A stretch of DNA of 64,000 nucleotides, taken from Escherichia coli. GTDB lineage: Bacteria > Pseudomonadota > Gammaproteobacteria > Enterobacterales > Enterobacteriaceae. The DNA is taken from the NCBI RefSeq assembly GCF_003018255.1, contig NZ_CP027440.1, one strand, 5' to 3'. The translations under genes were made by a program, and so were the position numbers. The notes beneath the pieces are model-generated. The model had not been told where the DNA came from and made no database searches. It saw only the letters and a program-made list of their open reading frames with translations. Positions 1 through 64,000 of this stretch are shown piece after piece; the stretch's first letter is position 1; each line of letters opens with the position of its first letter.

Positions 1-773
1 TCGCCCAGCGGCAGCAATAATTTTTCACGGGTGTTACGCGCAGGATTGAGATCAAACCGTCCGGTGTAGACCAGATCCGCCATCTGCAGCAGTTTATCTG
101 ACTGCCAGTTCGCCAGCGAATTGCGGTATTCCCACTGGCTAATGAAAGCGGGCAGTGATTCTGGTTTCACACGGAAGAAGTTAACATCGACATTGTTAAC
201 GTTAAGCGCCATTACCGGCAGCCCTTCAACGACCTTACCAGGAAGCAACGAACCACGACTGGCAAAACCGACGCTGGGTTGGATATCGCGGGTAGTTATA
301 GTTTTTTCGTCATCTTTACTAAAGGTTGCGTTATTGAGCGCTTTGACCTCCTTGCCAATAGTGACGATCAAATCACGTTTCGGTTCGAGGTGGCGTAAAC
401 GCAGCTCTTTAAGATTATCTGACAGCTCCCAGGCACCATCCACTTTGCCGCTTTTTTTATCGACGACATGAATAACGCGTGAGAAATCCTGATCCGGGTC
501 GAGAGGGATGGAGAACGTCAGCACCAGCGTGGCTGCGCCATCGAGTTGAACTTCAGAGAGATCCAGCAATGTCAGCGCCTTACCGGCACTCTGTTGGGCC
601 AGTTTTTGTCGCTCCGGCGCGGAAAGTTTTGCTGAACTCACGTTTTCTGAAGAGGCCGCTTTAGTAACTTCAGAAGGCGCATCTTTTTTCACCGCTGTTG
701 GCGCGTTATCGTTGTTGTCGCACCCTGCCAGCGCCAGCATTAGCATGCAGGCGGCTACGCGTAACTTTTTCAT
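1..773 (-). CDS. yfhM: alpha-2-macroglobulin family lipoprotein YfhM, N-terminal part (gene continues past window start)
   Basis: Minus-strand ATG at 771-773 gives MKKLRVAACMLMLALAGCDNNDN... (signal peptide plus lipobox LAGC); reading frame open to position 1. Recognised as the YfhM N-terminus. Confidence 0.85.
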   Translation of the reverse strand, partial: MKKLRVAACMLMLALAGCDNNDNAPTAVKKDAPSEVTKAASSENVSSAKLSAPERQKLAQQSAGKALTLLDLSEVQLDGAATLVLTFSIPLDPDQDFSRVIHVVDKKSGKVDGAWELSDNLKELRLRHLEPKRDLIVTIGKEVKALNNATFSKDDEKTITTRDIQPSVGFASRGSLLPGKVVEGLPVMALNVNNVDVNFFRVKPESLPAFISQWEYRNSLANWQSDKLLQMADLVYTGRFDLNPARNTREKLLLPLG

Positions 774-979
774 TTTTCATCCCTGCCACAATGGCCCGTT
801 AGCAACGTCGAATAATTATTATGCGTGAGAATTTACGTTATGTAATTCAGTATCACGCCCATACAATCCGAATTTTAGTGAGAATTGTGGCTCAGACAGC
901 CAAATCAGCCTCTTTTGCTTGTCGCTTTTCACTAAACATCCGACAATTTAGCCTAACCCCGGCAAAAATGGAGATGCCT

Positions 980-1825
980 ATGTCCACGACATGGTTTGTA
1001 GGAGCCGACTGGCTCGCCGAACATATTGATGACCCGGAAATTCAGATTATCGATGCCCGCATGGCGTCGCCTGGACAGGAAGATCGTAACGTTGCTCAGG
1101 AGTATCTGAATGGACATATTCCCGGCGCAGTGTTTTTTGATATCGAAGCGCTTTCTGATCACACTTCTCCGCTTCCGCACATGCTGCCGCGCCCGGAAAC
1201 GTTCGCCGTGGCGATGTGTGAATTAGGCGTTAACCAGGATAAGCACCTGATTGTCTATGACGAAGGTAATCTTTTCTCAGCCCCACGAGCATGGTGGATG
1301 CTGCGCACCTTTGGTGTAGAGAAAGTGTCGATTCTGGGTGGTGGACTTGCAGGCTGGCAGCGTGATGATCTGCTATTAGAAGAAGGCGCAGTAGAGCTGC
1401 CGGAAGGAGAGTTTAACGCCGCGTTTAATCCTGAAGCCGTGGTGAAAGTAACCGATGTGTTATTGGCAAGCCATGAAAATACGGCGCAAATTATCGATGC
1501 CCGCCCGGCTGCACGTTTTAACGCAGAAGTTGATGAACCTCGCCCAGGTTTACGTCGCGGACATATTCCCGGTGCACTAAATGTTCCGTGGACGGAACTG
1601 GTGCGCGAAGGTGAACTAAAAACGACCGATGAACTGGATGCGATATTTTTTGGTCGCGGCGTAAGTTATGACAAACCTATTATCGTCAGCTGCGGCTCTG
1701 GTGTAACGGCAGCCGTGGTTTTGTTGGCACTCGCGACACTTGATGTGCCAAACGTGAAACTGTACGACGGCGCATGGAGTGAATGGGGCGCACGAGCAGA
1801 TTTACCAGTTGAGCCAGAGAAATAA
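980..1825 (+). CDS. sseA: 3-mercaptopyruvate sulfurtransferase (tandem rhodanese domains)
   Basis: ORF track 821..1825; true start taken at internal ATG 980 (MSTTWFVGADWLAEH...), giving 281 aa. The track start at 821 is an in-frame upstream extension. Confidence 0.93.
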   Translation: MSTTWFVGADWLAEHIDDPEIQIIDARMASPGQEDRNVAQEYLNGHIPGAVFFDIEALSDHTSPLPHMLPRPETFAVAMCELGVNQDKHLIVYDEGNLFSAPRAWWMLRTFGVEKVSILGGGLAGWQRDDLLLEEGAVELPEGEFNAAFNPEAVVKVTDVLLASHENTAQIIDARPAARFNAEVDEPRPGLRRGHIPGALNVPWTELVREGELKTTDELDAIFFGRGVSYDKPIIVSCGSGVTAAVVLLALATLDVPNVKLYDGAWSEWGARADLPVEPEK

Positions 1826-1841
1826 GCTTTTAACAGGCAAT

Positions 1842-1870
1842 AAAAAACCGCCGAATCTGGCGGTTTTTTA
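1842..1870. terminator. bidirectional rho-independent terminator after sseA
   Basis: A-tract, GC stem aaccgcc/ggcggtt with loop gaatct, then T-tract (aaaaaaccgccgaatctggcggtttttta). Symmetric, so it can terminate either strand. Confidence 0.75.
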
Positions 1871-2034
1871 TTGCTGGTCTGGTTCGCGGCCTTTCCAGCA
1901 GATTGGCTTGTGTTGCATGAGCAACGCAGGTGCTTCACAGCAAAGCAATACTCGCCAGTAACTCTCTTTTTGTCAAGCGAAAGAGAGTAATCATTGTTTA
2001 TTTAGCGTATTATCGACACCGGCCCTTTCCGCCG
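1871..2034. repeat. tandem repeat unit 1 (degenerate copy of the ryfA upstream module)
   Basis: Blocks ttgctggtctggttcgcggcctttccagcagattg (1871-1905) and caatactcgccagtaactctctttttgtcaag (1946-1977) plus downstream ...gtattatc...cctttccgccgt recur almost identically in unit 2, about 322 bp away. Confidence 0.8.
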
Positions 2035-2154
2035 TGTTCGGTAATAAAATAACCTAGCTTATTAGTCCGAATTCAGACAAATATAAACAAATCCTGCTCA
2101 AAATTAAAAATACTAACCGGTAAAAGATATTACTTAAACATGTAAATTCACTTT

Positions 2155-2198
2155 CCTTTAAAAAACAAAAAACCGCCAAAATCAGGCGGTTATTTGTT
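2155..2198. terminator. bidirectional rho-independent terminator inside the sseA-sseB intergenic region
   Basis: aaaaaacaaaaaa-accgcc-aaaatca-ggcggt-tatttgttg. The minus-strand T-tract (TTTTTTGTTTTTT) is stronger than the plus-strand one. Confidence 0.65.
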
Positions 2199-2265
2199 GC
2201 TGGTTTGGTTCGCGGCCTTTCCAGCAGATTGTATTACCGTAGTAATGCAAGCGCGTCTCAGCGGA
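2160..2265 (-). ncRNA. candidate divergent antisense sRNA (antitoxin-like) to the ryfA small-ORF mRNA
   Basis: Inferred. Minus-strand -35-like TTGACA (complement of 2293-2298) and strong minus-strand terminator at 2155-2198. Sequence 2247-2263 (gcaagcgcgtctcagcg) is identical to 2407-2423, so a minus-strand RNA across 2247-2263 would pair perfectly over 17 nt with the plus-strand ryfA transcript. Ends are approximate. Confidence 0.35.
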
Positions 2266-2357
2266 CACAATACTCGCCAGTAACTCTCTTTTTGTCAAGT
2301 AAAAGAGAGTTATTATTGTTCTGTTAGTGTATTATCCACTGCGGACCTTTCCGCCGT
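2196..2357. repeat. tandem repeat unit 2 (upstream module of ryfA)
   Basis: Near-identical to unit 1 in the two conserved blocks (2196-2230 and 2268-2299). The segment between the blocks differs between units and carries the 17-nt match to the ryfA body. Confidence 0.8.
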
Positions 2358-2646
2358 CTCGCAAGCGGGCGCTGGCTTAAGGAAAGGATGTTCCGCGACC
2401 GTTAGAGCAAGCGCGTCTCAGCGCTTGCTATCGCGGCAATATCGCCAGTGGTGCTGTCGTGATGCGGTCTTCGCATGGACCGCACAATGAAGATACGGTG
2501 CTTTTGTATCGTACTTATTGTTTCTGGTGCGCTGTTAAGCGAGGTAAATAATAACCGGAGTCTCTCCGGCAACAATTTACTGGCGGTTAACAACCTTCAG
2601 AGCAGCAAGTAAGCCCGAATGCCGCCCTTTGGGGCGGCATATTTTA
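2343..2646 (+). ncRNA. ryfA: RyfA-like RNA (likely mRNA for a small hydrophobic protein)
   Basis: Position between sseA and sseB; -10-like TATTAT at 2330-2335; strong terminator at 2619-2647; predicted length about 304 nt fits the RyfA size I recall. Boundaries inferred, not measured. Confidence 0.45.
2487..2612 (+). CDS. small hydrophobic protein, 41 aa (type I toxin-like, TimP-like candidate)
   Basis: Hand-translated ATG..TAA ORF: MKIRCFCIVLIVSGALLSEVNNNRSLSGNNLLAVNNLQSSK. Hydrophobic N-terminal stretch about 15 aa, polar N/S-rich tail. Sits inside the putative ryfA transcript just before its terminator. Weak Shine-Dalgarno; below the 60-aa cutoff of the ORF track. Confidence 0.4.
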   Translation: MKIRCFCIVLIVSGALLSEVNNNRSLSGNNLLAVNNLQSSK

Positions 2647-2647
2647 G
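2619..2647 (+). terminator. rho-independent terminator of the ryfA transcript (overlaps sseB stop codon)
   Basis: Stem atgccgccc/gggcggcat (9 bp), loop tttg, followed by attttag on the plus strand. Confidence 0.7.
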
Positions 2648-3420
2648 ATTATCCGGTTCTGTTTAAAGTCACGCAAAAAACCACCCCAGCGACGTTCATA
2701 GAATGGCGCAATATGTTCGGTAATAAAGTGGCTAATTCCTTTTTCCCCTTTTTTCACCTGACAAATATCGATGGGTTCATCGCCAGGTAATGTATCGGTC
2801 GCTACACTTCCCGCCGCCTGAATAATTTCTTCGATATCACCATCGGCTTCAATGCCAATAAGTAAATTAGGCTGTGCCTCTTCGTTCTCTTTAATTGAAC
2901 AAATAAAAGCACGCTTCACCGGCTTAATAGTTTTAAATAAGGTGGTGAGTGAATCAATCATTTGTGCTGGTGGCTCTGCGACTTCCGATAATATCAGCGA
3001 TTCACCGCCTTCCAGTACTTCCTGGCTGCTCAGCGGATTTCCTTCTTCACCAATCAGCAAACTGATTTCACGCGGCATAAATTCTTTACCGGTTGGCAGT
3101 TTGGCATTAAGGAAGAGCGTTTCGCCAAGGGTCATCTCAAACAATGTGCGAACGGGCATTACGACAAATGCCTGTTCGTCTTCAACCGCCTGTTGAAGTG
3201 CTTCTAACGAGGTAAAAAAAGGAATGACGCTGGTGCCGTCTTCTTTTTCCCAGTGCTGTAAATCAAGCGCGCTATCTTCAACCACAGCCTCGCCCTGCGC
3301 CGCCGTACCCGGCACCCAGACGGTGGATTCCAGTAGAGTACGGAAAAAGGCCGGGCGGTGCGCCGGTTCGGTTGCTGCTTTTTCCAGCAGGTCTTCAAGT
3401 TCGTTTTTTGTTTCGGACAT
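2644..3420 (-). CDS. sseB: rhodanese-enhancing protein SseB
   Basis: ORF track 2644..3429 begins with a GTG; start moved to ATG at 3418-3420 (MSETKNELEDLL...), giving 258 aa. Confidence 0.9.
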   Translation of the reverse strand: MSETKNELEDLLEKAATEPAHRPAFFRTLLESTVWVPGTAAQGEAVVEDSALDLQHWEKEDGTSVIPFFTSLEALQQAVEDEQAFVVMPVRTLFEMTLGETLFLNAKLPTGKEFMPREISLLIGEEGNPLSSQEVLEGGESLILSEVAEPPAQMIDSLTTLFKTIKPVKRAFICSIKENEEAQPNLLIGIEADGDIEEIIQAAGSVATDTLPGDEPIDICQVKKGEKGISHFITEHIAPFYERRWGGFLRDFKQNRII

Positions 3421-3456
3421 AAGAACCACAATTCATTCAACGTTCGGGGCACAAGT

Positions 3457-3485
3457 GCCTGATGCGCTACGCTTATCAGGCCTAC
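3457..3485. repeat. REP (repetitive extragenic palindrome) element
   Basis: gcctgatgcgctacgcttatcaggcctac, a canonical REP-type imperfect palindrome, in the sseB-pepB intergenic region. Confidence 0.7.
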
Positions 3486-3538
3486 AAGGGAATCTCAATC
3501 TATTGGATTTTCGCAATTTTGTAGGCCAAATAAGACGT

Positions 3539-4822
3539 TTACGCCGTTAACAGATTAGCAATCGTGCGCACACCTAGCCCGGTCGCGCCCGCAGACCACT
3601 GTTCAACCGGCGCTTTACGGTAAGTCGCCGAGCAGTCGATATGCAGCCAGCCTTGCTGATAGTTCTCAACAAAGTGCGACAGGAAGCCCGCCGCCGTGCT
3701 TGCACCTGCCGGATACGCCGCGCTTCCGGTATTGTTCAGTTCGGCAAAGTTAGACGGCAGCTGGCTGCGGTGGAACTCCGCCAGCGGCAGACGCCAGAAT
3801 GGTTCATTCTCCTGCGCGGCACTCGCCAGCAAGCGAGCGGCAAGCGCATCGTCAAAACTGAACAGCGCGTGATAATCATTACCCAGCGCGGTTTTCGCCG
3901 CCCCGGTGAGGGTCGCCGCATCAATGATCAGTTCCGGTTTCTGCGCACTGGCATCAATCAGGCCATCGGCCAGCACCAGACGCCCTTCCGCATCGGTGTT
4001 CATCACTTCAACTTTTTTACCGTTGCGATAGGTAATGATATCGCCCAGCTTGAACGCATTGCCGCTGATCAGGTTATCCGCACAGCAGAGGAACAGCTTC
4101 ACGCGCTTGTTCAGTCCGCGCGTAATGGCAAACGCCAGCGCTCCGGTAACCGTTGCCGCGCCGCCCATGTCCGACTTCATCGAGTCCATAAATGCGGTCT
4201 GTTTGATACTGTAGCCGCCGGAATCAAAGGTGATGCCTTTACCAACCAGGCACGCGTACACTGGCGCTTCTTTATCGCCTGTTGGGTTGTAATCCAGCGC
4301 CAGCAATACCGGGGAACGTTCTGAACCGCGCCCGACCGTGTGCAGCCCCATATAACCTTGATCACGCAGATCTTCGCCTTTGGTGATCCGGTAAGTCACA
4401 CGATCGCCCGCGACGTTGCTGATCAGATCAACAGCACGCTGTGCCAGTTGCGATGGCCCCAGTTCTTCCGCCGGTGCGTTGATGGTGTCACGCACCCAGT
4501 CGATGATCATCAGGCGGTTATCCAGTTCCTGCCGTTGGGCATCGTCCAGATCCGGCCACTCCACTTTACGTGTGCCTTTCGGGGCTTTGTAACCTTGCCA
4601 GAATGCCCAGCAGCGATCCGCATCCCAGTCTTCACCGCTTAACTGAACATGCTTGATGCCCAGACCGTCAATCTTGCGCGCCGCACGCTGGATCAGCCCC
4701 AGATCGTCTGTCCCGTTCAAATGCAGGGTAATGCCATCATTATTAATGCTGTAAGTCGCTTTTTCTCCCCAGCGCGCGTCGGCAGGTTGGGTAGAAAGGG
4801 TAATTTTCATCGCTTCTGTCAT
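3539..4822 (-). CDS. pepB: aminopeptidase B (M17 family)
   Basis: ORF track, 427 aa, [21 protein letters not shown]...; contains the M17 NTDAEGRL motif. Confidence 0.95.
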
Positions 4823-4842
4823 TTTAGTTATCCTTATTCGTT

Positions 4843-4876
4843 TAACAGCAAAACGGGCTACCCCCAGGCAGCCCGT
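4843..4876 (-). terminator. rho-independent terminator downstream of iscX (end of isc operon)
   Basis: Minus-strand stem acgggct/agcccgt with 10-nt loop, followed by TTTTGCTGTT on the minus strand. Confidence 0.6.
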
Positions 4877-4880
4877 TCAT

Positions 4881-5081
4881 TCACTCGGCTTCGTCCAGCC
4901 AGACCAACAAAATCGCTTCGAGGATTTTCTCGTTCGATGCCTGCGGGTCGTCGTCGAAATCTTCCAGATCGCAAATCCACTGATGCATATCGGTGAATCG
5001 AACCGTTTTCGGATCAAGATCGGGATACGCATCGTACAGTGCTTCGCCAATTTCGCGGCTATCGGTCCACTTAAGTCCCAT
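4881..5081 (-). CDS. iscX: Fe-S cluster assembly protein IscX
   Basis: ORF track, 66 aa, [24 protein letters not shown]... Confidence 0.95.
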
Positions 5082-5092
5082 ACTAACCTCTG

Positions 5093-5428
5093 TTAATGCT
5101 CACGCGCATGGTTGATAGTGTAACGCGGGATTTCGACCACTAAATCTTCGTCGGTAACGCGCGCCTGGCAGCTTAAACGGCTTTCCGGCTCCAGTCCCCA
5201 GGCTTTGTCCAGCATGTCGTCTTCCTGCTCTGAGCTTTCCGGCAGCGAGTCAAAACCTTCGCGAACGATGCAGTGGCAGGTGGTGCAAGCACAGGATTTT
5301 TCACAGGCGTGTTCAATCTCGATACCGTTACGCAGCGCAACGTCGAGAATGGTTTCACCACTATTCGCTTCCAGAACAGCGCCATCAGGGCAGAGATCCT
5401 GATGAGGCAAAATAACAATCTTTGGCAT
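5093..5428 (-). CDS. fdx: [2Fe-2S] ferredoxin of the isc operon
   Basis: ORF track, 111 aa, [18 protein letters not shown]...; cysteine motif [12 protein letters not shown]. Confidence 0.95.
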
Positions 5429-5429
5429 A

Positions 5430-7280
5430 TTAAACCTCGTCCACGGAATGGCCTTTCAGCGCACGACGAACCGACTGGTCCATGCGGCGAGCGGCGAAAT
5501 CCTGGGTTTGTTTGTCTACGTTTTTAATCGCTTGTTCGATGGCGTCAACATCATCGCCCTGCGCCACTTCACTCAGGTGAGCGGCAGCATCGTCAATGAC
5601 CTGACGCTCTGCGGTGCTTAACAGCGCGGCATCAGCAGCCAGCGCGCCGTGCAAACTTTCCAGCACACGCGCCGCTTCTACTTTTTGTTCTGCCAGCATA
5701 CGGGCTTTTACGTCCTGCTCGGCATAGCTCATTGAGTCTTTGATCATCGAGGCGATTTCGCTGTCGGTCAGACCGTAGGACGGTTTGACCTGAATAGATG
5801 CCTCAACGCCGGTGGATTTCTCCATCGCCGTCACGCTCAAAAGACCGTCGGCATCGACCTGGAACGTCACGCGAATATGCGCGCCGCCAGCCGGTAACGC
5901 CGGAATACCACGCAGCGCAAAACGCGCCAGCGAGCGGCAGTCCTGCACCAGTTCGCGCTCACCCTGCATTACATGGATAGACATCGCCGTCTGACCATCT
6001 TTAAAGGTGGTGAAATCCTGAGCGCGCGCCACCGGAATAGTGGTATTACGCGGAATCACTTTCTCCACCAGGCCGCCCATCGTTTCGAGGCCCAGCGACA
6101 GCGGGATCACATCCAGCAACAGCATTTCGCTGTCCGGCTTGTTACCCACCAGAATATCCGCCTGAATCGCCGCGCCAATAGCGACGACTTTATCCGGGTC
6201 GATAGAAGTCAGCGGTGGACGACCGAAAAATTCGCCTACTCGTTCACGCACTAGCGGCACGCGAGTAGAACCGCCAACCATCACCACTTCCAGCACTTCA
6301 TCAGCTTCTACGCCAGCGTCTTTCAGCGCGCGACGACAAGCCAGCAAGGTTCGTTTTACCAGTGGCGCGATCAGTTCGTTGAATTGTTCACGGCTGATTT
6401 CGCCCTGCCAGCCCGCAACATTCACAGTCACGGAGTCCGCATCGCTCAGCGCGATTTTGGCTGCAATGGCGGCATCCAGCAGTTCACGCTGAACGCGGTT
6501 ATCGCTACGATCAGGAATGCCCGCCTGCTCGCGAATGTAATCCGCCAGCAGATGGTCGAAATCATCGCCGCCGAGCGCGGAATCACCGCCGGTCGCCAGC
6601 ACTTCAAACACGCCGCGACTTAAGCGCAGAATGGAAATATCAAACGTCCCGCCGCCGAGGTCATAAACGGCGATCACGCCTTCCTGACCGGAATCCAGCC
6701 CGTAGGCGATAGCCGCAGCGGTCGGTTCGTTAAGTAAGCGCAGAACATGCAACCCCGCCAGACGCGCCGCGTCTTTGGTGCCCTGACGCTGGGCATCGTC
6801 AAAGTACGCCGGAACGGTGATAACTACACCATCCAGCTCGCCTGCCAGGGCTTCAGTTGCCCGCGCCGCCAGTGCTTTGAGGATGTCCGCAGAAACGCGC
6901 ACCGGGTTCAGCAGCCCCGCCGCCGTTTCAATCATCGGCAGGCCGTTTTCGCTGGCCTGGAATTGATAAGGCAGATGTGGATAGCGTTGCTGGATATCAG
7001 CCAGCGAGCGCCCCATCAGGCGTTTAACAGAACTAATGGTGTTGGCGGTATCGAGCGCTGCGTTAGTACGCGCATCATAACCCACCGAATGCCCTTGCTG
7101 TTGATAGTGAACAACAGACGGCAGCAGGTGACGGCCTTCATGGTCGGCTAACGTTTCGGCCTGACCGCTGCGCACTGTCGCCACCAGCGAGTTGGTTGTG
7201 CCAAGGTCGATACCGGCCGCCAGACGACGCTGATGCGGCGCAGCACTCAAACCAGGTTCACTAATTTGTAATAAGGCCAT
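5430..7280 (-). CDS. hscA: Fe-S cluster assembly chaperone HscA (Hsp70 family)
   Basis: ORF track 5430..7334; start moved to ATG at 7278-7280 ([10 protein letters not shown]...), 616 aa; Hsp70 motif IDLGTTNS. Confidence 0.95.
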
Positions 7281-7296
7281 GTTTAGCTTCCAGAAA

Positions 7297-7812
7297 TTAA
7301 AAATCGAGCAGTTTTTCTTCGAGTTGTTCGGCACTGCTTCGCAGTTTATCGAGAAAACGCAGCTTACGCACGGTATCCGCCGCCGCGTCCCACGTCTCGT
7401 TGTCTAACTGTTCAACCATCAACTGATGGCGGGTATCAAACATCTTTTTCACACGTTTGATAAAGCTTTCCAGCCGCGCTTCATCTTTCGCCTGTTCGAT
7501 CTCGTCCAGCTCTTCGCGCAGTTCCAGCTGTTCCATCAGGAACGCGGTGTCGCGCACAGTATGCTGCTCGCTGGCAAGATCAAAACCGTGCAAAGAAAGC
7601 AAATATTCCGCGCGCATTAACGGATGACGCAGCGTTTGCCAGGCCTGGTTAATGGTTGCAGATTGCTGTACGGCGGCGAGTTGTTCCGCCTGGCTTCCGC
7701 TGGCGAATTTATCAGGATGATACTGACGTTGTAGATCCTGAAAACGCAGGCTCAGCGCCTGGGTATCGAGTTGATAACAGGCAGGCAAGCCAAAGAGGGT
7801 GAAGTAATCCAT
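7297..7812 (-). CDS. hscB: Fe-S cluster co-chaperone HscB (J-domain)
   Basis: ORF track, 171 aa, [18 protein letters not shown]...; HPD motif present. Confidence 0.95.
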
Positions 7813-7907
7813 AACATTCTCAGGGCTGCGATCCGCCGCGATAACGGCGAATCAGGTAAAACAAACCCCACGCGCAGGCGACCACGGTGGGGTTATCGGT
7901 ATGCGCA

Positions 7908-8231
7908 TCAAACGTGGAAGCTTTCGCCGCAACCACACTCATCTTTGACGTTCGGGTTGGTGAATTTAAACCCTTCGTTCAGGCCTTCTTTTACGAAGTC
8001 CAGCTGCGTACCGTCCAGAAATTGCAGGCTTTTGCCATCGACCACGACTTTCACGCCTTTGTCTTCAAACACGATGTCTTCCGGCGTCGGTTCGTCAACA
8101 AATTCCAGTACATAAGCCATACCTGAACATCCGGAGGTTCTCACGCCCAGACGCAGGCCAAACCCTTTGCCGCGGTTAGCCAGAAAGGTATTTACTCGCG
8201 CTGCTGCACTGTCGCTCAGTGTAATCGACAT
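7908..8231 (-). CDS. iscA: Fe-S cluster assembly protein IscA (A-type carrier)
   Basis: ORF track 7908..8237; start taken at [13 protein letters not shown]..., 107 aa; C-terminal CGCGESF motif. Confidence 0.93.
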
Positions 8232-8247
8232 AACCAAACCTCAACTC

Positions 8248-8634
8248 TTATTTTGCTTCACGTTTGCTTTTATAGTCCGCAATGGCGGCTTTGATCGCGT
8301 CTTCTGCCAGAATAGAACAGTGAATTTTCACCGGCGGCAGTTCAAGTTCTTCAGCAATATCGGTGTTTTTGATCGCCTGCGCTTCGTCGAGAGACTTCCC
8401 TTTCACCCATTCGGTGACCAGGGAGCTGGAAGCGATAGCAGAACCGCAGCCGTAAGTTTTAAAACGCGCGTCTTCAATGATACCTTCATCGTTGACTTTA
8501 ATCTGCAACTTCATCACGTCGCCACAGGCCGGTGCACCCACCATGCCGCTGCCGACGTTCTCGTCGTTGTTGTCAAAGGAACCCACGTTACGCGGATTCT
8601 CGTAATGGTCGATAACTTTTTCGCTGTAAGCCAT
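8248..8634 (-). CDS. iscU: Fe-S cluster scaffold IscU
   Basis: ORF track, 128 aa, MAYSEKVIDHYENPRNVGSF...; LPPVK motif. Confidence 0.96.
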   Translation of the reverse strand: MAYSEKVIDHYENPRNVGSFDNNDENVGSGMVGAPACGDVMKLQIKVNDEGIIEDARFKTYGCGSAIASSSLVTEWVKGKSLDEAQAIKNTDIAEELELPPVKIHCSILAEDAIKAAIADYKSKREAK

Positions 8635-8661
8635 TATAAATTCTCCTGATTCCGATACCGA

Positions 8662-9876
8662 TTAATGATGAGCCCATTCGATGCTGTTCAGATCCACGCC
8701 CTGCTTGTACATTTCCCACAGCGGAGAAAGGTCACGCAGACGACCGATGGATTTACGAACTAACTCGATGGTGTAGTCGATCTCTTCTTCAGTAGTAAAA
8801 CGACCTAAAGAGAAACGGATAGAGCTATGTGCCAGCTCGTCGTTCAGCCCCAGCGCGCGCAGCACGTAGGACGGTTCGAGGCTTGCTGACGTACAGGCGG
8901 AACCTGAAGAAACCGCGAGGTCTTTCAGCGCCATAATCAGCGACTCACCTTCAACGTAGTTGAAGCTGACGTTGAGAATGTTCGGCGCACCGTGTTCCAG
9001 GTCACCGTTCAGGTAAACTTCTTCGATATCTTTGATGCCGTTCCACAGACGGTTACGCAGGCCGCGCAGACGTTCCATCTCGGTCGCCATCTCTTCTTTT
9101 GCGATGCGATAGGCTTCGCCCATACCGACGATCTGGTGAACAGGCAGAGTGCCGGAACGCATACCGCGCTCGTGACCGCCGCCATGCATTTGTGCTTCGA
9201 TACGTACGCGCGGTTTACGACGCACATACAGCGCACCAATACCTTTCGGGCCATAGATTTTGTGACCGGAGAAAGACATCAGGTCAACTTTCAACTGGCT
9301 CAGATCGATAGGCAGTTTGCCCACGCTCTGGGTTGCATCAACGTGATAGATAATGCCACGAGCACGGCACATTTCGCCGATAGCCGCGATATCCTGCACC
9401 ACGCCGATTTCGTTATTTACGTGCATGATGGAAACAAGGATGGTGTCGTCACGCATCGCTGCTTCGAGTTCTTTCAGGTCGATAATGCCATTACGCTGCG
9501 GTGCCAGGTAAGTGACTTCAAAACCTTCGCGCTCCAGCTGACGGCAGGTATCCAGTACCGCTTTATGTTCGGTTTTACTGGTGATGATGTGCTTGCCTTT
9601 TTTCTGATAAAAGTTGGCTGCACCTTTGATCGCCAGGTTGTCAGATTCGGTTGCACCAGAGGTAAAGACGATTTCACGCGGGTCAGCGCCGACCAGATCG
9701 GCAATCTGATTACGGGCGATATCAACCGCTTCTTCAGCCTGCCAGCCGAAACGGTGAGAACGGGAGGCCGGGTTACCAAAGGTTCCGTCCATCGTCATAA
9801 ACTGCATCATTTTCTCGGCAACACGCGGGTCCACCGGCGTGGTTGCGGAGTAGTCGAGATAAATCGGTAATTTCAT
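8662..9876 (-). CDS. iscS: cysteine desulfurase IscS (PLP-dependent)
   Basis: ORF track 8662..9900; start moved to [14 protein letters not shown]..., 404 aa; [15 protein letters not shown]-lysine motif. Confidence 0.96.
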
Positions 9877-9987
9877 TGCTCTATAAACTCCGTACATCAC
9901 TCAATGCAAGGAACCAGGCTACCGGCTGGATGTACGACCGTGTTTACGGAGTGTTTAGCACTCCGGCCTGATTCTGAATTCTTTTTA

Positions 9988-10476
9988 TTAAGCGCGTAAC
10001 TTAACGTCGATCGCGTCTTGTGTGCGGGTGCGTGGCGCGTCGTGAGTATGCTGACGACCAGACACATCCAGCACTTCCTGGTTATTAACCAGTTCGCCTA
10101 AAGTAATGTTATTGAGAAAACCGGTAAGACGGTCGCTCAAATCACGCCACAGCGCGTGGGTCAGGCATTTATCGCCGCCCTGGCAGCCGCCTTTACCCTG
10201 ACAACGGGTGGCATCTACAGATTCGTCAACGGCGCTAATCACTTCGCCAACGGCGATGCTGCTGGCATCTTTGCCTAACAGATAACCACCGCCTGGTCCA
10301 CGTACGCTGGAAACCAGACCATTTTTACGCAGACGGGAAAACAGTTGTTCCAGATAAGAAAGGGAAATTCCCTGACGTTCGGAAATATCAGCCAACGGTA
10401 CCGGGCCCGCTTCAGAGTTGAGCGCAACGTCAAGCATTGCGGTCACGGCATAGCGCCCTTTAGATGTCAGTCTCAT
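9988..10476 (-). CDS. iscR: Fe-S-cluster-containing transcriptional regulator IscR (Rrf2 family)
   Basis: ORF track, 162 aa, [20 protein letters not shown]... Confidence 0.96.
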
Positions 10477-10499
10477 GTCTTACTTCACCTCAAACTCGC

Positions 10500-10610
10500 C
10501 CCTGCCCGGGGTTTTTTATTGTAAAAGTGGGGGTATTGCATAGCAGGGTCAAGTCTGACATTCCCGAGTAAATTGGTCAACTATTTACTTGACTGATTTA
10601 GTCGGGTATT
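10500..10610 (-). promoter_or_regulatory. iscR promoter region with IscR type-1 operator sites
   Basis: Minus-strand sequence ATACCCGACTAAATCAGTCAAGTAAAT (10583-10610) matches the type-1 IscR site as I recall it; an adjacent second half-palindromic site at 10561-10583; -35-like TTGACC nearby. Confidence 0.6.
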
Positions 10611-10654
10611 TAACCTTCAGTGCCATTTTTTTATCGTGGCGTTTGTACCTGTTG

Positions 10655-10736
10655 TCGGATGCGACGTGAACGCCTTATCCGCCCAGGGGCTCTGTGCACT
10701 GCAGGCCTGATAAGACGCGTTAAGCGTCGCATCAGG
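10655..10736. repeat. BIME: two REP elements in inverted orientation
   Basis: tcggatgcgacgtgaacgccttatccg and gcctgataagacgcgttaagcgtcgcatcaggc between the trmJ stop and the iscR promoter. Confidence 0.75.
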
Positions 10737-10745
10737 CAACCACTA

Positions 10746-11486
10746 TTATTCGGCCTTGTTACCTTTATTCTGCTGCTCTATAGAAGCCAGAATCCCGCGC
10801 AGGATATTCAATTCCTGGCTTTCCGGGCGCGCACGGGTAAACAGACGGCGCAATTTATTCATCACCTGCCCCGGATGGTTTTCACGAATAAAACCGGTTG
10901 CCAGCAGCGTTTGTTCCAGATGACCATAAAAACGCTCCAGATCATCGACCAGCGGATACGGCGTCTCTTCATGCTCGACCTGCTCGCCATTTTCCTGAGT
11001 TGCCAGCCAGGCCATGCGCACTTCATAGGCAATAACCTGAACCGCCATCGCCAGGTTCAGCGAACTGTATTCCGGGTTAGCCGCAATCGCGACATGATAA
11101 TGGCATTTCTGCAGCTCTTCATTGGTCAAGCCGACGCGCTCGCGACCAAACACCAGTGCCACCGGGGTATTTGCCGCTTCAGCGACGCTTTTCAGACCGC
11201 ATTCGCGCGGGTCGAGCATCGGCCACGGCAGCGTGCGGGAGCGTGCGCTGGTGCCCACCACCAGGCTACAACCGGCTAACGCTTCGTCGAGCGTATCGAC
11301 GATGTGAGCATTACCAATCACATCGCTGGCCCCTGCTGCCAGGGCAATCGCCTGGGAGTCAGGTTTCACCAGTGGATTAACCAGCCACAGATTGGTTAAT
11401 CCCATTGTTTTCATGGCACGGGCAACAGACCCCATATTGCCGGTGTGTGACGTCTCCACCAGCACAATTCGAATATTTTGCAGCAT
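10746..11486 (-). CDS. trmJ: tRNA (cytidine/uridine-2'-O)-methyltransferase TrmJ (SPOUT family)
   Basis: ORF track, 246 aa, [20 protein letters not shown]... Confidence 0.93.
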
Positions 11487-11604
11487 TGTCTTTCTTCATC
11501 TAAAGATTATTCACGCATCTTATCATAAAACGAAGACAGATGCCGATCTCGCTGCTATACTCTGCGCCGTTTTCCCGTTCTTTAACATCCAGTGAGAGAG
11601 ACCG

Positions 11605-12408
11605 ATGCATCCGATGCTGAACATCGCCGTGCGCGCAGCGCGCAAGGCGGGTAATTTAATTGCCAAAAACTATGAAACCCCGGACGCTGTAGAAGCGAGC
11701 CAGAAAGGCAGTAACGACTTCGTGACCAACGTAGATAAAGCTGCCGAAGCGGTGATTATCGACACGATTCGTAAATCTTACCCACAGCACACCATCATCA
11801 CCGAAGAAAGCGGTGAACTTGAAGGTACTGATCAGGATGTTCAATGGGTTATCGATCCACTGGATGGCACTACCAACTTTATCAAACGTCTGCCGCACTT
11901 CGCGGTATCTATCGCCGTTCGTATCAAAGGCCGCACTGAAGTTGCTGTGGTTTACGATCCTATGCGTAACGAACTGTTCACCGCCACTCGCGGTCAGGGC
12001 GCACAGCTGAACGGCTACCGTCTGCGCGGCAGCACCGCTCGCGATCTCGACGGTACTATTCTGGCGACCGGCTTCCCGTTCAAAGCAAAACAGTACGCCA
12101 CTACCTACATCAACATCGTCGGCAAACTGTTCAACGAATGTGCAGACTTCCGTCGTACCGGTTCTGCGGCGCTGGATCTGGCTTACGTTGCTGCGGGTCG
12201 CGTTGACGGTTTCTTTGAAATCGGTCTGCGTCCGTGGGATTTCGCGGCAGGCGAGCTGCTGGTTCGTGAAGCGGGCGGCATCGTCAGCGACTTCACCGGT
12301 GGTCATAACTACATGCTGACCGGTAACATCGTTGCTGGTAACCCGCGCGTTGTTAAAGCCATGCTGGCGAACATGCGTGACGAGTTAAGCGACGCCCTGA
12401 AGCGTTAA
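11605..12408 (+). CDS. suhB: inositol monophosphatase SuhB
   Basis: ORF track, 267 aa, MHPMLNIAVRAARKAGN...; IMPase motifs DPLDGT and WDFAAG. Confidence 0.96.
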   Translation: MHPMLNIAVRAARKAGNLIAKNYETPDAVEASQKGSNDFVTNVDKAAEAVIIDTIRKSYPQHTIITEESGELEGTDQDVQWVIDPLDGTTNFIKRLPHFAVSIAVRIKGRTEVAVVYDPMRNELFTATRGQGAQLNGYRLRGSTARDLDGTILATGFPFKAKQYATTYINIVGKLFNECADFRRTGSAALDLAYVAAGRVDGFFEIGLRPWDFAAGELLVREAGGIVSDFTGGHNYMLTGNIVAGNPRVVKAMLANMRDELSDALKR

Positions 12409-12415
12409 TGACTCT

Positions 12416-12450
12416 GGCGGGTGATGTCACTCACCCGCCCTCGCCTTTCA
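12416..12450 (+). terminator. candidate terminator after suhB
   Basis: Stem ggcgggtga/tcacccgcc (9 bp) with 6-nt loop, followed by ctcgcctttca (moderate U-tract). Confidence 0.4.
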
Positions 12451-12552
12451 GGCGCTATTCCGAAATACTTCCTCACCGCTTTACTTTCTTTCGCCACTCT
12501 CCCACCATCTTTCCCCGATTAATGGATGATAAAGAAGTCGCAAGGAAAGGTT

Positions 12553-13407
12553 ATGGCGCTGCCAGTGAACAAACGCGTTCTCAAAATTCTGTTTATTCTC
12601 TTTGTTGTTGCCTTCTGCATTTATTTAATACCGCGCATCGCCATCAATTTTTTCTATTACCCTGACGACAAAATCTACGGCCCCGATCCCTGGTCAGCCG
12701 AATCAGTAGAATTCACCGCTAAAGATGGCACTCGCCTACATGGTTGGTTTATCCCTTCTGCAACTGGCCCCGCTGAAAAGGCCATTGCCACCATTATTCA
12801 TGCTCACGGCAATGCCGGAAATATGTCCGCCCACTGGCCGCTGGTCAGTTGGTTACCCGAGCGTAATTTCAACGTTTTTATGTTTGATTATCGCGGGTTT
12901 GGTAAATCAAAAGGCACGCCGTCCCAGGCCGGATTGCTGGACGATACGCAAAGTGCCATCAATGTGGTGCGCCATCGCAGTGATGTAAACCCACAACGGC
13001 TGGTGCTGTTCGGGCAGAGTATTGGCGGGGCGAATATTTTGGATGTTATTGGTCAGGGTGATCGTGAAGGCATACGTGCGGTGATCCTCGACTCCACATT
13101 TGCCTCTTATGCGACCATCGCCAACCAGATGATCCCCGGCAGTGGCTACTTACTTGATGAGAGTTACAGCGGCGAAAATTACATCGCCAGCGTCAGCCCG
13201 ATCCCGCTTTTACTGATTCACGGTAAAGCTGATCACGTTATCCCATGGCAGCACAGCGAAAAGTTGTATAGCCTGGCAAAAGAGCCAAAACGGTTGATCC
13301 TAATCCCGGATGGCGAACACATTGATGCTTTTTCCGATCGTCACGGCGATGTTTATCGCGAACAGATGGTGGATTTTATCCTTAGCGCGTTGAATCCGCA
13401 GAACTAA
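12553..13407 (+). CDS. yfhR: predicted alpha/beta-hydrolase (membrane-anchored, S9 peptidase-like)
   Basis: ORF track 12526..13407; start preferred at ATG 12553 (MALPVNKRVLKILF...) behind an AAGGAAAGG Shine-Dalgarno, 284 aa; N-terminal TM helix; GQSIGG nucleophile-elbow motif. Confidence 0.85.
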   Translation: MALPVNKRVLKILFILFVVAFCIYLIPRIAINFFYYPDDKIYGPDPWSAESVEFTAKDGTRLHGWFIPSATGPAEKAIATIIHAHGNAGNMSAHWPLVSWLPERNFNVFMFDYRGFGKSKGTPSQAGLLDDTQSAINVVRHRSDVNPQRLVLFGQSIGGANILDVIGQGDREGIRAVILDSTFASYATIANQMIPGSGYLLDESYSGENYIASVSPIPLLLIHGKADHVIPWQHSEKLYSLAKEPKRLILIPDGEHIDAFSDRHGDVYREQMVDFILSALNPQN

Positions 13408-13597
13408 CCCATGATCGCTAGCACGATAATCATTCACAAAACCACCTTAAGACATGCTAATCCACTGGTCAGAACAGTTTAAGATGAGAAAAATTCTGTG
13501 ACGCTTGCCAACATTTCTGATGATTAGCATTCCCTTCGCCATTTCCCTGAGCAAACTTTAGCTATTCTTATCAATTATGCTTATGGGAGATCTACAG

Positions 13598-14878
13598 ATG
13601 ATGCCTACGCTTGCTCCACCATCTGTCCTTTCGGCTCCCCAGCGCCGCTGCCAGATCTTGCTGACGCTCTTTCAGCCGGGGTTGACCGCCACCACGGCAA
13701 CTTTCAGCGAGCTTAATGGTGTGGATGATGATATTGCCAGTCTTGATATCAGCGAAACAGGACGGGAGATCCTGCGCTATCATCAACTCACACTGACTAC
13801 TGGTTATGACGGTAGCTACCGGGTTGAAGGTACAGTGCTTAACCAACGTTTGTGTTTATTTCACTGGCTACGACGTGGTTTCCGTCTGTGTCCGTCATTT
13901 ATTACCAGCCATTTCACCCCCGCCCTGAAGAGTGAACTGAAGCGGCGCGGAATTGCGCGTAACTTTTACGACGATACCAATCTACAAGCGTTAGTGAATC
14001 TCTGCTCCCGACGGCTGCAAAAACGCTTTGAAACGCGCGATATTCATTTCCTGTGTCTGTATCTGCAATATTGTTTGCTGCAACACCACGCTGGAATTAC
14101 GCCTCAGTTTAATCCGCTCCAACGTCGCTGGGCGGAATCCTGCCTTGAATTTCAGGTAGCGCAGGAAATTGGACGCCACTGGCAGCGTCGGGCGCTCCAG
14201 CCTGTACCGCCTGATGAGCCACTGTTTATGGCATTACTTTTTTCCATGTTGCGGGTTCCCGATCCACTGCGGGATGCGCATCAGCGGGACAGACAACTGC
14301 GTAAGTCTATCAAACGTCTGGTAAACCATTTTCGTGAGCTGGGAAATGTTCGTTTTTATGATGAACAGGGGTTATGCGATCAGCTTTATACCCACCTCGC
14401 CCAGGCGTTAAATCGCAGTTTGTTTGCCATCGGTATTGATAACACCCTGCCGGAAGAGTTCGCCCGCCTGTATCCACGCCTGGTGCGCACCACCCGCGCG
14501 GCGCTGGCCGGATTTGAAAGTGAATACGGCGTCCATCTTTCTGATGAGGAAAGCGGTCTGGTCGCGGTGATTTTTGGTGCCTGGCTAATGCAGGAAAACG
14601 ACCTGCATGAGAAACAGATTATTCTACTGACCGGGAATGATAGCGAGCGAGAAGCGCAGATTGAGCAGCAGCTACGCGAACTAACGTTACTGCCGCTCAA
14701 TATTAAACATATGTCGGTAAAGGCATTTTTGCAGACAGGCGCTCCGCGCAGCGCGGCACTGATTATTGCTCCTTATACCATGCCGTTACCGCTCTTTTCA
14801 CCACCGCTGATCTATACGGACCTGACGTTGACAACACATCAACAGGAGCAGATCCGCAAAATGCTCGAATCAGCATGA
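13598..14878 (+). CDS. csiE: stationary-phase-inducible protein CsiE
   Basis: ORF track 13577..14878; start moved to MMPTLAPPSVLSAPQRR..., 426 aa. Confidence 0.88.
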   Translation: MMPTLAPPSVLSAPQRRCQILLTLFQPGLTATTATFSELNGVDDDIASLDISETGREILRYHQLTLTTGYDGSYRVEGTVLNQRLCLFHWLRRGFRLCPSFITSHFTPALKSELKRRGIARNFYDDTNLQALVNLCSRRLQKRFETRDIHFLCLYLQYCLLQHHAGITPQFNPLQRRWAESCLEFQVAQEIGRHWQRRALQPVPPDEPLFMALLFSMLRVPDPLRDAHQRDRQLRKSIKRLVNHFRELGNVRFYDEQGLCDQLYTHLAQALNRSLFAIGIDNTLPEEFARLYPRLVRTTRAALAGFESEYGVHLSDEESGLVAVIFGAWLMQENDLHEKQIILLTGNDSEREAQIEQQLRELTLLPLNIKHMSVKAFLQTGAPRSAALIIAPYTMPLPLFSPPLIYTDLTLTTHQQEQIRKMLESA

Positions 14879-16009
14879 GGGAACAACTTTCGGGCGCAAA
14901 AACATTGCCGGAAGCGCCACCAGCGCCATCACCCAGAACACGCCGTGGCCCAGATATTGATACAGGAAACCGGCGAAAACGGTCATGATCGCAATACTGC
15001 CGCCCATCGCGACGGCAGAGTAAACCGCCTGTAAACGGATGACTTCGCTACCCTGGCGAGCGGCAATATAGCGCATGGCGGCCAGGTGGCAGACCGTGAA
15101 GGTGCCACAATGCAGAATTTGCACCACTATCAACCACGGCAACGCCGTAGTTGCTCCCATAATGCCCCAGCGCACTACGCCGCAAATCGCTGAGATCAAC
15201 AGCATATCGCGTGCACTACAACGGCGGAAAAGTTTATTACTCAGCGCAAAGATAATGACTTCCGCCACCACGCCCAGCGACCACAAATAGCCCACCGCCG
15301 AGGCCGAGTAGCCAGCAGCCTGCCAGTAAATGGCGCTAAAACCGTAATAGGCCGCATGCGCCCCCTGCAATAAACAAACGCAGGCCAGAAAGCGCCAGTT
15401 CTGGCGAACCAACGCCAACCACGCAGACCAACCGGTGCTCTCCTGCTGGCGGCTTGCCCCTTGTGGCTGAATCGTCGGACGGATGAGAAAGCCGAGCAGC
15501 ATGGATGCCACGCCCAACGTCAACAGCGCGAGGATCACCCGATAATCAAACATAGTGACCAGTTTGCCCGTCAGCGACGAGCCAATGACAAACGCCACCG
15601 AGCCCCACAATCGCACTTTGCCGTAATCAAGCGGGAACTGCTTTTGCCACGTATTCGCCAGTGCATCGGTCAACGGTACCAGCGGTGAGAAAAAGAGGTT
15701 AAAGCCAATCATCACCAGCATCAGCCACGCTACGTGCGCCCCCGCCCAGAAGGCGACAGCAAAGAGAAGTGTCAGCAGTGCCAGCACGCGCAAGGCGGAA
15801 ATCAGGCGAGAAGGATCGCTGACGCGGGGCGCGATGAGCAAGCTCCCGAGAAAACGGGCAACCAGACCTGCCCCCAATAACAGGCCGATGGTTTCTGGCG
15901 TTAAACCAATCCCCTTAAGCCAAACGCTCCAGAAAGGTAGAAAAATGCCGTAACTAAAAAAGTATGTGAAATAGCCGAGCGCCAACCAGCGCGTGGATTG
16001 CAAAACCAT
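14870..16009 (-). CDS. hcaT: MFS transporter HcaT (putative 3-phenylpropionate transporter)
   Basis: ORF track, 379 aa, polytopic membrane protein MVLQSTRWLALGYFTYFFSYG...; 9-bp convergent overlap with csiE. Confidence 0.92.
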   Translation of the reverse strand: MVLQSTRWLALGYFTYFFSYGIFLPFWSVWLKGIGLTPETIGLLLGAGLVARFLGSLLIAPRVSDPSRLISALRVLALLTLLFAVAFWAGAHVAWLMLVMIGFNLFFSPLVPLTDALANTWQKQFPLDYGKVRLWGSVAFVIGSSLTGKLVTMFDYRVILALLTLGVASMLLGFLIRPTIQPQGASRQQESTGWSAWLALVRQNWRFLACVCLLQGAHAAYYGFSAIYWQAAGYSASAVGYLWSLGVVAEVIIFALSNKLFRRCSARDMLLISAICGVVRWGIMGATTALPWLIVVQILHCGTFTVCHLAAMRYIAARQGSEVIRLQAVYSAVAMGGSIAIMTVFAGFLYQYLGHGVFWVMALVALPAMFLRPKVVPSC

Positions 16010-16168
16010 GAGTCCCTCCCGTCAGGAGGCGTTAGTCTGGGGTTAATCGAATGTTGGTGCAAGTTGAAAAATAAGAATATTCGAGCCTGCTTCCCGATGT
16101 CTGTAACGCCAGTTCACAAGCACTAAAAAACTGCGATCCGCGACGCGTTTTGCAAAAATAATGCGTAA

Positions 16169-17059
16169 TTATGCCGTTACGCTTGCCAAACGTTCCTGCA
16201 CAATGGCGATGAAATCGCGTAATGCCGGCTTCATCTCCCCTTTCTTCCACGCCATCAGTAAAGCAATGGCAGGCACATTTCCGGCAATGGGTCGAAATAC
16301 CACCTGGCCGGTATTAAAATTATTCATATAACCGGGTATCAAAGTGACGCCCAGCCCCATCCCCACCAGATTCATGGTCACCAGAATATTCGTTGCCACC
16401 TGGACGATATTTGGCTGGCTGTTTTCTTGCGCAAACCACGCTTTAACGATCGGCGCAAGCGAACCGGAATACGCTGGATCAGTACTGACGAAATTCACGC
16501 CATCCAGTTGCGCGGCAGTGATCTCTTTTTCATGTGCTAAAGGGTGATCAACCGGTAACACCACCACTAATGGTTCGTCAAAAAGCTCCAGATAATCAAT
16601 CTCCGGGCTATAAACAGGATGGCGCATTAAGCCGACGTCGAGTTCACCACGGCGAATTTTTTCTTCCTGTTCCGTGGTGATTAAACTCACCAGCTCAATT
16701 AAGGTGTCTGGCTGTCTGAGACGAAACATCGGTAATACTTTTGGCAGTAAATTCACTTCCGCCGATGGCACAAAGCCAATGGTTAATTGTCTGTCTTCCT
16801 GAACAATTTTCCGCGCCCGTAATTTGGCATTTTCCGCTTGTTCGAGGATTGCCAGCGCGTCCTGGAGAAAACATTCTCCCGCCGCCGTCAACGCGACTTT
16901 GCGCTTATCCCTCACCAGCAACGGAACACCGACACAGTTTTCAAGATCGCGGATCTGGCTGCTTAACGAAGGCTGTGAGGTATGCAGTTTTTCCGCCGCA
17001 CGGGTAAAGTTCAGTGCCTGCGCCACTGCGACGAAATAGCGTAAATGCCGTAGTTCCAT
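16169..17059 (-). CDS. hcaR: LysR-type transcriptional activator of the hca operon
   Basis: ORF track 16169..17152; start moved to ATG at 17057-17059 (MELRHLRYFVAVAQ...), 296 aa; divergent from hcaE. Confidence 0.93.
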   Translation of the reverse strand: MELRHLRYFVAVAQALNFTRAAEKLHTSQPSLSSQIRDLENCVGVPLLVRDKRKVALTAAGECFLQDALAILEQAENAKLRARKIVQEDRQLTIGFVPSAEVNLLPKVLPMFRLRQPDTLIELVSLITTEQEEKIRRGELDVGLMRHPVYSPEIDYLELFDEPLVVVLPVDHPLAHEKEITAAQLDGVNFVSTDPAYSGSLAPIVKAWFAQENSQPNIVQVATNILVTMNLVGMGLGVTLIPGYMNNFNTGQVVFRPIAGNVPAIALLMAWKKGEMKPALRDFIAIVQERLASVTA

Positions 17060-17158
17060 CACCTTCCCCTTGTTATCGAAAAAACGTCTCAGCTGGTAGA
17101 AATTAACTATTTCACATATCAGCAACCAACCAGCAACATCCTTATGGCACAAAAATAG

Positions 17159-19070
<1,912 letters not shown>

Positions 19071-19071
<1 letters not shown>

Positions 19072-19391
19072 TGAATCGAATTTATGCGTGTCCCGTTGCG
19101 GATGTGCCGGAGGGTGAGGCTCTCCGGATCGATACCTCGCCCGTCATCGCCCTGTTCAACGTAGGCGGCGAGTTTTATGCCATTAACGATCGTTGCAGCC
19201 ATGGTAATGCGTCGATGTCAGAAGGGTATCTGGAAGATGACGCCACGGTGGAGTGCCCGCTGCACGCCGCCAGTTTTTGCCTGAAAACGGGGAAAGCGTT
19301 ATGCCTGCCCGCCACCGATCCGCTAACCACTTATCCAGTACACGTTGAAGGTGGTGACATCTTCATCGACTTACCGGAGGCGCAGCCATGA
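19071..19391 (+). CDS. hcaC: Rieske-type ferredoxin of 3-phenylpropionate dioxygenase
   Basis: ORF track, 106 aa; Rieske motif CSHGNASM...CPLHAASF. Confidence 0.94.
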
Positions 19392-20200
19392 GCGATCTGC
19401 ATAACGAGTCCATCTTTATTACCGGCGGCGGATCGGGATTAGGCCTGGCGCTGGCCGAGCGATTTATCGAAGAAGGCGCGCAGGTTGCCACGCTGGAACT
19501 GTCGGCGGCAAAAGTCGCCAGTCTGCGTCAGCGATTTGGCGAACATATTCTGGCGGTGGAAGGTAACGTGACCTGCTATGCCGATTATCAACGCGCGGTT
19601 AATCAGATCCTGACTCGTTCTGGCAAGCTGGATTGTTTTATCGGCAATGCGGGCATCTGGGATCACAATGCCTCACTGGTTAACACTCCCGCAGAGACGC
19701 TCGAAACCGGCTTCCACGAGCTGTTTAATGTCAACGTACTCGGTTACCTGCTGGGCGCAAAAGCCTGCGCTCCGGCGTTAATCGCCAGTGAAGGCAGCAT
19801 GATTTTCACACTGTCAAACGCCGCCTGGTATCCCGGCGGCGGTGGCCCGCTGTACACCGCCAGTAAACATGCCGCAACCGGACTTATTCGCCAACTGGCT
19901 TATGAACTGGCACCGAAAGTGCGGGTGAATGGCGTCGGCCCGTGTGGTATGGCCAGCGACCTGCGCGGCCCACAGGCGCTCGGGCAAAGTGAAACCTCGA
20001 TAATGCAGTCTCTGACGCCGGAGAAAATTGCCGCCATTTTACCGCTGCAATTTTTCCCGCAACCGGCGGATTTTACGGGTCCGTATGTGATGTTGGCATC
20101 GCGGCGCAATAATCGCGCATTAAGCGGTGTGATGATCAACGCTGATGCGGGTTTAGCGATTCGCGGCATTCGCCACGTAGCGGCTGGGCTGGATCTTTAA
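19388..20200 (+). CDS. hcaB: cis-dihydrodiol dehydrogenase (SDR family)
   Basis: ORF track, 270 aa; glycine-rich TGGGSGLG nucleotide-binding motif. Confidence 0.94.
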
Positions 20201-21412
<1,212 letters not shown>

Positions 21413-21508
21413 CCAGGATAATTAGCGAATATCTCAATGCCAGGGGCGTGGCGAGGTGCAAGAGTGTGTATTACGTTTAAATCACATTATCTTGCAAAGG
21501 GATTGGTT

Positions 21509-21931
21509 ATGAACTCACTACGTTATTTTGATTTTGGTGCTGCACGCCCCGTTTTGTTATTAATTGCCCGTATCGCCGTGGTCTTAATTTTCATTATTTT
21601 TGGTTTTCCCAAAATGATGGGCTTTGACGGTACGGTCCAATATATGGCCTCGCTGGGCGCGCCGATGCCGATGCTGGCAGCGATTATTGCGGTAGTTATG
21701 GAAGTGCCCGCCGCGATATTAATCGTGCTTGGCTTTTTCACCCGTCCGCTGGCGGTGCTGTTTATTTTCTACACGCTGGGTACGGCGGTGATTGGTCACC
21801 ATTACTGGGATATGACCGGCGATGCGGTTGGGCCAAATATGATTAATTTCTGGAAGAATGTCAGTATCGCTGGCGCATTCCTGCTGTTGGCAATTACCGG
21901 GCCGGGGGCGATTTCTCTCGATCGGCGTTAG
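21509..21931 (+). CDS. yphA: DoxX-family inner membrane protein
   Basis: ORF track 21437..21931; start moved to ATG 21509 ([18 protein letters not shown]...), 140 aa, very hydrophobic. Confidence 0.85.
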
Positions 21932-21936
21932 GAAAG

Positions 21937-22070
21937 ATGCCGGATGCGGCGTGAACGCCTTATCCTGCCTACCGTTCCAACACCAATTGTAGGCCTGATA
22001 AGACGCGGCAAGCGTCGCATCAGGCATCGTGCGCCGAGTGCCGGATGCGGTGTGAACGCCTTATCCGGCA
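21937..22070. repeat. BIME cluster: three REP elements
   Basis: gatgccggatgcggcgtgaacgccttatcc, ggcctgataagacgcggcaagcgtcgcatcaggc and tgccggatgcggtgtgaacgccttatccggca between convergent yphA and yphB. Confidence 0.8.
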
Positions 22071-22079
22071 TTTTATAAA

Positions 22080-22952
22080 TTACAGTAACGCAACCCGCAA
22101 CGACATCTCTGAAGTTGTTGATTCCCCTGGTGCAAGCGCAATGAGGTCACCACCTTCCGGGCGATGATGGTCATCTGGCGCATGGCTCATCGGTTCCAGA
22201 CAGAAGAAATCAAACGCATATCCTTTATCAAACGCCGGGTCGGAAACAAAGATGAAATAACACGGTGCAGGTGGCGTCGTTTCTATGATGATGGCATAAC
22301 CCTCCTGCGGCTGCTCGATGCGGGCCTGACCATTCCATCCGGCAAAACCATTGTTCACCCACTGGCGCGGCAACGGCGCGAGCTGGTTAAAATCCAATTC
22401 TTGCGGTAGCTGCTCGCAAAACTCACCCGCCAGCCACTGCTCCCGCTCCAGCCAGTAACCGCTCGCCTGTGCCTGAATCCGCGTTTGCGGCGACAACGGA
22501 AAATAAGGATGCCAGCCGGTACCAAATGGCAGCGTCTCTGCCCCTTGATTGGTGACAGAGAGTGTCACCGTCAGCGTATCCGCCGTTAAATGAAACGTCT
22601 GGCTTACCCGATAGTGATAAACACCGCTGCGATGTTCATACACCAGACACAAGATATCATCATTGCGCGAGACACATTGCCACTGCCCCAGCCAGCCGTC
22701 GCCGTGCAGATAGTGCGCATCCCACTCAACATTCGGTTGCAGTTGATACTCACGCCCCTGCCAGACAAAACGGTTGCCGCTCACCCGGTTTGCAAATGGC
22801 ACCAGCGGAAAACAAGAGGCATCGGTTGCCACACCGTTTTTTTTACCAGGACGTAAGAGCGGCGTCGTATCGCGCCAGAAGCCTTCGATTACGCCGCCCT
22901 GGTCAGAAACGCCCAGCTTTAGCGACCCGTGGGATAAGGTATAGATGGTCAT
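22080..22952 (-). CDS. yphB: aldose 1-epimerase (mutarotase) family protein
   Basis: ORF track, 290 aa, MTIYTLSHGSLKLGVSDQGGVIEGFW... Confidence 0.9.
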   Translation of the reverse strand: MTIYTLSHGSLKLGVSDQGGVIEGFWRDTTPLLRPGKKNGVATDASCFPLVPFANRVSGNRFVWQGREYQLQPNVEWDAHYLHGDGWLGQWQCVSRNDDILCLVYEHRSGVYHYRVSQTFHLTADTLTVTLSVTNQGAETLPFGTGWHPYFPLSPQTRIQAQASGYWLEREQWLAGEFCEQLPQELDFNQLAPLPRQWVNNGFAGWNGQARIEQPQEGYAIIIETTPPAPCYFIFVSDPAFDKGYAFDFFCLEPMSHAPDDHHRPEGGDLIALAPGESTTSEMSLRVALL

Positions 22953-22963
22953 CCGCTAACTCC

Positions 22964-24025
22964 TTAATCCGGGAAGTTAATCACAACTTTCCCGCATTTG
23001 CCGCTTGCCATCAGTGCATAAGCATCTCCCGCCTGTTCCAGCGAGAAGCGGTGGGTAATGGCGTTACGCGGCCACAGTTTCCAGTCCGTTAAATCGTGGG
23101 CGCATTTTTCCATATGGAACAGACTGGTCACCCAGGAGCCGATAATCCGCCGTTGATGGTGCATCAGGTCGGCGCTAACCTCGAACTCGACTTTTCCGGT
23201 TTCACCAATGTAAACCACGCGTCCCCAGTCAGCGGTGGATTGCAGTGCCAGTAAGCGACCTGCGGCATTACCGGAACAATCAAGCGCAACATCCGCGCCG
23301 CCGTGAGTGAGTTCGGCGATTATCTGCGGCAGACCTTCGGTGGTCGCTAAATAGCCGTGATCCATCACTCCTAACTGTTTCGCCATCGCCAGACGTTCCG
23401 GCAGCATATCAACGCCGATGATCCTTTTTGCACCGCGACCTTTCGCCAGCATCATCGCCATCATGCCGACCGGCCCCAGACCGACCACCAGTACGTTATC
23501 ACTGCCGGAAACTTCGCCGCGCAAAATCCCTTCATACGCTGTACCAACGCCGCAACTGATAAACGCACCATCTTCGTAACTCAGTGCATCCGGCAGGAGG
23601 ATCAGATCTTTTTCTTCCGCCAGCAGATATTCGGCATGACCGCCGTCACGCTGCCAGCCGTAAGCCGCTTTTCCTTCGCCAGTACAAGAGATAGGAAAGC
23701 CGCGACGGCAGTTCGGGCAAAAACCACAGCCAGAAATGTGATACACCAGCACACGGTCGCCCTCTTTAAAATGGCGGCAGCCTTGCCCCATCGCCACAAT
23801 CTGCCCGCACGGTTCATGACCGTTGATAAATCCCTGGTATAACGGTTTATCGGGTGCCGCTGCCGTGGCACGGTGTTGATGATAGATATAGTGGACATCG
23901 CTTCCGCAAATCCCGGAGGATTTCATTTTGATCAGTACCTGGTTAATCCCCGGCGTCGGCACCGCAACTTCCCGCAGATCGACGGTCGAATTTCCTGGTA
24001 AATAAGCTGCCAGCATCGTTTTCAT
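22964..24025 (-). CDS. yphC: Zn-dependent alcohol/polyol dehydrogenase (MDR family)
   Basis: ORF track 22964..24058; start moved to MKTMLAAYLPGN..., 353 aa; GICGSDVH zinc motif, GHEPCG and VVGLGPVG Rossmann motif. Confidence 0.9.
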   Translation of the reverse strand: MKTMLAAYLPGNSTVDLREVAVPTPGINQVLIKMKSSGICGSDVHYIYHQHRATAAAPDKPLYQGFINGHEPCGQIVAMGQGCRHFKEGDRVLVYHISGCGFCPNCRRGFPISCTGEGKAAYGWQRDGGHAEYLLAEEKDLILLPDALSYEDGAFISCGVGTAYEGILRGEVSGSDNVLVVGLGPVGMMAMMLAKGRGAKRIIGVDMLPERLAMAKQLGVMDHGYLATTEGLPQIIAELTHGGADVALDCSGNAAGRLLALQSTADWGRVVYIGETGKVEFEVSADLMHHQRRIIGSWVTSLFHMEKCAHDLTDWKLWPRNAITHRFSLEQAGDAYALMASGKCGKVVINFPD

Positions 24026-24090
24026 AAATCCCTCATTAACAATACGATTAATTTTCATCCCTGCCGCACCCGCGCCAGGGGCGTTAAGGT

Positions 24091-25089
24091 TTAGCGTTTC
24101 GCTTTACTGCTACGCTGAGTCAGCAAGATATTCGCCAGCACCGCCACCACGATGATGACGCCGCGCACCACCTGCTGGAAAAAGGAGTTAATCCCGAGCA
24201 GCACCAGACCGTTACCGATTAGCGTAATCACCAGTACGCCAAGCAGCGTACCGAACAACGAGCCGCGACCACCGGAAAGCGCCGTACCGCCAACCACGAC
24301 CGCGGCGATGACGTCAAACTCCAGACCGTTTGCGGCACCTGCGTTACCGGAACCGAGGCGCGCCGCCAACAAAATGCCGGTCACCGCCGCTAATAATCCC
24401 GAAAGGGTAAAGATAAGAATGCGTACCCGACGAACGTTAATACCGCACAACTGTGCTGCAGTGGCATTACCGCCAACGGCAAAAACCGAGCGCCCGAAGG
24501 CGGTTTTGCGGCTGATGAACACAAACAGCGCAAACAATACCATCATGATCAGCGCGGATACCGGCACACCGAGAAATTGTCCCCCCAGCCAGTCCAGCAC
24601 TTCGTTTTCATCAATCGGCACTGGCAAGGCGTTGGTCATAAACAGCCCCATTCCGCGCAGGGCGCTCCATAAACCCAGCGTGGCAACAAAACTTGGCACG
24701 TTAAACACGCCGCGCAGCACCCCGGCGAGCGTTCCCATCAGCGCGCCTAACAGCAACACCAGCAGACACGCCACCGCCAGCGGAACTTCAAATTGCAGCA
24801 AAAATGCCAGGCACACCGAGACAAAAGCCACCATCGGACCAACGCTGACATCAATTTCACCGGAGATAATAATCAGCGTCATCGCCCATGCGGCGATCCC
24901 GATGGTGGCGGCATCGCGCAGCACGTTCATCTGGTTATTCAATGAGATAAAGCCAGGCGCGTTCAGAGAGAAGACCAGATAAAGAATGGCGATCACCACC
25001 AGCAAACCGATCTCATTAATATGGCGACTGACAAATTGTTTGAGCGAGACGCTCTTGCCCTGCGGCAATAGTAATGACGAAGCAGACAT
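24091..25089 (-). CDS. yphD: sugar ABC transporter permease (RbsC/AraH-like)
   Basis: ORF track, 332 aa, polytopic membrane protein. Confidence 0.9.
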   Translation of the reverse strand: MSASSLLLPQGKSVSLKQFVSRHINEIGLLVVIAILYLVFSLNAPGFISLNNQMNVLRDAATIGIAAWAMTLIIISGEIDVSVGPMVAFVSVCLAFLLQFEVPLAVACLLVLLLGALMGTLAGVLRGVFNVPSFVATLGLWSALRGMGLFMTNALPVPIDENEVLDWLGGQFLGVPVSALIMMVLFALFVFISRKTAFGRSVFAVGGNATAAQLCGINVRRVRILIFTLSGLLAAVTGILLAARLGSGNAGAANGLEFDVIAAVVVGGTALSGGRGSLFGTLLGVLVITLIGNGLVLLGINSFFQQVVRGVIIVVAVLANILLTQRSSKAKR

Positions 25090-25113
25090 CTTCAGGTTCC
25101 TCGGTAAAATTCA

Positions 25114-26625
25114 TCAGTGCACAGACAGAATGGCGGACATCAGCTCATCCACATTGACCGGAGCGTGAAACTCCTGCGAGAACGTACCGTGCTGTAACAA
25201 CAGAATGCGGTCGCACACCAGCGGCAACTCCTCCACTTCACTGGAGATAAACACCACGCTTTTTCCTTCGGCAGCCAGCTCGCGGACAATACGGTAAATC
25301 TGCTGTTTGGCTTCGATATCGACGCCACGCGTTGGCTCGTCGAGCAACAAAATCTGGCTGGCGGCATAGACCCAACGACCGATCACCACTTTTTGCTGAT
25401 TGCCGCCAGAAAGCGTGCCGATGGGCGTTTCGCTACTGGCGGCCTTGACCGTCATCCGCTGCATCACCTCTTCGGTCAGGCGGCGGATGGTGGACCATTG
25501 CAGCACACCGTTGGCGCTGATTTTTTGCCGATTGGTCAGCACTGTATTTTCGTCAACGCCCAGCCAGGGAATGATCCCCGCATCTTTGCGGTTTTCTGGC
25601 GTATAGCCAATGCCGCGTTTCAGCATGTCGCCGTAATCGGGGCGAGTGATTTTCTCGCCGTTGATAACAATTTCGCCCTGTTCATACGTCTCCAGCCCAA
25701 CTATGGCTTTCAACAATTCACTGCGCCCTGCCCCCAGCAGGCCAGCAATGCCGAGTACTTCGCCACGACGGAGCGTAAAGCTGATATCCTCCAGCTTGGG
25801 CTTATGGCGTAACGCACGGACTTCCAGCACGGCCTGATCGACAATTTCCTGAGGGGAAACCGGCGCAATATCAACGTGATCGCGCCCGAGCATTAGCGAC
25901 ACAATATGATGCGTGGAGGTGTTTTCGAGCATCACATCGCCCGCCACCTGACCATCGCGCATAACGGTGGCACAGGAGGCAATGCGGCGAATTTCTTCCA
26001 TCCGGTGGCTGACATAAATCACCGCCACGCCCAGTGCCGACATCTTTTTCACCGCGCTGATCACCAGTTCAACCTCCGCACTGGCAAGCGAGCTGGTGGG
26101 TTCATCAAGAATGACCACGCGCGGCTCGCCCTTCATCACCCGCGCAATTTCCACCAGCTGCTTTTGCGCCGGGCTTAGTGTTGAAACAAGTTGTTCAGGA
26201 CTAACGTCAACGCCCAACGCCTGCAAGCAACGTTGGGCGTCCTGCGCCATTTGCAGGTAATCAATCATGCCGTTGCGGCGGGGCCACTGACCGAGGCAGA
26301 GGTTTTCCGCCACTGTCAGCCCTTCCACCAGACTTAACTCCTGATAAACCGCGCGTACCCCCAGTTCAGCGGCACGGCGAGTCAGCGTAGCTTCGTCACC
26401 TTCCAGTCGCGTCTCGCCAATCCAGATATCACCGCTATCCGGACGTTCGCTACCGGTAAGCATTCGAATGAGGGTCGATTTTCCCGCACCGTTTTTGCCT
26501 AACAGCGCACGAACTTCGCCTTTATTGAGCGTGAAGTTAACGTTATCCAGCGCAACGACGCCGGGATAACGCTTATTTCCTGCCACCACTTTTGCTACCG
26601 GGACTGCCTCTGTTGCTGTGAACAT
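25114..26625 (-). CDS. yphE: sugar ABC transporter ATPase with tandem nucleotide-binding domains
   Basis: ORF track, 503 aa; Walker A GKNGAGKST, second Walker A-like GLLGAGRSEL, signature LSGGNQQK. Confidence 0.92.
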   Translation of the reverse strand: MFTATEAVPVAKVVAGNKRYPGVVALDNVNFTLNKGEVRALLGKNGAGKSTLIRMLTGSERPDSGDIWIGETRLEGDEATLTRRAAELGVRAVYQELSLVEGLTVAENLCLGQWPRRNGMIDYLQMAQDAQRCLQALGVDVSPEQLVSTLSPAQKQLVEIARVMKGEPRVVILDEPTSSLASAEVELVISAVKKMSALGVAVIYVSHRMEEIRRIASCATVMRDGQVAGDVMLENTSTHHIVSLMLGRDHVDIAPVSPQEIVDQAVLEVRALRHKPKLEDISFTLRRGEVLGIAGLLGAGRSELLKAIVGLETYEQGEIVINGEKITRPDYGDMLKRGIGYTPENRKDAGIIPWLGVDENTVLTNRQKISANGVLQWSTIRRLTEEVMQRMTVKAASSETPIGTLSGGNQQKVVIGRWVYAASQILLLDEPTRGVDIEAKQQIYRIVRELAAEGKSVVFISSEVEELPLVCDRILLLQHGTFSQEFHAPVNVDELMSAILSVH

Positions 26626-26647
26626 AGGGACCTCTGCGAATCAGCGA

Positions 26648-27631
26648 TTAGGGCAGACCATCAACGTGCGTTGCCAGCCACTGTTTACCGTCTTCCGTTT
26701 TGGTATAGAGATCGATTGGCACCTGAATCACTTTTTCACCGTCGGCTTGTTTATTGATAACCTTCAAAGTTTGCGCGAAAACAGCATTGCCCATTTTCTT
26801 ACCGGAAATATCCACCACCGCTTTCAGCACCTGATTGTTTTCCAGCTCCTGAGCAATTTCAGTGGTCATATCCGAACCGAAAACAGCAATTTTTCCGGCC
26901 TGATTTTGATTACGTACCGCTTTTACCGCGCCGAGTGTCGCACCGCCCGATTCCCCCATAATGGCGTTGAGATCCGGCGTGGAGATAATTAGTTTTTCAC
27001 CAACGGAAATCGCTTTATCTAAAACAGTCCCTTCCTGATTAGCGACTATTTGCGCGCCGGGAACGCGGGATTTTAATACCTCTTCAAATCCTTTACGTCG
27101 CTGCACACAAACTTCAAAGGCTTCGCAATTGATGACGGCAATTTTCGGCTGGTCAATTTTATTGGCAATAAAATAATCGGCGGCAGCGTTACCCAGTTTT
27201 TTACCAAATTCCAGCGGATCGCCGACCAGATACGCCGAGACATATTTATCGACACCTTTTTGATTAATACAGGTGTTGTAGCAAATCACCGGAATACCCG
27301 CTTCACTGGCGCGACGAACGGTACGACTACTGCCATTTTCAGACACTGCCGATAAAATAATGGCATCGACATTACGCGCCACGAGGGTATCAACAAAGGT
27401 ACTTTCTTTCGAAATATCGCCCTGAGCGTTAGTTTCAATTAACTGTACCTGTACTGAAGAATCTTTTGCCGCATCCTGAACGCCCTGACGCACTCCGGCG
27501 TAATATCCCTGGGTATCAAGGTATATTGCGCCAATAGTCATTTCTTTATCCGCAGCCCTGGCAAATAGTGCGCTACCCAATAGCGTAGCCATTAATAATA
27601 AATTACGGGTTCTTGTCATTTTTTTAGGCAT
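26648..27631 (-). CDS. yphF: periplasmic sugar-binding protein of an ABC transporter
   Basis: ORF track, 327 aa; N-terminal signal peptide MPKKMTRTRNLLLMATLLGSALFARA. Confidence 0.9.
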   Translation of the reverse strand: MPKKMTRTRNLLLMATLLGSALFARAADKEMTIGAIYLDTQGYYAGVRQGVQDAAKDSSVQVQLIETNAQGDISKESTFVDTLVARNVDAIILSAVSENGSSRTVRRASEAGIPVICYNTCINQKGVDKYVSAYLVGDPLEFGKKLGNAAADYFIANKIDQPKIAVINCEAFEVCVQRRKGFEEVLKSRVPGAQIVANQEGTVLDKAISVGEKLIISTPDLNAIMGESGGATLGAVKAVRNQNQAGKIAVFGSDMTTEIAQELENNQVLKAVVDISGKKMGNAVFAQTLKVINKQADGEKVIQVPIDLYTKTEDGKQWLATHVDGLP

Positions 27632-27727
27632 AGTGCCTCCTGTAGGGTTTTTATTTACAACGGCTTATTTTAATTATTTGAGCGTGAGCGGCAGCGCGTG
27701 CCGCTCAAATATTACAGTTAATAAGGT

Positions 27728-30700
27728 TTAGTGAACGTAGCTAAAAATAAAAGGCATCACGGTGGTGAATAATGCCGCTTTCGGCCAGGCTGGATTAATC
27801 GCCATCAATTCAGCGCGAGCAGATTCATAGTGCGCAACCTCCCCGAGTCCCGCGGACGCCAGCATCGCCACCATCAGGCATTTTTCTTTATGCTGCTGTT
27901 GTAAATCGCCATACAGCGACAACAGGTCAGGTTGTGAAACAGCAAAGAAATCCGCCTCGATACTGGTTTTCGCCATCTCTTGCGCCCACTGTTTCATTTC
28001 ACTAAACAGTTGCTGTGCGGTGTGTTGTTCGCCCAGCAGTCGCAGCGCCATTCCTTGCCAGAAGAGATAATCAACCGGCTGATCGTTGTAATAACTGTGA
28101 ATGTTAATGGTGCGATCGCCAGTCGCCGCCAGACGTAAACAACGCGTCGCTTCAGTTTCATCGCCCTGCGCGTTGGCGCATATCGCCTGCCAGAACCAGA
28201 TGTCGTTGTCAGTTTGCCCCGGTAAACGGCCTTCGCTTAAATTCTCCGGATAATGCAACGCGGCATGAAGCAGTTCGCTGGCCTGCTGCGGCTCTCTGGC
28301 ATCAAGATGCTGCCAGGCGCGTAATAACTGGTTGAGGATAAACTGACTGGTGATCTTCCCTTCCCCGCCTTCCCACGGGTGGAATTTGCGCGTGGCGAGA
28401 ATGTCCGCCGCTTTGTCTGCCTGACCCGTGAGATGCCACAAATTGAGCAGTTCTGCGGTCATGTCGTCGCGTTTCAGCGCAATTTCCAGATTATTTTCCA
28501 GACGCGCCAGTCGTTTCTCCGGTGTGACACCGCTTAACTTATCCAGCAAATCCCGTTCGAAAAGCAGACGTGCATCCTGCGGCGCAAGCTGATAAGCATT
28601 ATCAAGATAACGCGCGGCCAGCTCATAATCGTGTTGCTTATTCCACGCATGGATCGCTAACCCGCGCCAGCCGTCGGCAAACTCCGGCGACATCTCTACG
28701 CAACGTTGCCATAAAGTAATGGCTTTGTTGTAGCTGCACTTGTTGTAGTAGAAGCAGGCCAGTAAATGACGGGCAAACCAGCACTCTTCAATACTCTCCA
28801 GCGCCGCCACTTCTTCCAGCGTATTCGGGAAACGGACAAACTGTGGGAAGACATCAATGGCTTTTGTGACCAGTTCGCCGCGTTCAGCTTTCGGCAGCAA
28901 GCTGGCTTGCAAGTAAAGCGGCAGCGTGCGCTGGCAGTCCAGTGCGTTCAGCATCTCTGCCGCCAGGGTGGGCATTCCCCAGTTAATCAGTTGCCCGGCG
29001 GTCATCAGGGCGTTAACGTCGCGTCCCTGACACAGACCGCGCCACTGCGCGAGGGCTGATTCGCTACGACCATCGAACCAGTTCAGCCACCACAGAGTGG
29101 CGTTCAGCGGATAATCACGCAGCAGTTTCTCGCGCTGCAAACGCGCGTTGTCCTGACGACCACTTAACACCAGCAGCAGATTATGCAGGCAAAGCACTTC
29201 CTGATTGGTTGGGCAGGCGCGAAGACTTTGTTGGCAAAAATCCAGACCAGCGTCGAAGTGACCATTACGCGCCGCCAGCCGTGCCAGACCATAATAGCCA
29301 CCTGCTTTACTGTTGCCGCTCCAGACCGCCCGCCAGAAATCCTCTTCGGCTTGTTGATATTGCCCCTGACGTTCGTAAGCACTGGCGCGAATCAAACTCG
29401 CCTGTCCGCACTGCGGATTTTTGTTTAGCGCATGTGCGCGTTTCAGCGCCTGAGTGGCATACGCCACCGCTTGCGGGAAATCTGCTCGGTTATATTCCAG
29501 CATCGCCAGCGCCAGGTTACAGCGATAATCCAGCGGATCCAGCGCCACGCCGCGCAGGTAGTAATCGAACGGTGAACGGCTGGCGTGATGATATTGCTCC
29601 AGATGCTGACCGATAAACCAGGCTTCATCTGTACTGGTAATGTCTTGTGCTGCCAGTGGCGCTTTGGCGACGTCCGGCAACGGCAACTCTTGCGGCTGAT
29701 GTTCCTGATAACTCAGTGTGATATTGCCGTCGGCATCGGAGAGTTCAATGGTCAGCCTTTCAGGATTGATACCGTGCAACACGCCCTGGATGGCGGTCGC
29801 TGGTGTCAGGGCCACGGCATCATCGAGCAACGCGTTGCATTTGCCGATTTCGCGGATCGCCAGACGGTATCCTTTCAACGGAGAGATGGCATACAGCCCC
29901 CACTCAATCCCCCGCTCGCTACGCTGGAGTTTAATCACCGCATCGCGGGAGGCGTTTTGCACCATGCCCAAAGAATGGTAAGGCAGGAAATACTGCTCAA
30001 AACGCTTCTCTTCGTAAGCATCAAGCCAGGTAAAATCGGGCTGGTTATCGGCAAAAATACCAGTCATCAGTTCGATATACGGGCCGTTATTGTCGGTCAG
30101 ACTCTTATCCCACGCCTGGCCAAATTCACTGTGTCCCCAGCTCCACTGTTTTTTACCTGGCGCAATATGGTGGTTGGCAACGTGCAGCAAACCGCCATCT
30201 TCATCGTGACACCACGCGCCAACAAAATCGTACTGTGATTTTTCAGCCATATATGAGGTTGGAACGGGCACATTTTTATAGCGAGAAATGTCCACTCCGG
30301 CGGAGTAGTCCACTTTGTAGTAAGTGCCGGTGGCGATGGGGAAAGCGGAGACGGCCCGTTTGCCGTGATCAAACACCGCCGTTACATCCGGCGGGAAGAC
30401 GCTCTGATGCCCTTCACCCCCTTTCACTGCCGGGTTGGCCCACCACAAGAAATGACGCGGCGTGGCGTTGCCGTTATAGACGCGGCTGGCAATTTCCAGT
30501 GCCGCCCGGTCAGGGCGCAGGGTGAAACCTGTCATCACCTGTAAACCGTGCATCGGCTCCGTTTCGCCGACCCACACGGTTTGTGCGCCGTCTTCATGGG
30601 CTTCGAGGGTGAAATCGACGGGCATAAAGGTGGTCGGGCGATGGTGTTGCGGCCAGTTAAACTCAATCCCGCCGGAGATCCACGGCCCCAGCAACCCCAC

Positions 30701-31009
30701 CAGCGCCGGTTTAATGACTTCATTATGATAGACAAAATCGCGCTGTTTCACTTTATCCCACGCGCGATGCACCCGACCGCCCAGCTCCGGCAGGATCATC
30801 ACTTTGATGTAGTCGTTTTCCAGCCACACCGCCTGCCAGGATTTCAGGGTTTTCTGCTCGCTCAGCGTATCGGTCACGCCGTAGGGATAAACCGCGCCGG
30901 ACGATCCCTGATAAACGCGATTTTCCAGGAACATGGGATGTATATCCTGCGGCCCGGTTTCATAGGTCGGGATCTCAACGCGCTCTTGCCACACTTTTAC
31001 TGGAGTCAT
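27728..31009 (-). CDS. yphG: large conserved protein of unknown function: N-terminal domain plus TPR-like helical repeats
   Basis: ORF track 27728..31102; start moved to ATG at 31007-31009 (MTPVKVWQERVEIPTYE...) behind a GAGG Shine-Dalgarno, 1093 aa. No obvious signal peptide. The C-terminal two thirds look like helical TPR repeats by composition; this is an impression, not a domain search. Confidence 0.88.
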   Translation of the reverse strand: MTPVKVWQERVEIPTYETGPQDIHPMFLENRVYQGSSGAVYPYGVTDTLSEQKTLKSWQAVWLENDYIKVMILPELGGRVHRAWDKVKQRDFVYHNEVIKPALVGLLGPWISGGIEFNWPQHHRPTTFMPVDFTLEAHEDGAQTVWVGETEPMHGLQVMTGFTLRPDRAALEIASRVYNGNATPRHFLWWANPAVKGGEGHQSVFPPDVTAVFDHGKRAVSAFPIATGTYYKVDYSAGVDISRYKNVPVPTSYMAEKSQYDFVGAWCHDEDGGLLHVANHHIAPGKKQWSWGHSEFGQAWDKSLTDNNGPYIELMTGIFADNQPDFTWLDAYEEKRFEQYFLPYHSLGMVQNASRDAVIKLQRSERGIEWGLYAISPLKGYRLAIREIGKCNALLDDAVALTPATAIQGVLHGINPERLTIELSDADGNITLSYQEHQPQELPLPDVAKAPLAAQDITSTDEAWFIGQHLEQYHHASRSPFDYYLRGVALDPLDYRCNLALAMLEYNRADFPQAVAYATQALKRAHALNKNPQCGQASLIRASAYERQGQYQQAEEDFWRAVWSGNSKAGGYYGLARLAARNGHFDAGLDFCQQSLRACPTNQEVLCLHNLLLVLSGRQDNARLQREKLLRDYPLNATLWWLNWFDGRSESALAQWRGLCQGRDVNALMTAGQLINWGMPTLAAEMLNALDCQRTLPLYLQASLLPKAERGELVTKAIDVFPQFVRFPNTLEEVAALESIEECWFARHLLACFYYNKCSYNKAITLWQRCVEMSPEFADGWRGLAIHAWNKQHDYELAARYLDNAYQLAPQDARLLFERDLLDKLSGVTPEKRLARLENNLEIALKRDDMTAELLNLWHLTGQADKAADILATRKFHPWEGGEGKITSQFILNQLLRAWQHLDAREPQQASELLHAALHYPENLSEGRLPGQTDNDIWFWQAICANAQGDETEATRCLRLAATGDRTINIHSYYNDQPVDYLFWQGMALRLLGEQHTAQQLFSEMKQWAQEMAKTSIEADFFAVSQPDLLSLYGDLQQQHKEKCLMVAMLASAGLGEVAHYESARAELMAINPAWPKAALFTTVMPFIFSYVH

Positions 31010-31126
31010 GGTGCCCTCAATATTAACAAGACATACTGAATTAAAAGATTTGTGGCAGTGTATTGAACAATCTGGCAATGTTTTCGCGGAATAATCACGC
31101 AATTAACTAAACAAGGTTTAGTGAAG

Positions 31127-32320
31127 ATGAGAGCCTGCATTAATAATCAACAGATTCGCCACCATAACAAATGCGTGATTCTGGAACTGCTGTACCGGCA
31201 AAAGCGCGCCAATAAATCAACGCTGGCCCGGCTGGCGCAAATTTCGATTCCGGCGGTCAGTAATATTTTGCAGGAACTGGAAAGCGAAAAACGGGTGGTG
31301 AATATCGACGATGAAAGCCAGACGCGCGGGCATAGTAGCGGTACATGGCTGATTGCGCCGGAAGGTGACTGGACGTTGTGCCTGAACGTGACGCCCACCA
31401 GTATTGAGTGTCAGGTTGCTAATGCTTGTTTAAGTCCGAAAGGTGAATTTGAGTATTTACAGATTGATGCACCGACGCCGCAGGCGCTGCTGTCCGAAAT
31501 CGAAAAATGCTGGCATCGCCACCGTAAATTGTGGCCGGACCGTACCATCAACCTGGCGCTGGCAATCCACGGTCAGGTTGATCCGGTGACCGGCGTGTCG
31601 CAAACCATGCCGCAAGCGCCGTGGACAACGCCGGTTGAGGTAAAGTATCTGCTGGAAGAGAAGCTCGGCATTCGGGTGATGGTCGATAATGACTGCGTGA
31701 TGCTGGCGCTGGCGGAGAAATGGCAAAATAATTCGCAGGAACGGGATTTCTGCGTGATCAACGTTGATTACGGCATTGGCTCGTCGTTCGTGATTAACGA
31801 GCAAATTTATCGCGGCTGTTTGTATGGTAGCGGACAGATTGGTCACACCATCGTTAATCCGGATGGCGTCGTCTGCGACTGTGGACGTTACGGCTGCCTG
31901 GAAACCGTCGCCTCGTTAAGTGCATTAAAAAAACAGGCGCGGGTATGGCTAAAATCACAACCGGTTAATACTCAGCTTGATCCTGAAAAACTGACAACAG
32001 CGCAGTTAATCGCTGCCTGGCAGAGTGGAGAACCGTGGATCACCAGCTGGGTTGATCGCTCTGCCAATGCCATTGGTTTGAGTCTGTATAACTTCCTCAA
32101 CATCCTCAATATTAATCAGATTTGGTTGTACGGTCGCAGTTGTGCCTTTGGTGAGCACTGGCTTAATACCATTATTCGCCAGACGGGATTTAACCCGTTC
32201 GACCGCGACGAAGGACCGAGCGTGAAAGCGACGAAAATTGGCTTTGGGCAATTAAGCCGCGCACAACAGGTGCTGGGGATTGGCTATTTGTATGTTGAGG
32301 CGCAGTTACGACAGATTTGA
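31127..32320 (+). CDS. yphH: ROK/NagC-family transcriptional regulator
   Basis: ORF track 31121..32320 starts at a GTG; ATG at 31127 preferred (MRACINNQQIRHHNKCVILELL...), 397 aa; N-terminal HTH; ROK zinc motif CDCGRYGCLE. Confidence 0.88.
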   Translation: MRACINNQQIRHHNKCVILELLYRQKRANKSTLARLAQISIPAVSNILQELESEKRVVNIDDESQTRGHSSGTWLIAPEGDWTLCLNVTPTSIECQVANACLSPKGEFEYLQIDAPTPQALLSEIEKCWHRHRKLWPDRTINLALAIHGQVDPVTGVSQTMPQAPWTTPVEVKYLLEEKLGIRVMVDNDCVMLALAEKWQNNSQERDFCVINVDYGIGSSFVINEQIYRGCLYGSGQIGHTIVNPDGVVCDCGRYGCLETVASLSALKKQARVWLKSQPVNTQLDPEKLTTAQLIAAWQSGEPWITSWVDRSANAIGLSLYNFLNILNINQIWLYGRSCAFGEHWLNTIIRQTGFNPFDRDEGPSVKATKIGFGQLSRAQQVLGIGYLYVEAQLRQI

Positions 32321-32382
32321 TGGCGCGATAACGTAGAAAGGCTTCCCGAAGGAAGCCTTTTTCAACAGATTAACCGTTTCGC

Positions 32383-33636
32383 TTATGCGTAAACCGGGTA
32401 ACGTGCACAGATGTCGAGAACTTTACCTTTGATGCGCTCGATAACGGCTTCATCATTGATGCTGTCCAGCACGTCACACATCCAGCCAGCCAGTTCTTTC
32501 GCTTCTGCTTCTTTGAAGCCGCGACGCGTAATCGCCGGAGTACCCACGCGAATACCGGAGGTCACAAACGGGCTCTTCGGATCGTTCGGTACGCTGTTTT
32601 TGTTGACGGTGATGTTAGCACGGCCCAGAGCGGCGTCAGCTTCTTTACCGGTCAGGTTTTTATCAACCAGATCAACCAGGAACAGATGGTTATCAGTGCC
32701 GCCGGAAACCACTTTGTAGCCGCGTTCCAGGAACACTTCTACCATCGCTTTAGCGTTTTTAGCGACCTGCTGCTGGTAAGTTTTGAACTCAGGCTCCATC
32801 GCTTCTTTCAGAGCAACCGCTTTACCGGCGATTACGTGCATCAACGGACCACCCTGACCACCAGGGAAAACCGCAGAGTTCAGTTTTTTGTACAGCTCTT
32901 CGCTACCACCTTTCGCCAGGATCAGGCCGCCGCGCGGACCCGCCAGGGTTTTGTGAGTGGTGGTAGTAACAACGTGAGCATGAGGAACCGGGTTCGGGTA
33001 GACGCCAGCTGCAACCAGGCCCGCAACGTGCGCCATATCAACGAACAGGTAAGCACCGATGCTGTCAGCGATTTCACGCATTTTCGCCCAGTCCACCACG
33101 CCGGAATATGCAGAGAAGCCACCGATAATCATTTTCGGTTTGTGTTCTTTGGCTTGTTTTTCCAGATCGGCGTAGTCGATATGACCGCTAGCATCGATAC
33201 CGTAAGGAACGATGTTGTACAGTTTACCGGAGAAGTTAACCGGAGAACCGTGAGTCAGGTGACCGCCATGCGCCAGGTTCATACCCAGAACGGTATCACC
33301 TGGTTCCAGCAGCGCGGTGTACACCGCAAAGTTAGCCTGGGAGCCGGAGTGCGGCTGGACGTTAGCGTAGTCAGCACCGAACAGTTCTTTCGCACGATCG
33401 ATCGCCAGTTGTTCAACGATATCAACATACTCGCAACCGCCGTAGTAGCGTTTGCCCGGATAACCTTCAGCATATTTGTTGGTCAGCTGAGAACCCTGCG
33501 CCTGCATTACGCGCGGGCTGGTGTAGTTTTCGGAGGCGATCAGTTCGATGTGCTCTTCCTGACGTACTTTTTCCTGCTCCATAGCCTGCCACAGTTCGGC
33601 ATCATAATCGGCAATGTTCATTTCACGCTTTAACAT
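32383..33636 (-). CDS. glyA: serine hydroxymethyltransferase
   Basis: ORF track 32383..33642; start moved to [17 protein letters not shown]..., 417 aa; PLP-lysine motif [14 protein letters not shown]. Confidence 0.97.
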
Positions 33637-33914
33637 CCGCATCTCCTGACTCAGCTAACAATAAAATTTTTGGCCTTTATAGGCGGTCCTGTTGGACAAC
33701 GGCGAACAGTATAACCGAATCATTGTGTGATAACAGGTCTTGACAAAGGAATTTACGCAAACGATTACCTTCAGGCTACGCAAGGCTTTGGAGAATAAAG
33801 AGCTTGCAACCGGAAACGGATTTCTTTTCAGGTTTGTGATGCAAATTTTTCACTTCATCACATTCTTTCTGAAAAACACCAAAGAACCATTTACATTGCA
33901 GGGCTATTTTTTAT

Positions 33915-33937
33915 AAGATGCATTTGAGATACATCAA
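33915..33937. promoter_or_regulatory. NsrR operator overlapping the hmp promoter
   Basis: Inverted repeat aagatgcatttgagatacatcaa just upstream of the hmp Shine-Dalgarno and ATG; matches the NsrR site as I remember it. -35-like TTTACA and -10-like ATAAGA lie immediately upstream. Confidence 0.55.
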
Positions 33938-33964
33938 TTAAGATGCAAAAAAAAGGAAGACCAT

Positions 33965-35155
33965 ATGCTTGACGCTCAAACCATCGCTACAGTAAAAGCC
34001 ACCATCCCTTTACTGGTGGAAACGGGACCAAAGTTAACCGCCCATTTCTACGACCGTATGTTTACTCATAACCCAGAACTCAAAGAAATTTTTAACATGA
34101 GTAACCAGCGCAATGGCGATCAACGTGAAGCCCTGTTTAACGCTATTGCCGCCTACGCCAGTAATATTGAAAACCTGCCTGCGCTGCTGCCAGCGGTAGA
34201 AAAAATCGCGCAGAAGCACACCAGCTTCCAGATCAAACCGGAACAGTACAACATTGTCGGTGAACACCTGTTGGCGACGCTGGACGAAATGTTCAGCCCG
34301 GGCCAGGAAGTGCTGGACGCGTGGGGTAAAGCCTATGGCGTACTGGCTAATGTATTTATCAATCGCGAGGCGGAAATCTATAACGAAAACGCCAGCAAAG
34401 CCGGTGGCTGGGAAGGTACTCGCGATTTCCGCATTGTGGCTAAAACACCGCGCAGCGCGCTTATCACCAGCTTCGAACTGGAGCCGGTCGACGGTGGCGC
34501 AGTGGCAGAATACCGTCCGGGGCAATATCTCGGCGTCTGGCTGAAGCCGGAAGGTTTCCCGCATCAGGAAATTCGTCAGTACTCTTTGACTCGCAAACCG
34601 GATGGCAAAGGCTATCGTATTGCGGTGAAACGCGAAGAGGGTGGGCAGGTATCCAACTGGCTGCACAATCACGCCAATGTTGGCGATGTCGTGAAACTGG
34701 TCGCTCCAGCAGGTGATTTTTTTATGGCTGTCGCAGATGACACACCAGTGACGTTAATCTCTGCCGGTGTCGGTCAAACGCCAATGCTGGCAATGCTCGA
34801 CACACTGGCAAAAGCAGGCCACACAGCACAAGTGAACTGGTTCCATGCGGCAGAAAATGGCGATGTTCACGCCTTTGCTGATGAAGTTAAGGAACTGGGG
34901 CTGTCACTGCCGCGCTTTACCGCGCACACCTGGTATCGTCAGCCGAGCGAAGCCGATCGCGCTAAAGGTCAGTTTGATAGCGAAGGTCTGATGGATTTGA
35001 GCAAACTGGAAGGTGCGTTCAGCGATCCGACAATGCAGTTCTATCTCTGCGGCCCGGTTGGCTTCATGCAGTTTGCCGCGAAACAGTTAGTGGATCTGGG
35101 CGTGAAGCAGGAAAACATTCATTACGAATGCTTTGGCCCGCATAAGGTGCTGTGA
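33965..35155 (+). CDS. hmp: flavohemoglobin (nitric oxide dioxygenase)
   Basis: ORF track, 396 aa, [17 protein letters not shown]...; globin domain followed by FAD/NAD-binding reductase domain. Confidence 0.97.
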
Positions 35156-35199
35156 TTTGATGTTGCCGGATGGAAACATCCGGCAACCCTTGACGCGGT

Positions 35200-35574
<375 letters not shown>

Positions 35575-35598
35575 CTAAACGTAACACATAACGCCAAT

Positions 35599-36933
35599 TC
35601 ATTCCTTGAAATCGTTTGCATCCAGCTCGTGTCGGGAAAGCAGTTTATAAAATTCTGTCCGGTTGCGCCCCGCCATTCTCGCCGCGTGGGTGACGTTGCC
35701 TTTGGTGATTTGCAGCAGCTTACGCAAATAGTTGAGTTCAAAATGATTACGTGCCTCAACAAAGGTTGGCAGCGCCGTGTTTTCGCCCTCCAGCGCCTGC
35801 TCTACTAATGCATCGCTAATCACCGGAGATGAGGTCAGCGCCACGCACTGTTCAATCACGTTGACCAACTGGCGTACATTACCCGGCCAGCTAGCGGTCA
35901 TCAGGCGTTTCATCGCATCGGTGGAGAACGCGCGGACAAACGGTTTATGTCGCTCTGCCGCCTGGCGCAACAGGTGATTTGCCAGTAGCGGAATGTCTTC
36001 TGTGCGCTCTGCCAGAGCCGGAATTTTCAGGCTGACAACGTTGAGGCGGTAATAGAGATCTTCACGGAATTCCCCGCGCGCCATCGCTTTTGGCAGGTCG
36101 CGGTGAGTGGCGGAAATAATCCGCACGTCGATATCAATATCGCGGTTACTGCCCAGCGGGCGCACTTTACGCTCCTGCAACACACGCAGCAGTTTGACCT
36201 GCAACGGTGCAGGCATATCGCCAATCTCATCGAGAAATAGCGTACCGCCTTCCGCCGCCTGGAATAAACCTTCGCGATTGCTGACAGCGCCAGTAAACGC
36301 GCCACGCGCATGACCAAACAGCTCCGACTCCAGCAATTGCTCGGGCAATGCACCACAGTTAATAGCAATAAATGGTTTGCTATTGCGCGGGCTGGCGTTG
36401 TGGATAGCCTGGGCGAAAATCTCTTTCCCGGTGCCGCTCTGACCGTTAATCAAAACGCTAACGTCTGATTGCGCCACCAGCCGCGCCTGTTCCAGCAAAC
36501 GCAGCATCAGCGGGCTGCGGGTGACAATCGCCTCGCGCCAGCGTTCATCGGTGGCTGGCGCGGATTGTTCCAGCGCATCGTCAATTGCCTGATATAGCGC
36601 GTCTTTATCGACAGGCTTGGTGAGGAAACTGAACACTCCCTGCTGTGTTGCAGCAACGGCATCGGGAATAGAACCATGTGCGGTAAGAATAATTACCGGC
36701 ATTCCCGGCTGCACTTTCTGGATTTCAGCAAACAGCTGCATACCATCCATTTCATCCATCCGCAGGTCGCTGATAACTAAATCTACTTTTTCGCGATTCA
36801 GTACCCGTAATCCTTCAGCACCACTTTCCGCCGTGACCACGCTGTAGCCTTCGCTGGTCAGGCGCAGGCCAAGCAGTTTCAGCAATCCCGGATCGTCATC
36901 GACCAGTAATAAATGCGCAGGTTTATGGCTCAT
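35599..36933 (-). CDS. glrR: sigma54-dependent response regulator GlrR
   Basis: ORF track 35599..37035; start moved to ATG at 36931-36933 ([14 protein letters not shown]...), 444 aa; receiver domain, AAA+ sigma54-interaction domain (GESGTGKE-like, GAFTGA), C-terminal HTH. Confidence 0.95.
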
Positions 36934-37636
36934 CAGGAGTGACCTCATCAGTGGATGGCGCGGGCTTTTCACTCTCGTGCGGCGTATCCGGCGAGAAATT
37001 TCCAGCCGGTTTGCGGGTCGAGAGCTGGCGTTCAATATCGGTCAGGTTTTCCAGCTTGCGGGTAGTGAGTTCCAGTTGCTGTTGTAGAACGTGATGTTGC
37101 TGGCGCAAAGTATCCAGCTCGCTGTCGCTGGACTGCTGGAGTTTACTGTAGCGTTGGCGCTCTTCCGCCAGTTGCAGTTGCAGCGCCTGACCGTCGCGCC
37201 AGAGTTGATACAGAGGGCGAACCTGTGCCGGGATCTCGGTACTTAGCGCATCAATGCGCGCGACCAGCTGGCGGCGCTCATACGGCGTAATTTTGGCGTC
37301 GGCGAGCAAAATCCCTTGTTTAAAGGTATTTTGCCAGTTGCCGTCGTCATATTGGCGGGCTTGCTGACGCGACTGCGCAGGCATTAAACGATCAGCACAA
37401 TCCATCGCCCGCAGCCAGTAAAGCGGATTGGTTTCGGTTGATTTACCTTGCAGCGCCCAGATGTCGCTACATTCAGTAGAAAGATAGTCAGCCAGTTGAT
37501 AAACCGGAATTTTTTCTTCTGCTGGCGTATCAATGGCTGGCTTATTGTGACTCTGCACGCAACCCAGCAATGCCAGACATGGCAGCCCTGCCAGCCACAG
37601 CCGTCGGGGCAATAATCGTTGAAAAATGTGTCGCAT
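36923..37636 (-). CDS. qseG: outer-membrane lipoprotein QseG (YfhG)
   Basis: ORF track 36923..37642; start at MRHIFQRLLPRRLWLAGLPCLALLGC (lipobox), 237 aa; 3' end overlaps the glrR start by 11 bp. Confidence 0.88.
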   Translation of the reverse strand: MRHIFQRLLPRRLWLAGLPCLALLGCVQSHNKPAIDTPAEEKIPVYQLADYLSTECSDIWALQGKSTETNPLYWLRAMDCADRLMPAQSRQQARQYDDGNWQNTFKQGILLADAKITPYERRQLVARIDALSTEIPAQVRPLYQLWRDGQALQLQLAEERQRYSKLQQSSDSELDTLRQQHHVLQQQLELTTRKLENLTDIERQLSTRKPAGNFSPDTPHESEKPAPSTDEVTPDEP

Positions 37637-37800
37637 ATTCACCAGACTTAAAGCCTATCCCAGTGGGCGTAATTGTTGCAGGCAGTTTGGACATGGACAG
37701 CGCGGAGAAACCAGAGCGTACATGTCGTACGTGAAGATTTCGAGCACTGCCCGGGGCCGAACTGACAAATAAAATAGCCTGATGGGATGGGCTGTTAGCA

Positions 37801-39228
37801 TTATTTCGTGTTTTTCGACGACGGTAAATCAATGCGGAAACAAACGTCTTGCCCGCTCTCGTCGACCAGATACAGTTCCCCTTGCATACGGCGAATACAA
37901 TCCCTGGCAATGCTTAATCCCAGACCGCTGCCCTTCACCGCCCCTTTTCGCTGGTGGCTTCCCTGAAAAAAGGGTTCGAAGATCATGGCGCGTTCCTCTT
38001 GCGGAATGGGCGTGCCTGTATTGATGACATCAATATAAACCCGCGCACCATGTGAACTGCTGCGAAGGCAAATGTTACCGGATTCAGCCCCGTAGTGCAC
38101 CGCATTGGAGTAAAGATTATCCAGTACGCTCATCAGCAGCATTGGCTCCGCCAGGCAAGCTGTTGCTTTGAGATCGACGTCGGTATGCATCATTTTAGCC
38201 CGTGCGGGCAGGCTATGAGCAGAAACCACTGTCTCCACCAGCGGTGCTAATTCAACATTCTCCAGTTCCACCGCACTGTCCGCCTGTTTACGGTTGTAAT
38301 CAAGCAGTTGTTCGATCAGTTTTTGCAAATTGCGGCTGCTGCTATCAAGAATGCTCACCACCTCTTTTTGCTCTGGCGTAAGCGGCCCGACAACCTGGTC
38401 AGCCAGTAATTCAGTGCCCTCGCGCATACTCGCCAGTGGCGTTTTTAATTCATGAGATAAATGTCTTAAAAATTGATGGCGTTGGGATTCCAGCCATGAC
38501 AGGCGCTCACTTAACCAAAGAATACGTTGCCCAACCGAGCGTAACTCGCTCGGTCCACTGAACGAAACGCTATTGCCCAGAGAACGCCCTTCCCCCAGAC
38601 GGTTGATCATGCGCTCGATATTTTTCACCGGCCCGATAATCATCCGCGTGAAAAGTAGCACCATCACCAGACTCACCAGAAATAGCACCAGCGATTGCCA
38701 ACCAAAATATTGCCCACGTTCGGCGATTTCACGCTGAAGTTGCTGCCCACGAGAGAACACCACTGTGCGCGTGGCCTGCACCATTTCGGTATTGGCACTG
38801 GCAAAGGCTTCAAGACGCGCGGCGGCGGCAGCATCGGGACCACTGTTGTTACACTGAAGTTGGGCCAGATTGTTCAAATCCTGACGCAATGCCTGGTAAA
38901 GTTTATCGTCTGGCAGTACGCCTGCGTGGGCATCGAGCATTTCGCTGTAACGCTTGCGCTGGCTTTGATAAACCTTCGCAAGCGTAGGGTCGTCCAGCAC
39001 GCAATACTGACGGTAGCTACGCTCCATCTCCAGCGCCGCGTTGGTCATCGCTTCACTACGCCGGGCATCAATAAGCGTAGTGCGGTTAACCAGCGCCGCC
39101 TGATCGCTAAGCGCATTCAGGCTTTGCCAGGCTTGCCATGCCAGCACCAACAGGGGCAGCAGAATCAGCAAAAATGCCAGCATTACCAGTTGTCGTAATG
39201 AGCGGGGAAAAACGGGCCAGCGTTTCAA
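37801..39228 (-). CDS. glrK: sensor histidine kinase GlrK
   Basis: ORF track 37801..39291; annotated-length start is a TTG at 39226-39228 (MKRWPVFPRSLRQLVMLAFLL...), 475 aa; HAMP region, H-box HELKTPL, ATPase G-boxes. Confidence 0.9.
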   Translation of the reverse strand: MKRWPVFPRSLRQLVMLAFLLILLPLLVLAWQAWQSLNALSDQAALVNRTTLIDARRSEAMTNAALEMERSYRQYCVLDDPTLAKVYQSQRKRYSEMLDAHAGVLPDDKLYQALRQDLNNLAQLQCNNSGPDAAAAARLEAFASANTEMVQATRTVVFSRGQQLQREIAERGQYFGWQSLVLFLVSLVMVLLFTRMIIGPVKNIERMINRLGEGRSLGNSVSFSGPSELRSVGQRILWLSERLSWLESQRHQFLRHLSHELKTPLASMREGTELLADQVVGPLTPEQKEVVSILDSSSRNLQKLIEQLLDYNRKQADSAVELENVELAPLVETVVSAHSLPARAKMMHTDVDLKATACLAEPMLLMSVLDNLYSNAVHYGAESGNICLRSSSHGARVYIDVINTGTPIPQEERAMIFEPFFQGSHQRKGAVKGSGLGLSIARDCIRRMQGELYLVDESGQDVCFRIDLPSSKNTK

Positions 39229-39284
39229 GGTGTTACTCTCGTCAGACGCGAATAGCCTGATGCTAACCGAGGGGAAGTTCAGAT

Positions 39285-39470
39285 ACAACAAAGCCGGGAA
39301 TTACCCGGCTTTGTTATGGAATAAGGCGGTGCCTAACTCGACGTTTCGCCCGATGGTTGATATAGCTACGCTGATATCAGAAGTTGGACGGCAGGCACCT
39401 TGTTGTGCGTCATTCGTATTTTATGTAGCACGTCCCGAAGGGGCTGACATAAGTCGGTGAATGAGCCACT
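39285..39470 (-). ncRNA. glmY: GlmY small RNA
   Basis: Minus-strand sequence from AGTGGCTCATTCACCGACTTATGTCAGCCCCTTCGGGACG... to a terminator hairpin (aacaaagccggg/cccggctttgtt) plus U-tract; about 185 nt; matches the GlmY sequence and its position upstream of glrK as I recall them. Confidence 0.8.
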
Positions 39471-39481
39471 GGTTACTATTA

Positions 39482-39497
39482 TGCAGTAACTGTGCCA
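39482..39497 (-). promoter_or_regulatory. sigma54 (-24/-12) promoter of glmY
   Basis: Minus-strand TGGCACAGTTACTGCA (consensus TGGCACG-N4-TTGCA) about 12 nt upstream of the predicted glmY 5' end. Confidence 0.75.
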
Positions 39498-39586
39498 ATA
39501 AAGAAAATAGTTTGGTAACGTACTGATTGTACGCTGTTTTGAAGGGGTTATGGCTTCTTCGCTATTTGGCTGTAAATCAGCCACTG

Positions 39587-39700
39587 TGTCGCTAAAAAGA
39601 GACAACTTAAGATAAACTTATTAGATGCCATTAAAATCAATTAGTTAAGTGTCGCCAGAAAGCGACGCGGTAAACCACCCATTGTCGTGATTTACAGACA
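39587..39700. promoter_or_regulatory. three GlrR binding sites (TGTC-N10-GACA) upstream of glmY
   Basis: TGTCgctaaaaagaGACA (39587-39604), TGTCgccagaaagcGACG (39650-39667, one mismatch) and TGTCgtgatttacaGACA (39683-39700), at roughly -115 to -230 from the glmY start, as expected for an enhancer-binding protein. Confidence 0.7.
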
Positions 39701-39727
39701 CAAAAAAGCTCCCGAAGTTGGGAGCTT
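39699..39727 (-). terminator. rho-independent terminator of purL
   Basis: Minus-strand stem aagctccc/gggagctt with loop aacttc, followed by TTTTTTGTGT. Confidence 0.75.
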
Positions 39728-39784
39728 ATAATAGTAGTTGGTGCTTAATGCCTCATCCGGCTGCAAAACCAATGGGTTGACGGC

Positions 39785-42700
39785 TTACCCCAACTGCTTA
39801 CGTGCATTGCGGAAAATACGCATCCACGGCCCATCCTCGCCCCAGTTTTCCGGATGCCAGGAGTTGCTGACAGTACGGAAAACACGTTCCGGGTGCGGCA
39901 TCATAATGGTGACTCGACCACTTTCAGTCGTGACTGCCGTAATACCATTCGGAGAACCGTTCGGGTTAGCCGGGTAGGTTTCAGTGACTTTGCCGAAGTT
40001 ATCGACATAGCGCAGTGCCACCAGCCCTTTGCTTTCCAGTGCCGCCAGATGCGCCGCATCACGCACTTCCACGCGCCCTTCGCCATGAGAGACAGCAATC
40101 GGCATTTGCGAGCCCACCATCCCCTGCAACAGCAGAGACGGGCTTTGGGTTACTTCAACCAGGCTGAAACGCGCTTCAAAGCGATCGGAGGTATTGCGCA
40201 CAAAACGTGGCCACAACTCACTACCTGGGATCAGTTCGCGTAGGTTAGACATCATCTGGCAACCGTTACATACCCCCAGCGCCAGCGTTTGCGGACGGTG
40301 GAAGAAGGTTGCAAACTCATCGCGTACACGGTCATTGAACAGGATAGACTTCGCCCAGCCTTCACCAGCACCCAGCACGTCACCGTAGGAGAATCCACCG
40401 CACGCTACCAGAGCGTGGAAATCCTCCAGGCCCGTGCGTCCAGCCAGCAGGTCGCTCATATGCACATCGATTGCATCGAAGCCTGCACGGTGGAAAGCTG
40501 CCGCCATTTCAACATGCGAGTTCACCCCCTGCTCACGCAGCACGGCAACTTTCGGACGCGCACCAGTGGCAATATACGGTGCTGCCACATCTTCGTTGAT
40601 ATCGAACGACAGTTTCACATTCAGGCCCGGATCGGCGTCGTTTGATTTCGCCTGGTGCTCCTGATCGGCACACTCCGGGTTGTCACGCAGGCGCTGCATC
40701 TGCCAGGTAGTTTCTGCCCACCAGACACGCAACGTAGTGCGGCTTTCGCTGAATACAGTCTGCCCGTTGGCGGTAATCACAAAACGGTCACCGGAAACCG
40801 CCTGCCCTACATAATGGACGCAATCCGCAAGCCCATGCTGTGCCAGTACCGCTTCAACGGCTTCACGGTCAGCGGCACGAACCTGAATCACCGCACCCAG
40901 TTCTTCGTTAAACAACGCCGCCAGGCGATCGTCACCCAGAGAGGCGATATCCGCGTCAATGCCGCAATGACCAGCAAAGGCCATTTCCGCCAGCGTTACC
41001 AGCAGGCCGCCATCAGAGCGGTCGTGATACGCCAGCAGCTTACGCTGTGCAACCAGCGCCTGAATCGCGTCATAGAAGCCTTTCAGTTGCGCGACATCGC
41101 GTACATCTGCCGGTTTGTCGCCAAGCTGACGATAAACCTGCGCCAGCGCCGTTGCGCCCAGCGCGTTATTGCCTTTGCCCAAATCAATCAGCAGCAGTGC
41201 GTTATCTTCGGTAGAAAGCTGTGGCGTGATGGTGTGACGTACATCTTCCACGCGGGCAAATGCAGAAATCACCAGCGACAGCGGCGACGTCATTTCGCGC
41301 TCTTCGTTACCTTCCTGCCAACGGGTTTTCATCGACATAGAGTCTTTACCCACCGGGATCGTCAGGCCCAGCGCCGGACAAAGTTCTTCACCCACGGCTT
41401 TAACGGCTTCATACAGGCCTGCATCTTCACCAGGGTGGCCTGCCGCCGCCATCCAGTTGGCGGAAAGTTTAATGCGTTTGATATCGCCAATTTGTGTTGC
41501 GGCGATGTTGGTTAACGCTTCACCGACCGCCAGACGGGCAGAAGCGGCGAAATCCAGCAGCGCAACCGGCGCACGCTCGCCAATCGCCATCGCTTCACCG
41601 TAGTAGCTATCGAGGCTGGCGGTAGTGACCGCGCAGTTAGCGACCGGCACCTGCCACGGACCCACCATCTGATCGCGCGCCACCATGCCGGTTACGCTGC
41701 GGTCACCAATGGTCACCAGGAAAGTTTTCTCCGCCACGGTCGGCAGGTGCAGCACGCGTTTCACCGCGTCAGCAATGGTAATCCCTTCACGAACCAGCGC
41801 ATCACCCTTCGCTTTCAGCGTTTGTACTTCGCGGGTCATCTTCGGCGTTTTACCAAGCAGTACGTCCAGCGGCAGATCGATCGGCTGATTATCAAAATGA
41901 CGATCGTGCAAAGAAAGATGCAGTTCTTCGGTCGCTTCACCAATCACCGCGTATGGCGCGCGCTCACGCTTACACAGTTCGTCAAACAGCGGTAACTGAT
42001 CGGCAGCAACTGCCAGCACGTAGCGTTCCTGGGATTCGTTACACCAGATTTCCAGCGGGCTCATGCCCGGTTCGTCGCTCAGGATATCGCGCAGTTCGAA
42101 TTTACCGCCGCGCCCGCCGTCGCTCACCAGTTCCGGCATGGCGTTAGAAAGACCGCCTGCGCCAACGTCGTGGATAAACAGGATTGGGTTGGCATCACCA
42201 AGCTGCCAGCAACGGTCGATCACTTCCTGGCAGCGACGCTCCATCTCCGGGTTGTCGCGCTGTACGGAAGCGAAGTCGAGGTCGGCATCAGACTGACCAG
42301 ACGCCATGGAAGACGCCGCGCCGCCGCCAAGACCGATGTTCATTGCCGGGCCGCCGAGAACGACCAGCTTCGCACCAACGTTGATCTCGCCTTTTTGTAC
42401 GTGATCGGCACGAATGTTGCCGATCCCGCCCGCCAGCATGATCGGTTTGTGATAACCGCGCAGCTCTTCGCCATTGTGGCTGTTCACTTTTTCTTCATAA
42501 GTACGGAAGTAGCCATTCAGTGCCGGACGACCAAATTCGTTGTTAAACGCCGCACCGCCCAGCGGGCCTTCGGTCATGATGTCCAGCGCGGTAACAATGC
42601 GCTCAGGTTTACCGAAATCTTCTTCCCACGGCTGTTCGAAGCCAGGAATTCGCAGGTTGGACACGGAGAAACCGACCAGACCAGCTTTCGGCTTCGCGCC

Positions 42701-43672
42701 GCGCCCGGTGGCACCTTCATCGCGGATTTCACCGCCGGAACCGGTCGCCGCGCCCGGCCACGGAGAAATCGCCGTCGGGTGGTTGTGAGTTTCAACTTTC
42801 ATCAGGATATGCGCAGGTTCCTGATGGAAATCGTAGCGGCCCGTTTCGTGGTCAGCAAAGTAGCGGCCCACTTCAGAACCTTCCATTACGGCGGCGTTAT
42901 CTTTATAAGCAGAGAGAACGTGATCCGGCGTGGTTTCGAAGGTGTTTTTGATCATCTTAAACAGTGATTTCGGCTGCTGTTCACCATCGATAACCCAGTC
43001 GGCGTTAAAAATTTTGTGGCGGCAGTGCTCGGAGTTCGCCTGGGCAAACATATACAGTTCGATGTCGTTCGGGTTACGACCCAGCTTTGTGAAAGCATCC
43101 TGCAAATAGTCAATTTCATCTTCCGCCAGTGCCAGGCCAAGACGCAGGTTAGCGTCGATTAGCGCCTGACGGCCCTGCCCCAGCAAATCAACGCTGGTGA
43201 CCGGAGTCGGTTGATGGTGTGCAAACAGCTGCTCTGCATCATCTAAAGCAAAAAAGACCGTTTCCATCATGCGGTCGTGCAGTTCAGCGGTAACCTGCTG
43301 CCATTGTTCATTGGTCAGCGTACCGGCTTCTACATAGTAAGCAACGCCGCGCTCAAGGCGGTTTACCTGTTGTAGACCGCAATTATGGGCGATATCGGTC
43401 GCTTTCGAAGACCAGGGAGAGATGGTGCCAGGACGCGGGGTCACCAGCAGGAGTTTGCCTTGCGGGGCGTGGCTGGCGAGTGCCGGGCCATATTTCAGCA
43501 GGCGTTCAAGTTGTGCGTGCTCATCATCGTTTAACGGCGCATTGAGGTCAGCAAAATGGACATACTCGGCGTAAATAGTGTGAACCGGGAGCCTGGCAGC
43601 CTGAAAACGTGCCAGCAGTTTGTTGATTCGGAATGCCGACAATGCAGGCGAACCACGCAGAATTTCCATCAT
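39785..43672 (-). CDS. purL: phosphoribosylformylglycinamidine (FGAM) synthase
   Basis: ORF track, 1295 aa, [20 protein letters not shown]... Confidence 0.97.
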
Positions 43673-43748
43673 AAGTCTCTCGTCTTCTAAGCTTTCGGTG
43701 TACCCAAGGGGGGGAAACGGGCGTCATTATAAAGAATCTGATGCGCTG

Positions 43749-43764
43749 ACGAAACCGTTTGCGT
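43749..43764. promoter_or_regulatory. PurR operator (PUR box) upstream of purL
   Basis: acgaaaccgtttgcgt, a 16-bp near-palindrome matching the PurR box pattern ACGCAAAC-GTTTGCGT, about 80 bp upstream of the purL ATG. Confidence 0.6.
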
Positions 43765-43929
43765 GGAAATAAAATCACCATCGTGAATTAGCAACGCGTG
43801 CCGCCAATGGCTGTAATAAGTTGCCAACTGGCGCAGGTTTACGCAAAATGCCGCTCATTTATGAGTAAACCTTTCACTATTATTACGTTTTTTCAAGCTG
43901 GGACGCGCACGACACAGAGAATTAACTAA

Positions 43930-46031
<2,102 letters not shown>

Positions 46032-46043
46032 CTATGCTTTACT

Positions 46044-46679
46044 CTATTCCAGTTGCTGGAGTTCACCGCGCGGGGTTACTCGCCAACGATGCTGACAGAA
46101 ATAAAGCAGCGGATTGTCCTGATTACTGTCGCTATAGCCACTGTACAGCCGCAGCGGCGTGCCGATTTTGCGCTCCAGTTGTGCGACCTTTTCATGTCCC
46201 AGACAACGCATCGTCAATACCCAACCACCATAGCCACGCTGAATTTGGCTGGCGATAAGATTAACCCGCGGCAGCCAGGGCGTATCGAAATAAACCGCTT
46301 CAACCAGCGGCTGCGGAGAGCCGGTAATCAACCAGATATCAGCATCGGAACTTAACAGGTAGGTGGTTAATCGCTCCTGAACCAGCGGAAAGGCGGTAAC
46401 ATTGTCACGAAACCAGCGTACGAAATCGGCCTGCAACGCCTGCAAACGCGCTTCATTGTGACCAAAAGTGCATCCCCACAGAAGCAGACTCATCGGCCAG
46501 CGTGCCGCACGACCTTTTATCAATAACGCAATGGCTATGATCGGCAACAACGGCAGGACAAGTAACGCATTCAGCGGTTGGCGACGCAGTAAATAACGCA
46601 GAAAACTGCCGAACATATCCTGCTGATGCAATGTTCCATCTAAGTCAAAAAACACCACACGACGCTCGTGAGTTGCCAA
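46044..46679 (-). CDS. pgpC: phosphatidylglycerophosphatase C (HAD family)
   Basis: ORF track, 211 aa, MATHERRVVFFDLDGTLHQQD... (HAD DxDGT motif). Confidence 0.9.
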   Translation of the reverse strand: MATHERRVVFFDLDGTLHQQDMFGSFLRYLLRRQPLNALLVLPLLPIIAIALLIKGRAARWPMSLLLWGCTFGHNEARLQALQADFVRWFRDNVTAFPLVQERLTTYLLSSDADIWLITGSPQPLVEAVYFDTPWLPRVNLIASQIQRGYGGWVLTMRCLGHEKVAQLERKIGTPLRLYSGYSDSNQDNPLLYFCQHRWRVTPRGELQQLE

Positions 46680-46887
46680 ACCATACTCCTCTGGACTGAA
46701 ACATCCTGATTAATTTTCGCTACTACATAGCCTAACAGATAGATCATCACTTTTCCGGCAACAATCGAGCGCATCATGGCTAACTGGAATTTTTAATTCA
46801 TGGCAATTAGCGGCAATGGAATATAAAATTCACTCGCGTGTGTCTCATATTGCCTGTTGTCGCCACTATTTCATCGCGAGGAAAGAT

Positions 46888-47736
46888 ATGAACGGCTTAC
46901 TTCGTATCCGTCAGCGTTACCAGGGGCTTGCCCAAAGTGATAAAAAACTGGCGGATTATCTGCTGCTACAACCTGATACGGCGCGCCATTTAAGCTCTCA
47001 GCAACTGGCCAACGAAGCCGGAGTCAGTCAGTCCAGCGTCGTGAAGTTCGCGCAAAAACTCGGCTATAAAGGTTTTCCGGCACTTAAGTTGGCGTTGAGT
47101 GAAGCGCTGGCAAGCCAGCCGGAATCTCCCTCCGTGCCCATTCATAACCAAATCCGCGGTGATGATCCGTTACGGCTGGTCGGCGAAAAACTGATTAAAG
47201 AAAATACTGCCGCTATGTACGCAACGTTAAACGTTAATAGTGAAGAGAAACTGCATGAATGCGTGGCAATGTTGCGCTCTGCGCGGCGGATAATTCTGAC
47301 CGGTATTGGCGCTTCGGGTCTGGTGGCGCAAAACTTTGCCTGGAAGCTGATGAAGATTGGCTTCAATGCTGCCGCAGTGCGCGATATGCATGCGCTACTC
47401 GCTACAGTACAGGCGTCGTCCCCTGACGATCTGTTATTAGCCATTTCCTACACCGGTGTACGACGCGAGTTAAACCTGGCGGCAGATGAGATGCTGCGAG
47501 TGGGCGGAAAAGTGCTGGCGATTACCGGCTTTACTCCCAATGCCCTGCAACAGCGTGCTTCTCATTGCCTGTATACCATTGCCGAAGAACAAGCGACAAA
47601 CAGTGCTTCAATCTCTGCTTGTCACGCGCAGGGAATGTTAACGGATTTGCTGTTCATTGCGCTGATTCAGCAGGATCTGGAACTGGCTCCAGAACGTATT
47701 CGTCACAGTGAAGCGCTGGTGAAAAAACTGGTCTGA
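46888..47736 (+). CDS. yfhH: RpiR/MurR-family transcriptional regulator (HTH plus SIS domain)
   Basis: ORF track 46816..47736; start moved to ATG 46888 (MNGLLRIRQRYQGLAQSDKK...) behind a GAGGAAAG Shine-Dalgarno, 282 aa. Confidence 0.85.
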   Translation: MNGLLRIRQRYQGLAQSDKKLADYLLLQPDTARHLSSQQLANEAGVSQSSVVKFAQKLGYKGFPALKLALSEALASQPESPSVPIHNQIRGDDPLRLVGEKLIKENTAAMYATLNVNSEEKLHECVAMLRSARRIILTGIGASGLVAQNFAWKLMKIGFNAAAVRDMHALLATVQASSPDDLLLAISYTGVRRELNLAADEMLRVGGKVLAITGFTPNALQQRASHCLYTIAEEQATNSASISACHAQGMLTDLLFIALIQQDLELAPERIRHSEALVKKLV

Positions 47737-47755
47737 GTAAAGAATGCGCGTATAA

Positions 47756-48052
<297 letters not shown>

Positions 48053-48245
48053 TATTCTACCCTGGATGTAGAGTGTTAATTATTTTATAGAGAAACCTTA
48101 ACGCTATTATATTTATTTGATTGATGACATTAGCATAATTATTCACTAAGTTAATTTATATAGTATCTGCCCAGACACTTATTTATAGTTATTAAAGGCG
48201 CGTCCGACTGGTTCACCGGACGCACCTTAAGTACGTTTCCTTGTG

Positions 48246-48326
48246 TTATAAGAACAGAAGGATCAGCTGTAAAACAGCAATGATGATTTTGATAATCCGT
48301 TTAATCAGGTATCGGCAATCAGTCAT
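48246..48326 (-). CDS. shoB: type I toxin ShoB (26-aa hydrophobic peptide)
   Basis: Hand-translated minus-strand ORF: MTDCRYLIKRIIKIIIAVLQLILLFL; below the ORF-track size cutoff. Recognised as ShoB. Confidence 0.8.
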   Translation of the reverse strand: MTDCRYLIKRIIKIIIAVLQLILLFL

Positions 48327-48648
48327 TCGTTTTTCCTTAAACAAGGAATGCAGCCGTTCAGATTAGCCCTTACATCACCCCAAAACTGAACGTGCGAGTT
48401 ATTGGAATCGAGTGCTGCACTCCACACCAGAGCTTTGACGACACCACTCGTTTCAATGGGGGAATTCAGTGGCATGGTGTAAAGCACAGCAAAATTGCCA
48501 ATAACGAAACCGATTTTAATGTACTTATCAAAAAGCGGTCACGTTAATCTTTTTATCAATGTCGATTTCTTCGTAAAGGCTCGCGTTTTTTATGTCAGAG
48601 ATTGCAAGTTGCTTGTACAGGATAACGAAATTGATCCATAATCATTTC

Positions 48649-48726
48649 TGTTGGAATCGTGTGCTGCACAAAATTAAAGTTGTAAAGTGAAAACCCCCGT
48701 TCCTTACCAGTTCGGGGGTTTTACTT
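48649..48726 (+). ncRNA. ohsC: OhsC antitoxin sRNA (candidate boundaries)
   Basis: Plus-strand -10-like CATAAT (48637-48642) and terminator hairpin cccccg/cggggg plus TTTTACTT. Its 5' segment ttggaatcgtgtgctgcac (48651-48669) repeats ttggaatcgagtgctgcac (48402-48420) in the shoB 5' UTR region, giving 18 of 19 nt complementarity to the shoB mRNA. Ends inferred. Confidence 0.55.
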
Positions 48727-48747
48727 TATAAAGAGAACGGTATTTTT

Positions 48748-49128
48748 TTAACTTTCAATAATTACCGTGGCACAAGCATAGTGGCGTTCATCTGCCAGCG
48801 TTACATGCATATTTACAACGCCGAGCTTTTCCGCCAGTTTTAATGCCTCACCCCATAGCCGTAGCCGTGGTTTGCCGAGCTCATCATTGAATACTTCAAA
48901 TTGATTAAACGCCAGACCATTGCGGATCCCGGTGCCAAACGCTTTTGCCGCCGCTTCTTTCACAGCAAAACGCTTCGCCAGAAAACGCACCGGCTGGTGG
49001 TGCGTTTTCCAGATTGCCCATTCGTTATCGCTTAATACGCGGCGTGCCAGGCGCTCACCGGATCGGGCGATCACCGCTTCTATGCGAGCGATCTCCACAA
49101 TATCCGTACCTAAACCTAATATTGCCAT
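48748..49128 (-). CDS. acpS: holo-[acyl-carrier-protein] synthase
   Basis: ORF track, 126 aa, [19 protein letters not shown]... Confidence 0.96.
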
Positions 49129-49859
49129 TAGCCACGCGCTTCCAGCATCAGACGCTTCATTTCTGCCACCGCATCTTTCAGTCCGGTCATCACTGCACGA
49201 CCAATAATGGCATGACCGATATTCAGTTCATGCATCTCAGGGATGGCGGCAATAGCTTTCACGTTGTGATAGGTCAGACCGTGACCAGCGTTAACTTTCA
49301 GACCGAGACTAGCGGCAAAGGTCGCGGCTTTGGCGATACGCGCCAGCTCTTGCGCCTGTTCGGCGTCAGTTTTGGCATCAGCATAGCAACCGGTGTGGAT
49401 CTCGATAAACGGTGCGCCAACCTCTGCCGCAGCTTTGATCTGCTCTTCATCGGCGTCGATAAACAGAGAAACCGGGATCCCGGCCTCCGCCAGACGTTTA
49501 CAGGCATCGCGCATTTTGTCACGCTGCCCTGCGACGTCCAGGCCGCCTTCGGTTGTTACTTCCTGACGCTTTTCCGGTACCAGACAGCAAAAATGTGGCT
49601 TCGTCTCAACGGCGATCGCCAGCATCTCTTCGGTCACCGCCATCTCCAGATTCATGCGGGTATCCAGCGTCTGACGCAGGATGCGCACATCGCGGTCAGT
49701 AATGTGGCGGCGATCTTCACGTAAATGCACGGTAATGCCGTCCGCTCCCGCCTGCTCAGCAATAAACGCCGCCTGCACCGGATCCGGGTAAGCAGTACCG
49801 CGTGCGTTACGCAGCGTTGCAATATGGTCAATGTTGACGCCTAACAGTAATTCAGCCAT
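49128..49859 (-). CDS. pdxJ: pyridoxine 5'-phosphate synthase
   Basis: ORF track 49128..49874; start at [21 protein letters not shown]..., 243 aa. Confidence 0.95.
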
Positions 49860-49870
49860 GACAATCCTCA

Positions 49871-50599
49871 TCATTCATAATGTGTTTTCACCGTTCGCTT
49901 AGGCATAAACTGCCGGAACAGTTCCCTGCTCTTTAATGGTTTACCGCCAAGATACGGCTTAAGCGCCATGCGGGTAAAGCGTTTCGCGGCGCGCAGTGTG
50001 TCTGCGTCAGGAAATTCCCGCGCGTTTAACGCTTTTAACTGCCTTCCGGTGAACGTTTTATTGTCGATAACGACGCTTGCGATAAACCCTTTTTCTTCGC
50101 GATAACGATACGTCATGGTGTCATCTACCGGCTCGCCGCTACCCGCACAATGGGTAAAATTGACGCCATAGCCCAGATGCCCGAGCAGTGCCAGTTCAAA
50201 GCGACGCAGCGCGGGTTCTGGCGTACCAGTGGCACCTGCAAGTGACTGAATGCAGTGCAAGTAATCGAAAAAGAGTTCAGAGAAGCGCGTCTCGTATTCC
50301 AGTACGCGGGAGAGAAGTTCGTTGATGTACAGACCGCTGTAAAGCGTGATACCGCTTAATGGCAGCGCCAGCGAGACAGCTTCAGCACTGCGCAGTGTTT
50401 TGACTTCACCACGCCCACCGAAGCGAAGCAAGAGAGGGGTGAAAGGTTGTAATGCACCTTTCAGAGTAGAGCGTTTAGAGCGTGCGCCTTTGGCAACCAG
50501 ACGCACGCGACCCGATTCCTCCGTGAAGACGTCCAGCATCAGGCTGGTTTCGCTCCACGGGCGACTATGCAGGACAAATGCGCGCTGCCAGCCTTCCAT
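49871..50599 (-). CDS. recO: DNA repair protein RecO
   Basis: ORF track, 242 aa, [20 protein letters not shown]... Confidence 0.95.
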
Positions 50600-50610
50600 C
50601 GGAGTTACTC

Positions 50611-52223
<1,613 letters not shown>

Positions 52224-52226
52224 TCA

Positions 52227-52320
52227 GCACACGAAACAGACCTGATATACATGGCTCGGCTAACTGCTTCACTGCAGTTTCAGTTTACCGGTATATGGGG
52301 ACCAACGCTGTTTCGTGTGC
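52227..52320 (-). promoter_or_regulatory. rnc 5' leader long stem-loop (candidate RNase III autoregulatory site)
   Basis: gcacacgaaacag (52227-52239) and ctgtttcgtgtgc (52308-52320) are perfect inverted repeats about 70 nt apart in the rnc leader. Confidence 0.55.
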
Positions 52321-52419
52321 CGTGGCAACCTAGAGGTGCCAACCTTAAACTTCGGGGGAATATTCTATACACAACGACGGGGGATGTCGTTAGCCACGGG
52401 AGATTTATCTCATAAATAA

Positions 52420-52452
52420 TTCACGTTGTCGCCATAACGGCGACAACGTGAA
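52420..52452 (-). terminator. hairpin just downstream of lepB (candidate terminator or attenuator before rnc)
   Basis: Perfect 14-bp stem ttcacgttgtcgcc/ggcgacaacgtgaa with loop ataac; minus strand continues with ATTATTTAT. Confidence 0.5.
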
Positions 52453-52464
52453 CGAAGATGGCTA

Positions 52465-53439
52465 TTAATGGATACCGCCAATGCGACTTAAGCGCACACC
52501 AGTCGGCCATTCGCCTTCTTGCTTATCGAAGCTCATCCAGATAGCCGTTGCCCGACCGACCAGATTCGCTTCAGGCACAAAGCCCCAGTAACGGCTGTCC
52601 GCGCTGTTGTCGCGGTTGTCGCCCATCATGAAGTATTGTCCCGGCGGAACAATCCAGGTTGCCAGTTGTTGCCCTGGCTGCTGGTAATACATCCCCACCT
52701 GGTCCTGCGCAATCGGCACTGTCAGAATGCGGTGCGTCACATCACCCAATGTCTCTTTACGCTCGGAAAGACGAATTCCATTTTCTTTGGTTTCGTTTTT
52801 CGGCACTTCAAAGAATCCGCTGGTCGCTTCCCCACCATTACGGCGTGAGAAGGTCTGAACGAAATCGCTCGGTTCCACGTTGGAGTAAGTGACCGGTAGC
52901 GCGTTTTCGCACGCCTGGCCGGAACTGCATCCCGGTTGAATCGTCAGCTCTTTTGAGACCGGATCATAAGTGACTTTATCGCCCGGCAAACCCACCGCGC
53001 GCTTGATGTAATCAAGCTTTGGATCTTCCGGATATTTAAAGACCACGATATCGCCGCGTTTCGGATGACCGGTTTCGATCAGCGTTTTCTGGTAGATAGG
53101 ATCTTTAATGCCATAAGCAAACTTCTCTACCAGAATAAAATCACCGATTAACAGAGTCGGCATCATCGAACCTGACGGGATCTGGAACGGTTCATAAATA
53201 AACGAACGCACAATCAATACGATAGCCAGCACCGGAAAAACAGAAGCACCGGTTTCCAGCCAGCCAGGCTTCGGCGCAACTTTCTTCAGCGTTGCTTTAT
53301 CCAGTGAGTCACCGGCAGCCGCCTGCGCCGCTGCCTGACGTTCCCGCCGTTTAGGTGCGAAAAAGAATTTATCCACGCACCATAAAATGCCCGTCACCAG
53401 TGTGGCAATCACCAGAATCAGGGCAAACATATTCGCCAT
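52465..53439 (-). CDS. lepB: signal peptidase I (leader peptidase)
   Basis: ORF track, 324 aa, MANMFALILVIATLVTGILW...; catalytic Ser region PSGSMMPTL. Confidence 0.97.
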   Translation of the reverse strand: MANMFALILVIATLVTGILWCVDKFFFAPKRRERQAAAQAAAGDSLDKATLKKVAPKPGWLETGASVFPVLAIVLIVRSFIYEPFQIPSGSMMPTLLIGDFILVEKFAYGIKDPIYQKTLIETGHPKRGDIVVFKYPEDPKLDYIKRAVGLPGDKVTYDPVSKELTIQPGCSSGQACENALPVTYSNVEPSDFVQTFSRRNGGEATSGFFEVPKNETKENGIRLSERKETLGDVTHRILTVPIAQDQVGMYYQQPGQQLATWIVPPGQYFMMGDNRDNSADSRYWGFVPEANLVGRATAIWMSFDKQEGEWPTGVRLSRIGGIH

Positions 53440-53454
53440 GCCAACTCCTAAGGG

Positions 53455-55254
<1,800 letters not shown>

Positions 55255-55451
55255 AAAGTATGATTATTGTGCCTTAATGCCCGGTTAACCAGGCTTTTAG
55301 AAGTCGCTGTTCTGAGCTTAACGTCTGTATTAATAGAAACGCCGCATTCTACACTACAACATTGAGGCGAGGAAATGTTCATACCGTATGGATTGTGGTA
55401 TCTGGAAACGTCCTCGCATTTGTTATGCAAAATGCAACAAAGCCAGTGAAA

Positions 55452-55931
55452 TCACTGGCTCGCGTCTTCCGAAGATGTTTCAAATCGCACAAGGCCAGGC
55501 GGCAAGGCCACGCTTAAGATGATCGGTTGCCATTCAGACCGGGCAGCAAACTTTCGAGAGCAGCCACGTGCAATCAGGAATCCACCAACGCCACCGAGAA
55601 TCGCACCGCATAATGCTGCAATATCTGAAGCAAAGAGTAGCTGAAATAGTGAAGCGATGAGGAATAGTCCCACCAACGGCGACATATAAACCAGTAATGC
55701 GGAGCTAAGCAGGCTGCCTTCGGCGATTCCTAATTCTACTTTTTGCCCCGGCACTAACGGCTCATCACAGGGTACGACAATGGTATGCGTGGTTTGCGGG
55801 CCAAGTTTATTCAACACGCGGCTACCGCAACCGGCACGTGAAGCGCAGCTGCTGCATGAGGCTTTAACATCACAACTAACCAGCGCCTGCCCGTTTTCCC
55901 AGGAGACGACGGTAGCCCACTCTTTGATCAT
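55452..55931 (-). CDS. rseC: sigma-E regulatory protein RseC
   Basis: ORF track, 159 aa, MIKEWATVVSWENGQALV... Confidence 0.93.
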   Translation of the reverse strand: MIKEWATVVSWENGQALVSCDVKASCSSCASRAGCGSRVLNKLGPQTTHTIVVPCDEPLVPGQKVELGIAEGSLLSSALLVYMSPLVGLFLIASLFQLLFASDIAALCGAILGGVGGFLIARGCSRKFAARSEWQPIILSVALPPGLVRFETSSEDASQ

Positions 55932-56884
55932 TGCGCTGCCCCGAACTTAATATTCTCGGCAATGCGTTTCGCCGTTTGCGGCGGCAGTTCACCGACAATG
56001 GTGATTTCGGCGTTATCACGTACGCTTGTACTGACGGTTCTGCGCCCGGTGCGCAACATCTGATCGGTGCTCGATGGCGTAGCGCGGTTAACGTTTACCG
56101 AGAAGCTGAATAATCCGTCGGAATAGAGACGTGATTCGATAGGCATGTTGTCCATCGTCGGTAGCGGACGTCGACTACTGGAAACTTCGCTAAAACCCTG
56201 TGGCAACCAGGTTGGCGTCCAGCTGAATTTAGCTTTTTCACCTACAGGAACAGAAAGCAACGGCGGCAAATTTGCCTTCGCCAGCGTCTGCATACTGCTG
56301 CTGATATCCTGATTGACATTAAAAGCAATCACGCGAAATTGTTCCAGCGTTTCACCATCGCGATCAAGGAGATCAACCCGCATCGGTAATTTCGATTCGG
56401 TGTCCATCCACACGATGTAGCTGTAGCGTGTACCATCTCGGGCAACCACACGAATGACTTCGCAAAGACGATCAGCAATACGCGTGCGCCCGACGGAGAT
56501 AAAGTCGTAGTAAGGAGAAAGGCGTTTGAAATCGGTATAGATGAGCGATGGTAGAGAATCAACAATGTAATCGCCATTAAGCGTGAACGGTTCAAGTCCC
56601 GGTTCAAAATAGCTGATTTCATTGCCGCGCTGTACCACTTCCCGGCGCGGGCCATCCATTTGCAACAATTGTGCAAGAGGACGGTTATCGAGGCGTGCAT
56701 GTCGATAACGCAGAGACTCAACACCCTGTTTATTGATGCTGATGAATGACAGCTCGTAATTCAGTGACTGACTGGCCAGGTTCATCTGCTGTAATAACGC
56801 CCCGGACGCGGGAGTGGCCGAGGCGTTAGCAGAGAATAACAGGCTACCTGTCACTAATGACATGGCAAACCAAAGTTGCTTCAT
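55928..56884 (-). CDS. rseB: sigma-E regulatory protein RseB (periplasmic)
   Basis: ORF track, 318 aa, signal peptide MKQLWFAMSLVTGSLLFSANASA. Confidence 0.95.
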   Translation of the reverse strand: MKQLWFAMSLVTGSLLFSANASATPASGALLQQMNLASQSLNYELSFISINKQGVESLRYRHARLDNRPLAQLLQMDGPRREVVQRGNEISYFEPGLEPFTLNGDYIVDSLPSLIYTDFKRLSPYYDFISVGRTRIADRLCEVIRVVARDGTRYSYIVWMDTESKLPMRVDLLDRDGETLEQFRVIAFNVNQDISSSMQTLAKANLPPLLSVPVGEKAKFSWTPTWLPQGFSEVSSSRRPLPTMDNMPIESRLYSDGLFSFSVNVNRATPSSTDQMLRTGRRTVSTSVRDNAEITIVGELPPQTAKRIAENIKFGAAQ

Positions 56885-57534
56885 TACTGCGATTGCGTTC
56901 CTAAAGTTTGAATTCCTGGCACCTGTACAGCGGCTTGCTGAGTTTGCGCCTGCTCAAACTGAAGCTGTTCAGAGTGGAGTCGGCGTTGCAGTTCGTAATC
57001 CTGCAACATTGCATTAATGCGACGACGCTGCTCCTGTACCTGCTGCTGTTGACCATTGTTTGCGGTCGCTTCAGAAGGTACTCCCAGGCTTACCGGGCTG
57101 GCTTTACCCATCATCGGCAGTGTATTAAATACCGGCGTTTCGGGCTGCTGGGACGTTTCAGATTGTCCATTATAGTGCTGGACGCCAACGATAACTGCAA
57201 GCGATACGCATGCGGCTACGCCCATTTGGGTAAGCTGTGCCGCCCACGGACGTACTTTCTGCCAGAATGGCATTTTCTGCCATTGATGCGGCGCAGGCTG
57301 GGCTTCCGGGATCAATGTCGCCGGTTGACGTACTGGCTCTTCTTCAATGGCGGCCATCACGCGTGAAGAGATATCGAAATGGAGCACCTCGGGAGTATCA
57401 CCCCGCATTGAGTCACGGATTAAGTGATAGCTTTCCCAGGTTTTCTGCATTTCTGGGTTATGAGCCAGTTCGTTAAGCAGCTCACTATCCAGCGTTTCGC
57501 CATCCATTAAAGCGGAAAGTTGTTCTTTCTGCAT
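56884..57534 (-). CDS. rseA: anti-sigma-E factor RseA
   Basis: ORF track 56884..57570; start at MQKEQLSALMDGETLDSELL..., 216 aa; single TM segment. Confidence 0.95.
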   Translation of the reverse strand: MQKEQLSALMDGETLDSELLNELAHNPEMQKTWESYHLIRDSMRGDTPEVLHFDISSRVMAAIEEEPVRQPATLIPEAQPAPHQWQKMPFWQKVRPWAAQLTQMGVAACVSLAVIVGVQHYNGQSETSQQPETPVFNTLPMMGKASPVSLGVPSEATANNGQQQQVQEQRRRINAMLQDYELQRRLHSEQLQFEQAQTQQAAVQVPGIQTLGTQSQ

Positions 57535-57566
57535 GCCTAATACCCTTATCCAGTATCCCGCTATCG

Positions 57567-58142
57567 TCAACGCCTGATAAGCGGTTGAACTTTGTTATCA
57601 ATAGCTTCCCTCGCTCGGAAGATACGTGAACGCACCGTACCTACCGGACAATCCATGATAGCGGCTATCTCTTCATAGCTCAGGCCATCCAGCTCCCGCA
57701 AGGTTATTGCCATGCGTAAATCTTCCGGGAGGGACTCAATAGTTCGGAAAACTATCTGTCTCAGTTCTTCTGACAACATTAAGTTCTCAGGGTTCGAAAT
57801 TTCTTTCAACGCGCCGCCACTTTCGAAGTTTTCAGCTTCAATGGCATCCACATCACTGGAAGGTGGACGACGCCCCTGAGCAACCAGGTAATTTTTCGCT
57901 GTATTTACAGCAATCCGATACAGCCATGTATAAAAAGCGCTATCTCCCCGGAACGAATCCAGCGCACGATAGGCTTTAATAAAAGCTTCTTGTACCACAT
58001 CGGGAACATCACCCGACGGCACATAGCGGGAAACCAGACTCGCCACTTTATGCTGATAGCGCACTACCAGTAAGTTAAAGGCTTTCTGATCTCCCTTCTG
58101 GACCCGTTCAACCAGGACCTGGTCCGTTAACTGCTCGCTCAT
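57567..58142 (-). CDS. rpoE: RNA polymerase sigma-E factor (ECF sigma-24)
   Basis: ORF track 57567..58175; start at MSEQLTDQVLVERVQKGDQKAF..., 191 aa. Confidence 0.96.
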   Translation of the reverse strand: MSEQLTDQVLVERVQKGDQKAFNLLVVRYQHKVASLVSRYVPSGDVPDVVQEAFIKAYRALDSFRGDSAFYTWLYRIAVNTAKNYLVAQGRRPPSSDVDAIEAENFESGGALKEISNPENLMLSEELRQIVFRTIESLPEDLRMAITLRELDGLSYEEIAAIMDCPVGTVRSRIFRAREAIDNKVQPLIRR

Positions 58143-58224
58143 CCGAGGTAAAGTCTCCCCAAACCAAATTTCCACGCGCTATCGAAACGCCACTCCATTA
58201 GCTGCAATTTGAGCAAGCAAAGGG

Positions 58225-58252
58225 TTAGAGTGTCTCGTTTTTGTAAAGTTCC
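58225..58252 (-). promoter_or_regulatory. sigma-E-dependent promoter of rpoE (autoregulated)
   Basis: Minus-strand GGAACTT, 16-nt spacer, TCTAA (cGGAACTTtacaaaaacgagacacTCTAAc), about 80 bp upstream of the rpoE ATG. Confidence 0.7.
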
Positions 58253-58525
58253 GTAACGCATCTGTTTTTGTTTGTCATGCTGTAGACGGATCATTATCTA
58301 TCATTATAAGTCTACAGAATCTGAACATCGCATTATCTGTGTAGAAATGCCCATTTAACTGCCTGAAGAGTAACCCAACGGCCTTTTTATTTCACCACCT
58401 AATCCTCCACCAGCCAGTAACTTCTCTTTTTCTCGCCGCCCTGAGTCAGCGTGTTTAGTCACTGTAACAAATATTAAAATAGCAGGTGTTTAATCGCACA
58501 ACATGATGCTATGCTGACCAAACCA

Positions 58526-60894
<2,369 letters not shown>

Positions 60895-61025
60895 GAAAAT
60901 AAAACCTTGCAGGAAAAACGGCGATAGCACCGGGTGAGAACAATACCCGAGAAGCGATATCCATACAAACAGATGAAGATTGCAGCCGTAACGTCTATAA
61001 TCAGCGCCCCACACAGAGGTAGAAC

Positions 61026-62360
61026 ATGACTGTAACGACTTTTTCCGAACTTGAACTCGACGAAAGCCTGCTGGAAGCCCTCCAGGATAAAGGTTTCACT
61101 CGCCCGACCGCCATTCAGGCTGCCGCCATTCCGCCTGCGCTCGATGGCCGTGATGTACTCGGTTCTGCGCCGACAGGCACCGGTAAAACGGCGGCGTATC
61201 TGCTGCCAGCGTTGCAGCACCTGCTCGATTTCCCACGTAAGAAATCCGGTCCGCCGCGTATTTTGATCCTCACCCCAACTCGCGAGCTGGCGATGCAGGT
61301 GGCCGATCATGCCCGCGAACTGGCGAAACATACGCATCTGGATATTGCCACCATCACCGGCGGCGTAGCCTATATGAACCACGCGGAAGTGTTCAGCGAA
61401 AATCAGGACATCGTGGTCGCCACGACCGGACGTCTGCTGCAATACATAAAAGAAGAGAACTTCGATTGCCGCGCGGTTGAAACGCTGATCCTCGACGAAG
61501 CAGACCGTATGCTGGATATGGGCTTCGCCCAGGATATCGAACATATTGCTGGCGAAACGCGCTGGCGTAAACAGACCCTGCTCTTTTCGGCAACTCTGGA
61601 AGGCGATGCGATTCAGGACTTTGCCGAGCGTCTGCTGGAAGATCCGGTGGAGGTTTCTGCCAATCCGTCCACCCGTGAGCGCAAAAAAATTCATCAGTGG
61701 TATTACCGCGCCGATGATCTTGAGCATAAAACCGCGTTGCTGGTGCATCTGTTAAAACAGCCGGAAGCGACCCGCTCAATTGTGTTTGTGCGTAAGCGTG
61801 AGCGTGTGCATGAGCTGGCAAACTGGCTGCGCGAAGCAGGCATCAACAACTGCTATCTCGAAGGTGAGATGGTACAAGGCAAGCGTAACGAAGCGATTAA
61901 ACGCTTGACCGAAGGCCGCGTAAACGTACTGGTTGCTACCGATGTTGCCGCGCGCGGTATCGACATTCCTGACGTCAGCCACGTCTTTAACTTCGATATG
62001 CCGCGCAGTGGCGATACTTATTTGCACCGTATCGGACGTACCGCGCGCGCCGGTCGTAAAGGCACCGCGATTTCGCTGGTGGAAGCCCATGACCATCTGC
62101 TGCTGGGCAAAGTTGGCCGTTATATTGAAGAGCCAATTAAAGCTCGCGTAATTGATGAGTTACGTCCGAAAACGCGTGCGCCAAGCGAGAAGCAGACCGG
62201 CAAGCCATCGAAGAAAGTGTTGGCTAAACGTGCCGAGAAGAAAAAAGCTAAAGAGAAAGAGAAGCCGCGGGTGAAAAAACGCCATCGCGACACTAAAAAT
62301 ATTGGTAAGCGCCGTAAACCAAGCGGAACGGGCGTGCCACCGCAAACGACAGAAGAGTAA
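61026..62360 (+). CDS. srmB: ATP-dependent DEAD-box RNA helicase SrmB
   Basis: ORF track, 444 aa; Q-motif, Walker [13 protein letters not shown] box (ILDEAD), [11 protein letters not shown]; basic C-terminal tail. Confidence 0.96.
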
Positions 62361-62365
62361 TCTCA

Positions 62366-62395
62366 ATGCCGGGTTTAAGCCCGGCATTGTTTTTA
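62366..62395 (+). terminator. rho-independent terminator of srmB (T-tract overlaps yfiE stop codon)
   Basis: Stem atgccgggttt/aagcccggcat followed by tgttttta. Confidence 0.7.
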
Positions 62396-63274
62396 TCCCG
62401 GCAAAAAACACTCTTCAACACACTGAATAAAAGTGTGCATCGCCGGGCTAACCGCTTTTCCAGCATGGTGTGCGCACATGGCCGTAATGGTCTGCGACTG
62501 TTCGCCAAAAGGCAATTCGATTAATTCGCCACTCGCAAGTTCATTTGCCACTGTAAAGCGCGGCAGGTAACTGACCCCGATATTTGCCGCGACACAACGC
62601 TTGATGCTTTCGATACTTATAAGCTCAATGGTGTTTTCCACCGTGATCCGTCGCTGGCGCAGCGTGCTCTCAAATATCTGCCGGAAGACACATTGTGGTT
62701 CGTTGATAATAAAGCTACAGGCGTTATGTCTTCCCGGCTCAGTAAAATCGACATCTGCAATTTGCGGTGAAGCCACCAGCACCAGCGGTTGTTCACCCAA
62801 CTCTCGTCGGTTCAAAGCATCATCATTCCCTACGCGATAAAAAACCCCGACATCGGCCTCATCATTCAGTAGCGCATCACGGATCACGTAACAGTTCAGC
62901 GACTGCAACGATAAACGCACTTTTGGAGCGCGTTGCCGAAAACGCTGCAACACCTGCGGCATTCGATAAGAGAGCAACGTTTCGCCTGAAATAACGCGTA
63001 GTTCCCCGTCCGGATCCGACTCTTTTTTGGCAGCCTCACGAAGGGTATCCATCACTCTGGTGAGTTCATAAATGTGCGGCAGCAGCTTTTTTCCTTCGCG
63101 GGTAAGGCACATTCGTCGACCAATTTTCTCAAATAACTGGACTGAGAACTCCTGCTCAAGCTGCTGAATATGAAAAGTCACCGTCGATTGTGTGCAGCAC
63201 AATTTTTGCGAAGCTCGCAAAAAGGAACCCTCTTCCACCACGGTTTTAAGTGTAATAAAACGGCGCAGATCCAT
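62393..63274 (-). CDS. yfiE: LysR-family transcriptional regulator
   Basis: ORF track 62393..63319; start moved to ATG at 63272-63274 (MDLRRFITLKTVVEEGSF...), 293 aa; divergent from eamB. Confidence 0.88.
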   Translation of the reverse strand: MDLRRFITLKTVVEEGSFLRASQKLCCTQSTVTFHIQQLEQEFSVQLFEKIGRRMCLTREGKKLLPHIYELTRVMDTLREAAKKESDPDGELRVISGETLLSYRMPQVLQRFRQRAPKVRLSLQSLNCYVIRDALLNDEADVGVFYRVGNDDALNRRELGEQPLVLVASPQIADVDFTEPGRHNACSFIINEPQCVFRQIFESTLRQRRITVENTIELISIESIKRCVAANIGVSYLPRFTVANELASGELIELPFGEQSQTITAMCAHHAGKAVSPAMHTFIQCVEECFLPG

Positions 63275-63376
63275 AACCCCAAACCTATCGAAAATATCGA
63301 ATTTAGAATGTAAAAACATTCATTTTTTTAAATGTTCCGTGTCGGGTACTGTCTACCAAAACAGAGGAGATAACAA

Positions 63377-63964
63377 GTGACACCGACCCTTTTAAGTGCT
63401 TTTTGGACTTACACCCTGATTACCGCCATGACGCCAGGACCGAACAATATTCTCGCCCTTAGCTCAGCCACAACGCACGGATTTCGTCAGAGTACTCGCG
63501 TGCTGGCAGGGATGAGTCTGGGATTTTTAATCGTCATGTTGCTATGCGCGGGAATTTCGTTTTCACTGGCTGTTATCGACCCGGCAGCAGTGCATCTGTT
63601 GAGTTGGGCGGGGGCGGCATATATTGTCTGGCTGGCGTGGAAAATCGCTACCAGTCCAACAAAGGAAGATGGGCTTCAGACAAAACCAATCAGTTTTTGG
63701 GCCAGCTTTGCTTTGCAGTTTGTGAACGTCAAAATCATTTTGTATGGCATTACAGCACTGTCGACGTTTGTCCTGCCGCAAACGCAGGCGCTAAGCTGGA
63801 TAATTGGCGTCAGCGTTTTGCTGGCGATGATTGGGACGTTTGGCAATGTGTGCTGGGCGCTGGCGGGGCACCTGTTTCAGCGATTGTTTCGCCAGTATGG
63901 TCGCCAGTTAAATATCGTGCTCGCGCTGCTGCTGGTCTATTGCGCGGTACGCATTTTCTATTAA
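63377..63964 (+). CDS. eamB: cysteine/O-acetylserine exporter (LysE/RhtB family)
   Basis: ORF track, 195 aa, GTG start behind an AGAGGAGA Shine-Dalgarno (MTPTLLSAFWTYTLITAMTPGPNN...). Confidence 0.9.
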   Translation: MTPTLLSAFWTYTLITAMTPGPNNILALSSATTHGFRQSTRVLAGMSLGFLIVMLLCAGISFSLAVIDPAAVHLLSWAGAAYIVWLAWKIATSPTKEDGLQTKPISFWASFALQFVNVKIILYGITALSTFVLPQTQALSWIIGVSVLLAMIGTFGNVCWALAGHLFQRLFRQYGRQLNIVLALLLVYCAVRIFY

Positions 63965-64000
63965 CGAAAAAAAGCGGAAGAAGTCGCCCTCTTCCGCTTA

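Follow-up and report, generated by a model that had tools for sequence, protein, structure and literature searches.

The palindrome considered here lies in the yph cluster of Escherichia coli, within a 64-kb stretch of DNA that is referred to below as the window (the whole of the sequence analysed). According to the RefSeq annotation of an identical strain and of K-12, the cluster begins with yphH, a divergently oriented gene encoding a ROK regulator, and continues with yphG, yphF, yphE, yphD, yphC and yphB. The annotated product of yphG (27728-31009 as annotated, minus strand) is a DUF5107 protein and that of yphF (26648-27631, minus strand) is an ABC-transporter substrate-binding protein. 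Gene order and annotation agree with the first-pass annotation in treating the two genes as co-oriented neighbours, since they are same-strand members of one cluster; that they are co-transcribed is assumed, on the strength of the gene order and of spacers as short as 26-33 nt in some species. The open reading frames, both RefSeq annotations and the sequence place a 96-nt intergenic spacer (27632-27727, minus strand) between them, which on the transcribed strand runs from the yphG TAA stop codon (27730-27728) to the yphF ATG (27631-27629). Transcription of this minus-strand pair yields the reverse complement of the string quoted in the first-pass annotation; between the yphG stop codon and the yphF ATG, the message has the sequence ACCTTATTAACTGTAATATTTGAGCGGCACGCGCTGCCGCTCACGCTCAAATAATTAAAATAAGCCGTTGTAAATAAAAACCCTACAGGAGGCACT. 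The yphF Shine-Dalgarno sequence AGGAGG (27636-27641, minus strand) lies inside a conserved ACCCTACAGGAGGCAC and is kept in all genera, including the species with short spacers. The 401 bases around the palindrome have a match in 5421 of 5426 complete E. coli genomes, at 94-100% identity.

Two details of yphG itself should be mentioned. The program-made open reading frame begins at a TTG at 31102 and is 1124 aa long, while the annotated ATG is at 31009 and has GAGGG before it; the extra 93 nt (31010-31102, minus strand) correspond to the conserved, noncoding yphH-yphG regulatory region. The last 16 codons of yphG contain a terminator-like hairpin with a T-run (27743-27776, minus strand) that is separate from the palindrome. 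As reported by a terminator scan, it consists of GGCATTAT..GTGATGCC, with 8 pairs, and then the tail TTTTATTTTT; the T-run codes for Phe-Ile-Phe, and translation across 27743-27776 probably keeps this hairpin inactive.

An inverted-repeat search of the window found perfect arms TGAGCGGCA/TGCCGCTCA at 27685-27693 and 27699-27707, separated by a 5-nt loop (27694-27698). On the transcribed strand these form the conserved stem-loop UGAGCGGCA-cgcgc-UGCCGCUCA (27685-27707, minus strand), a perfect 9-bp inverted repeat with six G-C pairs, in which GAGCGGC (27706-27700) paired with GCCGCTC (27692-27686) makes up an invariant 7-bp core. The palindrome and its 5-nt loop had been recognised correctly in the first-pass annotation, which gave the stem as 8 bp, one pair short of the 9 bp found here, and placed the quoted string at about 27677-27712, while it actually occupies 27677-27710. 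Folding energy, which had been proposed as a check, indicates a stable structure: a 47-nt RNA carrying the window allele folds at -16.1 kcal/mol (z = -3.2), and the K-12 allele at -16.0 kcal/mol. Even with up to three mismatches allowed, the 23-mer occurs nowhere else in the window and has zero matches in shuffled sequences. The window has 22 perfect inverted repeats with arms of 9 bp or more and loops of 3-8 nt (about 14 of them distinct), compared with 2.0 +/- 1.8 in dinucleotide shuffles, so that perfect hairpins of this size are about 10-fold more frequent than in the shuffles. The palindrome exceeds chance, and it is an ordinary kind of element.

Of 5426 E. coli genomes, 5411 have the palindrome, each of them once and always on the chromosome, and a check for recurrence found it at no second genomic place, either in these 5411 genomes or in the window at up to three mismatches. 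The earlier remark that it is not a typical REP sequence therefore holds, given this single copy, its dissimilarity to the window's own REPs and its failure to match the consensus. The REP consensus GCCGGATGCGGCGTGAACGCCTTATCCGGC finds three REPs in the window (at 10654, 21939 and 22040), and the palindrome is not among them. A REP/BIME or mobile element was ruled out by the single copy, the lack of any phage or true plasmid copy and the REP mismatch. No phage matches to the palindrome were found; in a plasmid collection the query was mostly covered by chromosome-sized Escherichia records only, the other matches being short, weak and from unrelated genera; and in a metagenome scan for the flank together with the hairpin, the true hairpin turned up solely in a yphG-yphF context, the other matches being GC-rich coding sequences with no stem. 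Likewise, a known RNA family was ruled out by an Rfam scan of the window and seven orthologous loci, in which no match overlapped the hairpin and none reached the gathering score. The sole Rfam match in the spacer, RF02699 (27626-27677), lies 3' of the hairpin and scores 20.5 bits against a required 88 (E = 2). Elsewhere in the window, a three-unit REP/BIME cluster (21939-22069, plus strand) occupies the convergent yphA-yphB junction, where K-12 has a single REP (K-12 locus L002, 8775-8810); the spacer there is 148 nt long in the window and 47 nt in K-12.

The inverted-repeat search also returned a second perfect pair, TATTTGAGCG/CGCTCAAATA, at 27675-27684 and 27702-27711. On the transcribed strand its distal arm, CGCTCAAATA (27675-27684, minus strand), is allele-specific and pairs with TATTTGAGCG (27702-27711). 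Since the left arm takes part in this outer pairing too, in a shifted register, only one of the two pairings, outer or inner, can form at a time. What had been described as a larger imperfect palindrome enclosing the stem is thus an alternative to the inner stem rather than a structure nested around it, and it was not borne out as a conserved feature either, strain alignment and allele frequencies identifying it as a derived allele. The inner hairpin is identical in 10 of 10 aligned E. coli strains. The five bases directly 3' of it (27680-27684) read CGCTC in the window (GAGCG on the plus strand) and TCACA in K-12 and O157. CGCTC occurs in about 1578 of 5411 E. coli genomes (29%) and the TCACA type in about 71%, these frequencies being identity classes obtained with a 67-nt query and calibrated on K-12 (89.6%) and strain ES1 (91.0%, TCACA). 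Among the outgroups, E. albertii has TTGCC, and E. whittamii and divergent E. coli have TCACT; CGCTC is absent from all of these and is therefore the derived form.

Template switching within quasi-palindromes produces short clusters of mutations, as described by the Ripley model. All five adjacent positions are substituted between CGCTC and TCACA at the same length, and the CGCTC block lengthens an older 5-nt TATTT/AAATA complementarity to a perfect 10-bp repeat. On the comparison of the alleles, the block looks like a single short template-switch mutation in the quasi-palindrome. According to folding predictions, the ensemble of the window allele is divided between the outer pairing (75%) and the conserved inner stem (25%), compared with about 100% inner stem for K-12. 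The two natural alleles, separated by one apparently templated 5-nt change, amount to a ready-made natural experiment on the importance of the stem.

Conservation was assessed in a comparison set of 24 Enterobacterales loci in which yphG and yphF are adjacent. Escherichia, Citrobacter, Raoultella, Pluralibacter, Phytobacter, Entomohabitans and other Enterobacteriaceae share a module that reads, from the yphG stop, GTTwACTGwAAT, 4 nt, GAGCGGC-loop-GCCGCTC and an 8-9-nt variable linker, and then rATGTTTAGAATATGTGAAAT (block 2), a length-variable region, ACCCTACAGGAGGCAC and the ATG. Across 13 non-redundant enterobacterial lineages, column identity is 0.99 in the left arm and 0.97 in the right arm, compared with 62-70% in the loop, 35% in the linker, 47% in the downstream spacer, 80% at the coding end of yphG and 0.76-0.79 in block 2 (the TAGAAT block). 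All 18 distinct sequences compared, which represent about 10 genera, have the 7-bp core, while the loop varies in both sequence and length (5-7 nt) and the gap between GAGCGGC and GCCGCTC is 6 or 7 nt, depending on the lineage. The first-pass annotation had named a lack of conservation in related genomes as grounds for discarding its proposal; the stem proves to be near-invariant from Escherichia to Citrobacter, Raoultella and Phytobacter, among others. The distance from the hairpin to the yphG stop is fixed and that to yphF ranges from 45 to 150 nt, which ties the element to the 3' end of yphG.

The remainder of the spacer is considerably more variable. Spacers outside Escherichia (L016, L018, L020-L022, L024, L025, L028, L030) are 131-193 nt long, with the exception of BIGb0383, which has 90 nt and lacks block 2. 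Most non-Escherichia spacers contain a second GC hairpin, unrelated in sequence between lineages and lost in Escherichia, and the Yersiniaceae-like genomes Ewingella, Rahnella and bin27 have a different hairpin at the equivalent place. The base of the helix is lengthened in differing registers in UBA3516 (13 bp), Entomohabitans, Raoultella, L117 and the window allele. A conserved outer helix was dropped as a candidate, since the pairings seen in many lineages sit in differing registers and can be neither aligned nor counted. The register-varied extension of the helix, the second hairpins and the replacement hairpin of Ewingella, Rahnella and bin27 favour a structural role. Four lineages (L019, L023, L034 and L035) have a spacer of only 26-33 nt, with no hairpin, no block 2 and no copy of the operator-like box described below. 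These lineages imply that the entire module was deleted at least twice independently; it is thus dispensable, and the cluster can exist as a simple operon.

Several other observations were made in the course of this comparison. In the L034 record (CACSKA010000009.1), whose title names Chryseobacterium sp. 18061, the yphH-yphG-yphF arrangement is of the Enterobacteriaceae type and YphF is 87% identical to that of E. coli; the record is probably a mislabelled or contaminant contig. Homologs of YphF in alpha- and beta-proteobacteria were uninformative on the spacer, as they adjoin GntR/FCD regulators and have no yphG beside them. Non-Escherichia spacers have an A-rich AAACAACAATAAAT run before the yphF ribosome-binding site that resembles the Hfq ARN motif. 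The Citrobacter/Raoultella loop region GGCCTGACCCGCC and the sequence 5' of the yphF Shine-Dalgarno, ATGCCTGACCCTACAGGAGG, have a 9-mer in common, GCCTGACCC (loci L022, L024, L025, L030, L142 and L147). A 12-codon open reading frame beginning at a TTG in the left arm, in the same frame in both alleles and ending in TAA or TAG, was rejected on inspection by eye, since it lacks a Shine-Dalgarno sequence as well as conservation in other genera.

In the RNAalifold consensus of the aligned spacers, the 7-bp core helix is present and the covariation term is -0.1; of 500 shuffles, 70 score at least as high as the alignment itself. A count of pairs found no compensatory double changes in the seven core pairs. 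The few changes in the stem are mostly G.U-compatible on the sense strand (GU twice and UG once in the core, GU twice in the top pair), and two-sided changes occur only in the flanking pairs 36-58 and 44-50. Sense and antisense folding showed no asymmetry over the 24 spacers (mean +0.85 kcal/mol; 10 negative, 12 positive). With neither covariation nor strand asymmetry, function at the RNA level and function at the DNA level are inseparable. As judged from the alignment, the palindrome is under constraint, and both levels would fit.

Next to the hairpin lies a second conserved element, the quasi-palindrome O3 (ACTAAACCTTATTAACT, 27716-27732, minus strand), which overlaps the yphG stop codon and was identified by a position weight matrix (PWM) score of 21.0 bits and by nhmmer cross-matches. 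Its extended form covers 23 bp (about 27713-27735) and ends 8 nt 5' of the hairpin, so that the box measures 17-23 bp overall. A paralogous box, O1 (ACTAAACCTTGTTTAGT, 31106-31122, minus strand), is found in the divergent yphH-yphG region beside the yphH start. O1 reads ACTAAAC-CTT-GTTTAGT, with perfect 7-bp arms around a 3-nt centre, and is kept from Escherichia to Budvicia, Rahnella and Ewingella; the form common to O1 and O3 is ACTAAAC-N3-GTTwAsT. The PWM was built from the yphH-side boxes alone and scanned against both strands of the 64-kb window (128 kb), where it ranked O1 first (26.4 bits) and O3 second, and an independent nhmmer profile agrees on the paralogy of the two. Most other genera have a PWM match of 11-26 bits at the O3 position. 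The match falls to 4.7 bits in BIGb0383 and is missing from RIT691, two genomes in which the hairpin outlasts the box, while box and hairpin are jointly absent from the four short-spacer lineages. A third copy near the yphG ribosome-binding site was considered and is absent from the top PWM matches. The third-best match in the window, ACCAAACCATGTTTAGT (58517-58533, plus strand), is located upstream of nadB amid TGTTTA...TAAACA repeats, which we take to be NadR boxes; as a member of a yph regulon it was rejected as a partial chance resemblance in that region.

The ROK regulators NagC and Mlc recognise AT-rich sites of about 23 bp with an odd centre, and NagC requires a pair of operators together with looping of the DNA (PMC4288165). 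The third ROK regulator of E. coli, YphH, is described as uncharacterised. Since the size of the box (about 23 bp), its odd centre and its AT-richness match the NagC/Mlc sites, and since YphH is the local ROK protein, we infer that O1 and O3 are a candidate YphH operator pair. The repeated box, which is strongly supported, provides a concrete and testable operator prediction for one of the few uncharacterised E. coli ROK regulators. The yphG-yphF junction is also picked out by it as a regulatory node, and the box is in this respect a more useful result than the palindrome.

Among the explanations considered for the palindrome itself, the one that we tentatively favour, at somewhat less than an even chance, is an intercistronic RNA stem-loop at the 3' end of yphG that serves as a decay barrier or processing determinant. 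We infer both that it acts as RNA and that it acts on decay or processing. The yphG-yphF(EDCB) transcript would carry a stable stem-loop about 22 nt past the yphG stop codon which, having no U-tract, probably terminates transcription inefficiently in Escherichia. Its role would instead be to stop exonucleases that degrade in the 3'-to-5' direction and, perhaps, to make RNA polymerase pause. Once an endonuclease had cut the AU-rich sequence downstream, the yphG segment would stay protected, with the transporter segment decaying or being processed apart, and the yphG and transporter halves of the message would be uncoupled. Differential mRNA stability and such an uncoupling, both put forward in the first-pass annotation, are plausible. 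If the element is a decay barrier or processing site of this kind, it would explain how yphG, encoding a large cytoplasmic enzyme, and the ABC-transporter genes could be expressed at different levels from one cluster. Control at the RNA level by the hairpin and at the DNA level by the candidate O3 operator may coexist at this junction.

Several findings were counted in favour of the stem-loop explanation: the site on the transcribed strand between co-oriented genes, the stability of the fold, the retention of the arms while loop and linker vary, the G.U-compatible changes, the register-varied extension, the other hairpins in the spacers, the anchoring to the yphG stop and the single copy. The variation of the loop between 5 and 7 nt also fits a hairpin, whereas a dimeric operator should not tolerate such variation in the spacing of its half-sites. 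On the other side, covariation is lacking, and the arms are conserved as sequence, which fits protein recognition equally well; there is no strand asymmetry; the module is deleted in four lineages; and the stem is predicted to form only 25% of the ensemble of the window allele. The accessible parts of the supplements searched likewise contain no 3' end, transcription start site (TSS) or coverage for the locus.

Unlikely, although still carrying some weight, is the explanation that the junction is transcriptional. A weak or decayed terminator (or insulator) would end the yphG transcript, and yphFEDCB would be transcribed from an internal factor-dependent promoter, with the conserved TAGAAT/TAAAAT as its -10 and under the control of the upstream O3 box. 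The terminator scan called the hairpin only in RIT691 (one of the four spacers scanned), where the 9-bp stem is followed by GTTTTCGATG, and several genera have short T-runs 3' of the stem, both of which speak for this explanation. Against it, the hairpin was not called in the window, Citrobacter Cu233 or C. amalonaticus. The Escherichia alleles have one or two T in the first 8 nt 3' of the stem and no U-tract, and their flanks, U-rich on the 5' side and A-rich on the 3' side, are the reverse of what a terminator requires. A canonical terminator in Escherichia was ruled out by the missing U-tract and the lack of a terminator call, and the partial termination suggested in the first-pass annotation is without sequence support in this genus, given the A-rich 3' flank and the scarcity of T in those 8 nt.

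The evidence for the promoter half of the transcriptional explanation is divided as well. A -10-like hexamer, TAAAAT (27667-27672, minus strand; TAGAAT in K-12 and most genera), lies in the conserved AT-rich block 2. Block 2 keeps a nearly fixed distance to the O3 box (45-46 nt), even as the spacer downstream ranges from 90 to 193 nt and the rest of the spacer varies two-fold, and O3 is in turn strongly paralogous to the box on the yphH side. The conservation of this block at a fixed distance from the box leaves room for an activator-dependent internal promoter. The promoter scan, however, called no sense-strand sigma-70-like promoter in any spacer scanned, and the best match in a separate scan, CTGCCG-16-TAAAAT/TAGAAT, is a weak one (8/12) with CTGCCG as its -35. 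For a sigma-70 promoter in the spacer, the candidates were thus weak 8/12 matches with no sense-strand call. CRP/LacI-like half-sites (the TCACA of the K-12 allele, a TGTGA within block 2, and TTTGAGCG compared with lacO) were dropped, their partner half-sites being poor when inspected by eye.

Published expression data bear on the same question. The accessible parts of the Term-seq tables of PMC7815308 list no yphF or yphG 3' ends, and the operon may be unexpressed there. In the accessible parts of the TSS and operon supplements of PMC4782308, PMC6131387 and PMC3415461, neither gene has an entry by name or coordinate, a lack of start sites that counts against an internal promoter unless the operon was silent in those datasets. 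The yph operon, a sugar-uptake operon, was probably silent in the conditions of the Term-seq and TSS datasets searched. A proteomics study reports YphF as induced alongside catabolite-sensitive sugar-binding proteins and does not list YphG (PMC8753852). This listing of YphF without YphG is weak evidence of uncoupled expression, and it is in keeping with the transcriptional explanation.

We consider it rather improbable that the palindrome has no selected function and is a neutral or hitch-hiking quasi-palindrome reshaped by hairpin-templated mutation and gene conversion. The window allele, as read above, shows template-switch mutation at work at this very site; four lineages have deleted the module and kept the operon; covariation is lacking; and the operon is apparently silent in standard conditions. 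These points are set against a 14-nt stretch that is invariant across genera while the adjacent linker has 35% identity and spacer lengths differ two-fold, a contrast that is hard to explain without purifying selection, and against the independent hairpin found at the same place in the Yersiniaceae-like genomes. Least probable of all, and indeed very doubtful, is that the palindrome is a DNA site for a sequence-specific protein (a second type of operator, over the -35 of an internal promoter) or a cruciform-prone site: the sequence-conserved arms with zero compensatory changes, the lack of strand asymmetry, the fixed geometry of the O3 box and TAGAAT block and the joint loss of hairpin and O3 box in four lineages would suit it, but its half-sites are 5, 6 or 7 nt apart with differing loop sequences, a lineage-dependent spacing where a palindromic operator is expected to keep a fixed one, the hairpin persists where the O3 box is degenerate (BIGb0383, 4.7 bits) or absent (RIT691), and the palindrome could be matched to no known factor or motif, YphH, the one regulator encoded locally, belonging to the ROK family, which binds AT-rich 23-bp sites.

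Beyond the stem-loop explanation that we favour for the palindrome, the hairpin and its neighbours can be combined into a speculative reading that we hold to be improbable as a whole. The junction would be a conserved regulatory unit of about 75 nt, made up of a ROK-type operator, the invariant hairpin and the TAGAAT block, with YphH binding at O1 and O3. YphH would either loop out the whole of yphG or control an internal promoter that serves the transporter genes, and the hairpin, in RNA or in DNA form, would be recognised by its invariant sequence rather than act as a generic structure. In practical terms, the adjacent operator prediction and the natural contrast between the two alleles are the parts of this work most worth an experiment.

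The elements of this junction can be compared with several known systems. Like the NagC/Mlc operators, O1 and O3 are AT-rich quasi-palindromes of about 23 bp with an odd centre, present in two copies of which one is at the regulator's own gene. As putative YphH sites they differ from those operators in their core, ACTAAAC-N3-GTTTAGT, with TA rather than TT/AA at +/-5,6, and the spacing of 3.4 kb between O1 and O3 was also counted as a difference. The window allele resembles the template-switch mutations of quasi-palindromes in that a cluster of adjacent substitutions makes the flank an exact reverse complement of the opposite arm; it differs in that the case is made from allele comparison and the direction of change from outgroups. 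REP/BIME elements have in common with the palindrome that they are extragenic, GC-rich, imperfect palindromes within an operon region, but REPs are multi-copy with a defined consensus, and the palindrome is single-copy and off that consensus. Intrinsic terminators and attenuators are similarly GC-rich and located shortly after a stop codon, and the RIT691 ortholog even has the T-run; the Escherichia hairpin differs from them in its A-rich 3' flank and U-rich 5' flank. Stem-loops that stabilise mRNA between cistrons are known from the malE-malF REP hairpin, papB-papA and the Rhodobacter puf operon. The yphG-yphF hairpin shares with these a stable GC-rich structure on the transcribed strand with AU-rich flanks and no U-tract, in an ABC-transporter operon whose subunits need different expression. 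It differs in being single-copy and not a REP and in lying upstream rather than downstream of the binding-protein gene, and its arms are sequence-invariant across genera, which is unusual for a purely structural barrier.

Follow-up and report, generated by a model that had tools for sequence, protein, structure and literature searches.

The yphG gene and its operon

The window analysed was a stretch of 64,000 nucleotides of Escherichia coli DNA (contig NZ_CP027440.1), and all coordinates are positions in it. The yph operon runs in the order yphG-F-E-D-C-B, with yphH divergent (Table 1). The minus-strand ORF of yphG ends at 27728, and its longest form, from TTG 31102, would encode 1124 aa. GAGGG precedes the ATG at 31009, and a start at this ATG gives 1093 aa. 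The yphG homologues start at the equivalent of the same ATG (for example P0121, 'MKETVNIWQEEIAIPTY' versus 'MTPVKVWQERVEIPTY'), and RefSeq has the same 3282-nt CDS, labelled 'yphG: DUF5107 domain-containing protein'. The original prediction had described a 1093-aa protein inside a sugar-transport operon. Its length agrees with the ORF, the GAGGG, the homologue starts and the RefSeq CDS, and its setting with the observed gene order. The protein was also said to be without signal peptide or membrane segments, and Kyte-Doolittle hydropathy bore this out: neither was found, with 1.22 for the best 19-residue window and -0.81 for the N-terminus. For comparison, the signal peptide of YphF, from the same operon, had a value of 2.2. 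An exported or periplasmic TPR scaffold (BcsC-, PgaA- or AlgK-like) was considered and dropped because YphG has no signal peptide; it has neither a hydrophobic N-terminus nor a window resembling a transmembrane segment.

Table 1. Features of the yph region, with positions in the window and strand
Feature	Position	Strand	Remarks
yphH, divergent ROK-family regulator	31127..32320	+	Presumed operon regulator
yphG CDS, 1093 aa + stop	27728..31009	-	Start ATG 31009, GAGGG Shine-Dalgarno
YphG residues 1-345, DUF5107, galactose-mutarotase-like beta-supersandwich	29975..31009	-	Most conserved part
Motif E116-F-N-W-P-Q-H122-H123-R124, nearly invariant	30638..30664	-	In YphB and GalM, aligned with the sugar-binding stretch 'FANR'
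Asn192 ('WWANP'), invariant	30434..30436	-	At the mutarotase catalytic-His position (GalM 'NHxYF', YphB 'WHPYF')
Glu313, invariant, strand 311-317 ('PYIELMTG...NQPD')	30071..30073	-	Candidate equivalent of the catalytic Glu in mutarotases
YphG residues 357-435, second small beta-sandwich	29705..29941	-	Poorly conserved; AF2 secondary structure
YphG residues 456-1093, TPR solenoid, ~34 predicted helices	27731..29644	-	Pfam TPR, profile matches, helix list
'PWEGGEG' loop within the TPR region, conserved	28358..28378	-	F876 at 0.94, E880 at 0.97
yphF, periplasmic CUT2-type monosaccharide-binding protein with signal peptide	26648..27631	-	
yphE ABC ATPase (25114-26625) and yphD permease (24091-25089)	24091..26625	-	
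yphC, Zn-dependent polyol/alcohol dehydrogenase family	22964..24058	-	
yphB, aldose 1-epimerase family	22080..22952	-	PDB 3NRE = b2544; structural homologue of the YphG N-terminal domain

yphG is a core gene of E. coli, present in 5422 of 5426 complete genomes, and is among the largest still-uncharacterised genes of this species. Our literature search found no functional study of yphG, DUF5107/PF17128, BDI_1685/5CD6 or the other yph genes; yphG was mentioned in gene lists only (ethanol response, chaperone over-expression and Klebsiella PCR targets). The relatives that YphF and YphC have in the PDB are too remote for naming a ligand. YphF was induced during growth on levoglucosan (PMC8753852). 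Since XylF, MalE, MglA and others rose alongside it in that study, the induction is more suggestive of general catabolite derepression than of specificity.

Fold, family and conservation of YphG

Pfam DUF5107 (PF17128) matched residues 39-324 of YphG (E = 3.1e-55). A PDB sequence search with the N-terminal domain gave a sole match, the solved structure 5CD6 (E = 1e-20). This entry is BDI_1685 of Parabacteroides distasonis, a structural genomics target named 'TPR-domain containing protein' that contains DUF5107; no paper citing it was found in the literature search. It represents a shorter branch (580 aa, 24% identical to YphG) without the PWEGGEG loop and most of the TPR arm. Because DUF5107 is also present without a long TPR arm, in 5CD6 and in AFDB matches of 465-511 aa, it forms an independent module.

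The AF2 model of residues 1-490 had a pLDDT of 96.7. A single-sequence AlphaFold model of full-length YphG was useless (pLDDT 36), and our reading of the fold is based on residues 1-490. The N-terminal domain has the galactose-mutarotase beta-supersandwich fold, and after DUF5107 its nearest structural neighbours were all aldose or hexose-6-phosphate 1-epimerases. The aldose 1-epimerase superfamily includes here GalM, YeaD/hexose-6-phosphate mutarotase, YphB and DUF4432.

The relationship was less direct at the sequence level. The Pfam scan gave no match to PF01263 in YphG, and DUF5107 had no significant match to YphB or GalM in a direct profile comparison (hhalign; probability at most 6%). 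The link passed through c17, a stand-alone protein of ~320 aa from neighbouring genes, whose members have borderline matches to PF17128, PF01263 and PF14486. DUF5107 matched c17 with probability 96.7, c17 matched YphB with 95.1 and YphB matched GalM with 94.8. Judged by these profiles, the tie between YphG and the mutarotases is transitive, solely through c17. By fold and by this chain, DUF5107 belongs to the galactose-mutarotase (aldose 1-epimerase) superfamily as a divergent member.

The TPR region covers 58% of YphG. Pfam TPR_16 matched it with E = 2.9e-6, with weaker Pfam TPR matches at residues 499-607, 746-816 and 896-954, and NCBIfam gave sub-threshold TPR matches only. When the YphG family profile was compared with the PDB, consensus TPR proteins (1.4e-100) and the TPR of OGT (2.5e-35) were found. 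The original prediction was partly upheld. It stood for the protein, the operon and the repeat-rich helical C-terminal part, which these TPR matches identify. It saw no signature to name in the N-terminal ~480 residues, where the searches now gave the DUF5107 and 5CD6 matches, and its option of an enzyme with a new fold is contradicted by the AF2 model, the structure search and the TPR profile matches, which revealed a known mutarotase supersandwich followed by TPR repeats.

The YphG family matched 3933 representative clusters, of which 891 had E ≤ 1e-30; those listed were nearly all 1040-1170 aa long. Among the best 150 representatives, most were also of this length and the match spanned query residues 1-480. 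The order DUF5107-beta-sandwich-TPR in ~1100 aa can be aligned end to end (105 sequences) and occurs in hundreds of clusters from multiple phyla. YphG is ~55% identical to homologues in Bacteroidota, Paenibacillus, clostridia and others.

Conservation is concentrated in the N-terminal domain. In the full-length alignment of 105 sequences, column identity was 0.605 for residues 1-345 versus 0.39 for the TPR region, and 0.31 for the second beta-sandwich. Residues 1-345 contain 15 invariant and ~50 near-invariant positions, mostly polar or aromatic, and 64 positions of the sugar domain are at least 90% conserved. dN/dS was 0.013-0.03 in the mutarotase-like domain versus 0.07-0.11 in the TPR region (second beta-sandwich, 0.12-0.21). 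The purifying selection on the sugar-binding domain is very strong. The conserved PWEGGEG of the TPR region could be a functional loop.

Active-site residues compared with those of mutarotases

We take the catalytic acid of mutarotases to be the residue corresponding to His170 of Lactococcus lactis GalM (motif NHxYFN), the second active-site histidine to be His96 (motif LHGG) and the catalytic base to be Glu304 (motif C-L-E-x-Q). Unlike the mutarotases, YphG has its own invariant set, including EFNWPQHHR, H215, D306, E313 and NQPD. Its conserved polar residues are E64, D85, K86, E116, N118, H122, H123, R124, N192, H215, D306, E313, N322, Q323 and D325. In the chained alignment, 'NHAYFN' of GalM corresponds to 'WHPYF' of YphB, 'PHPQF' of c17 and 'WANPAV' of YphG. 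The catalytic His was therefore not at its expected position in YphG, which has Asn192 instead, and this Asn was invariant among 108 sequences. Opposite the segment of the second histidine ('PDHGELW' in c17, 'LHGDGW' in YphB), YphG has a gap; its H122 and H123 belong to a different stretch. For the catalytic Glu, Glu313 is the candidate counterpart and the near-invariant D306 an alternative. Residues 215-350 gave no significant alignment with mutarotases, so both equivalences are candidates. Considering these substitutions in the alignments, YphG does not appear to be a canonical mutarotase. YphG also differs from the mutarotases in its additional beta-sandwich and ~600 TPR residues, which make it three to four times the size of any characterised member.

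Given that the catalytic His has become Asn and that YphG lacks the LHGG segment, the domain could be a binding-only module. The same fold has such non-catalytic uses in YidC P1 and in the chloroplast NDH subunit PNSB2.

Gene neighbourhoods and the proposed role of YphG

We surveyed the five genes on either side of YphG relatives in 80 genomes from several phyla. All 80 loci hold the long-form gene, and 77 of the ORFs are 1086-1196 aa. A monosaccharide-type sugar transporter was found in 57 loci and an AraC or ROK regulator, usually divergent, in 58; the 12 loci with a ROK gene all had it adjacent and in divergent orientation. A GH2_20 beta-galactosidase was nearby in 30 loci and a mutarotase (YphB, GalM or c17) in 24. 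Other recurrent neighbours were GH36, GH35, GH97, GH95, GH31, sulfatases and SGNH esterases. YphC and YphF occurred in only five loci, the neighbours varied by lineage, and most other bacteria have an adjacent XylE-type MFS porter in place of YphDEF. The family also has a secreted branch, which in gut and soil bacteria occurs within polysaccharide utilisation loci (PULs); its members were located within SusC/SusD-GH16 loci, and one had a weak CBM9 match.

On balance, we lean towards the view that YphG is a cytoplasmic carbohydrate-active enzyme acting on an imported sugar, with DUF5107 as the working part and the TPR region as an accessory arm. The DUF5107 domain most likely binds sugar in the canonical pocket, but its set of residues is re-tooled (an invariant Asn for the catalytic His, the HHR motif, the invariant Glu313 and several conserved Asp, Lys and Trp residues). 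The beta-sandwich and the ~600 TPR residues would mediate oligomerisation, bind partners or act as a lid. The sugar would be of monosaccharide size and imported by YphDEF, and from synteny we infer that it is probably a galactose-type sugar or a small galactoside. The reaction would involve the anomeric centre or a position next to it, and would be a ring-form or other isomerisation or the cleavage of a small glycoside. The product may go on to YphB, which is a genuine mutarotase, and to the dehydrogenase YphC. Control of the whole operon presumably lies with YphH, the divergent ROK regulator.

A rather unlikely explanation casts YphG as an adaptor or scaffold that senses sugar without catalysis: its domain would only bind the imported sugar, and its repeats would recruit YphH/AraC-type regulators, the ATPase of the transporter, or YphB and YphC, for tuning of expression or channelling of substrate. 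TPR arms are classical protein-protein interaction modules and form the larger part of YphG; the altered active site, the non-catalytic relatives of the same fold and the frequent, usually divergent regulator genes are also consistent with such a role. However, these regulators already have sensor domains of their own (AraC with a cupin ligand domain; ROK), and AraC and ROK replace each other between lineages while YphG stays ~55% identical. Rather than the TPR arm, it is the sugar domain (dN/dS ~0.02), through its polar residues, that holds most of the conservation, and the secreted members are beyond the reach of cytoplasmic regulators as partners.

It is less probable still that YphG is merely a large aldose 1-epimerase for the transported sugar. 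The structural neighbours, the galactoside and galactose gene contexts, and the invariant strand Glu followed by NQPD, reminiscent of 'E-x-Q...PD' in mutarotases, all point in this direction. They are opposed by the lack of a PF01263 match and of a significant direct profile match to YphB or GalM, and by the replaced and missing histidine segments. In addition, YphG would be redundant in the 24 loci with an adjoining bona fide mutarotase, and the 600-residue TPR arm would be left without a reason. A glycoside-processing enzyme on a previously unseen fold, which could appeal to sequence-level matches being only a DUF and a structural-genomics entry, is refuted almost beyond doubt by the well-known supersandwich and TPR repeats found here.

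For the preferred reading of YphG as an enzyme, we tentatively suggest one step further, that DUF5107-TPR proteins form a so far unrecognised carbohydrate-active enzyme family in which the re-tooled mutarotase fold is catalytic and the PWEGGEG loop completes or gates the site. If so, they might be cytoplasmic glycosidases or phosphorylases for small galactosides or, alternatively, furanose/pyranose ring-form or other isomerases of a galactose-type sugar. On this view, E. coli would have a cryptic sugar pathway, from YphDEF to YphG, YphB and YphC, whose missing first catabolic step is YphG. Once its reaction is assigned, hundreds to a few thousand protein clusters would be annotated together, a new enzyme class on the mutarotase fold would probably be defined, and the substrate of the cryptic yph operon would be revealed. 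Because the fold and both domain types were already known, YphG is a well-defined experimental target rather than a surprise.

Several known enzymes combine similar parts. GH15, GH65, GH94, PL15 and PL17 have a mutarotase-like beta-sandwich and a helical domain, and in GH174 and OpgG/GH186 the supersandwich serves as the catalytic domain. We considered but rejected a GH15/GH65/GH94-type glycoside hydrolase, in which an (alpha/alpha)6 domain is catalytic; the helical part of YphG forms an open solenoid of TPR repeats instead of the (alpha/alpha)6 barrel or toroid of these GH and PL families. No Pfam match to a CAZy family was found in YphG, and its beta domain is much nearer to free-standing epimerases than to the accessory domains of GH and PL enzymes. 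OGT and SPINDLY resemble YphG in having a long TPR arm with a sugar-handling domain (TPR profile E = 1e-35 to 1e-26). However, their domain order is reversed and their GT41 catalytic fold is unrelated to the mutarotase-like one, and the likeness between YphG and OGT is generic to TPR repeats.

Gene and domain architecture

The window is a stretch of E. coli chromosome with the gene order hcaFCBD, yphA, yphBCDEFG, yphH, glyA, hmp, glnB, glrR/qseG/qseE, purL. Homologues share a start at the position corresponding to the yphG ATG, and RefSeq holds an identical 3282-nt CDS labelled 'yphG: DUF5107 domain-containing protein'. YphG showed no signal peptide and no transmembrane-like segment. Its highest 19-residue hydropathy window was 1.22, compared with 2.2 over 12 residues in the signal peptide of YphF from the same operon. 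The original prediction of a 1093-residue protein without signal or membrane segments was thus correct. Of 5426 complete E. coli genomes, 5422 carry the gene, in every case on the chromosome. Some E. coli have interrupted alleles, for example split into ORFs of 841 and 244 aa or giving products of 643 aa and 741 aa (examples are locus L006 of E. coli SCPM-O-B-8794 and proteins P0001 and P0005). These may represent occasional pseudogenisation or assembly error.

AlphaFold gave no usable model from the single sequence of YphG (pLDDT 36). With alignment A1 of 108 sequences, residues 1-490 were modelled at pLDDT 96.7 and pTM 0.94. A PDB sequence search returned 5CD6 (E 1e-20) as the sole solved relative of the N-terminal part. 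This Parabacteroides distasonis protein (BDI_1685) comes from structural genomics and is titled only 'TPR-domain containing protein'. Like AFDB matches of 465-511 aa, it is a DUF5107 protein without the long TPR arm. In a search with the 108-member family profile, consensus-TPR proteins matched at 1e-100, and the OGT and SPINDLY TPR arms matched at 1e-35 to 1e-26. These matches indicate that the C-terminal ~640 residues are true TPR repeats, bearing out the TPR-like repeats suspected earlier, and an (alpha/alpha)6 barrel was ruled out for the helical part.

Coordinates of features of yphG, its product and its homologues (L-numbers are fetched loci with YphG-family genes)
Feature	Location	Strand	Detail
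yphG ORF, longest form	window, TTG 31102 to 27728	minus	1124 aa
yphG CDS, ATG form	window, ATG 31009 to 27728	minus	1093 aa; GAGGG 5′ of ATG
Near-perfect palindrome	window 31103-31125		23 bp; TTAACTAAAC-aag-GTTTAGTGAA
GC-rich hairpin	window 27676-27710		GAGCGGCA-cgcgc-TGCCGCTC; in 96-bp yphG-yphF gap
DUF5107 (PF17128)	residues 39-324		Pfam, E 3e-55
TPR matches, scattered	residues about 499-607, 746-816, 896-954		Pfam
All-beta domain	residues 1-345		AlphaFold model of 1-490
Second small beta-sandwich	residues 357-435		AlphaFold model of 1-490
Helices	from residue 460 on		AlphaFold model of 1-490
Conservation, mutarotase-like domain	residues 1-345		mean column identity 0.605; 64 positions >=90% conserved; dN/dS 0.013-0.03
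Conservation, second sandwich	residues 346-455		mean column identity 0.31; dN/dS 0.12-0.21
Conservation, TPR region	residues 456-1093		mean column identity 0.39; 18 positions >=90% conserved; dN/dS 0.07-0.11
c17 loci	L047 13318-14292; also L022, L025, L035, L050, L073
Secreted DUF5107-TPR relatives	L086 6547-9876; L089 347-4619

Relationship to mutarotases and conservation

Direct profile-profile comparison of the DUF5107 domain with YphB or GalM gave no significant match. A bridge was provided by c17, a stand-alone family of ~320-aa proteins that Paenibacillus and Ruminiclostridium encode beside their YphG homologues. By hhalign, DUF5107 residues 53-213 matched c17 with a probability of 96.7% (E 3e-10), and c17 matched YphB at 95.1%; YphB matched GalM at 94.8%. 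The c17 members also have borderline precomputed Pfam matches to DUF5107, Aldose_epim and DUF4432, with names drawn from all three, and the family is intermediate between them. This chain of profiles places the N-terminal domain of YphG in the galactose-mutarotase superfamily as a divergent member, which refutes the suggestion that it was an enzyme of a new fold.

The active-site residues of L. lactis GalM are His96, His170 and Glu304. In chained alignments (GalM, YphB, c17, YphG), the catalytic His motif 'NHAYFN' of GalM corresponds to 'WHPYF' in YphB and 'PHPQF' in c17, whereas YphG has 'WANPAV'. Asn192, at the position of the catalytic His, was invariant in 108/108 sequences. The segment with the second active-site His ('LHGG' in GalM, 'LHGDGW' in YphB) is a gap in YphG, and the nearly invariant 'EFNWPQHHR' (116-124) aligns with the sugar-binding stretch 'FANR'. 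The C-terminal half of the domain gave no significant alignment with mutarotases; candidate counterparts of the catalytic Glu are E313 (invariant, on a strand, followed by NQPD) or the near-invariant D306. Judged by these motifs, YphG is not a canonical mutarotase.

A phmmer search with residues 1-480 against 1.84 billion representatives matched 3933 clusters, 891 of them at E<=1e-30. Among the best 150 of the 3933 clusters, most were 1040-1170 aa and covered the whole query, implying that the whole architecture is conserved. Homologues from Bacteroidota, Paenibacillus, clostridia, Acidobacteriota and Planctomycetota share 53-58% identity with E. coli over the N-terminal 480 residues. Conserved positions of the TPR region are mainly TPR-consensus Ala, Gly, Leu, Trp and Pro; the few polar ones are Q472, Y483, D491, R782, E818 and E880, and there is a 'PWEGGEG' loop. 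The dN/dS values, computed within Enterobacteriaceae, showed that selection maintains the whole gene and constrains the mutarotase-like domain like a core enzyme. Signal peptides were absent in closer relatives and frequent in distant ones (35-38% identity). One secreted member lies inside a SusC-SusD-GH16-DUF5107-GH16 polysaccharide utilisation locus; another, of 1417 aa, has a weak CBM9 match.

The yphG gene, DUF5107 and the structure of a distant family member were already catalogued. We found no paper in the searchable literature giving the function or fold relationship of YphG/DUF5107; DUF5107 is mentioned once, as a family of 'unknown function' that is enriched, together with digestive enzymes, in phagotrophic protists. 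YphG joins a TPR solenoid to a branch of the mutarotase superfamily in which catalytic residues have been replaced. It offers a clearly defined, widespread and tractable target for experiments in E. coli and in the use of glycans in gut and soil.

Genomic neighbourhoods and possible function

We called ORFs and clustered neighbours in 80 loci from one-genome-per-species contigs, annotating cluster representatives by NCBIfam, Pfam and PDB. A XylE-type MFS sugar porter occurred in 53 loci (same strand in 52/53, adjacent in 42). Counting the E. coli-type ABC system, 57 loci had some sugar transporter within five genes, and 58 had an AraC or ROK regulator, mostly divergent, within the same distance. 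The typical cassette is <AraC >MFS >DUF5107-TPR >GH2_20 in Bacteroidota, <ROK >DUF5107-TPR >MFS >YphB in most Enterobacterales and <AraC >DUF5107-TPR >c17 in Paenibacillus. The Escherichia-type set with YphF, YphE, YphD and YphC occurred in only 5/80 loci, three of which also retained the MFS porter. The family is therefore normally paired with a sugar transporter, and the ABC transporter, like YphC, was added in particular lineages. Operons of Enterobacter sp., Enterobacteriaceae RIT691 and Budvicia (L008, L009, L010) carry both YphFED and a XylE-type MFS porter after yphB. This pattern suggests acquisition of the ABC system by an ancestral MFS-type cassette, with later loss of the MFS gene in Escherichia.

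CUT2 ABC and sugar-porter MFS systems are both classically monosaccharide carriers. Solved relatives of YphF in the PDB all bind ribose, galactose, galactofuranose, allose or arabinose. A GH2_20-subfamily beta-galactosidase (PDB 8U01, E 7.5e-184) was present in 30/80 loci; this subfamily is described as acting on decorated xyloglucan/RG-II (PMC12243196). The neighbouring GH2_20 protein lacks a signal peptide in Bacillus, Photobacterium and Butyrivibrio, so the whole set is cytoplasmic there. A mutarotase (YphB, GalM or c17) lay within five genes in 24 loci. Other neighbours were GH36 alpha-galactosidase (10 loci), sulfatases (9), GH95 (7), SGNH esterase (7), GH35 beta-galactosidase (6), GH97 (5) and GH31 (3). 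The recurring theme is galactosides and galactose. Consistent with it, a ROK-DUF5107 pair lies beside a GPH-type (MFS_2) glycoside transporter in Citrobacter sp. FP75 (L016, with GH36 alpha-galactosidase) and Photobacterium pectinilyticum (L018, with cytoplasmic GH2_20 beta-galactosidase).

We lean modestly towards YphG being a cytoplasmic carbohydrate-active enzyme. Its re-tooled mutarotase-fold domain would be the catalytic module, working at or near the anomeric centre of an imported sugar, probably a galactose-type sugar or small galactoside. Its partners would be the true mutarotase YphB and the dehydrogenase YphC, with the ROK regulator YphH in control, and the TPR arm would be an accessory that mediates oligomerisation, binds partners or acts as a lid. 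The analysis shows the fold, family membership, residue replacements, synteny and selection; that YphG is catalytic, which substrate it uses and the order of the pathway are inferred from these. It seems unlikely that YphG is a non-catalytic adaptor or regulator that binds sugar. Its TPR arm, the replacement of His by Asn and the non-catalytic roles of the same fold speak for this, but conserved positions cluster in the sugar domain, nearby regulators possess sensor domains themselves and the family has secreted members. Still more doubtful is a plain mutarotase, which agrees with fold and genomic context, but YphG lacks the two active-site His residues and would duplicate the real mutarotase encoded nearby in 24 loci.

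Non-coding elements near yphG

The palindrome lies directly 5′ of the yphH ATG (31127), some 95 bp before the yphG ATG, and the TTG start abuts it. The loci of E. coli and E. albertii share its core, ACTAAACNNNGTTTAGT; those of other genera do not. Because the palindrome has the size of NagC/Mlc-type ROK operators, it may be the YphH operator. A second core match with one mismatch, ACCAAACCATGTTTAGT (58517-58533), is distant from the yph genes and probably due to chance; two matches occurred in 1/100 shuffles. No T-run follows the hairpin between yphG and yphF, which could also form a different outer stem, ATTTGAGCG...CGCTCAAAT. This hairpin may stabilise the intercistronic RNA or act as an attenuator between yphG and the transporter genes.

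Follow-up and report, generated by a model that had tools for sequence, protein, structure and literature searches.

The closest described counterparts of the elements considered here are the NsrR operators of ytfE, hcp and ygbA (Rrf2 family) and the PUR boxes of the pur regulon, such as those of purL, purF and purC (LacI family). The former are 11-1-11 repeats with the half-site AAGATGCATTT and cover the core promoter of a gene responding to NO; the latter are 16-bp boxes with a central CG and the half-site ACGCAAAC, placed between the -35 and -10 hexamers. Both kinds of element have been described between the divergent genes glyA and hmp of Escherichia coli K-12, a region curated in the literature and in RegulonDB with NsrR, FNR and MetR acting at hmp, and PurR and MetR acting at glyA. 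An NsrR site at hmp that is conserved among enterobacteria was predicted by Rodionov et al. (2005), and an earlier NsrR ChIP-chip analysis in K-12 had also recovered the hmp promoter (PMC5320621). In strain CFT073 the site lies under a ChIP-seq peak; the summit of this peak is in the spacer between the two genes, and the start codon of hmp is 34 bp away (Mehta et al., 2015; PMC5320621). The orthologous operator of Salmonella Typhimurium hmp, AAGATGCATTTGATATACATCAT, occupies the same position as that of E. coli and has served in EMSA and modelling. For glyA, the PurR motif lies under a K-12 ChIP-chip peak that is stronger with adenine (Cho et al., 2011; PMC3159470), and the RegulonDB evidence paper gives the site as confirmed by footprint and ChIP (PMC3548332). 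These controls appeared in print from about 1990 to 2015, and finding them again has little weight as discovery. The main use of the present analysis is as a calibration, in which a reading made from the sequence alone (the sequence-only reading) located two operators with single-base accuracy.

The window, that is, the whole 64-kb stretch of DNA analyzed, comes from the E. coli chromosome. A query of 1 kb, centered on the spacer between the two genes, matched several complete genomes with 100% identity, and of 5426 complete genomes of E. coli all but one (5425) contain it. The flanking genes diverge, and are annotated in RefSeq as glyA, encoding serine hydroxymethyltransferase, and hmp (hmpA), encoding an NO-inducible flavohaemoprotein. 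The features that define the spacer are:

32383-33636, minus strand: glyA coding sequence (serine hydroxymethyltransferase), with its start ATG at 33636 according to RefSeq
33643-33647, minus strand: glyA Shine-Dalgarno sequence AGGAG, inside a 24-nt leader block (33637-33660)
33965-35155, plus strand: hmp coding sequence (flavohaemoglobin, NO dioxygenase), with its ATG at 33965, from the open reading frame list and the RefSeq annotation

The mechanically derived open reading frame of glyA has two additional codons at its 5' end, beginning from an ATG at 33642 (MRMLKRE...). We prefer 33636 as the glyA start because the AGGAG is correctly spaced only for this codon and leaves no spacing to the ATG at 33642. 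The RefSeq starts of glyA and hmp in K-12 MG1655 and in strain 7/2, which is 100% identical to the window here, are equivalent to 33636 and 33965. The spacer therefore spans 33637-33964 and measures 328 bp, and not the 322 bp that follows from the in-frame ATG at 33642 and had been given in the sequence-only reading. The K-12 spacer is the same locus; over 361 aligned bases the only differences are a SNP at 33728 and an A that the window has in addition in the run at 33947-33954, and the operator sequences are all identical. We conclude with high confidence that this is the divergent promoter region of E. coli glyA and hmp, with two control modules that are largely separate and a single activator common to both. 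This conclusion draws on sequence identity with published bound sites, on matrix scores and promoter positions, and on conservation across 109 species computed here; binding itself, and the responses to NO, purines and homocysteine, are taken from the literature.

To place the locus in its comparative context, one genome per species was scanned with a degenerate pattern for the hmp coding region, a search that is unbiased toward the spacer. This gave 120 loci, 108 of which have divergent glyA and hmp genes with a spacer of 291-392 bp and were retained; the resulting alignment holds 109 distinct spacers, with a median identity to the window of 72%. The 108 other Enterobacterales species have the NsrR and PurR boxes at the same distances, and also keep both hexamers of the hmp promoter (-35 and -10) and a pair of MetR-like blocks. 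The phylogenetic footprint resolves into discrete conserved blocks: the glyA leader with its Shine-Dalgarno sequence, a TATACT hexamer, 33731-33749, the PurR box, 33781-33792, the two MetR-like blocks, the hmp -35 and -10 hexamers and the NsrR operator. High conservation in parts of the spacer, together with a mechanical open reading frame of 58 codons at 33740-33916, could also be read as the mark of an encoded product, either this frame or a small RNA. We consider such a product barely credible as the source of the conserved blocks. The conservation is patchy, with blocks some 10-20 bp long; the stretches between them (33793-33817 and 33853-33885) are poorly conserved and carry indels that a coding frame could not tolerate, and the frame was rejected on these grounds. 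The length of the spacer also varies over the 291-392 bp range, an Rfam scan of 33400-34200 returned only a chance microRNA match (E = 0.57), and the glyA leader shows no conserved RNA structure (alignment fold energy -0.44). The discrete blocks are better read as the promoter and operator elements of the two divergent genes.

On the hmp side of the spacer these elements are:

33890-33895, plus strand: hmp -35 hexamer TTTACA, from a promoter scan; invariant in 108-109 of 109 species
33914-33919, plus strand: hmp -10 hexamer TAAGAT, from a promoter scan, with an 18-bp spacer; each position conserved in 96-109 of 109 species
33915-33937, no strand assigned: NsrR operator, an 11-1-11 imperfect inverted repeat, at -12 to +11 of the hmp promoter
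33924-33937, no strand assigned: FNR-like site (CRP/FNR family) TTGAGATACATCAA, matching TTGAT-N4-ATCAA at 9/10 positions, nested within the NsrR operator (right half), at -3 to +11
33927, plus strand: start of hmp transcription (A), with a leader of 38 nt; its position fits the -10 hexamer
33940-33950, plus strand: second NsrR half-site-like 11-mer, AAGATGCAAAA, in the hmp leader; a direct repeat of TAAGATGCA
33955-33959, plus strand: hmp Shine-Dalgarno sequence GGAAG, from sequence and conservation

The transcription start was mapped experimentally, and is shown in Fig. S3 of Rodionov et al. (2005) as the A after CATTTG, which corresponds to 33927.

The 23 bases at 33915-33937 read aagatgcatttgagatacatcaa, as the sequence-only reading had them, and their reverse complement, TTGATGTATCTCAAATGCATCTT, is identical to the site listed for hmp by Mehta et al. 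(2015, Table 4). The operator was scored with a matrix built from the 25 sites of that table, symmetrised and with hmp left out. In this leave-one-out scan it reaches 17.92 bits and is the best match in the 64-kb window, with the runner-up at 12.6; the probability of such a score per position is 4e-7 against the composition of the window and 7.7e-6 against the AT-rich composition of the spacer. The core, GATGCAT-N5-ATACATC, fits the published gATGyAT-N5-ATrCATc at 14/14 specified positions. The operator overlaps both the TAAGAT hexamer and the mapped A33927, which agrees with its earlier placement over the hmp -10 and start region. It is an inverted repeat where one had been described, but an imperfect one: the 11-nt arms agree at 7/11 positions, and the ideal palindrome is matched at 18/22. 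Because of these imperfect arms it was missed by a repeat finder, which reported for this region only the TAAGATGCA direct repeat and a pair of A/T runs. Given the identity of 33915-33937 with the ChIP-seq site, NsrR would be expected to occupy it in this strain as well, and the proposal that NsrR represses hmp is supported.

Comparison with related operators shows that this is a comparatively poor NsrR site. Scores of the training sites range from 12.2 to 32.2 bits with a median of 21.0, placing the E. coli hmp operator in the lower part; its degenerate right half, AGATACATCAA, sets it apart from the operators of ytfE, hcp and ygbA, and it scores 17.9 bits against 32 for ytfE. Each of the 109 orthologous spacers carries an NsrR site that, with 15.5 bits or more, outscores the weakest training site; in most of them its distance to the hmp ATG is 48-51 bp. 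The median of these orthologous sites is 27.0 bits, compared with 17.9 for E. coli. The majority enterobacterial operator, AAGATGCATTTAAAATACATCAT, scores about 28 bits, and the operator common to E. coli, E. albertii and E. whittamii lies about 10 bits under it. The G at 33928 alone costs about 7 bits relative to A, the base found in most species. The Salmonella Typhimurium operator differs from that of E. coli at two bases, with T for G33928 and T for A33937, and is the stronger NsrR match of the two with a similar FNR match. The E. coli operator is thus among the weakest of its family, which is a modest comparative addition to what was known of this site.

The FNR-like site nested in the operator raises the alternative that 33915-33937 is primarily an FNR operator whose resemblance to NsrR sites is incidental. 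The 9/10 match to TTGAT-N4-ATCAA speaks for this, as do the findings of Myers et al. (2013), whose FNR matrix predicted the site and who reported FNR-dependent expression of hmp; the same study saw no wild-type FNR ChIP-seq peak at hmp, yet an NsrR peak lies on the exact sequence of 33915-33937. The pattern itself is not clearly above chance, with five matches of at most one mismatch in the window against 2.25 expected, a count reached in 6 of 100 shuffles. The conserved bases of the 109 species track the NsrR consensus, AAGATGCATTT-N-AAATACATC, and not the bases that define an FNR site, which are rare (G33926 in 23 species and A33937 in 15). Just 11 of the 109 spacers, from Escherichia, one Salmonella and some Citrobacter, have a site with no more than one mismatch to the FNR consensus. 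We therefore regard a primary FNR operator as highly improbable and retain the assignment of 33915-33937 to NsrR. The confinement of the nested FNR-like site to Escherichia, Salmonella and some Citrobacter is a second modest comparative addition.

The FNR-like site lies wholly within the NsrR footprint, and we infer that the two proteins cannot both bind. Judging from this overlap, occlusion by NsrR would be a natural explanation for the missing FNR ChIP-seq peak at hmp. Across the alignment the NsrR score drops as FNR likeness rises (Spearman 0.60), although the species are non-independent and the two motifs conflict by construction. One tentative reading, which we think possible but rather doubtful, is that the ancestral enterobacterial hmp operator was strong and bound NsrR only, that an FNR site arose over its right half in Escherichia, Salmonella and Citrobacter through changes at 33926 and 33937, and that G33928 in Escherichia then weakened both matches; E. 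coli hmp would on this account be a deliberately leaky NsrR target at which NsrR keeps FNR off. If true, this would explain why a good predicted FNR site lacks a ChIP-seq peak, and the half-site at 33940-33950 and a length polymorphism in the leader (A7 or A8) could tune the promoter further. The weak E. coli NsrR operator and the lineage-restricted FNR site suggest a simple test of competition between the two repressors at hmp.

The half-site at 33940-33950 scores 7.7 bits with a half-site matrix and is given as a weak motif in Table 2 of Mehta et al. (2015; PMC5320621); in the 109-spacer alignment it shows no conservation outside Escherichia. The A-run at 33947-33954 in the hmp leader is polymorphic, with eight A residues in the window and seven in K-12. 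The exact 71-nt promoter and leader of the window, with A8, was found in 1417 of 5249 matching complete E. coli genomes (about 27%), and the remaining genomes mostly show one difference; the rows sampled from these were mostly 70-nt matches, which fits A7 as in K-12. Between the hmp -35 and -10 hexamers, the sequence GCAGGG at 33898-33903 is fairly well conserved (74-99 of 109 species), and may be the candidate NarP site that Rodionov et al. (2005) placed upstream of hmp in enterobacteria.

On the glyA side, the corresponding elements upstream of the leader are:

33708-33713, minus strand: inferred glyA -10 hexamer TATACT; five of six positions invariant across 109 species
33731-33736, minus strand: candidate glyA -35 hexamer CTGTTA, 17 bp from TATACT; a weak match, proposed from conservation
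33755-33770, minus strand: PurR operator (PUR box, LacI family), reading AGGTAATCGTTTGCGT in the glyA sense, with the inferred glyA start about 62 bp downstream

The 16 bases at 33755-33770 read acgcaaacgattacct, again as in the sequence-only reading, and their reverse complement, AGGTAATCGTTTGCGT, is identical to the glyA motif in Table 1 of Cho et al. (2011). With a matrix made from the 27 other motifs of that table, glyA being left out, the box scores 21.65 bits, above the validated-site median of 20.3, and has an exact tail probability of 2.8e-8 per position, or 1.8e-5 occurrences expected in the spacer. It ranks second of about 128,000 positions in the window, after the purL operator, which is a training site. 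Each of the two operators is accordingly the best non-training match to its own matrix in the 64 kb. The resemblance to a PurR box had been put at about 12 of 16 positions; the actual figures are 13/16 to the perfect palindrome ACGCAAACGTTTGCGT, or 12/14 at the specified positions of ACGNAAACGTTTGCNT, and the box has the central CG.

A chance resemblance with no regulatory role would be in keeping with the right half of the box, ATTACCT, which departs from TTTGCGT at three positions, and with its location upstream of the -35 hexamer instead of over the core promoter. The probability of the score argues strongly against chance, however, as does identity with a ChIP-chip motif whose peak strengthens with adenine, at a site in the confirmed class of RegulonDB. 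The nine left-half bases ACGCAAACG and a TT are, moreover, invariant in 109/109 species at a fixed distance from glyA, and in every species the box scores at least 14.7 bits, above the weakest validated site, and lies 121-152 bp from the glyA ATG. We consider coincidence extremely improbable and, for practical purposes, refuted; the reading of 33755-33770 as a bound PurR operator is supported by its identity with the published motif. Base-for-base agreement with ChIP-seq (NsrR) and ChIP-chip (PurR) data thus holds for both operators, which were mapped and published years ago, so that the sequence-only reading was correct in this respect and its finding an ordinary one.

The glyA box falls within the range of scores of validated pur-regulon sites but differs from them in two respects. 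Its promoter-distal half (AGGTAATC, glyA sense) is degenerate, and it lies upstream of the -35 hexamer, unlike the pur-regulon boxes between -35 and -10; glyA also stands outside the core purine pathway. In the data of Cho et al. (2011; PMC3159470), 14 of 32 PurR motifs lie between -10 and -35, and a box upstream of -35 is not the usual position for repression. Because of this position, repression of glyA is expected to be weak.

The weak -35 hexamer assigned to glyA is as expected of an activator-dependent promoter. A consensus scan had proposed another promoter, TTGTCA/AATGAT, which was set aside as the main one; its -10 hexamer is poorly conserved, compared with the near-invariant TATACT. 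Inside the spacer of the inferred glyA promoter, position 33728 is the site of the SNP that separates the window (T) from K-12 (C), and this alignment column is itself poorly conserved (C in 44 and T in 43; n = 109). Two of the conserved blocks match no regulator so far assigned. The block at 33731-33749 adjoins the PurR box and contains TTGACA on the plus strand (TTGTCA on the minus strand); that at 33781-33792 has the sequence CAAGGCTTTGG. The glyA leader at 33637-33660, GTTAGCTGAGTCAGGAGATGCGG on the sense strand, is near-invariant in 109 species, far beyond what a Shine-Dalgarno sequence needs. A literature search found no report of control of glyA by a small RNA; a nitrite-responsive RNA locus from a 2026 preprint belongs to Bacteroides and is irrelevant to glyA-hmp.

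Between the two promoters lie a further pair of conserved elements:

33818-33830, no strand assigned: MetR-like site on the glyA side, GGATTTCTTTTCA, matching TGAA-N5-TTCA at 6/8 positions; a conserved block
33840-33852, no strand assigned: MetR-like site on the hmp side, TGCAAATTTTTCA, matching TGAA-N5-TTCA at 7/8 positions, with the central T

The literature describes two sites for MetR (LysR type), with the consensus TGAAnnTnnTTCA, in the glyA-hmp spacer and acting on both genes, and these are the only element described there as common to both promoters. MetR sites typically come in pairs spaced by about two helical turns. The reported sites probably correspond to the blocks at 33818-33830 and 33840-33852, which are 22 bp apart and both conserved in 109 species. 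In the hmp-side block at least 104 of 109 species keep the half-sites TG and TTCA, and the glyA-side block is visible out to Yersinia in the alignment of Rodionov et al. (2005). The number of matches to the MetR consensus pattern in the window is not above that in shuffles, and the pattern alone cannot support these sites. By consensus counts, then, the FNR-like match (9/10) and the two MetR-like matches (7/8 and 6/8) are present in the spacer but without enrichment over shuffles. The sequence-only reading omits all three sites from its account of the region.

Taken together, these observations are consistent with the following arrangement. At hmp, a sigma-70 promoter (TTTACA, 18 bp, TAAGAT, start at A33927) is covered from -12 to +11 by the 23-bp NsrR operator, and NsrR carrying its iron-sulfur cluster would block RNA polymerase at the -10 and start region. 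Nitric oxide would damage the cluster, NsrR would leave, and the NO-detoxifying flavohaemoglobin would be made; FNR may add anaerobic repression of hmp from the nested site, only in the absence of NsrR. At glyA, PurR with hypoxanthine or guanine would bind the PUR box at about -62 relative to the inferred start, where its repression is probably weak and may act by interfering with upstream activation. The two MetR sites between the promoters would serve both, linking them to homocysteine. The view that nitrosative-stress and purine control stand back to back in this spacer holds insofar as both operators are supported, but they are 145 bp apart and belong to separate promoters, and are better described as neighbors than as an integrated switch.

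Two further matches to the PurR matrix were seen in the window. The top match to the PurR matrix, at 22.9 bits, is the purL operator ACGAAACCGTTTGCGT at 43749-43764, which is identical to its entry in Table 1 of Cho et al. (2011); the offset between the published coordinates of this motif and those of the window agrees with that of the glyA motif. A weaker PurR-like box, TTGAAATCGTTTGCAT, at 35606-35621 scores 12.3 bits, just over the weakest validated site, and is found within the last codons of glrR, 68-83 bp ahead of the glnB ATG. The glnB gene, for which control by PurR has been reported (He et al., 1993, cited in PMC3548332), was missed by the PurR ChIP-chip study (Cho et al., 2011; PMC3159470). 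With the glyA and purL boxes, the window may hold three PurR operators.

Follow-up and report, generated by a model that had tools for sequence, protein, structure and literature searches.

What does the 556-bp spacer between purL and glrK encode in Escherichia coli, and what would switch it on? The window analysed here is the whole stretch of 64,000 nucleotides. For this window, an earlier sequence-only reading had placed the small RNA GlmY on the minus strand of the spacer, from 39470 to about 39285, as known biology that a track of open reading frames does not reveal. Both remarks hold. Published work on the promoter architecture agrees (PMC3045617, PMC4152352, PMC4591121), and no feature is annotated at the locus in the examined RefSeq records except K-12, so that recognition from the letters alone fills a real annotation gap. 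The minus-strand locus at 39287-39470 is, with a confidence close to certainty, E. coli glmY, an independently transcribed 184-nt sRNA gene between purL and glrK-qseG-glrR. The gene, which takes part in controlling the production of cell-envelope sugars, and its sigma-54 promoter with GlrR and IHF sites are already known and well characterised, and a rare allele of one GlrR site is the sole mildly new element.

The identity of the gene was established by an Rfam search and by alignment to the annotated E. coli glmY, both of which had been proposed with the first reading. The Rfam model RF00128 (GlmY_tke1) matched with 146 bits (gathering score 33; E 1.5e-32), over model positions 1-163 of 163. 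The match spans 39323-39470, the first 148 nt of the gene. In the pairwise alignment, positions 39287-39470 are identical at 184 of 184 sites to glmY of K-12 MG1655 (b4441, also SroF or Tke1), which is annotated there as a 184-nt ncRNA between glrK and purL. With its ends transferred from K-12, the RNA would start at A 39470 and open with AGTGGCTCATTCACCGACTTATGTCAGCCCCTTCGGGACG (minus strand). The alignment to b4441 upholds the first-read identity and 5' end at 39470, and moves the 3' end by 2 nt, to 39287. From -57 to the glrK start codon the window is 100% identical to K-12, including the core promoter, the terminator and the spacer to glrK. The remainder of the intergenic region differs by 23 substitutions and a single 1-nt indel, every one of them upstream of -57.

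The synteny of glmY is the same in the window and K-12. Neighbour annotation was taken from a RefSeq genome that matches the 556-bp intergenic query at 100% identity. Upstream of glmY lies purL (39785-43672), identified by an NCBIfam equivalog match and the annotation of this identical-spacer genome. Downstream, glrK/qseE encodes a sensor kinase (37801-39228, minus) with a TTG start 58 nt past the glmY terminator. It is followed by qseG (36923-37636, minus), for a lipoprotein needed for GlrK activity, and by glrR/qseF (35599-36933, minus), for a sigma-54 enhancer-binding response regulator. Equivalog matches to QseG (NF007997, 359 bits, cut-off 234) and GlrR (NF011695, 981 bits, cut-off 763) together with RefSeq annotation bear out the downstream order of glrK, qseG and glrR that had been read from the sequence. 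The glrK product retrieved generic histidine-kinase matches only in the NCBIfam search, all under their curated cut-offs, and is named from the annotation of the identical-spacer genome and of K-12. GlnB likewise has an NCBIfam equivalog match in the window. A search of 5426 complete E. coli genomes found the 556-bp spacer in 5425, three of which carry it with 100% identity. The window also holds further Rfam matches above gathering score (2001-2645, 9878-9987, 21992-22070, 48650-48727, 52139-52353 and 55136-55967), which belong to the IS128 and ryfA sRNAs, the iscRS element, naRNA4, the ohsC antitoxin RNA, the rncO leader and AsrC (antisense to rseC).

The predicted fold of the transcript has two 5' stem-loops, which a short single-stranded linker joins to a terminator hairpin. 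Folded as a whole, the 184 nt reach -64.2 kcal/mol (z = -4.8), a value matched by none of 200 shuffles. The intrinsic terminator (ACAAAGCCGGG TAATT CCCGGCTTTGTT; 39287-39316, minus) was correctly recognised in the first reading and has a 12-bp stem in both the minimum-free-energy and the centroid fold. A simple terminator scan missed it because its T-tail is interrupted. Covariation was assessed by mapping the window fold onto an alignment (A2) of 55 GlmY homologues that are mutually less than 95% identical. Paired cells make up 89.9% in these homologues, compared with 34-42% when partners are slid by one to three columns. Compensatory double changes were detected at 25 pairs, and none of 500 shuffles reached the observed values. 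The terminator (helix 8) shows compensatory changes across species at 10 of its 12 pairs, and RNAalifold independently recovered the two 5' stem-loops with seven compensatory pairs. In K-12, the 184-nt GlmY is trimmed at its 3' end to an active form of 148 nt (PMC4152352). The processed span in the window would be 39323-39470 (minus), which equals the RF00128 match, and we infer cleavage at 39323 from the 148-nt length alone.

The same alignment bears on whether the region encodes a small protein and its RNA-like features are incidental. Two mechanical open reading frames of 76-79 aa do overlap it, at 39366-39605 (minus, 79 aa) and 39230-39460 (plus, 76 aa). However, neither K-12 nor the examined RefSeq genomes have a CDS annotated there, and the minus-strand frame would have its start upstream of the promoter, bordering on the GlrR site ABS3. 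Substitutions within stems are compensatory, and homologue lengths fall evenly across the classes modulo 3 (21/19/15). Such an even distribution indicates that indels ignore frame and that the overlapping frames are not coding. A stop-free-stretch statistic does not discriminate between the readings and was left unused. On length classes, stem compensation and the lack of CDS annotation the coding reading was rejected, and its probability is negligible.

An RNA gene at this position could in principle be the paralogue GlmZ (SraJ), the base-pairing activator of glmS, rather than GlmY. The two RNAs belong to one Rfam clan (CL00011) and share the two 5' stem-loops recognised by RapZ, with 57% identity over these first two stem-loops (GlmY 1-148). 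The GlmY model nevertheless scored above the overlapping GlmZ match, which was dropped, and the 100% identity is to b4441 (glmY) and not to b4456. The locus lies upstream of glrK and is not flanked by aslA and hemY. A functional distinction resides in the linker. That of GlmZ is complementary to the glmS leader, and GlmZ acts with Hfq by base-pairing, whereas GlmY lacks this complementarity and functions as a protein decoy. Because glmS lies outside the window, the K-12 leader served as the target. Against it, the GlmY linker reached -9.0 kcal/mol, which 103 of 500 shuffles also attained, compared with -22.9 kcal/mol and 2 of 500 for the K-12 GlmZ linker. The linker-only test was used in place of whole-molecule RNAduplex of GlmY and GlmZ, in which shuffles scored equally as long interior loops are allowed. 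Model scores, identity to b4441 and the linker test rule out GlmZ, to which we assign next to no probability, and the RNA is read as GlmY from here on. In most Enterobacterales, glmZ also carries a sigma-54 promoter with GlrR and IHF sites (PMC3045617), whereas E. coli glmZ has a sigma-70 promoter only and occupies another locus. GlmY resembles CsrB and CsrC, which titrate the RNA-binding protein CsrA instead of pairing with mRNAs (PMC4152352). Unlike these, GlmY lacks many repeated short motifs and imitates a single specific sRNA, the substrate of an RNase adaptor.

Directly upstream of the start, where the sequence-only reading had seen it, lies a sigma-54 -24/-12 element (TGGCACAGTTACTGCA; 39482-39497, minus) that matches 10 of 11 consensus positions, with GG at -26/-25 and GC at -14/-13 from the annotated +1. 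The element is identical to the motif TTGGCACAGTTACTGCA of the K-12 sigma-54 ChIP-seq site OS24, which was assigned to glmY (PMC4591121). TGGCA-N7-TGCW occurs at the equivalent position in all 91 species listed in the comparison described below, and glmY's sigma-54 promoter has been reported as conserved in all Enterobacteriaceae (Göpel et al., PMC3045617). By count, the sigma-54 pattern does not exceed shuffles in the window (3 found, 2.1 expected). One further strong sigma-54-like motif (TGGCATTTTTGCTGCA; 24794-24809, minus) lies on the sense strand inside yphD, which encodes an ABC permease. Sigma-54 sites within genes are common in E. coli, and yphD does not appear in the main text of the ChIP-seq study (PMC4591121). 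Overlapping the -12 element of glmY is a putative sigma-70 -10 box, CATAAT (39478-39483, minus), which has been described as part of a weak sigma-70 promoter with a shared start nucleotide (PMC3045617). The box is identical to K-12 and moderately conserved across species. At 17-bp spacing, the best -35 candidate is TTTCTT (2 of 6 matching), and the consensus promoter scan did not pick up this overlapping promoter.

Three TGTC-N10-GACA repeats had been read upstream of the promoter, at 39587-39604, 39650-39667 and 39683-39700, with the middle one imperfect. All three are present as described, two of them perfect, and the middle one has a single outer-base mismatch. They are the candidate GlrR (QseF) sites ABS1 (TGTCTGTAAATCACGACA; 39683-39700, minus; -230 to -213), which is perfect, ABS2 (CGTCGCTTTCTGGCGACA; 39650-39667, minus; -197 to -180), which reads CGTC...GACA, and ABS3 (TGTCTCTTTTTAGCGACA; 39587-39604, minus; -134 to -117), also perfect. 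For glmY, Göpel et al. described three sites of the form TGTCN10GACA lying over 100 bp upstream and reported that in K-12 ABS1 is dispensable while ABS2 and ABS3 are essential for the sigma-54 promoter (PMC3045617). ABS1 and ABS3 are identical in the window and K-12. Motif counts within the window are by themselves not beyond chance: perfect repeats number 2 against 0.63 expected (13 of 100 shuffles reach 2), and repeats with at most one mismatch number 15 against 21 expected. The case for the sites consequently rests on clustering and cross-species conservation. Three of the 15 sites with at most one mismatch fall within 114 bp (simulated p ~0.004).

To follow conservation, a conserved GlmY 3' motif was sought in a single genome of each species, which gave at least 120 loci. 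The footprint set consists of the 91 listed loci that offer sufficient upstream sequence and have a GlrK homologue directly downstream in the same orientation, and this gene order accordingly occurs in at least 91 species. Among the 91 species listed, G2, T3, A16 and C17 are invariant in ABS1, ABS2 and ABS3. In ABS2, C4 and G15 are likewise invariant in 91 of 91, leaving positions 2-4 and 15-17 unchanging. ABS3 keeps G15 in 91 of 91, and at its position 4 the base is C in 42 of those listed and T in 46. The spacers between half-sites vary freely. At ABS2 and again at ABS3, 5-14 of the 91 species listed show variation at position 1 or at position 18, its mirror. In ABS2, T occupies position 1 in 86 of the 91, C in 4 (the window counted) and G in 1, and position 18 is G in 6, giving the mirror-image GACG. 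The footprint thereby offers a position-by-position view of the GlrR site, in which GT...AC is invariant and the outermost T/A is least constrained. In Serratia, the GlmY 3' motif matches two loci per genome among those listed (L028/L030, L031, L063/L064, L083/L084, L090/L091), with glrK downstream of one of the two only. The second locus is presumably glmZ, which would share the 3' motif in those genera, unlike in E. coli.

IHF sites between enhancer and promoter, which the first reading had proposed looking for, are present as two perfect matches to WATCARNNNNTTR with conserved cores. The distal match (AATCAATTAGTTA; 39635-39647, plus; -177 to -165) lies between ABS2 and ABS3, and the proximal, IHF-like match (AATCAGTACGTTA; 39516-39528, minus; -58 to -46) between ABS3 and the promoter. 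Two IHF-like regions have been reported to flank ABS3, the distal one being essential (PMC3045617). The distal and proximal 13-mers probably correspond to the published IHF 'site 1' and 'site 2', respectively. The distal core TAA....TTGATT is kept in 82-91 of the 91 species listed, and C4, A5, T12 and A13 of the proximal match in 82-90 of 91. The proximal site is identical to K-12, and the distal site differs by one base in its non-consensus part. Enhancers of the NtrC type at sigma-54 promoters (glnHp2, nifH) have inverted-repeat sites for an AAA+ activator more than 100 bp from the -24/-12 element, with IHF in between. These comprise two activator sites, whereas glmY has three, together with two IHF-like sites and a sigma-70 promoter that is exactly superimposed and shares the start nucleotide.

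The arrangement suggests a mechanism in which start site, protein binding, processing and RapZ decoy action are carried over from the literature on the identical K-12 sequence. Transcription from A 39470 would proceed through two superimposed promoters, the sigma-54 -24/-12 element and the weak sigma-70 promoter. The sigma-54 promoter would stay silent until phosphorylated GlrR (QseF) occupies the inverted repeats at -230, -197 and -134. IHF would then bend the DNA in between, bringing the GlrR oligomer into contact with the closed complex and driving open-complex formation. Transcription of K-12 glmY indeed depends on rpoN, glrR, glrK and ihf (PMC3045617). GlrR is expected to be phosphorylated by GlrK (QseE), which would need the lipoprotein QseG and whose autophosphorylation would be stimulated by RapZ free of glucosamine-6-phosphate. 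A requirement for QseG in GlrK/GlrR signalling (PMC6075780) and an action of RapZ on glmY through QseE/QseF (PMC7073468) have both been reported. The transcript would stop at the hairpin at 39316-39287 and be trimmed to about 148 nt. This form would not pair with glmS and would instead mimic the two 5' stem-loops of GlmZ and sequester RapZ, the RNase E adaptor. With RapZ sequestered by GlmY, GlmZ is protected from RNase E (PMC4152352) and free to activate glmS. Full-length GlmZ would thus be spared, glmS translation activated and glucosamine-6-phosphate restored.

The boundaries of the gene show further features. The purL intrinsic terminator (AAGCTCCCAACTTCGGGAGCTT followed by a T-run; 39706-39727, minus), found by the terminator scan, has a T-tail that runs straight into ABS1. 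Between the purL stop codon and this terminator, at 39729-39784 (around 39760), a REP-like unit of about 19 bp (CCGGATGAGGCATTAAGCA) is present once in the window and in K-12. A second, tandem copy (CCCGGATGAGGCATTCACG) is present in 7 of 11 other sampled E. coli genomes, which makes it a common indel polymorphism. At the other end, a consensus sigma-70 scan on the strand of glrK found no sigma-70-like site in 39229-39470. According to the literature, glrK has its own promoter in E. coli. In Proteus mirabilis, glmY-qseEGF reportedly forms a single operon (PMC8745638). Given the gap of only 58 nt (39229-39286), the lack of a sigma-70-like site and the P. mirabilis operon, read-through past the glmY terminator could contribute to glrK expression. 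Taken as a whole, the sequence-only reading is incomplete and not wrong. It omits the sigma-70 promoter, the IHF sites, processing to 148 nt, the purL terminator abutting ABS1 and the strain-specific nature of the middle GlrR site.

Among the differences from K-12, the first base of ABS2 (39667) stands out, being C in the window and T in K-12, where TGTC is perfect. BLAST identity bands were too coarse to count this variant, and the count was instead made with allele-specific megablast queries of 39 nt, alongside 11 sampled genomes that were read at the site. At least 9 of 5426 complete E. coli genomes carry the C variant, a lower bound, as carriers with a second nearby change are missed by such queries. 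Carriers fall into two groups. Four human-associated isolates (three from human hosts, one from a rectal swab of ICU staff) share the haplotype of the window, and five cattle-associated isolates have a different flanking haplotype. Ten genomes sampled evenly from the full ranking all have T at ABS2 position 1, and one of these, 14EC001 (L005), carries the mirror-image GACG in ABS2. The occurrence of C on two haplotypes suggests recurrent mutation or recombination.

ABS2 is off consensus in a site reported essential in K-12, so that full sigma-54 activity in the strain of the window is an assumption. The change might weaken GlrR binding and cripple the sigma-54 promoter. Expression of glmY would then come mainly from the weak constitutive sigma-70 promoter and respond poorly to depletion of glucosamine-6-phosphate. 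Besides the reported need for ABS2 (PMC3045617), this possibility can draw on the rarity of the variant in E. coli and on the T, which belongs to each of the two published consensus forms (TGTCN10GACA and TGTN12ACA) and prevails across the species listed. Yet the changed base is the outermost of the site. Across the 91 species listed, positions 1 and 18 vary and G2, T3, A16 and C17 never do, and three other species have CGTC in ABS2 in addition to the six with the mirror-image GACG. The same change on two haplotype backgrounds within E. coli fits a tolerated, near-neutral change. We consider a crippled promoter unlikely. Since the T-to-C change affects the outermost and least conserved base, it is probably tolerated and most likely has little or no effect, judging from these comparisons. 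A functional defect of any kind appears improbable, and it is quite doubtful that the change measurably lowers sigma-54/GlrR-dependent induction of glmY.

A further locus in the window touches on GlrR. The gene rpoE (57567-58142, minus) adjoins the rpoE-nadB spacer (58143-58549). The rpoE P2 promoter is reportedly a second sigma-54 promoter activated by QseF/GlrR. Motif scans of the spacer detected TGT-N12-ACA at 58543-58526 and again at 58469-58452, as well as a weak sigma-54-like TGGCGTTTCGATAGCG that begins at 58192.

GlmY is a textbook case both of a decoy sRNA and of an sRNA whose gene is under a sigma-54 enhancer, and its confirmation here adds nothing new on the system. The ABS2 allele is a rare natural variant in an enhancer site reported as essential, and its effect could be tested cheaply. 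If the doubtful loss of induction were true, lineages with ABS2-C would have a blunted response to glucosamine-6-phosphate, an envelope precursor, and possibly blunted QseEF-linked virulence signalling. ABS2-C would then represent a natural step in the proposed drift in Escherichia from sigma-54 to sigma-70 control of GlmY and GlmZ.

Follow-up and report, generated by a model that had tools for sequence, protein, structure and literature searches.

The 16-bp element at positions 43749-43764, between the divergent genes purL and mltF, is almost certainly the PurR operator of the purL promoter. It is one and the same as the PUR box documented for purL in E. coli (He et al. 1990; Meng et al. 1990; Cho et al. 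2011), the 16-mer, the position and the gene all being identical, and it was already known. Positions are those of the window, that is, the whole 64-kb stretch of DNA that was analysed. A sequence-only reading had described a 16-bp near-palindrome at this place, had matched it to the PUR box and had located it in a divergent purL-mltF region. The position and the sequence of the near-palindrome are confirmed exactly, and its likeness to the PUR box is upheld by consensus, by matrix score and by identity with the ChIP-chip motif, as detailed below. When the element is compared with the mapped purL operator, the published motif falls at the equivalent coordinate, without displacement, and the identity of the two genes and their divergent layout agree with the RefSeq annotation.

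As a textbook case of PurR control in E. coli since 1990, confirmed again at genome scale in 2011, the purL PUR box has little value as a discovery. The case is of interest in that a real operator could be located to the base from sequence alone, with the glyA and glnB-upstream sites of the same window serving as internal positive controls, and in that the comparative work charts the intergenic region between purL and mltF from end to end.

The window comes from the E. coli chromosome. Of 5426 complete E. coli genomes, 5425 contain the segment 43400-44200 at an identity of at least 95%, and the genes annotated there are purL and mltF. The segment 43673-43929 is the entire divergent intergenic region (257 bp), and the minus-strand gene purL, which encodes FGAM synthase, has its ATG at 43672. 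For this part of the window, NC_000913.3 coordinates are obtained by adding 2,651,871 to the position. A single base of the intergenic region differs from MG1655 (43827, A in the window vs T in MG1655); it is 63 bp away from the PUR box and is the first spacer base past the predicted mltF -35.

The 16-mer and the published purL motif

On the plus strand the 16-mer reads acgaaaccgtttgcgt (also given as ACGAAACCGTTTGCGT), and in the sense of purL it reads ACGCAAACGGTTTCGT. It is near-palindromic: symmetry holds at 6 of the 8 positions of the half-site, the central CpG is intact, and no other site in the window departs from the perfect palindrome ACGCAAACGTTTGCGT by just 2 mismatches. The central CG occupies box positions 8-9, where the two halves ACGCAAAC and GGTTTCGT meet, and is invariant across all the 70 box-bearing loci described in the next section. 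In PurR-DNA structures, this central CpG is the site at which the hinge helices insert into the minor groove.

Agreement with the ChIP-derived consensus ACGNAAACGTTTGCNT extends to 13 of its 14 specified positions. With a weight matrix derived from the PurR motifs that Cho et al. 2011 list in their Table 1 (PMC3159470), 27 in number once purL is omitted, the box scores 22.37 bits (exact tail probability, P = 1.7e-8 per position), a score at which 0.002 sites are expected per 64-kb window, both strands considered. The known PurR sites, scored by leave-one-out, have a median of 18.8 bits and range from 6.7 to 25.3 bits. In the matrix ranking of the window the purL box comes second, behind the known glyA operator, and the next unrelated sequence scores at most 12 bits.

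Published occupancy data lead to the same bases. The purL PurR motif of Cho et al. 2011 (PMC3159470, Table 1) is ACGAAACCGTTTGCGT, at 2,693,642-2,693,657 of U00096.2; it converts to 2,695,620-2,695,635 of NC_000913.3, which is window 43749-43764. The PurR region detected by ChIP-chip at purL (U00096.2 2,693,490-2,693,714; PMC3159470) maps to window 43597-43821 and has the PUR box inside it, the resolution of ChIP-chip being a few hundred bp and the placement of the motif inside the peak itself computational. The peak has a log2 value of 1.88 with adenine and was undetected without adenine (PMC3159470, Table 1); it was assigned to purL only, a previously characterised PurR target that is repressed by PurR-hypoxanthine (PMC3159470). 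Our own full-text literature search for the purL promoter together with PurR, or for the 16-mer itself, gave no match. He and co-workers are said to have reported in 1990 that PurR binds a 16-bp promoter-overlapping operator at each pur locus, purL included, and that a purL-lacZ fusion is repressed by purR, the repression of pur-lacZ fusions ranging from roughly 5- to 17-fold.

Conservation and layout of the purL promoter

We collected 80 loci by scanning one genome per species with the N-terminal 150 aa of PurL as query. They come mainly from the Enterobacterales, plus Vibrionaceae, Shewanella and Pseudoalteromonas, and the divergent mltF-purL arrangement is retained in 78 of them. Scored with the purL-free matrix, 70 of the 80 loci have a box scoring 18.8 bits or more within 400 nt upstream of purL, the best scores of control 400-nt coding blocks being mostly below 11 bits. 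The box reads ACGCAAACGGTTTCGT in 48 of the 70 loci, GCGCAAACGGTTTCGT in 18, ACGCAAACGGTTACGT in 3 and GCGCAAACGGTTGCGT in 1. The ten box-negative loci are six Pseudoalteromonas, two Shewanella, one stinkbug-symbiont Pantoea and one contig that has just 27 nt upstream of the gene, too little for a verdict.

The symbiont, Pantoea sp. Nvir (locus L065), has a reduced genome and lives with Nezara viridula. Its purL has neither a PUR box nor an mltF neighbour, and it is the sole locus of the Enterobacterales with adequate upstream sequence in which both are missing. This double absence fits a loss of regulation in a symbiont whose genome is reduced.

The full intergenic region of 27 Enterobacterales species was also aligned with MAFFT, unanchored (hereafter, the 27-species alignment). 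Discrete conserved islands are separated by variable stretches, and the PUR box is one of these islands, with 15 of its 16 positions invariant; other islands are given in Table 1. A 51-nt segment, which runs from the -10 through the box to the AT-rich block, is the same in 5402 of 5425 E. coli genomes, and the one variant that was inspected is changed at spacer base 43746, outside the box.

Table 1. Features of the purL-mltF region, and the glyA operator, in window coordinates
Feature	Position	Strand	Sequence or detail	Basis
purL coding sequence (regulated gene)	39785-43672	minus	1295 aa	ORF list and RefSeq annotation
purL ribosome-binding region	43676-43684	minus	GACGAGAGA	Invariant block in the 27-species alignment
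GC-rich discriminator with T-run/C-run	43708-43725	minus	GACGCCC discriminator; GTTTCCCCCCC	Conserved block
Putative purL transcription start	C 43719 or G 43718	minus		7-8 nt past the -10
Predicted purL -10	43726-43731	minus	TATAAT	Sequence; invariant in the 27-species alignment
Putative weak purL -35	43749-43754	minus	TTTCGT, 17-bp spacer	Spacing to the -10
PUR box (purL PurR operator)	43749-43764	minus	ACGCAAACGGTTTCGT	Sequence, ChIP-chip motif identity, matrix score, conservation
AT-rich block	43766-43776	minus	GATTTTATTTC; about -58 to -47	Directly upstream of the box
Predicted mltF promoter	43821-43849	plus	TTGCCA-17-CAAAAT	Promoter scan
mltF start and ribosome-binding site	43917-43932			Island in the 27-species alignment
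mltF	43930-45486	plus	TTG start at 43930	RefSeq annotation
glyA PurR operator	33755-33770		ACGCAAACGATTACCT, reverse complement AGGTAATCGTTTGCGT	Top matrix match in the window

The spacing between the box and the predicted purL -10 is as constant as the box. It is exactly 17 nt to a TATAAT in 67 of the 70 loci, and 2 more have TATACT. The promoter scan passed over this -10, as its rule calls for a stronger -35: the hexamer at the appropriate spacing, TTTCGT, agrees with TTGACA at 2 of 6 positions, and it sits within the half of the PUR box that faces the -10. Numbered from the predicted -10, the box would span about -46/-45 to -31/-30. As it ends 17 nt upstream of TATAAT, it would cover the -35 region, in an overlap that is probably one of position, given the poor 2/6 hexamer. 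The placement expected for repression of purL, which the sequence-only reading had invoked, thus fits a box standing 17 nt upstream of an invariant TATAAT and over the predicted -35 region. The purL start is absent from the supplements of five transcription-start and transcriptome studies (PMC10301672, PMC4681348, PMC7132871, PMC3415461 and PMC4782308).

The AT-rich block directly upstream of the box is conserved within the Enterobacteriaceae, and other families are AT-rich at the same place. It may be a UP-element-like sequence that compensates for the weak -35. Read on the plus strand, the bases of this block also offer a -10-like TAAAAT.

These elements suggest how repression could operate. 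When hypoxanthine or guanine is abundant, a corepressor-bound dimer of PurR, a member of the LacI/GalR family, would bind ACGCAAACGGTTTCGT. Since the box spans the -35 region and holds the weak -35 itself, the bound repressor would compete with RNA polymerase for the contacts made by sigma region 4 and the alpha-CTD; the polymerase would be excluded from the -35 and the upstream contacts, and initiation at purL would be blocked, by promoter occlusion. Apart from the position of the box, this is how the pur regulon is known to work. The occlusion step and the exact position of the start are what we infer in this scheme.

Other readings of the box

As the box lies within an intergenic region shared by two divergent genes, the operator could also, or instead, govern mltF, and a weak plus-strand promoter-like match (CTGACG-18-TAAAAT, 43746-43775) does overlap it. 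We regard such a role as highly improbable. A conserved mltF promoter is found elsewhere, at 43821-43849, its GTTGC and CAAAAT being invariant in the 27 species, whereas the match overlapping the box is not conserved beyond the Enterobacteriaceae; as a candidate mltF promoter, the latter was rejected in favour of the conserved pair. The ChIP-chip peak, too, was assigned to purL only (PMC3159470). Finally, the box is 57 bp from the mltF -35 and, relative to the predicted start of mltF, at about -92 to -107, a distance upstream that makes control of mltF by the PUR box unlikely.

Even less probable is that the box is bound mainly by another regulator of the LacI/GalR family, such as RbsR, CytR or GalR/GalS, and that PurR is not the physiological regulator of purL. 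The operators of this family have in common a palindromic layout and a central CG, and GalR/GalS sites are hard to tell apart from PurR sites by energy calculations (PMC2577325). Against this stand the PurR enrichment seen here by ChIP-chip, which is adenine-dependent (PMC3159470), a score on a PurR-specific matrix that is high even among true PurR sites, the role of the gene in purine biosynthesis, and the literature, which already reports that purine repression of purL is lost in a purR deletion.

We give the same very low credence to the idea that the 16-mer is kept mainly as a core promoter element, belonging to the -35/UP region, its likeness to a PUR box being secondary. The proximal half indeed overlaps the putative -35, and the non-consensus half-site GGTTTCGT is nearly invariant in the Enterobacterales, a hint that PurR binding may not be the sole constraint on it. 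But the -35 matches at 2 of 6 positions, and the consensus PUR half-site, TTGCGT, would make a better -35 than the sequence that is conserved. The distal half ACGCAAAC (about -46 to -38) shows the same degree of invariance and agrees with the PurR consensus at every position, and binding of PurR in vivo is documented (PMC3159470).

That the element is a chance near-palindrome without function has a negligible probability: sites with up to 3 mismatches to a perfect palindrome are expected at 0.65 per window by shuffling, but the expectation at up to the observed 2 mismatches is about 0.017 per window, the matrix P value is that given above, the box is invariant over about 70 species while its flanks vary, and it lies in a region of ChIP occupancy (PMC3159470). 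All four readings are weak in the face of the ChIP data, the matrix score and the pattern of conservation.

Sequence past the -10 and comparison with known promoters

The conservation of the purL promoter extends past the -10. Over the 27 aligned Enterobacterales species, the block made of the GC-rich discriminator and the following T and C runs is as conserved as the operator and stands at a fixed distance; the conserved block cgcccGTTTtCCCC is seen both in a 71-sequence stack and in the 27-species alignment. The T/C run is GTTTTCCCC in most species, i.e. GTTT(T)CCCC, at the predicted start of the transcript, and it is retained despite a diverged discriminator in Photorhabdus, Providencia, Xenorhabdus and Moellerella. 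GC-rich discriminators are also present at purMN, cvpA-purF, purHD and purT (tgcgccg, gcgcccc, gcgggcg and gcgcgcg, respectively). We considered a T/C run common to the regulon and rejected it, as the run is absent at purMN, purF, purHD and purT, which share only the GC-rich discriminator.

The post -10 sequence could harbour a second, PurR-independent layer of control of the purL promoter, a proposal that we hold to be doubtful. On a speculative note, the GC-rich discriminator would fit a sensitivity to ppGpp/DksA. The T-run of purL, from the predicted +2, resembles the initially transcribed regions of UTP-sensitive promoters with reiterative transcription, e.g. carAB P1 and pyrBI. One might speculate, from this analogy, that UTP-sensitive reiterative transcription occurs at purL; if true, it would tie the output of purL to the levels of pyrimidine nucleotides. 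Our literature search returned no paper connecting purL with reiterative transcription, and nothing relevant on purL with ppGpp or the discriminator.

A riboswitch or leader structure in the 5' UTR of E. coli purL was rejected, as the sequence has no Rfam match at E <= 1 and no stable fold, folding less stably than its shuffles (z = +1.66). The 5' UTR varies in another respect. In many Enterobacteriaceae (L004, L006-L009, L012, L016, L017, L019, L025 and others), an insertion of about 11 nt gives rise to a GC-rich hairpin, e.g. AAGCGCC-TCA-GGCGCTT. The distance from the box to the ATG is 86-87 nt with the insertion vs 75-76 nt without it, and E. coli, E. albertii and some Citrobacter are among those without.

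The closest comparison within the window is the glyA operator, which is included in the ChIP-chip table of Cho et al. 2011 (PMC3159470, Table 1). The glyA and purL sites both score high (22-23 bits) and appear in that same table, but glyA is a gene of one-carbon metabolism, and PurR was bound there with and without adenine, whereas it was bound at purL only with adenine (PMC3159470). The third-best locus of the window, TTGAAATCGTTTGCAT (35606-35621), reaches 12 bits, about 10 bits under purL and glyA. It falls within the final codons of glrR, 68-83 nt ahead of the start of glnB, and is probably the PurR site of glnB, a known PurR target that was missed by the ChIP-chip study (PMC3159470).

Among the operators of the purine genes, that of purF (cvpA-purF), the structural reference for PurR sites, has several traits in common with purL: the imperfect palindrome of 16 bp, the CpG at its centre, the ACGCAAAC half-site, an overlap with the promoter (at purL, the predicted one), and repression by PurR with hypoxanthine or guanine. 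The difference lies in the geometry. We compared purL with the MG1655 promoters of purMN, cvpA-purF, purHD, purEK and purT (L083-L087). At purMN, cvpA-purF, purHD and purT the box stands 0-8 nt upstream of the -10, as against 17 nt at purL, and purEK falls in between, its box being followed at about 15-16 nt by a -10-like hexamer. Unlike at purF, purMN, purHD and purT, the purL box covers only the -35 region and what lies upstream of it. Because of this difference in the distance from box to -10, the steric details of repression at purL may differ from those of the better-studied purF case.

Follow-up and report, generated by a model that had tools for sequence, protein, structure and literature searches.

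The 695-bp spacer between yfhL and acpS (positions 48053–48747 of the 64-kb stretch of Escherichia coli DNA analysed here, hereafter the window) is, to judge from its sequence, the known shoB–ohsC type I toxin–antitoxin locus of E. coli, which is already annotated. We are highly confident in a joint reading with three parts: this is the shoB–ohsC locus, the small RNA OhsC pairs with the shoB 5′ untranslated region (UTR), and the strain carries a minority, window-type haplotype in which cognate pairing has been kept. The annotation value of the identification is small, as the locus is a textbook one present in essentially all E. coli. What we add is a table of matched toxin-target and antitoxin alleles, a modest addition given that the variation itself was already known.

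Placement and components of the locus

Of 5,426 complete E. coli genomes, 5,425 match a 1.5-kb query around the locus; the match is chromosomal in every case and as a rule single. The gene order yfhH, yfhL, shoB, acpS, pdxJ is annotated in the best-matching DNA (99.9% identity), and in the 99.9%-identical DNA of strain RM14723 the same position is annotated as ‘type I toxin-antitoxin system toxin ShoB’ (WP_000128775.1). K-12 MG1655 shows this gene order too, and both of its genes, shoB (b4687; 2700117–2700197, minus strand) and ohsC (b4608; 2700520–2700598, plus strand), lie in the yfhL–acpS interval. In the list of open reading frames (ORFs) of the window, and in the annotation of K-12 and 12 other genomes, shoB has yfhL and acpS as its neighbours and is encoded on the other strand from yfhL. 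A sequence-only reading of this DNA had placed the locus between these two genes, and the annotation of K-12 and RM14723 agrees. The two genes were earlier named ryfB and ryfC.

The spacer has a GC content of 0.378, compared with 0.524 for the window, and is the most AT-rich 695-nt stretch within it. The earlier description of an AT-rich island is thus correct about composition, but ‘island’ is too strong a word for an AT-rich intergenic spacer. The ORF list contains many short frames in this region. The features that we assign to the locus are as follows.

48190–48233, minus strand: putative shoB terminator hairpin, an inverted repeat with arms of about 13 bp and a poor U-tract (−24.3 kcal/mol).
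48246–48326, minus strand: shoB coding sequence, 26 codons plus stop, from translation and from the RefSeq coding sequence annotated there in K-12 and in 99.9%-identical DNA.
48327–48506, minus strand: shoB 5′ UTR of about 180 nt; the start near 48506 is deduced from the position of the −10 box and puts the AUG at mRNA nt 181.
48333–48338, minus strand: shoB Shine–Dalgarno (SD) sequence AAGGAA, 6 nt before the AUG, read from the sequence.
48343–48348, minus strand: predicted anti-SD sequence UUCCUU, which would pair with the SD as a 6-bp hairpin (RNAalifold consensus columns 159–174).
48402–48420, minus strand: OhsC target site, mRNA nt 87–105, 76–94 nt upstream of the AUG, with a window-type core at 48405–48412.
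48513–48542, minus strand: shoB promoter from a promoter scan, −35 GTGACC (48542–48537), 18-nt spacer, −10 TAAAAT (48518–48513).
48613–48642, plus strand: ohsC promoter from a promoter scan, −35 TTGTAC (48613–48618), 18-nt spacer, −10 CATAAT (48637–48642).
48650–48729, plus strand: ohsC small RNA antitoxin, about 80 nt, from Rfam RF02495 and K-12 b4608 mapped by alignment.
48651–48669, plus strand: OhsC 5′ pairing segment (nt 2–20), complementary to the shoB mRNA except for one U·U mismatch.
48681–48731, plus strand: OhsC terminator hairpin, with G/C core arms at 48690–48699 and 48713–48722 and a 13-nt loop, from an inverted repeat and a fold.

The shoB frame at 48246–48326 on the minus strand translates to MTDCRYLIKRIIKIIIAVLQLILLFL followed by a stop. 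The K-12 peptide is MTDCRYLIKRVIKIIIAVLQLILLFL; the two are identical at 25 of 26 residues, the sole change being I11 in the window for V11 in K-12. This comparison with b4687 confirms the 26-codon minus-strand ORF that had been recognized as ShoB from its letters, and alignment to the annotated K-12 shoB and ohsC supports the identity of both peptide and locus. Conservation of the peptide extends to E. albertii, E. whittamii and cryptic clades of Escherichia. Searches with the 26-residue peptide against Pfam and NCBIfam models gave no match, an absence that is uninformative about membership. For K-12, two papers that cite Fozo et al. 2008 report that the membrane is depolarised upon ShoB overproduction (PMC5397157, PMC5668327).

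GTGACC and TAAAAT are the shoB promoter hexamers in Table 2 of PMC11264685, which surveyed over 2,000 E. coli genomes and also gives the ribosome-binding site AAGGAA as 100% conserved. The start near 48506 together with the 3′ hairpin at 48190–48233 predicts a shoB mRNA of 322 nt, in agreement with the full-length K-12 transcript of about 320 nt described in PMC5668327 and PMC5397157; according to the same papers, the sole translated shoB mRNA of K-12 is a 5′-processed form of about 280 nt. Two CpxR boxes have been proposed for the promoter region (PMC9600279). We also considered a 54-codon upstream ORF (GTG at 48487, TGA at 48323–48325, with an ATGA overlap with the shoB ATG) as a tisA-like leader or coupling ORF, and do not count it as coding: it is without an SD, the AUG lies inside a long stem, and the frame is broken in 5 of 85 surveyed loci, mostly by deletion or frameshift alleles.

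The Rfam family ohsC_RNA (RF02495) matches 48650–48727 on the plus strand over model positions 1–77 of 77 (95.4 bits, gathering score 50, E = 3e-15), and the match was recovered again in a scan of the whole window. The K-12 ohsC annotation (2700520–2700598) aligns onto 48650–48729. An OhsC-like small RNA had been proposed on the plus strand at about 48649–48726; the Rfam score upholds its identity, and its ends have to be moved by 1–3 nt. The proposed −10 box CATAAT is found at 48637–48642 together with a −35 TTGTAC; it ends 7 nt upstream of 48650, and the promoter is divergent from that of shoB, about 140 bp away. Both hexamers are listed for ohsC in Table 2 of PMC11264685, TTGTAC being the minority −35 (33.1% of strains). 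According to PMC5668327, which draws on Fozo et al. 2008, OhsC represses ShoB synthesis in K-12, and OhsC overexpression abolishes ShoB toxicity.

The arms of the OhsC hairpin (AAAACCCCCG and CGGGGGTTTT) fold on either strand (−24.6 and −22.1 kcal/mol), both times with a U-rich tail, as expected from the terminator with T-tracts on both strands that had been described earlier. The terminator scan called no terminator in the region; with its 13-nt loop, this hairpin is outside the scan criteria. Seen from acpS, the hairpin lies on the minus strand 17 nt beyond the stop codon, and it may plausibly also end acpS transcripts.

Taken element by element, the K-12 locus has the same position, divergent arrangement, shoB promoter hexamers, ribosome-binding site and terminators as the window, and its OhsC aligns with that of the window over the full length in the same 19-nt pairing register. 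K-12 differs in having a perfect 19-mer, where the window has one U·U mismatch, and an ohsC −35 of TTGTAA in place of TTGTAC.

OhsC–shoB pairing and the two matched haplotypes

The 19-nt direct repeat with one mismatch that the sequence-only reading had picked out (TTGGAATCGAGTGCTGCAC at 48402–48420 and TTGGAATCGTGTGCTGCAC at 48651–48669) stands up well. With up to three mismatches allowed, these are the only two sites in the 64-kb window; the chance expectation is 0.07, and two or more matches occurred in none of 100 shuffles. OhsC as mapped (48650–48729) takes in the second copy, and OhsC and the shoB 5′ UTR are complementary at 18 of 19 positions in the window, the U·U mismatch placing 48660 opposite 48411, and at 19 of 19 in K-12. 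Besides this target 76–94 nt upstream of the AUG, we found no further OhsC–shoB complementarity within the window. The K-12 experiments, as summarised in PMC5668327 and PMC5397157, likewise have the 5′ end of OhsC carry the 19-nt complementarity.

Both copies of the repeat read TTGAGGGTGCATGCTGCAC in K-12 and TTGGAATCG(A/T)GTGCTGCAC in the window. The 8-nt pairing core, GAATCG(A/T)G in the window and AGGGTGCA in K-12, accordingly differs at seven of eight positions, and does so alike at the two copies. By these letters the strain is assigned to a minority ‘window-type’ haplotype in which both core copies are changed identically and cognate pairing appears to be kept. A 406-nt query covering the control region found 1,686 genomes at 95% identity or more, which are of the window type and include O157:H7 and NC101, and 3,658 genomes at 80–90%, which are of the K-12 type; the 81 that fall between roughly equal the 80 genomes with partial loci.

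A 2024 conservation survey of type I systems noted variation at the pairing site and left the pairing itself unassessed. We counted combinations of target and antitoxin alleles with chimeric 80-nt queries (48 nt from the shoB side and 32 nt from the ohsC side), requiring for each piece an exact 28-mer across the core.

Target window type, OhsC window type: 1,684 genomes.
Target K-12 type, OhsC K-12 type, perfect match: 3,056 genomes.
Target K-12 type, OhsC K-12 type with one G (G·U wobble): 506 genomes.
Target window type, OhsC K-12 type: 0 genomes.
Target K-12 type, OhsC window type: 1 genome.

Target and antitoxin are thus matched in 5,246 of the 5,247 genomes scored out of 5,426 complete ones, with 3,562 in the two K-12-type classes combined. 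The one hybrid, found in strain Z1323CEC0015 (NZ_CP148423.1), arose by recombination, its crossover falling between 48598 and 48618. Metagenomes gave the same picture: among 69 contigs found with a 35-mer from the OhsC terminator, 66 were informative, and these fell into the three matched classes (29, 25 and 9 contigs) or were minor variants (3), with none of the 66 mixed. Where the two copies differ slightly in these contigs, the difference is always an A on the shoB side and a G on the ohsC side, which makes a G·U wobble.

Could the repeat and the small ORF be coincidental in an AT-rich spacer, with the hairpin at 48690–48722 merely the acpS terminator? The hairpin is indeed only 17 nt from the end of acpS, its minus-strand fold has a U-rich tail, and short ORFs are plentiful in the region. 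We nevertheless give this idea practically no credence and regard it as refuted by the full-length Rfam ohsC match far over threshold, by a repeat that is unique in the window and beyond chance, by the co-change of its two copies across alleles and species, by the conservation of the ShoB peptide in E. albertii, E. whittamii and cryptic clades, and by the K-12 experiments (summarised in PMC5668327 and PMC5397157).

The complementarity between OhsC and the shoB 5′ UTR that had been proposed from the window matches the annotated K-12 locus, and its 18 of 19 nt form a predicted duplex of −34.2 kcal/mol (9 + 9 bp). The K-12-type cognate duplex is predicted at −41.4 kcal/mol and the non-cognate duplexes at −19.9 to −22.8 kcal/mol, with window-type OhsC forming at most 11 contiguous pairs with a K-12-type target. 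These energies are for the local OhsC 5′ segment; RNAduplex on the full-length RNAs over-extended the pairing and gave meaningless values. Repression of zorO by OrzO needs 15 contiguous pairs, or 17 with one mismatch (PMC11264685), and by this yardstick, which is no more than an analogy, one would expect the window-type cognate pair to be functional and the cross pairs to fail.

The weaker duplex of the window type raises the question of whether this allele is decaying or weakened, such that OhsC controls shoB poorly or the pair is silent. The U·U mismatch is fixed in the window type (1,684 genomes match sequences that carry it), the cognate duplex falls about 7 kcal/mol short of the K-12 one in stability, the OhsC 5′ hairpin has 4 bp where K-12 has 5, and the −35 is TTGTAC instead of TTGTAA, a change within the region of the proposed CpxR box CB2. 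Against decay, the ORF and the ribosome-binding site are intact, as are both −10 boxes and the −35 of shoB, and the allele is found unchanged in about 31% of E. coli genomes. Moreover, 9 + 9 bp at −34 kcal/mol still make a very stable duplex, and in OrzO–zorO a discontinuous pairing of 17 nt with one internal mismatch is enough for repression (PMC11264685). We consider decay quite improbable, and favour a window-type pair that remains matched.

Divergence, origin and deletions of the haplotypes

When one genome per species was scanned, shoB turned up in six records: those of E. albertii, E. whittamii and two cryptic-clade Escherichia species, and two that bear the title E. coli and act as representatives of separate species. 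E. fergusonii was not among the shoB matches of this one-genome-per-species scan. The core is K-12-like in all six records, so the window type is the derived or introduced state.

Divergence is concentrated between the two cores. Across 48396–48700, the window differs by 14–17% from each of the four K-type sequences with full coverage of the block, some of them from other species, whereas K-12 differs from the same four by 4–9%; the E. albertii and E. whittamii contigs span just part of the block and stand outside this four-sequence comparison. The window and K-12 are 15% diverged in the block, compared with 2.4–3.8% in yfhL, the body of shoB, acpS and pdxJ. That the roughly 280-bp block bounded by the cores is such an outlier would fit introgression or long-term maintenance better than drift; either introgression or accelerated change of 48396–48700 may account for it.

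The scarcity of hybrids does not alone argue for selection: only 249 bp separate the two sites, and linkage could suffice. The presence of the same seven substitutions at both copies is a different matter, and calls for gene conversion between the direct repeats or for selection for compensation. Recombination between the direct repeats does occur: in strain SK6988 precisely the inter-repeat segment is gone, both promoters with it, and the 59-nt contiguous junction of this deletion occurs in at least 11 further genomes. We tentatively entertain, as an idea with the odds somewhat against it, that shoB–ohsC comprises two ‘specificity’ haplotypes, old and not cognate to one another, with the core replaced at both copies, most simply through gene conversion.

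RNA folding, candidate mechanism and related systems

The full-length shoB mRNA folds with a predicted energy of −108.4 kcal/mol (z = −5.5 relative to shuffled controls). The consensus fold of 14 distinct Escherichia sequences contains a long 5′ hairpin (nt 2–109) in which both flanks of the target pair with the 5′ end of the mRNA itself and the variable core (columns 95–101) lies in an internal loop, and the SD AAGGAA is paired to the upstream UUCCUU. The SD/anti-SD pairs are invariant in the RNAalifold consensus, where covariation speaks neither for nor against them. No compensatory pairs were seen in the 14-sequence fold, because the sequences are too alike. A three-way co-variation, in which the 5′ end of the mRNA would track the core, was dropped; there is a single compatible varying pair, at columns 9/102 (G–C, A–U, G–U).

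Truncating the 5′ end of the shoB mRNA in silico raised the accessibility of the target from 0.17 to about 0.31, with the start codon still not freed and no obvious ‘activated’ structure among the truncated forms. The folds fit the model established for tisB and zorO, in which the primary transcript is inert, 5′ processing activates it and the antitoxin binds a loading site further upstream; this fit is not proof, and a 5′-processing and standby model for shoB is not demonstrated by these computations.

We propose the following course of events. An shoB mRNA of about 322 nt with a 5′ UTR of about 180 nt would be transcribed leftward from GTGACC-18-TAAAAT and would encode the 26-residue hydrophobic membrane peptide. 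In its full-length form, this mRNA would be inert, locked by the long 5′ hairpin (nt 2–109) and by the SD/anti-SD hairpin. The variable 8-nt core, lying in an internal loop, could nucleate the binding of OhsC, which would then block the standby or ribosome-loading region and trigger RNase III cleavage, much as IstR-1 does on tisB and OrzO on zorO.

In vivo, RNase III has been found to cleave at a site within the region of the shoB/OhsC duplex (PMC6212723), and OhsC might on this account act mainly through decay of the mRNA, by RNase III on the duplex, and not through a block of the standby site; that the target is not clearly single-stranded even after in silico 5′ truncation points the same way. 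Yet reviews list the mode of OhsC as inhibiting protein synthesis (PMC4147584), and in tisB–IstR-1 and zorO–OrzO cleavage accompanies the competition for the standby site and does not replace it (PMC5668327). We regard a mainly decay-based action as rather unlikely, though worth keeping in mind, and prefer a standby-region block with cleavage alongside.

By its sequence features, shoB–ohsC has the divergent antitoxin and 5′-UTR target that are the architecture of the tisB–istR-1, zorO–orzO and dinQ–agrB class. In tisB–istR-1, as in shoB–ohsC, a divergently encoded antitoxin uses its 5′ end to pair with some 20 nt in a long toxin 5′ UTR, at a distance from the ribosome-binding site, and tisB has an inert primary transcript, an active 5′-processed form and RNase III acting on the duplex (PMC4147584, PMC5668327), features that shoB–ohsC probably shares. 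The likeness is without sequence similarity, and tisB differs in being under LexA/SOS control and in having an upstream tisA ORF; the standby site is proven for tisB and just proposed for shoB.

For the alleles, the best precedent as specificity variants is zor–orz of O157:H7 (zorO–orzO and zorP–orzP), which has the same architecture as shoB–ohsC. Its pairing region is highly variable between the copies and sets specificity, OrzP not repressing zorO (PMC3919570, PMC11264685). The zor–orz variants are tandem paralogues in one genome, where cross-talk matters, whereas shoB–ohsC is single-copy and its alleles reside in different strains. The ibs–sib systems resemble shoB–ohsC in combining a small hydrophobic toxin, repression by a small RNA and cognate discrimination by short variable regions (PMC2943612); they differ in that the Sib RNAs are fully overlapping cis-antisense RNAs and multi-copy.

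The allele survey answers the question raised by the 2024 conservation study: pairing is preserved despite variation at the pairing site (5,246 of 5,247 genomes). Two matched alleles and one mismatched hybrid provide natural material with which to study how OhsC acts, what it is for and which rules govern the pairing, and strains with a deleted target (such as MFDS1001074), a deleted toxin or a repeat-to-repeat deletion extend that material. Should neither antitoxin repress the toxin of the other haplotype, recombination that separates a matched pair would leave the toxin de-repressed, and the locus would act as a small barrier to recombination.

Matched alleles of the pairing core

We found two matched E. 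coli alleles of the 8-nt core through which OhsC is predicted to pair with shoB mRNA. The relevant features of the window are:

48405-48412, pairing core, copy in the OhsC target of the shoB 5' UTR
48654-48661, pairing core, copy in the 5' pairing segment of OhsC
48396-48700, block bounded by the two cores
48613-48631, ohsC -35 region

Among the surveyed loci L002-L013, one allele reads GAATCG(A/T)G at both copies and the other AGGGTGC(A/G) at both copies. The same pattern holds across complete genomes, of which 1,684 have the GAATCG(A/T)G allele, 3,562 have the AGGGTGC(A/G) allele and only one is a hybrid. The window has the minority allele, in which a U.U mismatch is fixed. The sole natural hybrid that we found, strain Z1323CEC0015 (L020, NZ_CP148423.1), has a shoB target of the K-12 type, together with an ohsC promoter and an ohsC 5' end that are both of the window type. 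Its crossover falls between the shoB and ohsC promoters, at a position equivalent to window 48598-48618; its target–OhsC duplex is predicted to reach just about -21 kcal/mol.

Divergence between the cores

Over the block between the cores, the window differs by 14-17% from the four K-type sequences spanning it completely, a comparison set that includes other Escherichia species; the genes that flank the block differ from K-12 by about 3%. Either introgression or rapid divergence may account for this. The ohsC -35 region is among the parts that differ, reading TTGTACAGGATAACGAAAT in the window versus TTGTAAAAGATAAGTACAC in K-12, and a proposed CpxR box, CB2 (PMC9600279), has been reported to overlap it. 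Regulation of ohsC by CpxR may therefore not be the same in both haplotypes.

ShoB, its leader and other RNA elements

Upstream of shoB on the minus strand lies a 54-codon open reading frame (48323-48487) with a GTG start, an internal AUG at 48475 and a TGA stop that shares the sequence ATGA with the start codon of shoB. Of the 85 surveyed loci, 80 keep this frame open; in the other five, most of them alleles with a deletion or frameshift, it is broken. The frame probably does not encode a protein: it lacks a Shine–Dalgarno sequence, and the AUG lies inside a stem of the predicted structure. ShoB itself has isoleucine at codon 11 in the window (48294-48296, minus strand), where two bases of the codon have changed (GTC to ATT). 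This variant is rare, occurring in 2 of the 85 surveyed loci; among metagenome contigs of the window type, many have I22L instead.

A whole-window Rfam scan gave these other matches, all of them expected for this region of the E. coli chromosome:

2001-2645, IS128 and ryfA, the latter homologous to timP, a small-toxin mRNA of Salmonella
9878-9987, iscRS element
21992-22070, naRNA4
39323-39470, GlmY
52139-52353, rncO leader
55136-55967, AsrC

Deletion alleles

Strain SK6988 (L013, NZ_CP167126.1, 1473-1531) lacks precisely the sequence that separates the two 19-nt direct repeats, and with it both promoters. The junction left by this deletion occurs as a contiguous 59 nt in at least 11 other genomes (matches H105-H115), including M8 and O6:H16 ETEC strains, and genomes with the repeat-to-repeat deletion total at most about 80. 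Metagenome contig QZLQ01000519.1 (L050) has a deletion that fuses the shoB terminator to the promoter-proximal 5' UTR; the shoB coding sequence is gone and ohsC remains as an orphan antitoxin. Strain MFDS1001074 (L012, NZ_CP106929.1) has lost 13 nt of the shoB 5' UTR, equivalent to window 48405-48417, and with them most of the OhsC target; shoB, its promoter and ohsC are intact. This strain offers a natural test of whether the OhsC target site is required for the silencing of shoB or for its translation.
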